From: Rhizodiscina lignyota
Lineage: Eukaryota
Assembly (NCBI GenBank): GCA_010015805.1
Contig: ML978139.1
Coordinates: 186,001-250,000, forward strand
Direction of reading: 5' to 3'
DNA length: 64,000 nt
Position 1 is the first letter of the stretch. The number at the start of each line of letters is the position of its first letter. Made by a program: the position numbers and the translations under genes. The notes under the pieces are model-generated. The model worked only from the letters and a program-made list of their open reading frames with translations, had not been told where the DNA came from and ran no database searches. This document shows positions 1 through 64,000 of the stretch, one piece after another.

Positions 1-1
1 C

Positions 2-1120
2 GGCTTTGCAGGCGAGGGATATAGCCAGAGTATTGGGTTCGCAAATGCGCTGAGCCAGGCGATTACTCGGGAAGAGCATGTCGCTCGCGACGGCGAGGGC
101 GAGGAAGAATTTGGACGAGTCAGACCGCTGCTTGAGGACGAGACGTTGGAGCTACACGGTGCACCTTGGGCAAAGGAAGGCTTGGTGGTGTGGAAGCACG
201 ACCTCGCGGAAAGGGGTAAGAAGGCCAAGGATCGCCAGTGGAAGGAATGCTTCGCGGTCGTTGAAAAGGGATATCTTCGCCTTTTCAGCTTCCATCAAAA
301 TTCAAAGACTCAGCGGAACAAGAAGAACCGCCAACAAGCGACCATCAATGCAGGAGGTGCGGTTGGTGGTGGGAACTGGCTAGAGGATGCGGAGAGCATG
401 GGCTGCTTCCTCCTCAGGCAGACGCTCGCAAGTAATCTACCGCCGCCAGGATACAGCGACCAGCGGCCGCACGTGTGGGCGCTCACCTTCCCCAACGGCG
501 CATTACATTTCTTCCACGTCGGCACCGACGATATTGGCCAGGAGTTTGCTAGAACGGCCAACTACTGGAGCGCGCGCCTCAGCAAGGAACCCCTGGTTGG
601 TGGCATCAGCAACATCGAGTACGGCTGGAGCGACAACATCCTCAACATGGCGCTTGTCAACAAGCAGGACTCTAGGCCCGGCAGTGAAGGAAGACCTGGG
701 TCTGCGACCGCATTACCTCGCGTGAGCGTGCAAGGCAGTCTGCGCGGGAGCATGGACAGCGCTGCTGCTTCTACTTCCGTCGTGAAGGCGCGTCTACCCG
801 GCGACAAAGCGACACTCATCGACTGGACACCGCCAGTGCAAAGCATGATGGCGAGCCAGCTGATGGAGGTGGACCAGATGAAGGCGCTGACGAACTACGT
901 GCGCGCACTCGAGGACGAGCTGCTCGCGCACAACGAACTGCGCAAGGCGATCAGCCTGGCGTACAGCCCGCGCCACCCCAACATGCACACGGCGAAGAAG
1001 AACTGGGAGGGCAAGAGCTCGTACCTGCTCAAGGAGATTGTGAAGTACAAGACGTATGTGAATAGTCTGACCGAGGCGGAGGCCCTCAAGGAGAAGATAT
1101 ACGCGGAGCGCACGGAGTAG
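2..1120 (+). CDS. 3' part (5'-truncated by the window edge) of a fungal Sec7/PH-domain Arf guanine-nucleotide exchange factor (Syt1-like)
   Basis: Frame is open from base 2 (GFAGEGYSQSIGFANALSQAITREE...ELHGAPWAKEG). PH-like segment WKECFAVVEKGYLRLFSF...LLRQTLAS...RPHVWALT...TANYWSARLSKEPL is typical of fungal Sec7-PH proteins. Stop TAG at 1118-1120. Confidence 0.8.
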   Translation, partial: GFAGEGYSQSIGFANALSQAITREEHVARDGEGEEEFGRVRPLLEDETLELHGAPWAKEGLVVWKHDLAERGKKAKDRQWKECFAVVEKGYLRLFSFHQNSKTQRNKKNRQQATINAGGAVGGGNWLEDAESMGCFLLRQTLASNLPPPGYSDQRPHVWALTFPNGALHFFHVGTDDIGQEFARTANYWSARLSKEPLVGGISNIEYGWSDNILNMALVNKQDSRPGSEGRPGSATALPRVSVQGSLRGSMDSAAASTSVVKARLPGDKATLIDWTPPVQSMMASQLMEVDQMKALTNYVRALEDELLAHNELRKAISLAYSPRHPNMHTAKKNWEGKSSYLLKEIVKYKTYVNSLTEAEALKEKIYAERTE

Positions 1121-1692
1121 TAACACTCACACTAACACTAACTTCAAAAACGGGAGACGAGATGTACGAGAAGGCTTGAATATCAGTTTATGAAATGACA
1201 TATTGGTTCGTAATTTTGACTTGCAGTGCACATTGATGAATCGGCACGTGAACATGCAGAGGTTGGCTGAAGGTGGATGAGTGGACTCATGTTGTGATCG
1301 CATGCATTCTTTGCGCACAGGGGAGTCGTGTCTTCGAGGAAATGGAAGTCGACGCCTTCTCAGGTGAAAGAAGCAGAAAGTCAACTATGGCAAGTGTTTC
1401 TATTGCAGAGGGGACAAGCGCGTGAGTTGAACATTCTTCCGTTCTCTGGGTATGTTTTTCACCTGCCGTTGCAACTTCACAACCGTGTTTGCCCGCAACA
1501 CCGTTGGTGAAGGGAGAGACATGTGACTAAAGAGAGCAACAACAACTGAAAACTGAGAAAATTGATTCCGATTCCATGTTAATGCAGAAAAGCAATCTAC
1601 CCGTGGAGTATTGAGCTAGCAAAGCAATCACGCCTAACAATAACATCCCGCCATCCAGCAATCTTCATCACTCGTGTAAAACCATTCCATTC

Positions 1693-4600
1693 TCATTTCC
1701 CGACCCTCCCACTCCTGACCTTTTGCCTCTGCTTCGGCACTCCCAGTCCCCTCCTCTGCATACGCGCACCCTGCATACCCCGTCCCCTACCCCTCGGACT
1801 GTGTCCGCCTCTGCCTGACCCGCCATTTGCTCTGCCACCTCTGCCACCTCGTGGAGTGCGCGGACTAGTGTGGTTCGACTTTCTCGCGTGTGCAATCTCT
1901 TGTTCGTCGAGCTCCATGTCATCGTCGTCATCATTCTTGCCCTTCTGCGGCCGATTCGTGAACTTCAGCTTCCCTCTCTGCCCGCGCTTTGCGGAGTCCC
2001 GTCCGCTCACAGCGTCTACGTAGGCATTGATGCTCTCGTCACCTTCGTTTGCGCCGTGATCCATCATGTCTACATCCTTTGCAGTAGACTTCTTGGACTT
2101 CGTCGGCGGCTCGTTGAAGATTAGCTTTCCATCGATGTTCGTCTGCGCCTTTGTCTTCTTTCCCTGAAGCTGGCGGGCCTTGAGCGGGCGCGTAGATGAT
2201 ATGTTACCTAAAGCGCGTCGATCCAGCAAGTCTAGAGGTTCGTCCTCATCTTCGACGATATACGTTTGCGATTGCTTCTGCTTGCCATTTCGAGAGGCAC
2301 CTCGTAGCGATACTCCGCCTTCACCGTCACTGTCCTCAGCGTCTGATCCACTGACGACTGACTCATCATCTTCGCTGCCATAGATGGCCTCATCGAACTC
2401 GTTCTCGAAACGCCCCTTTCGTGCCGACCTCTCCTCTTTCTCGACATCCTCATCATTCGCATGCTCAGCTTGTCCATCTTTATTTTTCTTCTTCCTCTCC
2501 TTCGTCTTCCGGATGTTCGTAATCAACTTCTTGTCCTCCTCCGGGCACACCTTCTCCACCTCCTCAACACCGAATCTTCGGATCATCCTCTCAATGATGT
2601 GTTTCACCTTCGCCTTAAAATGTCCCTTGTGCTCATGACTCCACCCCATCAAACTCGGCATCAGACTCTTCAGCCGCGGCCGCACGATCCCATCCGGCAA
2701 GCTGATAACGCAGACCTTGACAAACCCCAGCACGCTCCTAACAATCTCTCTGCTCTTGCTCTGCAAAAACAGGTCCATCGTCTCCACCAACTGCGCGACG
2801 GTCTCGTCCTTCAGCTCCTTGCGGAACTCATACAATATCCTCGTGCATGCAGTCACGCTCGCACTGACGCTGTGTGGCGTCGATCCTGCCAGTCCAGCGC
2901 TCACCATGACGAGGTACTCCTCGAGATCCGCGTTCTTTTCTTCAGCTGAAGTATCCATGTGCGGGACTTTGCTCATCGCAACTTTTCCGCCTTTCCGCAT
3001 TCTTTGGCCGAGCGCAACGAGAAGATCGAACGCTGCATTCCTTGCTTTCTCATTGACTTCTTTCGTTGCGATTACAACCTCTGGTAGCACACTGGGTATA
3101 AAGTACAAATCTTGGTCCGGGAGGAATTCCACAACCTTGCCAATCGCAATGAGTCGATCTCGCCGTGACGGTGGCGATGACTTCTCTGCGCTGTCGAGAA
3201 GTAGCTTCTGCAATTCCGCGTTGCGATCCTGAAGAGCTTGACGCCCAGTTTCGGACTCGGATATGCGAGGAATGAGTTTATACGCCTTCTTTTGAAGTTG
3301 TGCGTCTTGGGGATTGTTGATGATGACAGTAGCGATTGTGAAAAGCTGTGGATAGGAGCTGCGTGGGAGGTAGATCGATAAGGTTATTAGAAGATCCATG
3401 AGGGTGTGTGTAGCAGGTGGCATTTTGTTCGCGTCTGGTTTTTGCTGCTTCTGTTTGTCAGGTTGTGATTGCGCGTTTGCGGCCTCTTGGAGAGATGATT
3501 CGAGCATCGTTGTGACGCGAGTAAAGGTTTCCAATAGCTCCTTCTCAGGAGTGATGGAAAGATATGCGTTGATGCACTGTAGCAGAACTCCTCGGTTGTG
3601 GGGCAAAGTCTGACTGTAGACATTGAATAGCACAGCTAGGAGATTGCCCGCGAACGGCGCAAGATGGTCGAGATTGAGCTGCGCTTGGCCTCTTGTAACC
3701 CGCGTAAATTTAAGCGCATCGCCATCTTCGACAGCCTCGATGAGTGCCTTGTTCGACTCGACCAGATTCTGCAGAGCACGACATATGTCTGTCCGCAGCT
3801 CTGTTTGCTGGTATAAGAGATTCGAGAGCATTTCAGCAAAGCTCTGGTCCAATGCTTCGATCAAGTCGAGCGGTAGGTCGCAATAACCTGGGAGGCAGCT
3901 CCAAATCTGTTGTACAACGGTCTCAAAGATTTTTATGTCCATCGTCTTGTCCTTCTTGCCGTGATCAAGGACTCGTTGGAACATGTTTTCGCTCAAAGGC
4001 ACCAATTCCTCCTTGAAATGCGCAAGCTTCGTGTTGCTCACACTGTCTCTCAACAATGGCAGAAGCCAAGCACGTCCGGGCTTCCCGGCTTGTGGCTTGA
4101 GTAGGTTAAGAGGGAGGACGCTGAGCACAAAGTCGGGGCCAGTTGCGTGGATTGCTTGCGACAACACTTCATCAGCCTCTTTCTTTCCCGCAAATGAATC
4201 GTTGCCTCGTAGGTCACCGATTGTCTTGACGACAGTCGTCAGGAGCGGCGCGGCACGATACCGAAGCGCATCAAATGCCGCGCTGATTACGGAGAAAACT
4301 TCCATCCACGCCGACTGATATCGAACGTTCAGCAAGTCCGTAAGATTGGTGGCTAACTTCTCGAGTGTCTTTTCGTCGAAAATGGAGGGTTCAATGATCA
4401 CAGAGTCGGGTATGCAATTGCTTAAGAAGGATATTAAGCATTCAGAAGCTGAAACGCGAATATTATGAGACGGCGAGCTTAGGAAAGAAGAGATTTTGGA
4501 GAATATGTCGGGTAGGTTTTGGAAAGTGTCTTCCGGAGAGACTTGAGAAGAAACATCGTAGGCGCGAGATATGACCGCCATCCATGGAGGGAGCAGCTGA

Positions 4601-5589
4601 GTATCTGTCGCTGCAGGCTGCAACTGGCTGATTACTTCGAGAAGATGAGGCAGCTTCGCGGACGAGACCTCATCAGCCATTCCTTCAAACATGACCTCAA
4701 AGACTTCAAAGGCGGCCATAGTCAGAAACTCGTTGCTCGACCTCGAAACGTCTAGAAGCAATTCGCACAGCGCATCAATCTTGCGGCTTGGCCATCCTCC
4801 AGACGCGCTCGCAATGGTCTTGACCAACTGTAAAGAATGGATGAGCGCCGGCTCATGATGTTGGTTGTCCTTGTGTCCCTTCTTCCTGCTCTTCGACGCT
4901 GCTTCCGCTAGATCCTTGACTGTTCGCAGAGCGCTCTCAGCGCACATATCGGCAGCAGGGTGATCTAAGCTTGGACTCGGAGGTGGACTCTTCAGAACCT
5001 TCGTCAGAGCCTCCTGCGCCCTCTTTCTGACCTTCGGTCTGTGATCCACAGCAATTGCCAACAGCCCTGCTACTCCTCTTCGTGGACTGATTTGCGCCTG
5101 GCTCAGCTGCCATGCAGCGCCGTTCTGCGCCACAAGCAAACTCTCGAGGGAGCCAATCGAACCCCGTAAAAGCGGCGCTTCAGCGTCATAATGTGTGAGG
5201 GCAGGCGCGAGGCTCGTGAGGATTTGGCTGAACTTTTCGCGGAGCAGAGGGGGTGGGACATGGGGGGTTACAAGGTCGAGAAGATAAACGACGGCAGTCG
5301 CGATGTCTTTGTTGACTATGCCGCGTGTAGGAGATATGTACTGGCCCAGAAGAGACAAAAGTGCGGCGAAATAGGCGGCGGGTGTGAAGTCAGAAACGGA
5401 GGCATTGGTCGATTCTGCGCGGAGGGTGTCTTCGATTGCGGAGAGCACGACGGCAGTCTGAATTTGAAGTGAGTATCTGTAAGGGTCAGAATGCTGTGCA
5501 AGACGGACCTGTTGCTGGTTCTGCAATCTCGGAGAAGAGCGAATCTTGTCCAGCCTCTCAGCGAGAGACATTTTGTCCGAGTCGGCCAT
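1693..5589 (-). CDS. RRP12: rRNA-processing protein Rrp12 (HEAT/NUC173), about 1281 aa
   Basis: ATG at 5589 (MADSDKMSLAERL). One 51-nt intron 5458-5508 (GTCCGT...CAG). Motifs DHRPKVRKRAQ, GRAWLLPLLRD, QIWSCLPGYC, QKKAYK, SREIVRSVLGFVK, EPLDLLD; acidic and RGG-rich C-terminus. Confidence 0.93.
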   Translation of the reverse strand: MADSDKMSLAERLDKIRSSPRLQNQQQVRLAQHSDPYRYSLQIQTAVVLSAIEDTLRAESTNASVSDFTPAAYFAALLSLLGQYISPTRGIVNKDIATAVVYLLDLVTPHVPPPLLREKFSQILTSLAPALTHYDAEAPLLRGSIGSLESLLVAQNGAAWQLSQAQISPRRGVAGLLAIAVDHRPKVRKRAQEALTKVLKSPPPSPSLDHPAADMCAESALRTVKDLAEAASKSRKKGHKDNQHHEPALIHSLQLVKTIASASGGWPSRKIDALCELLLDVSRSSNEFLTMAAFEVFEVMFEGMADEVSSAKLPHLLEVISQLQPAATDTQLLPPWMAVISRAYDVSSQVSPEDTFQNLPDIFSKISSFLSSPSHNIRVSASECLISFLSNCIPDSVIIEPSIFDEKTLEKLATNLTDLLNVRYQSAWMEVFSVISAAFDALRYRAAPLLTTVVKTIGDLRGNDSFAGKKEADEVLSQAIHATGPDFVLSVLPLNLLKPQAGKPGRAWLLPLLRDSVSNTKLAHFKEELVPLSENMFQRVLDHGKKDKTMDIKIFETVVQQIWSCLPGYCDLPLDLIEALDQSFAEMLSNLLYQQTELRTDICRALQNLVESNKALIEAVEDGDALKFTRVTRGQAQLNLDHLAPFAGNLLAVLFNVYSQTLPHNRGVLLQCINAYLSITPEKELLETFTRVTTMLESSLQEAANAQSQPDKQKQQKPDANKMPPATHTLMDLLITLSIYLPRSSYPQLFTIATVIINNPQDAQLQKKAYKLIPRISESETGRQALQDRNAELQKLLLDSAEKSSPPSRRDRLIAIGKVVEFLPDQDLYFIPSVLPEVVIATKEVNEKARNAAFDLLVALGQRMRKGGKVAMSKVPHMDTSAEEKNADLEEYLVMVSAGLAGSTPHSVSASVTACTRILYEFRKELKDETVAQLVETMDLFLQSKSREIVRSVLGFVKVCVISLPDGIVRPRLKSLMPSLMGWSHEHKGHFKAKVKHIIERMIRRFGVEEVEKVCPEEDKKLITNIRKTKERKKKNKDGQAEHANDEDVEKEERSARKGRFENEFDEAIYGSEDDESVVSGSDAEDSDGEGGVSLRGASRNGKQKQSQTYIVEDEDEPLDLLDRRALGNISSTRPLKARQLQGKKTKAQTNIDGKLIFNEPPTKSKKSTAKDVDMMDHGANEGDESINAYVDAVSGRDSAKRGQRGKLKFTNRPQKGKNDDDDDMELDEQEIAHARKSNHTSPRTPRGGRGGRANGGSGRGGHSPRGRGRGMQGARMQRRGLGVPKQRQKVRSGRVGK

Positions 5590-5932
5590 GACCGTCGCAG
5601 TCGCAAATGAAAAGTTGAAGTTTCCAAAAATTTGGCCGGCATGCGGAATATCTTCGGCGAGGCAAGCCACCTGCTCCTGCCCCACTTTGCTTGCCAAGCC
5701 CTCATATACACGTCACGTGCGCGCCACATTCCTGAGCTAAGGGCGGCATGCCTACCTGGCGCCTAGCCAACTAGGGGTAGGTATAGTTACACAGGTTATG
5801 CTCTTTGTCAAGGCAGCTAGTTTTACTAAGTTGAAGGAATCTTGTGTTCTCCTTAAACAATGAAGTATCTAATCGTTCAGAAATAGCAGAGGCTACCTCT
5901 CTGACTGAAACGACGTCTCTAGTACCAAACAC

Positions 5933-7069
5933 TTATGCCTTTGCCATGACATGACTTTGCTCTGCCACAAATTCGGGGCTGAATGGATAATCAACATATC
6001 CCTTCGGGCTGCCCGGGTTGTAGAACAGCGAGCGGTCGTACTTGGTCAGCTCCAATCCCTTTTTGATTCTGTAAACCAAATCCGGTGTCGAGATCCAGTA
6101 CCTTCCAAAGACGACAGCAACGTCCTTATCCTTGTATTCCTCATCGACGGCCTTCTTCGCGCTTTCTGCAGTGAAGCCTCCGGCAAGCAAAACAGGTGAC
6201 ACGTTATCCCAGATCTCGACCAACGGACGCAGTGACTCTTTGCCCTCCACGTCAATGTTGCCGCTGATTCGGGATTCGACGAGATGGATATACGCAAGCT
6301 CCAATTTCTTCAAGCCCGTGACCAGATGTGAAAATTGCGGTATCGGTTCCTGCATTTTCATGGCTTGGAACTCGCTGAAGGGACTCAATCTGATGCCCGT
6401 CTTTTCCTTTCCAATCGCGTTTACAACCGCACTCGCCACCTCCAGCCCGAATCGGGATCTGTTCTCAATGCTTCCGCCCCATTTGTCTGTCCTCTTGTTC
6501 GACGTGTCTTGTGTGAACTGATCGATAATGTAGCCGTTGGCGCCGTGGATCTCAACGCCATCAAACCCGGCACGCTCAACCGCATTCTTAGCCGCTTGCA
6601 CATACTCCCCAATCAGATCCCAGATTTCCTCCTCTTTCATCGGTCTCGGTGTAGGTGAGTTCGCGTCGATAGGCAAGTCGCTGGAGCTGATGACGTCCAG
6701 TCCAAACTCCTCGCGCAGATTGTCCGCGTTTGCCGCGCGCCCTAAGCACCACAGTTGCAGGAAGATGTATGAGCCCTTCTCGTGTACGGCGTCCGTCACT
6801 TCTTTCCATCCTGCGATTTGTGCGGGAGTCCAGATACCTGGGACTTGTGAGAGGCCGCCGGCGCGTGGGGAGATGAAGGTCGCTTCGGAGATGAGAAGTG
6901 TTCCAGGAACCGAAGCACGCTGAGCATAGTACTCCTTCACGAAGGGGAGTGGAACGTGAGAGGTATCGGCACGAAAGCGGGTCAATGGCGCCATGACGAG
7001 GCGCTGATTGAGGGTCACGTTGCCAACCTTGAGCGGTTGAAACAACTTCGACGAAGAGCTCGGCGCCAT
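5933..7069 (-). CDS. Old Yellow Enzyme / NADH:flavin oxidoreductase, 378 aa
   Basis: Intronless ORF with MAPLTRFRA, YYAQRAS, QLWCLGR, GFDGVEIHGANGY, NKRTDKWGGSIENRSRF, GIRLSP, GYVDYPF. Confidence 0.95.
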   Translation of the reverse strand: MAPSSSSKLFQPLKVGNVTLNQRLVMAPLTRFRADTSHVPLPFVKEYYAQRASVPGTLLISEATFISPRAGGLSQVPGIWTPAQIAGWKEVTDAVHEKGSYIFLQLWCLGRAANADNLREEFGLDVISSSDLPIDANSPTPRPMKEEEIWDLIGEYVQAAKNAVERAGFDGVEIHGANGYIIDQFTQDTSNKRTDKWGGSIENRSRFGLEVASAVVNAIGKEKTGIRLSPFSEFQAMKMQEPIPQFSHLVTGLKKLELAYIHLVESRISGNIDVEGKESLRPLVEIWDNVSPVLLAGGFTAESAKKAVDEEYKDKDVAVVFGRYWISTPDLVYRIKKGLELTKYDRSLFYNPGSPKGYVDYPFSPEFVAEQSHVMAKA

Positions 7070-7889
7070 CTTTCCTGGTTTGCTATGTCTGATTAAGTTC
7101 TAGCAGGGGTGTTTGTGAAACTGAGAAGAATGGAAAGCTTGAAACGACAGACTCAATTGACGCTCTAAAGGACGAATAGAAGACACTGAGTGCGTGGATT
7201 AGGATTCAGGAAGGTCTTTCACAAAGTGACCTTTAGAGTATTTAAATTGAAGCGGAGAGAAAAGTAGTGGTGATTAATAGATGCTTTGAAATTCCAGCAG
7301 CATTCATCACGTTTCCAACGGTCAATTTGTACGGAGAGAATCAGGTACGTGCTTTGAAAGCAACAGGTCAAAGGGACGGAGAGATAGTGTCGGCCGCTGA
7401 TGACGAATTCCCGGTGCTATATCCGACGCAGGGGTATCAAGCCGCGGTCCCGCGATCTCCACGGGCGCCAAGCCTGGGAAGCCATGCCACGGCACTGTTG
7501 GAGTTATTCAAGTTTGCTGTATCTCTTTATATGAGGATGTTCGAAGGAGGATATCATATGATGACAAGAGAGGAACGAAGCTGACTTAAAGAGACAGGAT
7601 GAGTGAGCCATTTCAATTTTGGATTAGCGCACGCCTTGTGCGGCTAGATCGATCTTGAACCCCTGATGGGGTCTCAGATCTTCGAGCTGTACGAGACGCA
7701 CGCGAGATCGATAGAGCGCGTCATAGCAATCTGCACAATCGCATGAAGTATTCGCCATATTCTCTCCTTCCTGCTCTTCCAAATGTTCGAATCTCAACTC
7801 CGCGAATGCTCCGACTTTTCTTTCGAACAAAGCCTTCCCAACTCTCGTCTCCAATTCTTCCAGGGCTTCCATTTTATCGTCTCTTCTCA

Positions 7890-10224
7890 ATGGCTCCCAA
7901 AAGGAAGCGATCTGCCCCTTCTCTTATAGAAGACTCATCCACGGCTAGTTCAACGCTTCCCTTCATTAATGGCAAAGTGAAGCCTCAAAGACGAGCATCT
8001 GAAAGAGCGAGCGAAGCAGCTACGAATCCTAACACCAATAGCCAAGTTATAGACGGCCCCGATGCTTCACGTGCTTCACCAGACAGCATCGCAAACCAAA
8101 TTATTGCGCCTAATGTCGATTCGGATTCCCGCCTCTCAGACATTCCTGACTCAGAACCACAAAAGAAGCGTGGCAGAGCCACTGCCAAAAAGAAAGCGAA
8201 GAATGTGAAGAGAGAGACGGTGGATGGGAACGTCTCGACAAAGACCACATCGCAGCCGCAAAAGAACGAGGACGCATCGACACTTGTCGATCCCGAGGCT
8301 GAAGGCGAAGAGGAAGCAGACGAGGAAGAAGTCAAAGAGGCACTGTCGCGGCCGCCGCCAGTCAATAGCGATTACTTACCATTGCCATGGAAGGGCCGAC
8401 TAGGCTATGTATGTCTCGTAATATTGTCCACAGAAGCCCGACCACTAACATGCGAACAGGCCTGTCTGAATACCTACCTCCGCAACTCTAATCCTCCAGT
8501 CTTCTCGTCTCGCACATGTCGTATTGCTTCCATACTCGAACACCGCCATCCGCTCCGCGATCCTTCACAGCCCGAGCATCCCACCAAGAACAGACCTGAC
8601 AAGGACAAGCTGGCCAATGTGCGGTTAGGACAGCAGTGGGTGGAGCAGTTGGGATTGCAAAATGCAAGGGATATCATCAAGATGGTTCGATGGAACGATA
8701 GGTACGGCATCAAATTCATGCGGCTGAGCAGCGAAATGTTTCCTTTCGCAAGCCATGATGGATACGGGTATAAGCTGGAGCCCTTTGCGGCGGAAACGTT
8801 AGCAAAGGCGGGGGAGGTGATCGCGGAACTCGGGCATAGGGTTACTACGCATCCTGGACAGGTACGCCGAATCTCTCCGAGAGGACTGTAGCTGCTTGTA
8901 AAATAACGAATGCTAACACAACAAGTAGTTCACCCAACTTGGCTCACCTCGCCAGTCCGTTATCGATGCATCCATCCGTGACCTGGAGTATCACGATGAG
9001 ATGTTATCTCTCCTGAAACTCCCACCGCAACAAGACCGCGATGCCGTCATGATCCTGCACATGGGTGGCATTTTCGAATCTAAACCTGAGACTCTCGATC
9101 GATTTAGAGCCAACTACGCACGCCTGCCTCAAGGCGTGAAGAATCGCCTCGTGCTCGAGAATGATGACGTGGGTTGGTCGGTGCATGACCTGCTCCCAAT
9201 ATGTGAAGAGCTCAATATTCCGTTCGTGCTAGACTTTCACCACCACAACATCGTATTTGATGCTACGCAAATCCGCGAAGGGACGAAGGACATCATGGGC
9301 CTGTATCCACGGATATTGGCGACTTGGAAAAGAAAGGGCACCACGCCGAAGATGCATTACAGCGAGCAGACGCCCCCAGCGGTCACACCTCGACAGCGGA
9401 GGAAGCACAGTCCGAGAGTGATGACGCTTCCTCCATGTCCGAATGACATGGATCTGATGATCGAAGCGAAGGATAAAGAACAAGCGGTTTTCGAACTGAC
9501 GAGGACGTTTAAGCTGCCCGGATACGACAAGTTTAACGACGTTATTCCTTTTGTGAGGCCCGATGATAATAAAGCGGCCTTGGCCACGATGGTGAAGATG
9601 AAGAAGAAGAGCGCGAAGAAGAGTCCACCCAAGAAGAAGACGAAGACTAATAGTGATGATGTACTCGAGGTGGCAGCAGAAGAGATCCAGGAAGACGAGA
9701 TGCCGCAGCTCCTCCCGGAAGATGAGGTTGGCATGGGTGGGCCGGAAGGTAGAGTTTACTGGCCGCCTGGCATGGAAGAGTGGTTGCGGCCGAAGAAAAG
9801 GGAAGTGAAGAAGAAAGCACCGGACGATGCCACTTCAATGGGAAGCGTAAAGAAGAAGGGAAAAGCAGCGATGAAGCAAAGTCCGAAAGGCGCTATAATC
9901 CAACTCGACGATGCCCCTGACAAGATTCGCGAGTCCACCCAGGATCTTAAGCATGGGTCGGCTAAAGCGACGGCGAATGGGAAGCGAGCTGGTATAAAGG
10001 CTGCTAAAGCACCCGCGAAAGGCAAGCAGAAGAAGGCTGGGACGGTCATAACACCGTCGACTTCAGATGAAAACGATGATGAAGGCATGGATGTAGAGGT
10101 GCAAGACGAGCAAGAGCCACCTACGAAGAGGTCCGGGAGGACGATGAAAGCCCCATCGGCCAGGAAGAGCTCAAGGGCGGCGCGTGTGAGCTACGCCGAG
10201 GCAGCCAACTCAGATGTAGAATGA
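7890..10224 (+). CDS. uve1: UV-damage endonuclease (UVDE/Uve1/mus-18 family), about 738 aa from ATG 7890; alternative in-frame ATGs at 7806 and 7743
   Basis: Exons 7890-8408, 8460-8861, 8929-10224. Motifs KGRLGY|ACLNTYLR, FMRLSSEMFPFASH, THPGQ|FTQLGSP, ILHMGG, RLVLENDD, VLDFHHH, KMHYSE, DLMIEAKDKEQA. Confidence 0.93.
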
Positions 10225-10374
10225 TCGCATAGCTTGCATGAACAACTTTGACGTTGGATTAGGATTATGTCCTGTGCGTGTTGCGTCAGCGTGGTCAGTG
10301 TCTGTCACAGCTAGACATTCTCATGTAGATAATTGGCCAATTCCGACTTCAGATTCATGACGACGAAAACTGTT

Positions 10375-12828
10375 TCACCGTTGTATTCTCCTACCTACGA
10401 ACCAATTCATGTAGCCGACAGGCCAAGTATGCATCTTGCGGCCCCCGAATATCTCCCACTGCACCTCGCCAATGATAACCTCACACGACTGGTTGCCAGT
10501 TCTGCGGATGTGCAACTCGTCCTTTGCACTGTCTGTGGCACTCTTCTCCAACAACTGAACAAGTTCATGAAACTCCCTCGTCCTGAGACAGCTTACCAGG
10601 CCGTCCCAGGGCATGATGCAGGGTAGAATCGGTATGGTGTAGGTGAATAACAGGTGCATTGGATCCCGCCAGAACCACAACAACGTAACAAGCATCAGGA
10701 GGGGCATATCAATCAACATAAGTCCAAGACTCCACACCCGACGGTCCTGCAGTTCAATGATAGCAAAGCCATCCGACGTCTCCAAGGAACTCCGCAGGAC
10801 CTTTGCTGCAAGCTCGTCACCAAAGTGGTGAAACGACAATGAGAACAGGCGGAAGATCTTGCTTCCTGAATCGGCGTCGGCGGAGTCACGAGTATGCAAA
10901 GGAGGGGCGCTCGCGTGCGCTCCCGATCCTGCATCTGCGGCCCGACCACGTGTGGCTGTAACGCTGATCACGGAGGGAGGCGGGGCCGTTGCGTCTACGG
11001 GCTGAGGGATGAAGCTCAGATTTTCGGAGCGCGAGGACAGGTCGATCCATGCGTCGAGGTGCGGGGATATGTCACTCAGCAGGAATGGAATCGGACGCTG
11101 CTCTCGCGTGGCGCGAGATGAGTTCACAGCGTGCTCGATGACCGGAGTTGGACCTGAAAGAGAGAATTGAAAGCGTCAGCACGTGGTTAGCTAACAAAAA
11201 CGCAGCGGACGTGTAGCAGAGATAGGAGTAGATTGCCGCAAATGACGTTATTGATTGACTGAAGGGGCCAGAGATGGCTGTTGAGGCTGGGAACCGGGAA
11301 GCAAAAAACCATGAAGTCACAGGTTTTGAGTAAAGATACGAAGCGGTTAGATTTGCAATGGCTTTGCAATGCTGTGTAAGCTTGTCGTGATTGACGTCAG
11401 GGATGGCAAGAAGCGGCGAAGCTTGACATTGACGAGTCTCACGTGGGGGTAAAACCGGAAAATTGAACTCGCAGGAGAGGCGCACATGGGCGTCAAGATG
11501 TAACGACGAGAAAGGAAGGGGTATGAGAATATATCCTTACCGCCACCCCCGGAACAGAAATCTACCACCGTCAGGTCGTCCGTATCGGGATACTGTTCCA
11601 GGATTCCAAGAATGAGTTCGGAAGCAAGATTTGCAGGACTTTTTGCTTGAATGAGAGGTAGGCGGTGCATCCATTGGGCGGCGAGCATGGATTGGCATCT
11701 TTGCCGGAGAAACGGAGGGAACCTGGGTTGGGAAAAAGATCGTGAGAATTTTGTATCTTGTTTTTTCCTTTGAGGTGGGGACTGTGGAGTAGGAAAATTT
11801 GAATTTTGAAAGAAATGATGCGGTCATTGGTGGTCACGCTGATACGTTGTGATAAGAAGCAAGACACTCGGGCAAAAAAGGGTATGAAGGATTCGAAATA
11901 CTGCTGTATCATGCGCGCACAATGTATTCGAATGGGGACGTAAGTACGTCGAATGCAGCAGTGTGCGTCAGAGAAGAATGACTAAAAGAGGAAGTATATT
12001 GGAGGGTATGAAATTGTGTTGCACATACCACCATAGGTCGCAGAACTCGAACAATCTCAGTGGTCTTCTGCTGACCACCGGATTGAAGAGCGTTCGAAGC
12101 ATGCTCCACCACCGAGCACCTTTTTCATCATAATCGATAATCGCATTTGATTCATCTCCCATCTGACGATGCCCTATCTCGTCCCCGCAAGCATCACCAT
12201 GACGCTGATCCCTGCGCTCCACGTGCTGCGCGCAAATGTCATTGTCAGATGTAGATTGGCGTGGCCGGCGTGAGCGGATGAGGCTCGTGTTCTCATCAGC
12301 AGCATCTGCGGGGAGCGAGTTAGGAAGGTCTACGATAGCATGGTATACGAGAATTGCCACGAGAGGGGTGCAGGTGTGCTGGGGTGTCTTTTGAGCTCAA
12401 GTCAAGAAAAGCTTAGGTGAGGGCATGTGCGGCAGAAGCAGCAGCGGCATGAGGGCATGCCTGAGGATCTTCCGAGCTTGTGGAAATCGATATGGCACAC
12501 TGGACGGAGATGATAACTGGGCCGGGGCGTAGCTGCAATGCTACGAGAGGGAATAATGAAAATGCTGACACGGGGCGAGGAGCCCGTTCAATGCCTGGGC
12601 GACGATAACAAGGAGCAATGAATGGGAATCAAAAATACTCTCACCTGCAGCCGCGTCCTGCACCGCTGCATCTGCGTCTGCCGACGATCGAGAGGCGCTC
12701 AAGCCCATCGCGCCAGCTGTACCCCTCGTCGATGTTGAAGATTGCAAGCTTTCTCGTTGCGGGCCTGCTAGCGGAGATTTACTGCTGGATATAGAAGAGG
12801 GTCGAGGAGGTGTCGAGCGATCCGTCAT
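10375..12828 (-). CDS. Uncharacterised SAM-dependent methyltransferase-like protein with a hydrophobic C-terminal segment, about 473 aa
   Basis: Proposed exons 12645-12828, 12029-12305, 11541-11722, 10375-11153; phases join in frame. Motifs LRLFEFCDLW|WFPPFLR, VVDFCSGGG|GP (SAM motif I-like), LSDISP, SLSFHHF, WDGLVSCLRTR. Exon 1 is the least certain. Confidence 0.7.
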
Positions 12829-14074
12829 CGATTCACGTAACGATTATGTCTCTGACATGGGTGAAACGTGCTCGAGCTCCAGCAACGAGGGCCCTTGTTC
12901 TAGAAAGTCGCCCGTTTCGGGCATGGGATCGAAAATCGTGCTGGGAGCATTTCGGCGAGCAAAGAGGTGGAAAATGCTCGCTCTGCTGGGTCGCCGTGGG
13001 CGTCGCACAAAGAGACTAACGCTTGCGTTCTCTTCCCCCAACGATCAAGATGAAACACGTAGCGTGCAAGTGCATATGCACGCAGCATGCAGACATTCCG
13101 CGATGCATGCAGCAGCTCTCGATACCTCACAAATGCTGAATGTCCCCATCATCGCTTCCGTCTTCCTGGTGCGTCAGCACTCTGAACGTACATACACGAG
13201 CGACACCTGTCCCCCTCCCGCGCTGTGTCGCGGGTGATTCCACGCCGCAATTCAACCGGCTGGCAGGCCCATCTAGAAGATCTGCGGCCAGCTACAGCAC
13301 ATCCCGCAGCGGAGACAATACCATGAACGGCTATAGCGCACGTCTAATATTGCCCACCGTCAGGCCCTCTGCTCCGTGACTGAAGTCGACATTTGCCGGC
13401 CCCCTACCGGCCAACGGTGATGGAAAAGGGGCTTAACCCGACGACACTCCGGCTTCCAGAATGTCCAAGCCATTTCCGAGCATTGGCCAATGGGAGGCCA
13501 TGGCTCGCCGTTTTACGAGATCGTATCGATATCATTTCTCCATAAATTGGCGGAAATGGTCACTGCGCCGAGTGCATCGCTGTGATTCCTTTCAGAAGCC
13601 CTAGCCGCGGAGTAAGACGATACCGAGACCGCATCCGCGTCCGCATGCACTGTAGCGGCGGACTGCAGAGTGTTCAGCCATGTACGTACCGTAAAGGCGA
13701 TGGCGCATGGTGAGGCTGTCGTCGTCGATTTTTGATAGATGAGGAGATTGAAGGTAAGCGTGTGGCTTGAGTGGCGGTGGAGCAGCTTGACCTCCAGTCA
13801 TCTTTTGCCTAACTTCGCAGGTCGATGATGAGGACATTTGTAGATAGATGTGTAGATGGTGAATGTGACAAGTTTCGAAATAGTTGCTCCGCTACTATGA
13901 TCTTACACTACGACTACAGGTCGATGCAATGCTATGCTGCTTTTCCCCTCCATGCTGCTGTGGTCTTGAGACCTGGTATCACTATGCCAATATAAAATCC
14001 AAATTCCGTAACACCGTTCCCGCCCACGCTATGCTTAAAATAGTAAGAAATGCAAGATAGTGACGGATAGGCAG

Positions 14075-15181
14075 CTATGATTTGCTGCTATTACTGTCGC
14101 TTAGTTCGGTGTCCTCATCGCTGGAGTTGACTTTCTGTCCATCGATAGGGCCAAGCGTCCATACCCATGCGCGCTGCTTCTTCCTACGGCCTGCGACGGG
14201 AGTCTCGGGACACTTGTCGCTATCTGAGTCTTCGTCATCAGACGTGCGCTTGTCACCGGTCTTGGCTGTATGTGACAACCGAGATACGCGAGCCGGCGAC
14301 TTTGGCTTGGTAGCCTTGTCCGAAATGGCGTTGGCAAGAGTACGATTACTCGCCGTAGATGTCGAATCAGTGTCACTGTGGAAAGAAGAAAATGGTGACG
14401 TTGATGATGATGTGGATTCCTCGGCGGTAGGTAGAGTGGTTGATGATTCTGATAGTTCGAGCTCAGAGTGGGGAACAGTGTACGTGGTCGTATGGATTTC
14501 CTCGTCCAATGGGAACCGGAAAGAGACATGCTTTGCTGCCGGAAACATTGGACGACACGTCGTCGACGACATCCTGACTGACGGTAATGGGCTGTTGCGG
14601 AGGATTGATCGAACGTTATATGATAGTTTATATGGGATGCGGACCGTGGCCGAGTCTGCTGATGATGTGGAATCGGTCGATGTTGCCGACAATACAGATG
14701 CTGAACTTGGTGTGCGTTCAGCTGATGCAGAATTGGGAGAGGATGACTCGCAGCTGGTCGACGTGTGAACAGAGCTGTCGATCGCGAGGCGCGGTCTCAC
14801 AGGACGTGGGGTAGGCGTGGTGGTCGAAGTTGGTGAGGACGAAGAGGTGGTGGTGGAGCTCTTCCCATAAGCATTACTGAAGGTGTTCCTGACTGTAGGT
14901 GATACTGCCGATAGAGTCTCCAGGCGCAGTCCAGAGCCCGCACCTTTGCCGTAGGTAGAGGGTTGAAAGAGTTCAGCGGTGTTGAGCTTTAACCTAGGTC
15001 GTGGAGATCGCGAAGTCTGGGAGGGTTGAGTAGGCGATTGTATATGTATCGGCGACGAGATGGCGAGTGAAGGCATCATGTTGGACAGGTTCAGATCATG
15101 AGGCTCGGAATGCTGATCGGGTGGATGCTGCGGTTGTGGTGTGGGAGATGCATCAATCATTTGCGAAAATGCGAGCATCAT
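14075..15181 (-). CDS. Ser/Thr/Pro-rich, largely disordered hypothetical protein, 368 aa
   Basis: Intronless ATG-initiated ORF with short motif-like islands (LRLETLSAVSPTVRNTFSNAY, RSILRNSPLP, KHVSF, CPETPVAGRRKKQRAWVWTLGP). Confidence 0.75.
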   Translation of the reverse strand: MMLAFSQMIDASPTPQPQHPPDQHSEPHDLNLSNMMPSLAISSPIHIQSPTQPSQTSRSPRPRLKLNTAELFQPSTYGKGAGSGLRLETLSAVSPTVRNTFSNAYGKSSTTTSSSSPTSTTTPTPRPVRPRLAIDSSVHTSTSCESSSPNSASAERTPSSASVLSATSTDSTSSADSATVRIPYKLSYNVRSILRNSPLPSVRMSSTTCRPMFPAAKHVSFRFPLDEEIHTTTYTVPHSELELSESSTTLPTAEESTSSSTSPFSSFHSDTDSTSTASNRTLANAISDKATKPKSPARVSRLSHTAKTGDKRTSDDEDSDSDKCPETPVAGRRKKQRAWVWTLGPIDGQKVNSSDEDTELSDSNSSKS

Positions 15182-16223
15182 GCGGCGGCACGCGTGCAGG
15201 TTTAAGAGATATCCAGAGGCGTGTGGATGACTCGGTTGCCTATTTCTATAGCGTCCGCGTGCAAAGTGTACTTTTCTGGATGCTTGCCAGAGGAGGGGAG
15301 CCGCTGCTTTACACCTAGGCCAAACGCTACTGGGGCTCGTATTCGAGCGAGCCGGGGCAGTAGATGAGGCGCAGAGTATTTCTGTCGCTGACGTATATGG
15401 CTAGTCAGGCGGCGCGAGAATAGCAAGCTGGATGTAGGATGCGGGGCGCAGATGACATGAACATGCGAGAGAGAATAATAGCTGAGACACGAGAGACGAG
15501 GAGGTGGGAAGGTACCTACGGGGGCACTGATATACATAAGATAGAGCATCTACTTGATTGCACCATTGCTACCAATTACGGGTCCAACAGTACGACAGCA
15601 ATACCCGCCGCCGCCATGTAGATCGTGCCGGGAACATGGGAGGAGGCAAAGGGCAGGCCCGGCAGCTCAGTACGAGAGCGGGCGTTCCGGGGTGCTGACC
15701 GAGCGCGCTTTGGTATTCGGTGTTGAGAGGCGGGAGGAGGTCGACGCAGCGCCGGGGTGTGGTGGTGGAGCAGTGGGAAGGGGAGCCAGGCCAGGGTCTA
15801 TCTAAAAAAATCCCCTTGGCACGCTAGCCCGGGCTGGGCGTAGCTCGCTGCTCACGCTGATCGCCATCCTCAGAGCACGACATGGCCATGACTCTGCAGC
15901 CGCCAACGATCGCACGCAAACCCACTCGGCGCCTAACTGCCACCGATCACCGGATGGCAACGCTCTCACCACGTTGCCGGTACCGTCTTGCCCCTCTCCT
16001 CGCATTCTCTGAAACACCGTGTCTCGCTGGATGCGCTTCTGCTCCCAGCCAGCGGCAGTGACATCTCCAAACACGCGCATACGCACTCCAAGGTCCGCAG
16101 CTGACTGTGGCCGTCTCTCGCCACCAATCATCGCCGCGTCACGCTCACCACGCTCGACAGGGGACGGGGCGAAGCAATATGGCCGTCTAAGTCGCTCGAG
16201 AACAATCATGACGACGAGGCGCC

Positions 16224-18458
16224 ATGTCTTCTGCCGCTCGCGAGAAGCTGTTGAAGCGAAAGGATGACCGGATCATCGTACACTTTGTACGTCTCTTGGC
16301 ATTGCCTGCATCTATACTCTAGTCTCTATATTGTGGCTGCATTCGCGCTCTCTAGCTGCGTATCCTGTCAAGCCATTCGACCGTAATTATCGCAATGTGT
16401 CCTAAACTTTAAAGAGTGTTCTATCAATATCTCCGTTGAGACACTCTCTACCCAGCCGGCCGCCATCTGACCAGCCACTCGCAGGATTACGACTGCTTTT
16501 ACGCTTCAGTTTTTGAGGCCGAGAACCCAAAATTAAAGTCTCTTCCGCTCGCCGTGAAGCAGAAGCAAATCATCGTCACGTGCAATTACGAGGCCAGAAG
16601 ACGAGTCAGTCTATTTTCATCGCTTGCGACGCTTGCGTGGTGAACTTTATTTTCCACGTGCTGACCGATCGTCTCAAGGGACTGCACAAGCTTCAGCTTA
16701 TCACAGAAGCTAAGAAAATATGTCCAGAAGTAATCATAGTCCTTGGCGAGGACATCTCCAGATTCCGGGATGCGTCAAAAGAACTCTACAGCTTTCTGCG
16801 TTCTTTCTCCTGGAACGGAAATGTGGAGAGGCTTGGATTTGACGAGGTCTGGAAACATGAACCTGCCGCTCCATTGGCTTAAGTTAGAACTTACACCTGA
16901 CACATCGTGGTAGGTATGGATGGATACGACAGATATGGTTGACTACAACGTCAGCATTCTGAATCGCAACGACCTCGTCAATTCCTTCTTCTGTCTTGCG
17001 AAAGATGACCCGACTGTGGGTTTCGCTTTCGATGCAACAGCGTTTGCCGGGCATACGTACGCAAAAGAGCAGCCAGATGCGAATGCTCACTCGGGAGTTG
17101 TGCCAGAAGAAGATTCTCTCTACTTGCGACTTCGGCTTGCGTCCCACTTGGCTCGGTATCTCCGAGTTCAACTCGAAGAGCAGAAAGGGTACACGTCGAC
17201 CGTAGGCATTTCCACCTCCAAATTACTCTCTAAACTCGTTGGCAATGTCAACAAACCCAAGGCTCAGACGACTCTGGCGCCACCGTACACAGCCTCAGAG
17301 GCCCGAGAAAGCAACGTCACCTCATTCATTGATGCTCACGAAGTGGGCAAGATACCGGGTATCGGATTTAAGCTAGCCACCAAGATCCGTAGTCATGTTC
17401 TTCAAAAGCTGATTGACGAGCAACCCTTCGTCCTTGACCGTGACAAGGACATTGTGACATGTGGCCAGGTTCGCAATTTCCCTGGCATGTCTGCGGACCT
17501 CCTGGAGAAGCTTCTCTCGGGTCCAGGCTCACCACACGGTATTGGTGCCAAAATTTGGCACCTTCTTCATGGCATTGATGATAGTCAGGTCGGACAAGCT
17601 CGCGGAGTGCCGAGGCAGATCAGTATTGAAGACAGTTATGTGCGTCTAGATACTTATGATGAGGTCCTCAAAGAGCTTGGTCTGCTGTCGAGGAGTCTGC
17701 TACGGCGTATGCGTATAGACCTTCTTGACGATGGCGATTCTGAGTCTTCTACCTTTGATGCTCCTCATGACAACTTACAATCAGTTACTTCCAGGCGTTG
17801 GCTCGCTCATCCCCGAACACTCCGCCTCTCCACACGTCCACGTCTAGCATCTAATCAGGACGGATCACGCAGTCGTGCTATCGGTCGAATATCACGTTCC
17901 GGGCCGCTGGCAAACTTTGTTTTCAATCTATCCGATAGTATCGACGCTATTGCGGACAAGCTTGTATCGGAGACTCTTGTGCCAATGTTCCGCAGGCTTC
18001 ATCCAGAGAAGAGCGGATGGAATCTGAGTCTTGTGAACCTCGCCGTGATGAATATGGCAGAAGCCGCTAGTGATAAGGGCAACGGTGCTAGAGGCGTAGG
18101 CAGGAATATTAGCAACATGTTCAGGAGGCAGGAAGACGTCCTGAAGGAGTGGAAAGTCGAAGATAAAGATATCCCTCCGGACTATCCCACTGAACAAACC
18201 GACGACGATGCCAAAGCTATCGAAGCTCCCATTGTCCGGGAGCAACTGCAGAACCATGACACTGAGGCCAACGAAATTCGACATGGTTCGGAGGATTTTC
18301 TTCGTCCGAGTCAAGCAAGTGTCGTTGCACTAGACCAGGACTGGGATTATGGGGACGACATGGCCGAGGACGATGCAGCGGCCTGCGAAATCTGTGGCTC
18401 TCGCATGCCAATATTCGCACTCTCTGCACATGAGCGCTTTCACTCAGCAGGAGAGTAG
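16224..18458 (+). CDS. Y-family translesion DNA polymerase (Pol iota-like) with a C-terminal UBZ-type zinc finger, about 631 aa
   Basis: Exons 16224-16286, 16485-16604, 16679-16846, 16914-18458. Motifs IVHF|DYDCFYASV, TCNYEARRR|GL, ERLGFDE|VWMD, STSKLLSKL, KPKAQT, KIPGIG, QISIEDSY; C-terminal CEIC...HERFH. Confidence 0.9.
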
Positions 18459-18815
18459 GTTGGACGCAGAGCTCAGTTGAGGCTCAACAACATGGATAAA
18501 TACCCGGCTTTTCTCCCTTTGGACCTTTTCCTTTTTTGGATTGTAGGATTCAAATGATGATACCCCAGTTTAGACAGGCAAATGAAATTCTTTGCATCAT
18601 CGGAAAACCTTGAGTACGGCCGCATGCAAATCGTAGCCAATATCGCCGAGGCATGGCCAGCATGTGCACTCGGAAAAGCCCCGCGCACGCCTAGCGGCCG
18701 CGTGCACGTGGGACTTTCCCAATCGAGCCCTCGTTACGTTTTTACCATTTGCAACTTCATATCTCTCTAAGATGACTTCCCTGCAGCATTTTGCGACCAG
18801 ATAACATCGAACAAG

Positions 18816-20845
18816 ATGGCGTCGCGCCTTCCAGTGAGCCTGCGCGATACCTTCACCACGCAGAGCGGCTCTAGACCCGGGCGCCTGCTCGCGTTCAACC
18901 TAGATCTGTAAGTCTCCTATACCAAACAGGCAACTAGAAAACTCCCAATTGCTCTCACCGCCCTCGAACAGCCCGGAACGCGCTTCAATTGCTTTTCCAG
19001 ATGCACGGCCAGCTAAAACATGCCTCCTCAACAGACTCCGCAACATCCTACTCGTCCTCTTCCTCCTCCGCTGGACGCGCAAAGCCGTCGTACTCCTCTA
19101 CGGCTACGGGCCCATCGGCACGCTCGCGCAGCTCTGGCAGCCCTTCCGTGCGTTCCTCTACCGCAGCTTCCTCAGCTTGCCGGGAATCTCTGGGAAGGTC
19201 GCCGCGCAGGTCAATGAGGGAATCGGGAAGATCGAGAAAGGGCTTCTACCCACGGGCCCGGACGTAGTGCGCTATGCGACATTGCCGAAGGAGGGATGGG
19301 GCAAGGATAAAGTGCTTGAAGAGCTTGGGAAGATTGAGGGTATGAAGCATACTCGGTGGGAGGAGGGGCGCGTAAGTGGCGCGGTGTATCATGGTGGGAA
19401 GGACTTGGTAGACGTGCAAACGAAGGCATGGGGTATGTTCAGTGTGGCCAATCCGATCCACCCAGACGTCTTTCCGGGCGTTAGGAAGATGGAGGCAGAG
19501 ATTGTCAGCATGGTAGGTCTCAGTTCCACGCCCTTTGATTTCCAGTAGCGCAGACGGAGTCCTGGAGACTACAGGGAGCTGTATGCTCTATGGGATGGTC
19601 AAATGACGTCAAAAGCTCCAGGCCATGGATTGCACTTAAAAGCTTGAACTTTGGCTGACATTCTCAAAATAGGTCCTTGCATTGTTCAATGCTCCAGAAG
19701 ATGCTGCTGGCGTCACCACGAGCGGCGGCACGGAATCGATCCTCATGGCCTGTCTCGGCGCGCGCAATAAAGCCTACAAAGAGCGTGGCGTCACTGAGCC
19801 GGAGATGTGCGTCTTCTAGACATCTCAGATGAACTCCAATGCTAACAGGGCCCACAGGATCATCCCGCACACCGCACACGCCGCCTTCCTCAAAGCTTGC
19901 GAATACTTCAACATCACTGCGCGTATGGTCCCCTGTCCCGCACCCTCATACAAAGTCTCAACTCGCACCATCTCGCGTCTGGTAAATCGCAACACTATCC
20001 TGATCGTCGGCTCCGCTCCGAACTATCCTCATGGCGTCATCGACGACATCACGGCCTTGTCCCGCATCGCCCTGCGCAAGAACATACCGCTCCACGTGGA
20101 CTGCTGCTTGGGCAGCTTCATGATGCCGTACTTAGAGCGCGCGGGATTCGAATCCGAGCCCTTCGACTTCAGACTGAAAGGCGTAACCAGCATCAGTGTC
20201 GACACGCACAAGTATGGTTTCGCACCAAAGGGCAACAGCACGGTACTCTATCGCAACAAGCAGCTGCGCGCATACCAGTACTTCATCACGCCCGACTGGC
20301 CCGGCGGCGTCTATGGATCTCCGAGCATCGCTGGAAGCAGACCTGGCGCCCTGATCGCAGGCTGCTGGGCGAGCATGATGTCAATGGGCGAGGACGGATA
20401 CATCAAAGCGTGCCACAGCATCGTGTCCACGCGCAGCAACATCGAAGACGCAATTAAGAACGACGAGCGCCTCTCGTCTCTCAGCGTCATCGGCAGACCG
20501 CTCGTCAGCGTCGTCGCGTTCCGCAGCGATATCATAAGCATTTGGGAGATTGCCGACGGGATGAGCGCGAGGGGTTGGCATCTTAACGCGCTGCAGAGCC
20601 CGCCGGGTGTGCATGTCGCAGTCACTGTGCCCATTGTACCGGTGTGGAAGGAGCTGGTCGAGGATCTGGCTACTGTCGTTACGGAGCTGAGAGAGAAGAG
20701 GGAGCAGGCGATTGCCAAGGGCGAGAAGCCACAGGGTGGGAAGGGCGATGCGGTTGCGCTGTACGGTGTCGCGGGGAGCTTGCCAGATAAGACGATCGTG
20801 AGGGATCTGGCGAGGGGGTTCTTGGATACGCTGTACAAGGCGTAG
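18816..20845 (+). CDS. DPL1: Sphingosine-1-phosphate (sphinganine-1-phosphate) lyase, about 563 aa
   Basis: Exons 18816-18907, 19035-19512, 19673-19806, 19858-20845. Motifs [44 protein letters not shown] (PLP lysine), AGSRPG. Confidence 0.93.
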
Positions 20846-21642
20846 TCGTGCAGCAGTAGTGGGCTATTTTGAAGGAGAAGGCTTTAGGCTTGGGCATTAT
20901 ACCAAACTTTTCGTTTTATAGCTGCGGCAATGGAACTCAACTCCATGCTTCGCCAATTTCCGGACATGCTCGATCCATCGTGACACTTGGAATATCCACA
21001 GTAGAAAACTCTGAATGTGAACACTTCGGTAACAGTCTGCCGGCGTCTATGGAATGAGGACACTAAGACATACAACACTTTACAACTCAGTGCAAACACG
21101 ATGACTGGATCCCGTATATAATCGAACATATGCTCCGCAAGCGGCTGGGCACACACACACTTGAGTGGGCGATTGCAATATCACAGATTTTGTACTTTAC
21201 CTTCAGTATGTACTCTCACAAACGCGTGGATTCTCTCCAGTTAGTCGAAATAGTATAAGTGAATCCCGGACATAATCGTAAGTTTCCTCTGAGAGTCTTA
21301 CTGCTCACGAACGCGATCATTTCTTTGGTAATTATTTTTGATTTACGTCTTATACTTCACTACTATCTCCTTTAGCAAGAACAAGTTCTTGCCCTCTTTA
21401 TTCTTCGGCACCATCTGGTAGTTGCAATGACAGCGGTCCGTATGCCACATATTGCGCATATGTAGTCATCGTAAACCTCTTCAGAATGGACCGAGTATCT
21501 TAAAAAGGTCATATACAGAATCATGCGTTGAATCTATTGCAATCCCCTCCCAACCACTTGTTTAACCATCCCAGCAACGCCGATGCGATGCAACTCATGA
21601 TAAGACATTCAAGAAAATCGTTTTCCATTTGCCGTGACGACC

Positions 21643-22663
21643 CTAAGCGGGCTGCTCATAGGCGCGCCTGACGATTCGAGCGAATTCTGTAGTAGATTGC
21701 AAGGTCAGTTTCCAGTTTCGCTTCTCGTGTGATGTCCCAGGTCGGGTCATTTGACGACAAGAAATGGGACGACTTACGATCGAATTTCACATTCTCCCTC
21801 ACGACCGTGCCCTCCGCCTTGTTGTCCTTGTTCAGCGGCACCTGGACATTATCTCCCTCGATCTTCCACTCGCACACATCCTTGATGAAGTGCTCAAACT
21901 CCTTGCCATGCAGATTCAGCCATCCCTCAAGCACCGGCCTCTGTATCTCCCTGATCGCCGAGCTCAGCACAACCGCTATCCGCACGCGCATCAGCTCCTC
22001 GAAGCCAGTCACGTCCGCCACCAAGTCGGCGTACAGGTCGTCGCTGTCGAGCGTGGCCCAGAATGTCGCATAATCTGCGCCGGAGAGTAGGTTGTTGAGG
22101 AGCGTGAGCTTCTGGACGGCTTCGGCGAGGGGAGCGTCGCCTGCGGCGGGGGTGGCAGAGCGAGTGCCGGAGGGAAAAAGAGTGTACGGTGGGAGGAGGG
22201 AGAGACAGAGCGAGAAGTCGGGTGTGGGGAAGACTGTTAGGGCCTTGACGAGAATGTTGGAGATCGTTTCATCGCGGGACAGCGGCGGGTTGAACTGGTA
22301 TCTGTTCGAGTAGCAGTAGGAATCAGTCATTTCGAATAGAGGCAGAATCTCAAAGGCAGACCGGGGGATCAATGTCAGGATATAGTTATAGATACATCAA
22401 ATGAAGTAAATCATCGGATAATAGGAAACGTTGTGAGATATCGATCATCATTGAAGTGAGTTCGCAAAGCGCAGAAATCTCGTCAAAACTCACAGCTTCA
22501 GCAAAGCCAAGTTCGCGTAGCAGTCATATGTCTGGCTCTCGCATTGCGACATGACGTATTCCTGCAGTACGCTCGTCGACTCCGGGTTGTAGCGATCGAG
22601 GCCATTGAGAATGGCGTTAATGAGGTCTGGCCGACCCTCAGCGAAGTCGAAAGGAACGCCCAT
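21643..22663 (-). CDS. eIF3k: Eukaryotic translation initiation factor 3 subunit K, 245 aa
   Basis: Exons 22494-22663, 21778-22301, 21643-21686. Motifs [59 protein letters not shown]. Confidence 0.93.
22369..22454 (-). ncRNA. Intron-encoded box C/D snoRNA (about 86 nt) in eIF3k intron 1
   Basis: Minus strand shows box C ATGATGA (22451-22445), D' CCGA (22417-22414), C'-like TTGATGT (22400-22394) and box D CTGA (22378-22375). Ends TCAATG/CATTGA are complementary. A 13-nt antisense element lies just upstream of D'. The host intron is unusually long (192 nt). Confidence 0.8.
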
Positions 22664-23407
22664 TTCTGCCCACAGCTTCTGCAGTTCTCGGTGGAGTTTG
22701 TAAGATGCGCGCCAGTTGAAATCGCCGTGGAGAATGAATTTGTATTTAAATACTACTCCGCCGAGTAAGTGGGGATGGGGGGTAGCTGTTTTGACTGTAT
22801 CTGTCGTGAAGGGCACATATTCTTGTGGTAGTTCAAGAGTGTTCCTCGGCGTGAGTTTAAATCGTTCCAAATCCATGGCTTGTGCGGCACGTGATCACGG
22901 CGGACAGTAACTGGGTATCACACAAGGATCAGAGTTCTGATTTCGAACTTGAAGATGAACGAGGAAGTGTGATTCTTAGAACTCAAGAATCAATCGATGT
23001 GCACGTCGTAATAAAGATGTGTCCATGGTCGTTCCTGTCTTTCTAATTCTGCGACTTTGGAAGGCGCATTCCAATTGTCTTGAGACGACCATCGAGGCGC
23101 TCTTTCCTAACACAACAGTGCGCAATACGGCAGGGCTGGGTACGAGCGCTTAACAGGCCATTCAATTGTTGCTTGAGTTAGTTACTGCCGCGCAGACAAT
23201 TCCAAAAGCCAAGCTTGCACGAAAGCTTTTTACGAAATTCGTAGCACAAATCCGAGGCGATGTCGTTATCGAATTGGTGCGAGATCGGCGATATCCCCTT
23301 TCCGGCGATTCACGTGCGTCTAATTTCTCATCGTCATGTCAAGTTGTGTATCTATAAATTGCCATTGAGGCCTGAAAGTTACATATTGAACCTGTTAAGG
23401 ACTTGTG

Positions 23408-24519
23408 ATGGCGGATAAAGTTGTGCAGTGGGAGAGCGCCCAAGATGGCCTTGACAAACTCACCCTTAACGAAGCTCCAGTGCCTTCCCCGGGCGAGGAT
23501 GAAGTGCTCGTGAAAATCAGTACGGTGTCACTGAACTATCGAGATACAGAAGGTGGGTGAAAGGTACTGCATATTGCGTCTTAATTGCAGAACTAAGCTG
23601 TGTTGCAGTTATTATGGGTCTCTACACTCATCACAAGTCTGTCGATCACTCAAGTGCCATCGTTCCTTGCTCAGATGCATGCGGTACCATCGTCAAAGTC
23701 GGGAGCGGCCTAAAGGTACCTTGGAAAGTCGGCGACCGCGTCCTTTCGACATTCAGTCAGACCCATCTCACAGGCCAGGTTCAGGCGAGGGACCTACAGT
23801 ACGGAATGGGTTTGCCGTTGCCTGGCGTCCTAGCAACATATCGCGTTTTCCCGTCGACTGGATTGGTAAAGGCTCCCAATTCTCTCACAGATGAAGAGGC
23901 CAGCACGCTTGCAATCGCATCAGTGACAGCTTGGATGTCGCTATTCACGTTCGACAAATCGCCATTGAATGGAAAGACAGTCTTGATTCAAGGAACGGGC
24001 GGCGTTGCTATTGCTGGACTGCAGATTGCAAAAGCGAGCGGCGGAAAGGTCATTGTGACCTCATCTTCTGACGAGAAGTTGGAGCGTGCCCGCAAACTGG
24101 GTGCCGACTACACGATTAATTACCGCAAGGAGCCGCAGTGGTCGAAGAAAGTACTCGAGTACACCAACAGCGAGGGTGCGGATGTCATCTTCGAACTTGG
24201 TGGAGCAAGCACCATCCGGCAATCGTTTGATTGTGTCGCTTTCGGCGGTTTAATCGCTTGTATCGGGTACCTTGGGGGCAAGCAGGATGCGCCGGAGGAT
24301 AGGACGAATGTGAATGTACTGGCGCTGAGTCGTAATGTGACTTTGAAAGGTATCTTGAACGGTCCTCGTGATGAGTTTGAAGAGCTGTGTAGCTTCTATG
24401 AGAAGCATGGCATCAAGCCTGTGGTCGATAAGACTTTCAAGTTTGATGAGGCGAAGGAGGCGCTAAAGTATTTGTTCAGTGGTGGCCATTTTGGAAAGGT
24501 CATCGTCAAAGTGGCATGA
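23408..24519 (+). CDS. MDR-superfamily (zinc-type alcohol dehydrogenase/quinone-reductase-like) oxidoreductase, 351 aa
   Basis: Exons 23408-23552 and 23609-24519. Motifs VSLNYRD, VPCSDACG, LIQGTGGVA, TSSSDEKL, GGHFGKVIV. Confidence 0.9.
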
Positions 24520-24610
24520 TCCGTCGTCCCGTGGAAGCCAGACCTGTACATAATATCCATGAAAACTTCGCAGGAGGAGCTGAATTTCCATCGTCTGTAA
24601 ACAGTGATTT

Positions 24611-25039
24611 TCAATCTGCACTGACAGGCTCTGGTCGCTGAGAGAAGACGATCTTGTATCGAATGATTTCCCTGACTTCGAGTTGCTCTTCCCCATCCAC
24701 CTCCATAGCATCACCCATCTCTTTCTTTCTCAGAACCCCAATCGGTTTGCCCAGCTTTTTCACTTCTCCCGTGAGGCGCTGGTGCTTGCCGACATAGAAA
24801 TACACTCGTTTCATCCATGATTGGTCCTCTGGAGGATTCTGATTCGAAAAGTTTGGAAAGACCAGTTTGCCTGCGAGTGTTTCACCAGCATTTTGGGATT
24901 CGGTGGCCGTGGGTGTATGAATAGTCCCTTGTATCTCCACAATCGCCAGTCCAGATGGTGTCTGCAGGAGCTTTGGAAGTGGATTCGGCACGGATGATGA
25001 GCGCTCAGGGCACAGTGGGTGAACAGTTATACTAGGCAT
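24611..25039 (-). CDS. CTF8: Chromosome transmission fidelity protein 8 (Ctf18-RFC subunit), 142 aa
   Basis: ATG 25039 (MPSITVHP). Motifs GLAIVEIQGTI, VGKHQRLTGEVKKLGKP, IIRYKIVFSQRPEPV. Confidence 0.9.
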   Translation of the reverse strand: MPSITVHPLCPERSSSVPNPLPKLLQTPSGLAIVEIQGTIHTPTATESQNAGETLAGKLVFPNFSNQNPPEDQSWMKRVYFYVGKHQRLTGEVKKLGKPIGVLRKKEMGDAMEVDGEEQLEVREIIRYKIVFSQRPEPVSAD

Positions 25040-25733
25040 GGTGATTTGAGAGCAGCAACCGGCCTCTCCAAAATTTGTGGACTCGATGATGAATTGAAAT
25101 AAGTAGTCAGTGGTTGCACGCTGAAGGACGACGCGACACGCGCACGCGCTAAAGATCAGCTCTAAAAATCCACGTCGGTGGCGCCGCTTTTGTCCCATCG
25201 GTTCGTATTATTAAAGCGGCCAGGAACTTTTCAGACGTAAACGAGACCGAAGGAATATGTATTAACATCATGAATTTCCTTTAGTGAGCCTCACACTACA
25301 CAAAAACCACTAATCTGCATCGTTAACGCTACCCGTTGAAGCTCATGCTGCACATATGAATGCTACCCCACCACGCTATATTTCTTCTTTAGCGGTTCTC
25401 GCGCCATTTCATACCTCCTGCACGCGTTAAGGATATTTGATAAACCAGCTATATTGCCATCGATCAGGCTCATGCGGACGTGGTAGCGGACGAAGATCCT
25501 TTGTAGCATTTCAGACGCTCTCGGGGCCTGAACAGCAATAGCGTGCAGCCTCTGTAATTGATAAAGCGTACTAGTTCTTCAATAGTTCGCGATTGTTTCG
25601 TACACTCTGAGGAACGCACAGCTGAGCTTTCGGAGATACTCTCTTTTAGCTTGAGGTATAACAACTGGTCGCCTTGAGGTGTTACAGCTTGCCGGAGGCC
25701 AAATATTTTGTCACCCTCGAGGTGCTCTATCCA

Positions 25734-26768
25734 TCACGGATCCCACTTTTCCAATGCTTCAACCATCTCTTTGTCTACTGCCCCTTCCTTCCACCATATC
25801 TTCTTCCAGTCCCACTGTATCCACTCACTTGCCAAACAGCCACTGTCTGCTCGCAATATACCGACGGCGACGTTAACAACCTGAGGGCGTGACTCCCGCT
25901 CCCAGAATATCGAAGCACCGCACTTCCCACAGAAACTCCTCCGGACATCATCGGAGCTAGCATAGCACCGTAGACCAGGAATTGCATCTTGCAGAGCAGT
26001 TGACTTCACCTTGGCTTCCTTGTCGTAACTCGTGTAGTCGAAGGGCGACTTGTCCCCAATAATGACGTTCTCCGGCATTATATATGTGTTGACGGAGAGG
26101 CTTTGTCCGGATCCCAATCGGCAGTACCGGCAAAAACAATAAAGTCCAAGGTATTTGGTTCCTTCTGCTCCAAGCCACGGAGCGAGATCCAGCCTATTAT
26201 CGTGTTTCGGAGGCAGAATCCGAAATTGAACGGTACCGCAATGGCACGAAGCAGCCAGTGTATCGACCTCCGGGCTCTCTGGGTTGTGTCTGGACATTGC
26301 ATCAATATCTTCATCGGTCATCTCTTGCCCAACTCCTTCGGCATAGCATGGTATCTTCCGGCCTCCCAGTTGACGCATTGGACGAGAAAGGCCACCATCT
26401 TTGGTGTCAGCCACAAAGGCATGAATGCTGACTCTGACCACGTCTTGAGCCGGCGATGGTTCGACGATGCCCGAACAGGCGAACCATTTTCTGCTTCCGG
26501 TATTATGATCGAAGGTCCTCGTACCGCATGTTGAGCAGAAGTATCGGTCGACGCAGCCTCCAGGTCGAGCGTACCGAGTACATGCGTCCAGGCTACTGGG
26601 CTGACCTTTCAATTCAACAAAAGTGCCACCAAGCACTCCTGTAGTCTGGCGGCATGGGTTGCAATGACAAAACTCTGATTCAATGGGAAAGTTCCATGAA
26701 GAGAGCAATGCGCCAGGTTCACGAACAGAGCCACAATAACATTGAAAATGGGATGCGATAGTGGACAT
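25734..26768 (-). CDS. Tandem two-domain GFA/CENP-V (Mss4-like, DUF636) zinc protein, 344 aa
   Basis: Two repeats of the Cys pattern: CYCG...CHCNPCR...RYFCSTCG and CHCG...CFCRYCR...RSFCGKCG. Confidence 0.85.
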   Translation of the reverse strand: MSTIASHFQCYCGSVREPGALLSSWNFPIESEFCHCNPCRQTTGVLGGTFVELKGQPSSLDACTRYARPGGCVDRYFCSTCGTRTFDHNTGSRKWFACSGIVEPSPAQDVVRVSIHAFVADTKDGGLSRPMRQLGGRKIPCYAEGVGQEMTDEDIDAMSRHNPESPEVDTLAASCHCGTVQFRILPPKHDNRLDLAPWLGAEGTKYLGLYCFCRYCRLGSGQSLSVNTYIMPENVIIGDKSPFDYTSYDKEAKVKSTALQDAIPGLRCYASSDDVRRSFCGKCGASIFWERESRPQVVNVAVGILRADSGCLASEWIQWDWKKIWWKEGAVDKEMVEALEKWDP

Positions 26769-27360
26769 GTTGCTCAGCGGAGAACAAGAGAGAGTTTAAC
26801 TTATTGAAATAACTCCTTCTCTTAACAAACCATTCTTAACGGAGACATTTGAGTCACTCTCACCCAAATATTGCCCCACTTATCGTATCACAGTCCTTGG
26901 TACTCTCGACGGTGACCGAAAAGTTGATCGCAGCTTGCAAAGCGCTAAACAGTAACAAGGTGTAGTCTCTGTTATTAATACAGCTTACAAGTTTTTCAAT
27001 GGTTTGCTATTGGTAAATACACTCCAAAGCGCGTACAAGTGAGCTTTCAGAGACCATGGTACTTACCTTGAAGTGCAAGCCCGCGGTCTCTTCCTCCTTA
27101 TCGGCCGCACTATGCATACAACAACCTCACACAACGCCTTCATTCATAATGACCATTTCCAACGAAAGTCATCACAGGGAGATGATCGGAGTCGCACATA
27201 AGGCTACAAGTGCTCCGTTCGGAGTGGTGCCGCGGTTCGGATCAACGCCACCGGGGAGATAAAAAGTGTGGCTAGTGTGCTGTATTTCATATTTAACATA
27301 GCTCTTCCAGCGGTCTCGTGCAGTCATCCTTGCGGAATTCCCGCCAGCTGAAATTCCACT

Positions 27361-28452
27361 ATGGTTCTCAAACTTTCCTTTGCGTGTTGGGACTATGATC
27401 GTTTCAAAGCAATTGAGGATGGCCGCGTCAGGCCCGAAGGTATCGAGCTCACGTTCCTCAACTACAGAGTCGAAGAAACGTAAGATCAAGTATCTCTCAG
27501 TCCAGAGGAACTTTACTCAATTGTAGCAGTTTCTTCCGTCAATTACGCTTCAGAGAATTTGATGTCTCTGAATTGTCATTATCATCCTATGTTTTGACAT
27601 TAAATCAAGACAACCCGCCGTTCATTGCCTTGCCCGTATTCGCCTCTCGCTATTTCCGTCATCAGTCAATGTATATCAACACAAATTCCGGCATCAAGAA
27701 GCCTTCAGATTTGCGAGGAAAGCGAATTGGGTCGCCAGAATATCAAAGTGTGTCAAATTCTCTCAATATCGAAGACACGAGACTAATTGCTCACAGTGAC
27801 GGCACCCGTCTGGCAACGCGGCATTATGGAGGATGAGTTTGGCGTTCCAATTAATAGCGTCGAATGGTTTGTGGGTGCCATCGAACCTTCTCCTGACGAA
27901 CGTATCAGCAAGGTCTGGCACAGCGTCCCGGCAGATGTCAAAATCACCGCAATCGAACGTGGCAAGAACCTCTCTCAGATGCTAGCAGATGGTGAGCTTG
28001 ACGCCATCTTCAGCGCCACTAAGCCATCTTCATTTGATGGCAAAACAATTACCCATCTATTCCCAAACTTTAAGGAGGTCGAAGCGGAGTACTACCAAAG
28101 GACCAAGATCTTCCCCATAATGCACGTGATTGCACTTAAGCGGGACGTGTACGACGCAAACCCTTGGATTGCCAAAGTACTGCAAAAGGCGTTTGAGAAG
28201 GCCATGGACATTGGATATGAGGCGCTTGAGGAGAGGGCTGCGCTGAGATATATGCTACCTTGGCTGGATGATCACTACGAAGAAACACAAAGGCTTTTCG
28301 GAGAGAAGAAGTACTGGAAGGACGGATTCGACGAGAACAAGCATGTTTTGGAGAAATTTCTAGAGTACTCCTTCAACCAAGGCCTGGCGAAGCGGAAGTT
28401 CAAGCCTGAGGAGCTATTCGCACCGAATACGCTGGAGTCGTATGTCCTGTAA
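27361..28452 (+). CDS. 4,5-dihydroxyphthalate decarboxylase-like protein (periplasmic-binding-protein fold), 330 aa
   Basis: Exons 27361-27479, 27530-27747, 27797-28452. Sequence LSFACWDYDR...GRVRPEGI...ETFFRQL...FDVSELSLSSY...PVFASRYFRH...DLRGKRIGSPEYQ|MTAPVWQRG...GELDA...IFPIMHV...QGL...EELF matches my recollection of the bacterial family. Confidence 0.8.
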
Positions 28453-29223
28453 AGGACACCAGAATGTTTCAAAGGTAGTGGAAGCGACCTCCTTAATCTT
28501 CCTAGGACTTCTGCGAGCACTGCTTTATCTTTCGTCTCTTTGCTGGTGGAACCGCTTGGAATGTACATATGAGCTCAACATAGTTCGCATGATGCCCCAT
28601 AAGAGCAATCTAATCATCCGCAACAAAATCATCTAGATATTAGCCAAACTAGGTAGAATTCCCTCCTATTCCGACGATCTTAAAGGCAAGCAGGAAGATT
28701 TGGGGCTAACGAGCTGTGTACCCTCCTGCATTATCGAAGTTCGTCCGTGGTGGGTCAATTTTGACCATTATACATTGTCTTCCACATCTTGTCTTAACGG
28801 AAGAGCAATTAAACCTCAACAAGTGCCGTCCGCCCTGCCGATGAGTATGGATTCCGTCCCTTGGCATCTTATTTGAATTTTGCGGGGAAGATGCTGAGTT
28901 CTGCGACCATTCGCGGTTTCCAGCCGCGGTCGGTAGTACTTTCAATGCCGATCATCCCGACATCAAATGACCACCATCGGCGTGTTATGATTCTACTCCG
29001 GCTCCAATCCCGACATTCCTTCCCGGACGCCTGTTTTTCTAGCATAAGCTAAGCTCCAGGATTTCCCCGTGGGGTCTGTGCTAGTATTTCTTCAGCGTCT
29101 GATGCTCTTCATATCGATACACCGTCAGCTGTTGAAAACTCCTGTTGAAGTGTTGATTCTGTGGATTCTGTTGTTGAATAATTTGTAATTGTTTCCTTGT
29201 GCCTTGAAAGCGTCTATCAAATC

Positions 29224-31210
29224 ATGTCTAGCAACCGCACCGAGGTCTTGATCTGCGGCTCTGGCTCCGCTGGCGTTACTGCAGCATTATGGCTTGCGCT
29301 GCACAAAATCCCTTGCAAGATACTCGACAAGCGATCTGGTCCAATGAAAATGGGGCAAGCCGACGGTGTACAATGCCGGACGGTCGAGATATTCGAGTCA
29401 TTTGGCGTTTCAGAAGAGATGTTGCGAGAAGCATACCACGTGCTCGAAGTCGCTTTCTGGAGTGCGGATGCGGAAGGAACACTACGGAGAACAAGAACGA
29501 CGGCAGATACAGCCCCTGGATTAACGCATATGCCACACGTTATTTTGAATCAGGCAAGAGTCAATGGATTGCTGCTGGAAGCGATGCAGAGAGCAAATGG
29601 GCAAGATGTCGATTATGGCTGGGAAGTCAAGGGTGTTGAGGTGAATTCAGAGAAAGCTGAGGACCCAGAGGCGTATCCAGTAAAAGTAACAGCAGAGAAA
29701 GATGGCAAAGAGGAGGTTTTCGAGGCCAAATACGTGCTTGTGAGCCAGCTGTTGCTACAGTAAATGATCAGTGTTGACCTTACGCAGGGCTGTGATGGCG
29801 CACACAGCAATGTCCGCAAATCATTAGGATACAAGATGATCGGAGACTCTACAGACGCTGTTTGGGGTGTCATGGACATTTACCCTCAGACAAACTTTCC
29901 AGATGTTAGGAGAAAGTCCACCATCCATTCCGCATATGGTAACCTTCTCATAATCCCGAGAGAGGGCGGGTCGCTGGTCCGCTTTTATATCGAGCTTCCC
30001 GAGGGCACAGTAGCAAAGTCCGTCAAGTTGGAGGATCTTCATGCTGCCGCAAAGAAGATTTTCACTGGGTATAAGATGGATTTCGCTGATACGTTCTGGT
30101 GGTCTGCCTATGCCATCGGCCAGCGTCTGGCCGATCATTTTTCCAAAGACAACAGAGTCTTCTTAACAGGAGATGCATGTCATACGCACTCACCAAAAGC
30201 AGGCCAAGGCATGAATGTTAGCTTGCAAGATGGCTACAACATTGGCTGGAAGCTTGCCGAGGTGCTGAAGAAGCAAGCGCCGCCGGAGCTGCTGAAAACA
30301 TACAACATTGAGCGAGAGAAGGTGGCGGCAGATCTCATCAACTTCGATCGCGAATGGGCAAAGATATTCGCGGTGAAGGTAAACCAATCGAACGGCGACC
30401 ATGATGCCATCGCGAAGAAATTCAGTGACACCTTCATCAAGAACGGGAGATATACCGCAGGACTCACAGCAACATACGACGACTCTATGCTCACGTCCGC
30501 GGCGAGGAGTACGCAGACATTGGCAAGGTACGTGACGGTCGGCATGAGATTCCCGAGCGCTCAAGTGGTGCGGTACTGCGATGCGAAAGCCATGCAGATT
30601 GCTCGAGCGCTTCCTGCAGATGGCAGGTGGAGGATCTTGATCTTTGCAGGCGACATTCGAGACTCGTGCAAAGCTGAGAAATTAAAAAAGGTCAGCAACC
30701 TTCTTCAAGTCCGATATGAGACAGGTACTAATAGTTGACCAAGATGGCGGAGTACCTGGACGGACCCAAAGGTCCAGTACGCAGATTTACAAGGAAGGAT
30801 GCAGACATTGATAGCTTCATCGAGCCCATTGTGATCCTCCATGGAGAGCGCCATGGTGTTGAGCAAGAGCAGATCCCAGACTACTTTTGGCCGTCCACTG
30901 GGAAATGGAAGATGCGAGGTATGTTTCCGTCCAACGGCTTTGGTGGCAGTACTAAATTTCGCAGACTTGCACAAGACCTTTATTGATGACGAGAGTTACA
31001 ACTCCGGCCACGGTCGAGCTTATGAACATTTCGGAGTCGAGCCAGACGAAGGAGCTGTTGTAATCGTTCGGCCTGATCATTGTAAGCTTTGCGCACTTTC
31101 AGCGCTCCAAAGAGCACTAACACCCGTCAGATGTGTCCCTGGTGACCTCTTTAGACGACCACGATGGCATTGGGAAGCTGTTTGAAGGCTTTGCATTGCC
31201 GCAACAATGA
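29224..31210 (+). CDS. FAD-dependent phenol 2-monooxygenase / 3-hydroxybenzoate hydroxylase-family flavoprotein, about 596 aa
   Basis: Exons 29224-29739, 29788-30690, 30744-30918, 30965-31081, 31131-31210. Motifs GSGSAG, GQADGVQCRT, GCDGAHS, FLTGDACHTHSPKAGQGMN, VIVRPDHYVS (C-terminal dimerisation domain). Confidence 0.92.
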
Positions 31211-31743
31211 TGCGATCAAATTCTGTTTGAAAAACACTGACATAGCCGCGGCGTTCGGATGTCAAGTTACGGTCCGATAATTTTGTATTCCGCGCCTCGC
31301 AGCAGACTTGATGAATCTGCTATCTCAGTTCTTTATCGAAGTGTTGATTAATAGCCCCAACACCCAATCTCCATCGACTTCTGCATACCTGGAGTACTCA
31401 TCGGAGGAGATGTTTTCTTCCTTGAAGCTGAAACTCCAAACGCAATATCAAATATTGCGAGGTAAGCCTTTCGGCGATCGACCTGCCTTCCAGTTCCAAG
31501 TCCCAAGTTTCCTGCGGAGCTCCCACACCCCAGCACCATTAATTTCCGGGCATCTGCACTTGAATCGAGCCCTCACGTTAACGCTTAAAGAAGTTGATAG
31601 CATTTTAGGTTATGGCTAAATGTCTTCCGATCTGGGACATACCAGACATCAGAGTTATGTTGACGCACCAAAATAACCATGCCCTCAAAACGCTCCCAGA
31701 TGAGTTCCGTCCCAACTCCAATATGAGTATCACTAGATGCAAC

Positions 31744-34020
31744 TCATTTAACCTTGCTCATGATCGTCTCCGGGCCCCTCTGCGTCTCCATCTCCGCCGC
31801 TCTGGCTTTGACGGCATTGAGCAAGCTCCTGTCAAAGTCATCTCTAGCTCGTAGGACCGCCTCCACCCAGCCCATGCCAGCGTCCCAGTACTCTCGCTTG
31901 AAATCCTCATATACGTCCGGGACTACGGATTTCGGTTCGTCAATCAGCTTCGTGAAACCGTCGATGACTCTCCACTTCTCTTTTATTGTTGTGAATGCCT
32001 CAAAGCGCTCGGCAAAGTTGAAAAGAGTGACGACATCGTCGCGAACTTTCTCCAGGTACGGGTCTTGGCGCTTGAACTTGACGCCCTTGTTGCGTACGGC
32101 GGAAAGGTAGCGGACCAGCAGCTCATCAGAGAGTTCCTCAACCAGAATCTCCCGTAATGACGGATGCAGCACTGGCGCATAGTCGTTGAGGTAGTCTTCG
32201 AATGTGCTGATAGCCTGCCCAATACCCTTCTTCCCGTACCATGTTGGTGTGAAGAATTCACCCAAGAGGACTCTGAAGTCAACTGCGAAGATTAGAGAAG
32301 CAAATACGCTGAGACAGTGTGTAGACAAGTCGACATAGCCATCACGCAAAGACTCAAGGGCAGCCGACGCAGTGCCGGAGTATTCATCTGATATGAGTGC
32401 CTGCACGTCGCGAGAAAAGCTGGTGAGGTAGCTTGTTTGGCCTTCAGCTTCTCCCTCGTCATCGATACATGCGATCTGATCATTTGCAATGGCAATGAGC
32501 CAGTCTTGGAACTGCTGCAAGCCTTCTGGCTCTGCTGATGGTTGGCAATACCTCTGCAGCTCTGCATTGGTAAGATCTCGCCACATATGCTGGCGGGCAG
32601 CAAGAGCGCGGAACATCGCGTCAGCCACACCTTCAACGACATCGTGCCGCTCGCTACCACCAGCGACTGTGAGTTGCTCACGTAGCATGCGCCACATGTC
32701 GCCGAGCGTTTTGGTTCGGAATGCGCCGTTCTCGTCACTGTCTAGCGCATTTTCAGCGCGTGTTGAGAAAGCTTGTCTGTCTGTGGCAGACATGCGATCC
32801 ATCCATTCGTCGACAGCCCTGATGATGAGCTGTCGGTATTCACGCACAATATCGGCGCTTCGTCCGTCGATGAGTGGTGGATTCAGTTGGTCCTCTGGTA
32901 CTCCAAGTTTGGTCATCTTCGCGTAGTATTTGTCGACCCAGTTGAGGATCGCCAGCATCTGCGTAGGAATGGTTTCCGGGTCGTCTAACCTGGCAACCAG
33001 CCAGTCGTGCATCTGCTGATGGTAGATACTGGTGTATGTTTGTAAGATCTTCCACTTCTTCGGCATAAGCGATACCATGCCTAGCTTGACTGTATTCAGA
33101 TCGTTGAAGTACCACCGTACGCTCTTCTCTAGCTTGTCAGGGTCTTCTAGGAAGGTTTGGTTCGATGCATCAATCTGTTGCTGCGCGCTGATCTCAATCG
33201 CCTTCAGGAATTTATCTTTGTAGCCTCTGAGCTCCTTGGGGCCGGCATTGATCGACTTCAGCTTCGATGCCAGCTCTTTGTATTCCTTCTGCGCGTCTTG
33301 TAGCGCTTTGACTTTCTTGTCACTTTTCTCCTCCTCTTGAATAATGAGTGCTAGCCTCACTATCATGCCATTATTTCCACTTTGCACCAAGGGTATCAAG
33401 TTCATGCACGCTGTGCCAATGTGGTCGTCAAACCAGTCCACAATTTCGTCGAGCCTGGAGAAGTATTCCTGCAGCGTTGCTCCGGATGTCAATGTCAGAT
33501 TATTGATAAGCTCCTGTGCATCATCTAGTGTCTTGACTTGATCCATAGCCGCCTCCCTTGTATCTCTTAACCGGGTGAGCTCATAATGTATGGCCAATAG
33601 ATTTGGTTGGTTCTCCATATCTTGATCGTCATCCCTTAGCAGCTGCTCCAGCATTCCTAGCTTTTGATCGAATGCCTCAATATCGTTCTTCATGGTCTCG
33701 ACCTGGCTAAAGTTCCTGTGCGTCTGCGCGACGAGGTTGATATGGGGGAAGTCGCGAATCATATTCTGAGCTTCGGCGCAAAGCTTGTCGATCTTCATCA
33801 TTTCGTCCTTGATGAGATTGACGGTACGCTGGCCGTCAGTAATACTGTTCATGCCATTCTGCGTGATCTCAAGCTGCTCCTTCAGCCCCATGCGCAGCTG
33901 CGAATCGACAGCTGCCTTCTTGCGCGTGAACTCCGACTTGAGGGCTGGGATCTTGTCGAGGTCCTCCGGGTGCCGGAGCAGCTCGGCGAGCTTGACGGTG
34001 ACGGCTTCAGCATCATTCAT
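31744..34020 (-). CDS. SEC6: Exocyst complex component Sec6, 758 aa
   Basis: Intronless. Motifs LLRHPEDLDKI, RKKAAVDSQL, PNLLAIHYEL, LIAIANDQI, WVEAVLRARDD, ETIMSKVK. Confidence 0.92.
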   Translation of the reverse strand: MNDAEAVTVKLAELLRHPEDLDKIPALKSEFTRKKAAVDSQLRMGLKEQLEITQNGMNSITDGQRTVNLIKDEMMKIDKLCAEAQNMIRDFPHINLVAQTHRNFSQVETMKNDIEAFDQKLGMLEQLLRDDDQDMENQPNLLAIHYELTRLRDTREAAMDQVKTLDDAQELINNLTLTSGATLQEYFSRLDEIVDWFDDHIGTACMNLIPLVQSGNNGMIVRLALIIQEEEKSDKKVKALQDAQKEYKELASKLKSINAGPKELRGYKDKFLKAIEISAQQQIDASNQTFLEDPDKLEKSVRWYFNDLNTVKLGMVSLMPKKWKILQTYTSIYHQQMHDWLVARLDDPETIPTQMLAILNWVDKYYAKMTKLGVPEDQLNPPLIDGRSADIVREYRQLIIRAVDEWMDRMSATDRQAFSTRAENALDSDENGAFRTKTLGDMWRMLREQLTVAGGSERHDVVEGVADAMFRALAARQHMWRDLTNAELQRYCQPSAEPEGLQQFQDWLIAIANDQIACIDDEGEAEGQTSYLTSFSRDVQALISDEYSGTASAALESLRDGYVDLSTHCLSVFASLIFAVDFRVLLGEFFTPTWYGKKGIGQAISTFEDYLNDYAPVLHPSLREILVEELSDELLVRYLSAVRNKGVKFKRQDPYLEKVRDDVVTLFNFAERFEAFTTIKEKWRVIDGFTKLIDEPKSVVPDVYEDFKREYWDAGMGWVEAVLRARDDFDRSLLNAVKARAAEMETQRGPETIMSKVK

Positions 34021-34396
34021 GTTATCGACTCGTAGGCGTAGGATATAGGATCATGGTTGCGACGCCCTCGAGGAGCGCTTAAAAGGAGGTTCCCTTCGAC
34101 GTCGCGTCTGTCACAGAGAGTGGCAGGGTTGGTCGGAAGACGGAATTTGCCGGCCGCAAATGTTAATGCTTCATTTGAATCGAGGTTTGGATAATCTGCG
34201 ACCCTTAAGAAGTGCTTCAGACCTCTCAATTTATTCACTGTAAGTAGATCTAATTCCTTTAGCCTTGTGACAACATTTCGCTAAGCTGAATTGAGCAGAA
34301 GCCAGTACATACCCTCTCCTGCCGCGATTCGATAGCATCCGCCATTATCCTCTCAATTCTCGCTCTTGAACGGTACAATACAGCTACGCCGCTTTG

Positions 34397-34660
34397 ATGG
34401 CTTACTTTCGTATCACTCTCCTCCGTTCAGCAATCGGTTTGCCACGGCGAACAAATGGCGTACTTCAGGCGCTTGGGTTGCGCAGGCGCATGCAAACTGT
34501 CTATCATCCCGTGTCGCGAGACATAGCTGGCTTCATCTTACACGTCAAAGAGCTTCTCGATGTACAAGAGGTCGAAGAGAAACTATCAAAATCAGAACTG
34601 CATGAACTTAGGAAACCACAGCCAGGATATTGGGTCGAGAAGAGGACATCGGAAAGATGA
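34397..34660 (+). CDS. MRPL33: Mitochondrial ribosomal protein uL30m (MrpL33), 87 aa
   Basis: [16 protein letters not shown]...LQALGLRRR...[10 protein letters not shown]...[10 protein letters not shown]. Confidence 0.9.
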
Positions 34661-35025
34661 GAGAGGGTTAGTAGAGCAGGAACATGGCACGCTCTTTGTC
34701 TCTCCTCAGGACGAGTACAAAGCTACGTCCGGCGCTCTCACTCTCAAACCGCGTATGTGGGAAAGAGTGGGCCTTGGCTAAGATGTTCGTCTCCTGAAGC
34801 ACCGAGGACAACACATGTCTAACTTACGAACGGTCCAGGGTCGGCCTGGGACAAATCTGATTCATGACGAGGACAGAATCGAGTCTTGCTGGAATCGATT
34901 GTATATATCGACAATGTACATAAGAGAAAGTGTATCATAGCAAGTCATTTACGCCAAACTCCAGCCAAATGTCCCAACCGTTCATAGTTTTTCCTCTCGC
35001 TCAGGAGACGGAGAAATGTCGACTT

Positions 35026-37188
35026 TCAGAACCCGCCAGCTCCCCTGACTCTCTGAATCGCACCGACAACTCCCTTCGCCCATGCAAAGTGGCCTGGGTC
35101 CTTGCCAATCGCACCATCAGCTTCATTGCCATTCTCGTCACGCCAGACACCGTCTTCCTGGGATCCTTTGCCGTAGAGATGCGTGTTCTCATTCCTTCTA
35201 ATGCCCTCCAGCCATGCGGCACAGATTGTGGGTGAGTCGATCATGATGTTGACTTCCTGTGAGTGGTAGAAGGATTGCGTGTCCAGGTTACCGTTTCCAG
35301 CGATGCCAACGTGGCCATCGATGACCATGATTTTGACTGTCCTTTGTGTCAACTTTTGCGTCTTCAATCAATGCAACCAAATGGAAACCTACTGTGACAG
35401 CTGCGAGCCTTGAACTTGTTATGTATCGGTCGATCCTGGTCCTTGCCGACGTAGTAATGTACGTTAAGATATTGCTTGTGTTCATCATCGAGCTTCTCAT
35501 ATAGCTTTGCCGCGACCATTTCGTTGTGGCCACCTTGATGGGGGAGTAGCTCTCCCGCGTCGTTGTAGCCAAGGCAGACGTAGTAAGTCACCTTTACACC
35601 CCTCCGTGCCGCATCAAGGATTTCCGGGAGGAGGGGCTCGGCATTGAGATCAGGGGTCTGCATGAAAATCTCAGACTTTGCATAGCGGATTGCGGAGAGC
35701 CATGCTTCTGACTGCGGTGTGAAGCAGCAGTTGTGGTTCGGCGCACCCCATGGCTTACGGTTGACAAGAGCAATTGGGAATGGCTTATGCGGCGCGTGCG
35801 GGAGGATTGGCATAAAAGTATCTGATGGATCACATGGTGGAGCAGTTGGCTTGCGGTCTTGGCCAGTCGTTTGATCTGAGGAATGAAGTCAATAAGTCTA
35901 TCGGGAGTAACAATCCACGACACCAACTTACTCAGATGTCTTGCAACAACGTCCGAGACAGTCTCTCCATCCCTTGGCTGCATGGTTGAACGGACGCGCG
36001 TGACCTCAGAAGCAATATCTGGATCGTAGTGTGGATCTCCTTGAAGGTGCTCGGGCAACTGAATAGATGCAGCATGTTCCTCCTTGAGGATGCCATTCTC
36101 GTCGAAGAGATTTTTGAAGCTCTCCTGCTCGAATGTTGGCAGCGTTTTGAGCTTAGTAGAAGGCGACAAGCACGGCAAAGTGGGCTCGAGTGGTGAATGC
36201 CATGATAGTATGAACGTATCATAGAGAGAATCGACGATTGGACCTTCGACGTGGACCCTACAAACTATGTCAGTCTCTTTGAATAGCCACCCGAATCGCC
36301 TGCAGGGATATCTAACATCATTTCGAGATTATCGTTGTCCTGGATGTTATTACTGCTGACGATGCCGTACGCCCTGTCCACAATCATGAACTTGGAATGG
36401 AAAGTTCCCAGCATTGGCCTGTGGTAATTGACGACTTGGAGATCAATATTTGGGATCTCCTCCTTTGAAGGAAGTTCAACACTCTTTCCGGTGTACGCAG
36501 ACTCCGGAACTGCTTGATGAGGATCCACAAACTACCTGGACATTAGCAATCGAGAGAACAATCGGAATCTCTTCAACCATACCTGTTTGAGATTACCACG
36601 GTCGTAAATTATTTTGACTACGGCTCTTTCGCCCCTCTCGCCTGCACGTTTTGACAGCTCCTTCAGGGCATCAGTTATCAGAGTGGATGCCCGGGACTTC
36701 ATCCAGAAATTGGTAGCCAAGCAAACTTCTTTCTCGGCACGAGCGATGAGATTCGACTTTGGGATCACATCAGCAATTGTTGCGGTCTCCAACATGTATA
36801 TACTTACCATGTGTCGGCAAATGTCATGCAAGTCACCTATTATCGTCAAGGGCACAACACCAGACGACCCCATCAAGGGCGGCGACACGCAGCCCATGAA
36901 TAGATCATGCTCGAGTGTCGTTAATGCATCGTGGTAAATGCGGAGGAACAGTTCACTTGGCCTCGTATCTCCGAATCTTCCGCATTGATAGGCGCGCTCG
37001 AGGTCTTCCTCCGATGCTGGAGTTCGTTCTTTCGGGGGTTGCTGATCCAGGAGTTTGGGTTTGTTGTGACCGAAGAGTGCATGGATGGCTTTCTCAGGTG
37101 TGAGGGATGGGTCTTTGGAAAGCTCTCCGAGGACACTGCTGTCACCACGACATAGATCGTACAGCTTGTCAGAGATGCGTGTAGCCAT
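35026..37188 (-). CDS. Phospholipase D/nuclease superfamily protein with two HKD motifs, about 629 aa
   Basis: Exons 36808-37188, 36583-36756, 36317-36531, 35932-36257, 35393-35875, 35026-35336. HKD motifs FHSKFMIVD...SSNN and CH|IKIMVID...GNGNLD. Confidence 0.85.
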
Positions 37189-38014
37189 GGGGGCCGATGA
37201 GGCCTTTCGAGAGGCCTTGGAAGAGATTGCAAGTAGGACTGCTGGTATACAGCACAAAGAGATGTTGTTAATGCTTGAATCTTCCGATATGCGAAACACT
37301 AGAGAAGAACGAAGAAATCCATGTAAGAAGAGTCGCAAATGGGAGAAGGAATGGGTTATTACGAATGCTAGCCCTAATACGTGGTTGGCTCCTCCGCAAT
37401 CAGGGACACGCGACACGCCAGCCTGGTTATGAGCTCAGCGTCCCAGCCTTTCAACAGCACTCACGGAGCGAAGCCATCTTAGCCTTGCACCTGCACGAAG
37501 ACGCGACTGGCCCCGCTAACGGCACGTCATCGTGGGAATTGTGCGACGCGCGCGAGCTTGTGCGAGCTTGGCGGATCTTGATTCAAACAAGCTTTCGAGC
37601 TCGGGACCCCTGCAAGTGCTCTTCCATCGCCACATCCATGCTTGCATGACGTCTCTTGCCCGCGCGTTCGGACGCAGGATTGGCCTCGCCCTCTTTAGGG
37701 CAAGCTCCATAGCGTACTCCGTAGACAATCTTATATGAGAGCGATGTCCCTTCAACAAGTCTCACACTTGAACTTCTTGAGGGCGACCTTTCTCCGGAAG
37801 GAAATTTGTTAGTCCCCGAACGTTGGTCGGCGATGACACGCCGGGACCGCTATTCTGGGCATTAGTAAGTAAACGGAGCAAGTACTCTCTAGTCAATGGA
37901 AAGGAGCGCTTGTACAGAACAAGGCGCATTTTAGTCTCTCTTGTATATCTCCCTCTGGCCCTTCTAAAACTTCATTTCGTTCGAAGTTTCTCTTGTCAAC
38001 TCGAAACCTGAGCG

Positions 38015-39028
38015 ATGGCAGACTCTTCATCTTTGCTACCTCGCTACGATCCCTTTACGATTAAAAGTGTAGTTTACAAGACCGTCGGCTCTCATCCGAT
38101 CCAAGCTTCAATCCTCATTCCACATGGCCTCAAGCTCACGAAGTGCCCCTTGATGGTGCGATTTCACGGTGGTGGATTCGTTGAAGGCGTTCGCCTCGGT
38201 GATTGGTTCCGCACATGGCTTCTGGATTTTTGTGCACGAGAAGGAGTCATTCTCGTCAGCCCAGACTATCGTTTCATTCCCGAATCCACAGGATATGATA
38301 TGATGGAAGATGTCCGGGACTTCTGGATGTGGGTTAAGATGCATCTCAAAGATGAGGTAATAAACATTTTGCCCATCGATATTGATCTGGACCGAATTGC
38401 TGTCACCGGTGAGAGCGCTGGAGGTTACCTTGCTGTTCAGTCCTTCTGTGGGCCAAATATACTACCACAAGGGCTCACAATCCGCGTTGTGCCTATTCAA
38501 GCGCCTCTGCTTGATCTCACACACGCGTCTCAACCAGCAAATCGCCGTATTTTCGACCTGCCTGAATATCCGGCAGACATATCGAAGAAGTACCTCACGG
38601 AATCACCTCGAGGCACAGTCCTTACTTCCTGGGAGCCTAGTGGCAGGCGATCTGAACTGGCTTGGTCGATGTTGCAACATGGCACACTCGTGGATGCGCT
38701 TGAGGGAACTTTGGATGGAGATGAACGAGGAAAGAAACGAAGTAATATTGAGCGATCATTGCTTCGTCCGATTGAGAATTTAGTGAGACTCAAGGAGTCT
38801 CCACCAAACAAGTTTCCGGCAATATGGATAGTCCATGCATGGCAGGACTGTGTCGTGCCCGTGGAAGGGACGTGGAACTTTCTGGCTCAGTATAAGAAGC
38901 TGTTTCCGGATGTTCCTGTCTTGTTGGACCTACTCGATGGGGACCATGGTTTCGATGGCGAGTGGCCGTCGGATTCACCGCAGGTGGAACGGGGATTGGA
39001 GTGGACAAAGAAGCATTGGTTTGACTGA
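38015..39028 (+). CDS. Alpha/beta hydrolase (HSL-like esterase), 337 aa
   Basis: HGGG oxyanion motif, PDYR, GESAGG nucleophile elbow, D in WQDCVVP and H in GDHGFD. Confidence 0.88.
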   Translation: MADSSSLLPRYDPFTIKSVVYKTVGSHPIQASILIPHGLKLTKCPLMVRFHGGGFVEGVRLGDWFRTWLLDFCAREGVILVSPDYRFIPESTGYDMMEDVRDFWMWVKMHLKDEVINILPIDIDLDRIAVTGESAGGYLAVQSFCGPNILPQGLTIRVVPIQAPLLDLTHASQPANRRIFDLPEYPADISKKYLTESPRGTVLTSWEPSGRRSELAWSMLQHGTLVDALEGTLDGDERGKKRSNIERSLLRPIENLVRLKESPPNKFPAIWIVHAWQDCVVPVEGTWNFLAQYKKLFPDVPVLLDLLDGDHGFDGEWPSDSPQVERGLEWTKKHWFD

Positions 39029-39713
39029 ATACTTAGATATCCCGTCTTCCTTCTCGCAGATCTAATTTGGAAGCGTGCGGATGCCCTCAACGGCGCACGA
39101 TAATTCAGCTGCAGAAAATGCGAAATGAGACATTCAACCCCAGATTTCATGATTTAACAATCTCATCAGACACGTCGGAAATAACGACTAGGATTTACTT
39201 GATCCGCCAGGGGTATTCCGACTCCTCTCGGAAGTGCCGAGAAGTTCCGTACAGCTCGTAAAAGGATGTTCTCCTTTCAGGAACACCACCACACAGTCAT
39301 CACTGCGGCCATCACAGCGAAGCTTAGGCCTTCTTTAATCGATCTAGGCACTCGGAGAACGCCACGTGCAAGAAGAGGGCAAGGTGGGCGGAAATGCACC
39401 TACAGATTTAGCCGTGATGTATGACGTCGGTAAAGAGGTGCTGAACTCAAATTTTCGAGCTTGGGTTCTCCGCTTTGCGAACTGCTTTCCCCGCAAACAT
39501 CTGCAAGGAACGACACCGGTTCCCCAATAAATTCATTCAATTGCGCGGTAAGAATACCGGCCAAGCTGTGGAAAAGCTTGTAGAACCTGAAGGTATAAGT
39601 AAGCGTTCCGTAAATCCCAGTTTCCTGGTCTCTCGTCGGCGAGGTTTTTCTCTCTCGTAGCGATTCAAGACAACCAGCCTCGACGGTGGTATATGTAGTT
39701 GAAGCAGTTCAAA

Positions 39714-40847
39714 ATGACATCAAGCATCATACCAGTAGATCTGCTCGCAGCAGCTACGAACCTCAATTACTTTCCTTCCATCCTTCCCGCCACTGAGCCC
39801 ACGATCACACTTCTTGCTTACCAGGAGTCCTTTGCTACCGACCTCCTAGGGCCCAATGTCACCGCTCGCAAGGTCTATGATCTGCCATGGCAGGCCTTCC
39901 ACGAAGGCGGCGTGTACCAGAAGTCTACGAACTCAATGTACATCGCCAGCAACTGGGCCGGCTCGCTCGACAACCCAGTCAACATTACCATTATCGACAT
40001 GGCAGACCTGAGCCTCACCTCTACGCGCTATGAGGGTCTGTACGAGGCAAATGGTGGCACAACGTGGTATCCACCTGGAAGCGACACGTCCGGCACGCCT
40101 CCAGCGATGCTGTGGTGCGATGAGGGTGACTTCACGCATCCCTCTGGCCTCGTGAGCGTCGAAGTCCCGTCAAACGAAACCAAACCCGTCGTTAGCTACT
40201 TCCTCGGCCGCAATTTCTCATCAGTCAACGATGTCCGCCAGCACCCTATCACCGGCGACATCTGGTTCACCGACGCCGACTACGGATTCTTCCAGTTCTT
40301 CCGCCCGACGCCAACGATCCCGAAGCAGGTATACCGATTTGAGCCAACCACTGGTATCATCCAGGTCGTTGCAGACGGCTTCGATGAGTCCAATGGTTTG
40401 GAGTTCAGTCCCGATTTGAAAACACTCTACGTCACGGACACCGGCGCCCAGCACTTCGGACCGAACCAGACGCGGCCTGCGACGATCTACGCGTTCGACG
40501 TCACGGAAGACATGAAGCAGCTGAAGAACAGGAGGACGTTTGCGTATGCAGACTCGGGCTTTCCGGATGGCATCCATTGCGATACTGAGGGCAATGTCTG
40601 GAGTGGCTGCGGCGATGGCGTCCATGTTTGGAACACTGATGGCATCCTACTCGGCAAGATACACCTGGGAGAGACGAGCAATAACTTTGCGTTCTACCCT
40701 GGCGGCATGCTGGTCTTTAGCAATTCTAGAATGTGGCAAGTCAGTGGTATCAAGGCTGTTGGAAGGGAAGTCTGCAAGGACTTTGGAGTCTGCGATGGCA
40801 GCACTGGTGGCATTGGATGGGGCCAGGGCTATAAGGGCCATTGGTGA
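39714..40847 (+). CDS. SMP-30/gluconolactonase-family beta-propeller lactonase, 377 aa
   Basis: Motifs FHEGGVY, FSSVNDV, IWFTD, NGLEFSPD, LYVTDTG, GFPDGIHCDTEGNVW. Confidence 0.88.
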   Translation: MTSSIIPVDLLAAATNLNYFPSILPATEPTITLLAYQESFATDLLGPNVTARKVYDLPWQAFHEGGVYQKSTNSMYIASNWAGSLDNPVNITIIDMADLSLTSTRYEGLYEANGGTTWYPPGSDTSGTPPAMLWCDEGDFTHPSGLVSVEVPSNETKPVVSYFLGRNFSSVNDVRQHPITGDIWFTDADYGFFQFFRPTPTIPKQVYRFEPTTGIIQVVADGFDESNGLEFSPDLKTLYVTDTGAQHFGPNQTRPATIYAFDVTEDMKQLKNRRTFAYADSGFPDGIHCDTEGNVWSGCGDGVHVWNTDGILLGKIHLGETSNNFAFYPGGMLVFSNSRMWQVSGIKAVGREVCKDFGVCDGSTGGIGWGQGYKGHW

Positions 40848-42199
40848 GAAATGTACATAATTGATTGGGGAATTTGTACATATCCGCAGAATGCTGAAGT
40901 GGTGCAATTGTAGAACTGAACGGAGCCTTTACATTGAAACTCCGAATATTGCCTGAATGCACAGGTCACGCTCGTGCTGTCGTCTCCACTGAGCACTTAC
41001 CTTGAACTACTATTTCTTCACGAGAGCCGTTTCACAATAGCGCTAGCGACAGGGGCGAATCGAGTGGTGCATCCGCATGCAATCCGATCATGGTAGTAAG
41101 AGCGGCACTACTGTAACTCCATAGCGATAAAGCAACGGAAATACTTCTCACCAAGACCGACGCCAAAAGCACAGAGAGGGGGTCGCATGTCTCGCATCCC
41201 CATCGACGAGGAAGTCCTTGCGCTGGTGTAATTTCGATCAACGCCCGGATCCACACCCGCCCACGTGCTCATGTTACCCATTCAGGAAGCTGTTATAACC
41301 AACCTTGAAGCGAACCCCTTTAACGTCTCAAACGTCAACCGCAGCCCCGATCACGATTTGGTGGCTTTGTGTGGCGGTGCTCTCTTTGCTTTTGGAAATC
41401 TGCGGCGTAAGAAGCAGTGAGAGCTCACGAGATGATTGAAGAAGAGGAGTCATCTTGTCAGAATTATTCATTTAAATTCTCTTCCACTGATGCATATCTG
41501 GTTCTTCCAAATGTGATCCAACCATGACAGCACGCGCTCCCCGAAACCCCATATCCCATTCCCAGTCCTTCGCCCAACCCAACAGACAGTAGTCCATTCC
41601 ATTTTCGAGCAAGTTCCAAGCGCAATAGGCACTTATTCTACAATAATTGAGCAACAAACGCTGCATTAAGCTATTCACCCAGACAAGGCTTTCTTTACTA
41701 CGCCGTCAATCCCCATGCTAATAGAAACGCGAAGCATAAAACAGTAGAAAACTTGAAAAGTCGGTGCCGCCAAAGAACAGAAGAGTAAAATCCAGCGCCG
41801 GTGTATCGGCGAAGTCGGAAAAGTGTGTCGAGACGTGGTGTCAAGACGTGGTATCGAACGGTACTTTCGGAAATTCTAAACATGTCGCTGTTGTCGTACT
41901 TTGTACAGAGAAGGATGAGAAACGAAACCCGTCGTGAAGTGTGTTTTAGGCGTGTATGTGTGGCGGACACCGAAATGGCCCTTTAGAGAATTGGGGCCTG
42001 TGGAAATAAAAAGGTTGAATTGGTCTCCAAGACCAGCAAATTACGCCGGATTCCGCTATGCAGGACAGATGCTGAGAATGCTTTCAATTCGAACAAGCGA
42101 GTGTGAGACGCGAAGGGATGTAATTCATTGGACATCTTCGCGTGACGTTTCGGGTGCGTTTCTATTGTAGAGTGCGAAATTAGTGCAGATGCGTCGTGA

Positions 42200-44408
42200 T
42201 TAACCGGCTTGACAGTTGTCGACAAAGGAATTTTTCGGCCAGTCGTAACCCGTGTTTTTCCTGCAAAGAAGTGAGTAACTGGACAATAATGATTGAAGAT
42301 TTGAGGGGCGCACCAGAGCGTCACATTGGGATTCGTATACACATCCATGTGGTCCGAGATGTACTGCGTCGTCGGATATCCAGGCGGATCGCAAGTCATC
42401 AATTGGTTGTCTTCGTCTTGGTAGATTCTGATGTAGTCGATCCTCATTGTCGCTGGCATAAGCGGGCCCAAACCGGTGAGATTCAGTGATGCAAAACCAT
42501 TGGACATGCCAAAGTTTAGAACAATCGCCATCGGCTCTTCAGGAATCACACGTTGTCCGACATTGCCATTTGGCCGTATCGCGCGAGCGTCCAGCGTCCA
42601 GGTCTTGTCTTGACCGACATACCAAGTCACATAGCCACTACCACCAGGCTCGTATTCAAAAGCATACGCTTGGTATTCTTTTCCGTCGTACCAGTCGTTA
42701 TTGAGATTCGTAACGACCGATGCGGCTTGCTGGAAGACACCTCCTTGGTAGCCGTTGACATTTGAGATGGTTGGGTCGTAAAGCTCTATGAACTCTTTTC
42801 ACACATCAGCTACAAATCATGAATGGTTTAAGATTATGGTGCTTACCGGGATCAGGCCGCCACATCAGATCAAATGGCGCAAACTGAGCGGATTGAGAGG
42901 CAGATCCAACACCTGCGCCGGCGGGAGGATCCAAAAACCCAACGGACGCTTCGAGCGCGTCAAGTTCGGGAGCGCTCCGCGATTTTCCAGGATTTGGATG
43001 ATCCTCGCCTACACATGTACATGCGGGCAACCTCATCCCAGGCAAAGAACTCAAGCCGTCGCCTTGACTCTGGTTCGCGGTGATGCCATAGTCACAGTCA
43101 TCGTGATAGCTGTATGGCCAAAGGCCATCGGTTGTCGCTGCGTATCCGGGTCGACCCAGATTACCCATGGCCCATACACCAGGCCAGAATCCGATGGTGT
43201 CGCCTCGTCCAGGAAGTGAGACACTAGCTTCCATGTGACCGCCCTTGAAGCACAACATATTCCACGATTGTATCATGCCAGATCGGTAGTTGAGGCCGTG
43301 ATTTTGGAAGGCATCAAATCTGAGGGTCATGACGCCATCCTGCGTAGTTACTGCATCGGGGTCGTACCACTGAAAACTGTGAGCATTGAAACCATATCCG
43401 AAACTTCAGGCAGAATTACCTCCAAATCCTGTGTCACGCCATACCACAGATCCATAGCCTGAAAATACGGGTCATCACCCTCGTAGAACGTCCTCCCGTC
43501 TGTGTTGAACTCGTCTGAGAAGACAAGTGTCTGCTTGGTCCCAGTTCGTGTAGTTCTTGACTTGACAGAGTCGGGCGTTGTTGGGTCGATAAGGCTCTTT
43601 CGGAGGTTCTTCATCAGAGGATACTTGTCGCTGATACAACTAGGATCTTGCGCGCATGTTGTCCCTCCTGGATTGGTATATTGTGATAGCCATGAGCTGT
43701 GGAACGTCAGTATTGGCTCCAAAGAAGCTAAGCGAACGCAAATTAATGGACGTACTAAACTGGGTATCCGACGAAGAGCGCTAATATTCCGAGTATGATC
43801 AGTCCCAATCCTCCAGTATTGACGATTCCTCGCGAAGAAAATATGTCGCACTCGTTCTTGTCCTTCTCGTTCGGGTCTGGATTGTGTAACCAGTCATCTT
43901 TCTCCACGTCCTCAGGGAAAAGCAGAAGACCAGCCGACGGAAGAATGTTGAATTTCTCAGACACAGTCTGAGTGTTCAAGCCTTCATCATCACTACTTCC
44001 CGCCCTTGACGGTGCTCTCGAATCGTCGAATGGCGATACGAATGGCCCCCGACTATCTCGACTGTGCTCAGAGCTCCAACTTGTCCGTCGCGAATCGCCC
44101 CCGTAACCAGACGGTGTAGGGGATCGAGAGTTCATTGGCGATTCGGCATCTCTGTATCTTCTCGAGCGTGATTTCCCCTTGGGCGGAAGTAGGAGCTCTG
44201 TGGAATCGGCCACTTGACTGTTTGTTTGCCCGTACACGCCGTTTCCCCCCGAACCATTTCGGATCGATGGTGTCAACGACCTTTCAGTATTAGACCTTGA
44301 ATAGCCTGGTCGCTGCTCTTGCGAGGTTTGTCTTAGTAGGATATTTTCCGTTCCCGAGTTGAGTCTGATGTGAGGCATCGTGCCTCGCGGTGGTGAAGGA
44401 GATGTCAT
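42200..44408 (-). CDS. KRE6: Beta-1,6-glucan synthesis-associated KRE6/SKN1 (GH16-like) type II membrane protein, about 664 aa
   Basis: Exons 43756-44408, 43420-43696, 42847-43369, 42314-42794, 42200-42260. Motifs EKDDWLHNPDP, a TM segment, LVFSDEFN, DLE|WYDP, GFWPGVW, APELDALE (ExDxxE), IPEEPM. The start could instead be ATG 44378. Confidence 0.92.
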
Positions 44409-45705
44409 TGTGGCGGAGAGAGAACGGGGAAAGCGGAGACACCCGCGAGCCCCTCGTTTCTAAAGGTTGCACTCAATGTCTTGAATATGCTGAAGGGCTC
44501 GTGACGTTTGAGGGGCTCGTTGCCGGTCAATGTCGACGCGGAAGGCTGTACTTGAGGTTCTGCCCCTGGAGACCGCGTTTTGTTTGGGGCGAAGACACCA
44601 ACGCAGCGGCGGCACAGTCGATGAAAGGAAGCCAAAGGTGAACGCTCAATCGAAAGGAAAGACGCCTGCGTGGTGTGAAGGGAGCGCTTCGCGAGTAGAT
44701 TGAAGCACTGCACTGAAGCAACGTTGTTTGGTTGCTGTGCAGCTTCTCGAGGTGCGTCGATGGCGCGTCTGGACGATGCGGTGCTAGCGAGGACGACGGC
44801 ACGCGGTATCGAGGGCGAGAACGAGGAGTCGCGAAGCAGTCGGCGATGAAGGAGCGAAGAGCGGATTGAATGGCGAATTCGAAAATGTTGGTCAAGTCCG
44901 CAGTGCAGCAACTAGTTGCGCGGCGAAGGAACGATTGAGTAGGCCGCAGCAAAGCCACGCCCAGGGGCCAAGCACCCTCAAGGTTCGGGCGGCAAAAGGA
45001 ACCCTCTGCACGGAGGCACCGTGCGCGCACCCATTTTTCATTACGGAGCGCGACTATCTCAAATTCTGCTTCATTGAAAATCCCAGCTGCCTATGAGAGG
45101 CGGTGCGCGACGCTCTGCCATAATCTCCTTTCCTGTGGACGTTTCGTTTCGTCAAACGTCTGCTCCAGCTTCCATAGGCCCTCAGCTAATGCGACGGGCC
45201 AGCCGAACCCTGCCAGGCACCAATTAATCAGGATGCTTTCGATGAGACTTTCATGCGCGGCCAATTACACCCAAGAATATGGATCTGGGTGGATCGTTCG
45301 CCTTCTAGCCTTCTTCTCCCACTTCCAGGTGTGCAGACTGCAAGCACACGGCTGCTTCTCCAAATTATCTTGTATTTTCCATCTCGTTCTTGTTTTTCGG
45401 GACCTGCATATGCACCTGGTTGCCACGGCTGATCGCTCCTGTCTGCGCCTGCAGAGCTTACGCACACCAGCAACGCGCCGACACCACCGACAGGAGTGAG
45501 GGGAGCCATGCTCACTCGCCAGTGTTAGCTTTCCATATCGATGGGGAAAAGAATAGAAGTGCTTCGGAATTCCCTCATCACTTCCGTACCTATTAAGGGT
45601 ATCTATGCATCAATCTTCGTCGAAAATATCCATCTCGAATCAGTCTCACCCAGCCACGCCATCCATGTCCCGACCTCGAACACAGATCGCAAGCATTCTG
45701 GCACC

Positions 45706-46285
45706 TCAAGATTCTACGGACTTGGCTTTCAGCCCCACGATCCTTCCTCCCTTATCGTCTACGCTGACGATGTAGTACTCTGATCGTGTGCCGCCCAGAT
45801 CCACGCGGAAGAAGCCTACATCCCCACTGCCTGCGCCCTTCACTGCATCCACTACCTTCGCGTACTCTCCACGAGGGTCAAAGTCTTTGTGCTTTACGGC
45901 TGTCACATCTCCCTTTGTCTGTATGAGCTTCGCAAGATCATCTGGGCTAGACGTTAGACTTTCACATTCAACCCATCTGTGCCAAGCTCGCATAGTTCAC
46001 GCGTGCCTGGAGTTTTTGATCGGGAACGAAACAATTTCTGACGACAAACATGGCATGGTTCCACATACCTTCCGAAGGCAGACCTTTTCCATCCCACTTC
46101 AGACTAACAGGCTGGAAAGGCTCGTCCGCGTCTGATACATAGTATTCGTCCACTTCCTGTAGCGCCTTTGGCACCTCTGTATTGACCGATTGTGTTCCCA
46201 CAGATTTAGTAGTCGCGGGCTTGCTGCCGCCAAGGTCTTGGTTCGCTTTGTCGAGGAAGGCGGCATAATCTTCGTCGGACCCCAT
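45706..46285 (-). CDS. Small conserved-type fungal protein, nuclease A inhibitor (NuiA)-like, 150 aa (209 aa from upstream ATG 46462)
   Basis: Exons 46069-46285 and 45706-45941 (intron GTATGT...CTAAC...CAG). Segments YVSDADEPFQPVSLKW and FFRV...EYYIV...IVGLKAKSVES* resemble recalled NuiA segments. Confidence 0.75.
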
Positions 46286-47022
46286 GGTGCGGTTGCGATT
46301 GCAAAAGAGCGCCGAAGGAGTGTGTAGGCGTCGGAGGGTTCGAATTTCAGGCGCAGGTGAGAGTGAGGCGCGATGCTGCGAGATGTGCCGGACGTGACAA
46401 GCAAGCGTCCCTAGTTGCAATGATGTAATCCTGAGAGCTCTGATAGTTCTCAGGTGTCGCATGGCATGTGTGAAGGTGCGCTGTCACTCATCCTCCACTC
46501 AGCTCTTAGAATGTTGATCAGACGGAACGCGTTTTGGTGGCGCGTTTCATGACGTACGCGACGCACGTGATTTTTCGGATGGGCTTCAAGATCGACGCCA
46601 AGGACGGAACGCCAAGAGATGGGCTGAAGCCACAGAAAAACTCCCCGAGCGTAAACTCTTGGCTATGGCTTCGAGTCAGCTGCTCAGAAACCAACCTAAT
46701 TAGGATCTCAGGACAGCTACCCCATCATCGTTACCGTCTTTGAGACAGTGTTTATCACGATCTAATCCTCTCGGATGTCTCAGGCGACTATCGTAGGCAC
46801 AAAGCTCAGTATCAAAGAGAAGAGATTTCTTCCAGACGAAAGCTGTGGTAGACGACTTGTCACTACAAGTGGCAGAATTTCGCACATCGTTTTCCATTTT
46901 TGCTCATTTACAACGCGCCTCCTTATACATCTCTCTTCTAATATTGTGAGGGCCTCAGACTTTGTTCATTCAGCGTCTTGTCTCTCTTCCGTCGTATTTA
47001 AGCGTACCGTAGCGCCTCACGC

Positions 47023-64000: not shown

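What the first reader, a model, noticed from the sequence alone, without database searches (positions are those of the whole stretch)
45706..46462. NuiA-like nuclease-inhibitor fold with an optional mitochondrial-type presequence: a candidate fungal Nuc1/EndoG inhibitor system
Seen: the spliced 150-aa product contains YVSDADEPFQPVSLKW and ends FFRVDLGGTRSEYYIVSVDDKGGRIVGLKAKSVES*. An in-frame upstream ATG (46462) adds 59 residues with 11 Arg and one acidic residue, like a mitochondrial presequence. Knowledge (recalled): Anabaena NuiA has FMSESEYPFEVFLW and ends VYRLGEVELDVYVIG...AGISTKVVET. It inhibits the sugar-nonspecific nuclease NucA, with Glu24 entering the active site and the C-terminal Thr hydroxyl binding the catalytic Mg. 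Here the equivalents are Asp (S-D) and a C-terminal Ser. NucA is homologous to mitochondrial EndoG/Nuc1. Inference: two start sites could give a mitochondrial and a cytosolic inhibitor of Nuc1, controlling cell death or antiviral nuclease activity. I know of no such regulator described in filamentous fungi.
Basis: partly seen in the sequence, partly recalled or inferred. Interest (0 to 1): 0.78.

Follow-up and report, generated by a model that had tools for sequence, protein, structure and literature searches.

The report
Fungal dual-start NuiA-type nuclease inhibitor
This fungal gene makes a small protein shaped like a bacterial nuclease inhibitor, in a short form and probably a longer mitochondria-addressed form, which makes it a good but untested candidate for the brake on the cell's mitochondrial DNA/RNA-cutting enzyme Nuc1 (EndoG).

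Summary
The two-exon gene gives a 150-aa acidic protein. It is a single-copy member of Pfam PF23151 (NuiA_2), so the NuiA likeness is already catalogued. A model of an orthologue matches NuiA from the NucA-NuiA crystal (Z 12.5, 2.5 A over 110 residues). NuiA Glu24 aligns with Asp52 (acidic in 120 of 120 homologues) and Thr135 with the terminal Ser150 (Ser/Thr in 120 of 120). The three bacterial relatives found each follow a Nuc1-like nuclease gene. The genome's only match to that nuclease family is Nuc1/EndoG.

The upstream ATG alone could be chance (p 0.16), but it is a family trait: 21 of 26 lineages have one in frame, against 1 and 1 in the other frames. The extension is basic, acid-poor and weakly constrained, and some close relatives have lost it.

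Best reading (0.55): a dual-start, cytosolic plus mitochondrial inhibitor of Nuc1. Binding, inhibition, import and transcript start are untested. This gene is a candidate for them.

The parts
46286..46462 (-). Upstream in-frame ATG (context GCCATGC) and 59-codon presequence-like extension (11 Arg, 1 acidic)
   Evidence: Same arrangement in 21 of 26 lineages. Basic and acid-poor against the shifted frames. pN/pS 0.59 in 7 close pairs.
46319..46333 (-). R-R-L-H-T, resembling a mitochondrial processing-type motif (label recalled; motif chosen after seeing the extensions)
   Evidence: R-x-[FLY]-[HST]-[STA] in the last 40 codons: 7 of 26 lineages in frame, 0 and 0 in the shifted frames.
46069..46285 (-). 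Exon 1 from the core ATG (context ACCATGG), residues 1-72
   Evidence: PF23151 positions 2-78, E 8.8e-26. Purine at -3 of the core ATG in 25 of 26 lineages.
46238..46276 (-). Fungus-specific N-terminal helix, D-x2-Y-x2-F-L-x-K-A-N, outside the part that aligns with NuiA
   Evidence: D4, Y7, F10 and L11 invariant in 120 of 120. Helix 4-16 in the orthologue model. NuiA match starts at model residue 37. No look-alike found.
46115..46135 (-). S-D-A-D-E-P-F loop; Asp52 is the counterpart of NuiA Glu24
   Evidence: Profile alignment. S51, D54, E55 and F57 invariant and position 52 acidic in 120 of 120.
45942..46068 (-). 127-nt phase-1 intron, branch site CTAAC at 45957-45953
   Evidence: Donor-like site at the same place and phase in 50 of 69 loci. 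Spliced and unspliced forms of one relative (L024 against L030) differ by a 54-nt intron here.
45706..45941 (-). Exon 2, residues 73-150 and stop
   Evidence: PF23151 positions 80-154, E 1.7e-23.
45709..45717 (-). C-terminal V-E-S; Ser150 is the counterpart of NuiA Thr135
   Evidence: Last residue Ser or Thr in 121 of 121 and E-[S/T] in 118 of 121. Fixed end position in 104 of 107 representatives. Chain ends in register with 2o3b_B.
46450..46491 (-). Short out-of-frame reading frame (ATGs at 46491 and 46467) overlapping the upstream ATG; could damp the long form if transcribed
   Evidence: not compared in relatives.

Best explanation
The gene encodes a eukaryotic NuiA-type active-site inhibitor of the fungus's own Nuc1/EndoG nuclease, made in two forms. 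SHOWN: NuiA fold; an invariant acidic loop and an invariant free Ser/Thr end in register with NuiA's Glu24 and Thr135; an acidic 16-kDa core (pI 4.7) facing a basic nuclease (pI 8.8); one gene copy and one Nuc1; a conserved upstream in-frame ATG. INFERRED: the acidic loop mimics substrate phosphate and the terminal residue bridges the catalytic Mg, as in NucA-NuiA. Initiation at the strong core ATG gives the main cytosolic/nuclear 150-aa form, which neutralises Nuc1 that leaks or is mis-sorted and sets a threshold for Nuc1 release in cell death or viral attenuation. Initiation at the upstream ATG (leaky scanning or a longer transcript) gives a 209-aa precursor that is imported into mitochondria, trimmed, and protects mitochondrial DNA and RNA. 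The long form is a dispensable add-on, lost now and then. The extra N-terminal helix may be a second contact on the nuclease, in place of NuiA's Asp75/Trp76 loop (speculative). My odds by step: NuiA fold 0.97; extension under selection in the family 0.9; mitochondrial import of the long form 0.75; Nuc1 as the target 0.65.
For: Fold: Foldseek top hit 2o3b_B, E 1.7e-4, TM 0.57/0.63; VIA Z 12.5, 2.5 A, 110 residues, next unrelated chain Z 5.3; NuiA 1j57 also tops the unfiltered search of 48,161 chains, at only Z 5.5. Register: hhalign probability 37, E 3.6e-4 against 4 cyanobacterial NuiA; 97.5, E 6e-12 with the 3 bacterial relatives added. Conservation. Bacterial relatives reached from the fungal alignment: 3 of 3 are PF07924 and lie directly after a PF01223 nuclease homologous to fungal Nuc1, E 4e-23 to 6e-17. 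Own genome: one PF23151 gene, one PF01223 match, an intact 328-aa Nuc1 with DRGH, 30% identical to NucA, no PF14040 match. Extension: in-frame ATG at least 30 codons up in 21 of 26 lineages against 1 and 1; 47 of 68 loci against 3 and 8; within 300 nt 17 of 26 against 2.7 expected, never reached in 100,000 simulations. Net charge per residue 0.136 against 0.055 and 0.044, p below 1e-4, n = 21. Annotated extensions in 18 of 121 homologues against 2 of 120 Nuc1 homologues, p 2e-4. Core Met kept in 80 of 80 extended representatives. Purine at -3: core ATG 25 of 26, upstream ATG 10 of 21. Literature: NuiA's C-terminal residue bridges the metal (PMC2790893, passages); dual localisation by alternative initiation in Aspergillus Bol3 (PMC11285713, abstract); purified fungal nuclease inhibitors exist (PMC13522737).
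Against: NuiA's Asp75/Trp76 loop, recalled as its second contact site, has no counterpart, though two of the three nuclease-linked bacterial relatives lack it too. The invariant N-terminal helix is not part of NuiA and may point to another partner. The bacterial hits were found with patterns built on the two motifs, so their motif match is circular; only the nuclease adjacency is independent. The gene is not linked to NUC1: different contig here, and no Nuc1 hit in 81 fungal loci with short flanks. A classical presequence leads to the matrix, whereas Nuc1/EndoG is placed at the inner membrane or intermembrane space (PMC2275078; PMC13522737). The window's extension is no more amphipathic than its shuffles (p 0.59), and across lineages the hydrophobic moment beats only one of the two shifted frames. 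The extension is broken in close relatives: 1-nt deletions in L036 and in the L009 group, loss of the ATG in L031. 4 of 26 lineages have no upstream ATG in any member. pN/pS is 0.59 against 0.13 for the core. Some annotated extensions are acid-rich and not presequence-like. The review calls the A. oryzae inhibition non-competitive and the Neurospora inhibition mixed, which fits an active-site plug only if tight binding masks competition.
Confidence: 0.55

Rival explanations
1. It is a NuiA-type inhibitor, but of another nuclease: an endogenous enzyme outside PF01223 (for example the autolysis nuclease O, if that is not Nuc1), or foreign NucA/Serratia-type nucleases from competing microbes.
For: Purified inhibitors of A. 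oryzae nuclease O and of Neurospora endo-exonuclease are reported, and I could not check what genes those nucleases are. No gene linkage to NUC1. The second-site loop differs from NuiA.
Against: Only one PF01223 match and no PF14040 match in the genome (the search is exon by exon, so split genes can be missed). The strong, single-copy conservation (pN/pS 0.13 in the first 65 codons) fits a fixed endogenous partner rather than an arms race. The mitochondrial-type extension points to the organelle where Nuc1 sits.
Confidence: 0.15
2. The NuiA fold has been repurposed: the acidic loop and free C-terminus bind a metal or a basic partner that is not a nuclease, and the invariant N-terminal helix docks on it. 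It would be a dual-localised adaptor, not an inhibitor.
For: The fold class is shared at low Z with Maf1, Mog1, PsbP and DcrB-like binding modules. The N-terminal helix is as invariant as the NuiA motifs and absent from NuiA. Sequence identity to NuiA is about 20%.
Against: What is invariant within the NuiA-like part includes the two inhibitory elements, and the chain ends at the same residue as NuiA in 104 of 107 representatives. The nearest bacterial relatives all sit beside a nuclease.
Confidence: 0.15
3. It inhibits Nuc1, but only as the 150-aa cytosolic/nuclear form. The upstream frame is a regulatory or non-mitochondrial extension, or is not used in this species.
For: Extension broken in close relatives. 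Weak constraint, pN/pS 0.59. No excess amphipathicity in this copy. An out-of-frame short ORF overlaps the upstream ATG. Six representatives carry an unrelated Met-Gly-hydrophobic start.
Against: Frame-specific depletion of stops (12 in frame against 61 and 55 over 80 codons in 26 lineages), frame-specific basic and acid-poor make-up, and frame-keeping indels in several pairs.
Confidence: 0.13
4. Artefact: chance motifs and a chance upstream ATG.
For: For this window alone the upstream ATG has p 0.16. No sequence-level hit to NuiA in the PDB.
Against: Pfam, structure and cross-lineage statistics.
Confidence: 0.02

Closest known systems
Pfam PF23151 NuiA_2 ('NuiA-like'), fungal proteins named hypothetical or uncharacterised by their sources
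   Same: Full member: both exons pass the cut-off and together cover profile positions 2-154; 299 homologues; 801 representatives at 50% identity.
   Different: Nothing in sequence. The profile starts at the core Met, so the conserved upstream start is not part of it, and I found no paper on its function.
Anabaena NuiA (PF07924; PDB 2O3B chain B, 1J57), inhibitor of NucA
   Same: Fold, acidic S-[DE] loop and terminal V-E-[ST] in register, acidic character (pI 4.7 against 4.4), and a homologous nuclease in the genome.
   Different: Eukaryotic, with an intron; not linked to the nuclease gene; extra invariant N-terminal helix and flexible linker; no Asp75/Trp76 loop; optional presequence. The presumed target is a mitochondrial homodimer, not a secreted enzyme. 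Full-length orthologues score just under the PF07924 cut-off (20.7-20.8 against 22.1).
Drosophila EndoGI (PMC2790893, passages read)
   Same: A protein inhibitor of a eukaryotic EndoG that blocks the active site with acidic residues and touches the metal shell.
   Different: HEAT-repeat fold unrelated to NuiA, two domains, mostly nuclear, known only in Drosophila. The paper leaves open whether other eukaryotes have EndoG inhibitors.
A. oryzae nuclease O inhibitor (Uozumi 1976) and N. crassa endo-exonuclease inhibitors (Hatahet and Fraser 1989); seen only as summarised and cited in PMC13522737
   Same: Protein inhibitors of non-specific nucleases in filamentous ascomycetes. I recall them as small, acidic, heat-stable proteins of about 22-24 kDa (recalled, unverified); the two forms here are 16.0 and 22.9 kDa.
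   Different: No gene or sequence for them was found in my searches, so identity is untested. The reported kinetics are non-competitive or mixed.
A. fumigatus Bol3 (PMC11285713, abstract read)
   Same: One gene, mitochondrial and cytosolic/nuclear forms, by initiation downstream of a targeting sequence.
   Different: Unrelated protein (BolA family); localisation there was shown by experiment.

Membership tests
Pfam PF23151 NuiA_2 | Score above the curated cut-off of 27 bits over the profile | tested here: met
   91.3 and 83.9 bits for the two exons.
NuiA (PF07924) inhibitors of NucA-type nucleases | NuiA fold | tested here: met
   Model of the orthologue P0064 (63% identical to the window's protein; pLDDT 77.5): Foldseek E 1.7e-4, Z 12.5, 2.5 A over 110 residues. 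The window's own spliced protein was not folded.
NuiA (PF07924) inhibitors of NucA-type nucleases | Score above the PF07924 cut-off of 22.1 bits | tested here: not met
   Orthologues P0064 and P0014 score 20.7 and 20.8; P0004 has no hit; no PF07924 match in the genome (where no control rang either). Filed under the sister family NuiA_2, not PF07924.
NuiA (PF07924) inhibitors of NucA-type nucleases | Acidic residue at the Glu24 position (its role as phosphate mimic is recalled) | tested here: met
   Asp52 aligns with Glu24; Asp in 76 and Glu in 44 of 120 homologues.
NuiA (PF07924) inhibitors of NucA-type nucleases | Free C-terminal hydroxyl residue at the Thr135 position, bridging the metal | tested here: met
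   Ser150 in register; Ser or Thr last in 121 of 121. Metal bridging by NuiA's last residue: PMC2790893. Sequence position only; the bridge itself is untested.
NuiA (PF07924) inhibitors of NucA-type nucleases | Asp75/Trp76 second contact loop (role recalled) | tested here: not met
   Loop shortened, no conserved Asp-Trp. Also missing in 2 of 3 nuclease-linked bacterial PF07924 members, so it is not universal in the family.
NuiA (PF07924) inhibitors of NucA-type nucleases | Gene adjacent to its nuclease gene | tested here: not met
   NUC1 is on another contig; 0 of 81 fungal loci hold a Nuc1 match in their short flanks. Linkage is not expected in a eukaryote.
NuiA (PF07924) inhibitors of NucA-type nucleases | Binds and inhibits a NucA/EndoG-family nuclease | not testable with these tools
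Cleavable mitochondrial presequence | Rich in Arg, Ser, Leu and Thr; poor in acidic residues | tested here: met
   11 Arg and 1 acidic residue in 59; frame-specific across 21 lineages.
Cleavable mitochondrial presequence | Amphipathic helix near the start | tested here: inconclusive
   Window: moment 7.1 against a shuffle mean of 7.8, p 0.59. Lineages: above one shifted frame (p 0.002), not the other (p 0.27).
Cleavable mitochondrial presequence | Arg-based processing motif before the mature part | tested here: inconclusive
   RRLHT present; motif in 7 of 26 lineages against 0 and 0; the pattern is recalled and was chosen after seeing the data.
Cleavable mitochondrial presequence | Translated and drives import | not testable with these tools
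   No targeting predictor on hand and no RNA data for this species.
Drosophila EndoGI | Two HEAT-repeat domains | tested here: not met
   The model is a small alpha/beta NuiA fold.

The most novel reading that the evidence does not exclude
Filamentous ascomycetes carry a bacterial-type nuclease-immunity protein that has become a dual-targeted inhibitor of mitochondrial Nuc1/EndoG. It would be the first cloned EndoG inhibitor outside Drosophila that my searches can point to, of unrelated fold, and the gene behind the inhibitors purified from Aspergillus and Neurospora in 1976 and 1989. The ratio of its two start sites would tune autolysis, cell death and antiviral nuclease release.
Probability: 0.4. 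Interest if true: 0.85.

Novelty: new variant of a known kind. Interest (0 to 1): 0.66.

Why it matters
Nuc1/EndoG acts in cell death and, in budding yeast, attenuates dsRNA viruses after release from mitochondria (PMC6697816, passages). Whether eukaryotes other than Drosophila have a protein inhibitor of it was left open in PMC2790893, and the fungal inhibitors purified decades ago have no gene in the papers I could search. This gene supplies one conserved candidate across at least seven classes of Pezizomycotina (named records; class assignment from my own knowledge), with residue-level predictions (Asp52, Ser150) and a two-start design. All can be tested in Neurospora crassa or Aspergillus nidulans. 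A small soluble EndoG inhibitor would also be a useful reagent. The fold label itself is not new.

Tried and rejected
Sequence searches of the PDB found no NuiA: 3 chance hits at E about 0.8 with one protein, none with the 94-sequence profile. The fungal protein found nothing in plasmids. Expression: no RNA holder listed; the one run is a DNA-like contig identical to the window and may be its source, so it says nothing on splicing or transcript start. The N-terminal 48 residues gave no usable Atlas hit. No PF14040 nuclease was found in the genome. The PF07924 genome search rang nowhere, controls included, so it is uninformative. Intron-less contigs of relatives: L024 (spliced against L030) and L046 include the upstream ATG, while L005 and L034 stop short of one. 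L024 also runs 1.5 kb upstream into the next gene, so I do not count these as transcript-start evidence. The tree (quick method, 130 rows, 59 of 127 inner forks open) shows extended forms scattered over the fungal side and the 7 bacterial rows on one side (support 99); it says nothing on donor or direction of transfer, and its labels depend on gene callers. Considered and rejected: the later splice acceptor of the public record (removes a conserved helix); that the core Met is only an internal residue (kept in 80 of 80 extended forms with strong start context); a functional link to the neighbouring SKN1/KRE6 gene (synteny only). Papers not held: the NucA-NuiA structure paper and Uozumi 1976; Hatahet and Fraser 1989 was not looked up. 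No supplementary files were read; proteome or localisation tables in supplements could hold this protein under a locus tag.

Full report
1. Observation. The gene lies on the minus strand: exon 1 at 46285-46069, a 127-nt GT-AG intron with a CTAAC branch site, and exon 2 at 45941-45706, giving 150 residues. An in-frame ATG at 46462 adds 59 residues with 11 Arg and one acidic residue, and no other ATG lies between the starts. A public record of the same exons (P0004) uses a later acceptor and lacks 11 residues that nearly all homologues have. A relative seen both spliced and unspliced (L024, L030) has its intron at the same place, and 50 of 69 loci show a donor-like site there.

2. What the core is. 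Each exon passes the cut-off of Pfam PF23151, NuiA_2, so the NuiA likeness is already catalogued. The gene is single-copy. Searches gave 299 homologues, of which 120 were listed, and 801 representatives at 50% identity, of which 150 were listed. Named members are filamentous ascomycetes; one Atlas cluster is mostly Basidiomycota. I folded a full-length orthologue, P0064 (63% identical), with a 94-sequence alignment (pLDDT 77.5). Its best match is NuiA from the NucA-NuiA crystal: Foldseek E 1.7e-4; VIA Z 12.5, 2.5 A over 110 residues, model 37-151 on chain 5-135, next unrelated chain Z 5.3. In the search that does not rely on Foldseek, NuiA 1j57 came first at only Z 5.5. Sequence searches of the PDB did not reach NuiA.

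3. The inhibitory elements. I took annotated NuiA genes from four cyanobacterial plasmids through their nuclease neighbours (a fifth region had no annotated inhibitor). One is the PDB sequence but for one residue. Profile alignment puts NuiA Ser23-Glu24 on Ser51-Asp52 and Thr135 on Ser150: weakly with the four alone (probability 37, E 3.6e-4), strongly with three more bacterial members (97.5, E 6e-12). In 120 homologues Ser51, Asp54, Glu55 and Phe57 are invariant, position 52 is always Asp or Glu, and the last residue is always Ser or Thr. The end position is fixed in 104 of the 107 representatives (of 150) in which the last strand could be located. NuiA's last residue bridges the catalytic metal (PMC2790893, passages); the role of Glu24 and of Asp75/Trp76 is recalled, since the structure paper was not held. 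The Asp75/Trp76 loop is missing here and in two of the three extra bacterial members. The fungal proteins add an invariant N-terminal helix on a flexible linker with no look-alike found.

4. The likely target. The fungal alignment found four loci in prokaryote genomes. One, L084, is a fungal-type gene with an intron and was set aside. The other three are PF07924 members, each directly after a PF01223 nuclease homologous to fungal Nuc1. Their motif match is built into the search, but the adjacency is not. The window's genome has one PF01223 match, an intact 328-aa Nuc1 on another contig, 30% identical to NucA with DRGH kept, and no PF14040 match. The core is acidic (pI 4.7) and Nuc1 basic (pI 8.8).

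5. The upstream start. Alone it could be chance (p 0.16). I therefore examined 80 metagenome loci, the best of 150 relatives. Four lacked my core-start pattern and eight had under 300 nt upstream; the other 68 and the window fell into 26 lineages at 80% core identity. The frame upstream of the core Met stays open for a median of 98.5 codons, against 39.5 and 37.5 in the shifted frames, and an ATG at least 30 codons up occurs in 21 of 26 lineage representatives against 1 and 1; by locus, 47 of 68 against 3 and 8. Within 300 nt the count is 17 of 26 against 2.7 expected from shuffles. Lineages are related, so the p-values are too small, but extended forms occur across the fungal tree. The extensions are more basic and less acidic than the shifted frames of the same DNA. 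Gene callers annotate extensions on 18 of 121 homologues against 2 of 120 Nuc1 homologues, and on 80 of 150 representatives, all keeping the core Met (representatives may favour long members). The core ATG has a purine at -3 in 25 of 26 lineages and the upstream ATG in 10 of 21, as leaky scanning would predict.

6. Against the long form. Close relatives have broken it: 1-nt deletions in L036 and in the L009 group, and loss of the ATG in L031. Four lineages have no upstream ATG in any member. pN/pS is 0.59, against 0.13 for the first 65 core codons, in 7 pairs that I chose among those with the extension intact. This copy is not unusually amphipathic (p 0.59). Some annotated extensions are acid-rich and of another kind. 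No RNA data exist here for this species. A presequence usually leads to the matrix (general knowledge), while Nuc1/EndoG is placed at the inner membrane or intermembrane space (PMC2275078, passages; PMC13522737, passages).

7. Mechanism. Most likely (0.55): a NuiA-type plug of the Nuc1 active site, made as a main cytosolic/nuclear form from 46285 and an optional mitochondrial form from 46462. The short form would guard against leaked Nuc1, whose ectopic cytosolic expression is reported to kill cells (PMC3971528, passages), and set a threshold for its release, which in yeast attenuates dsRNA viruses (PMC6697816, passages). The long form would protect organellar nucleic acids. Shown: fold, conserved determinants, one candidate nuclease, and selection on the upstream frame. 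Inferred: target, inhibition, import and physiological role. Rivals: another nuclease target (0.15), a repurposed binding module (0.15), a cytosol-only inhibitor (0.13), artefact (0.02).

8. Known systems and novelty. It is a member of NuiA_2 and works, by inference, like NuiA; it is not filed under PF07924 (below cut-off, no gene linkage, no second loop). Drosophila EndoGI is a functional analogue of unrelated fold, and that paper leaves inhibitors in other eukaryotes open. A 2026 review (PMC13522737; section 6 read whole, other passages) cites purified inhibitors of A. oryzae nuclease O and N. crassa endo-exonuclease, which I did not see in the original; my memory of their size (about 22-24 kDa, acidic) is unverified. 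Dual localisation by alternative initiation is established for Aspergillus Bol3 (PMC11285713, abstract). Ten full-text searches (listings only unless stated) showed no paper on fungal NuiA-like proteins, their upstream start, or a cloned fungal Nuc1 inhibitor. The library lacks most subscription and older papers, and no supplements were read.

9. Verdict. Real and conserved; fold already labelled; function and dual start apparently undescribed and directly testable. New variant of a known kind, interest 0.66.

Noticed in passing
P0289, P0307, P0309, P0313, P0322, P0325; P0307 is labelled Hymenoscyphus fraxineus: Six representatives have a longer extension starting Met-Gly, a short hydrophobic run and a Lys/Arg cluster, like a lipid-anchor signal (recalled); all fall in one weakly supported fork (84) of the tree, mixed with other rows. 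Possibly a third, membrane-bound form.
   Followed up: partly
P0272, P0298, P0314, P0328, P0345, P0357: Long acid-rich extensions, several sharing a repeated W-S-[TF]-S-x-x-[NT]-[TS]-G-E-like motif, in one fork of the tree.
   Followed up: no
L039, L040/L044, L055, L071 upstream of the core ATG: In-frame stretches open for 63-144 codons with no ATG; candidates for non-AUG starts.
   Followed up: no
window 42809-44459, minus strand: SKN1/KRE6 beta-glucan synthesis gene (PF03935); the same neighbour lies downstream in several related loci, supporting positional orthology.
   Followed up: partly
L084 (OZ255840.1, 5318591-5325165): A record titled as a bacterial Lapillicoccus assembly holds a fungal-type NuiA_2 gene with an intron, an upstream extension and the KRE6 neighbour; probably fungal DNA in a mislabelled or contaminated record.
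   Followed up: partly
window 45911-45941, minus strand: The public 139-aa model uses a later splice acceptor and loses a conserved helix; likely an annotation error or a minor isoform.
   Followed up: yes
window 47026-47446, minus strand: Short frames that look like a small secreted, Cys-rich protein (hydrophobic start, many Cys); no Pfam match.
   Followed up: no
window 48068-49950, minus strand: Long frames resembling a fungal transcription-factor body (my impression); no Pfam match for the two pieces tried.
   Followed up: no
window 46569-46575 and 46927: A CACGTG box about 105 nt upstream of the upstream ATG and a TATAA at 46927; not compared with chance or relatives.
   Followed up: no
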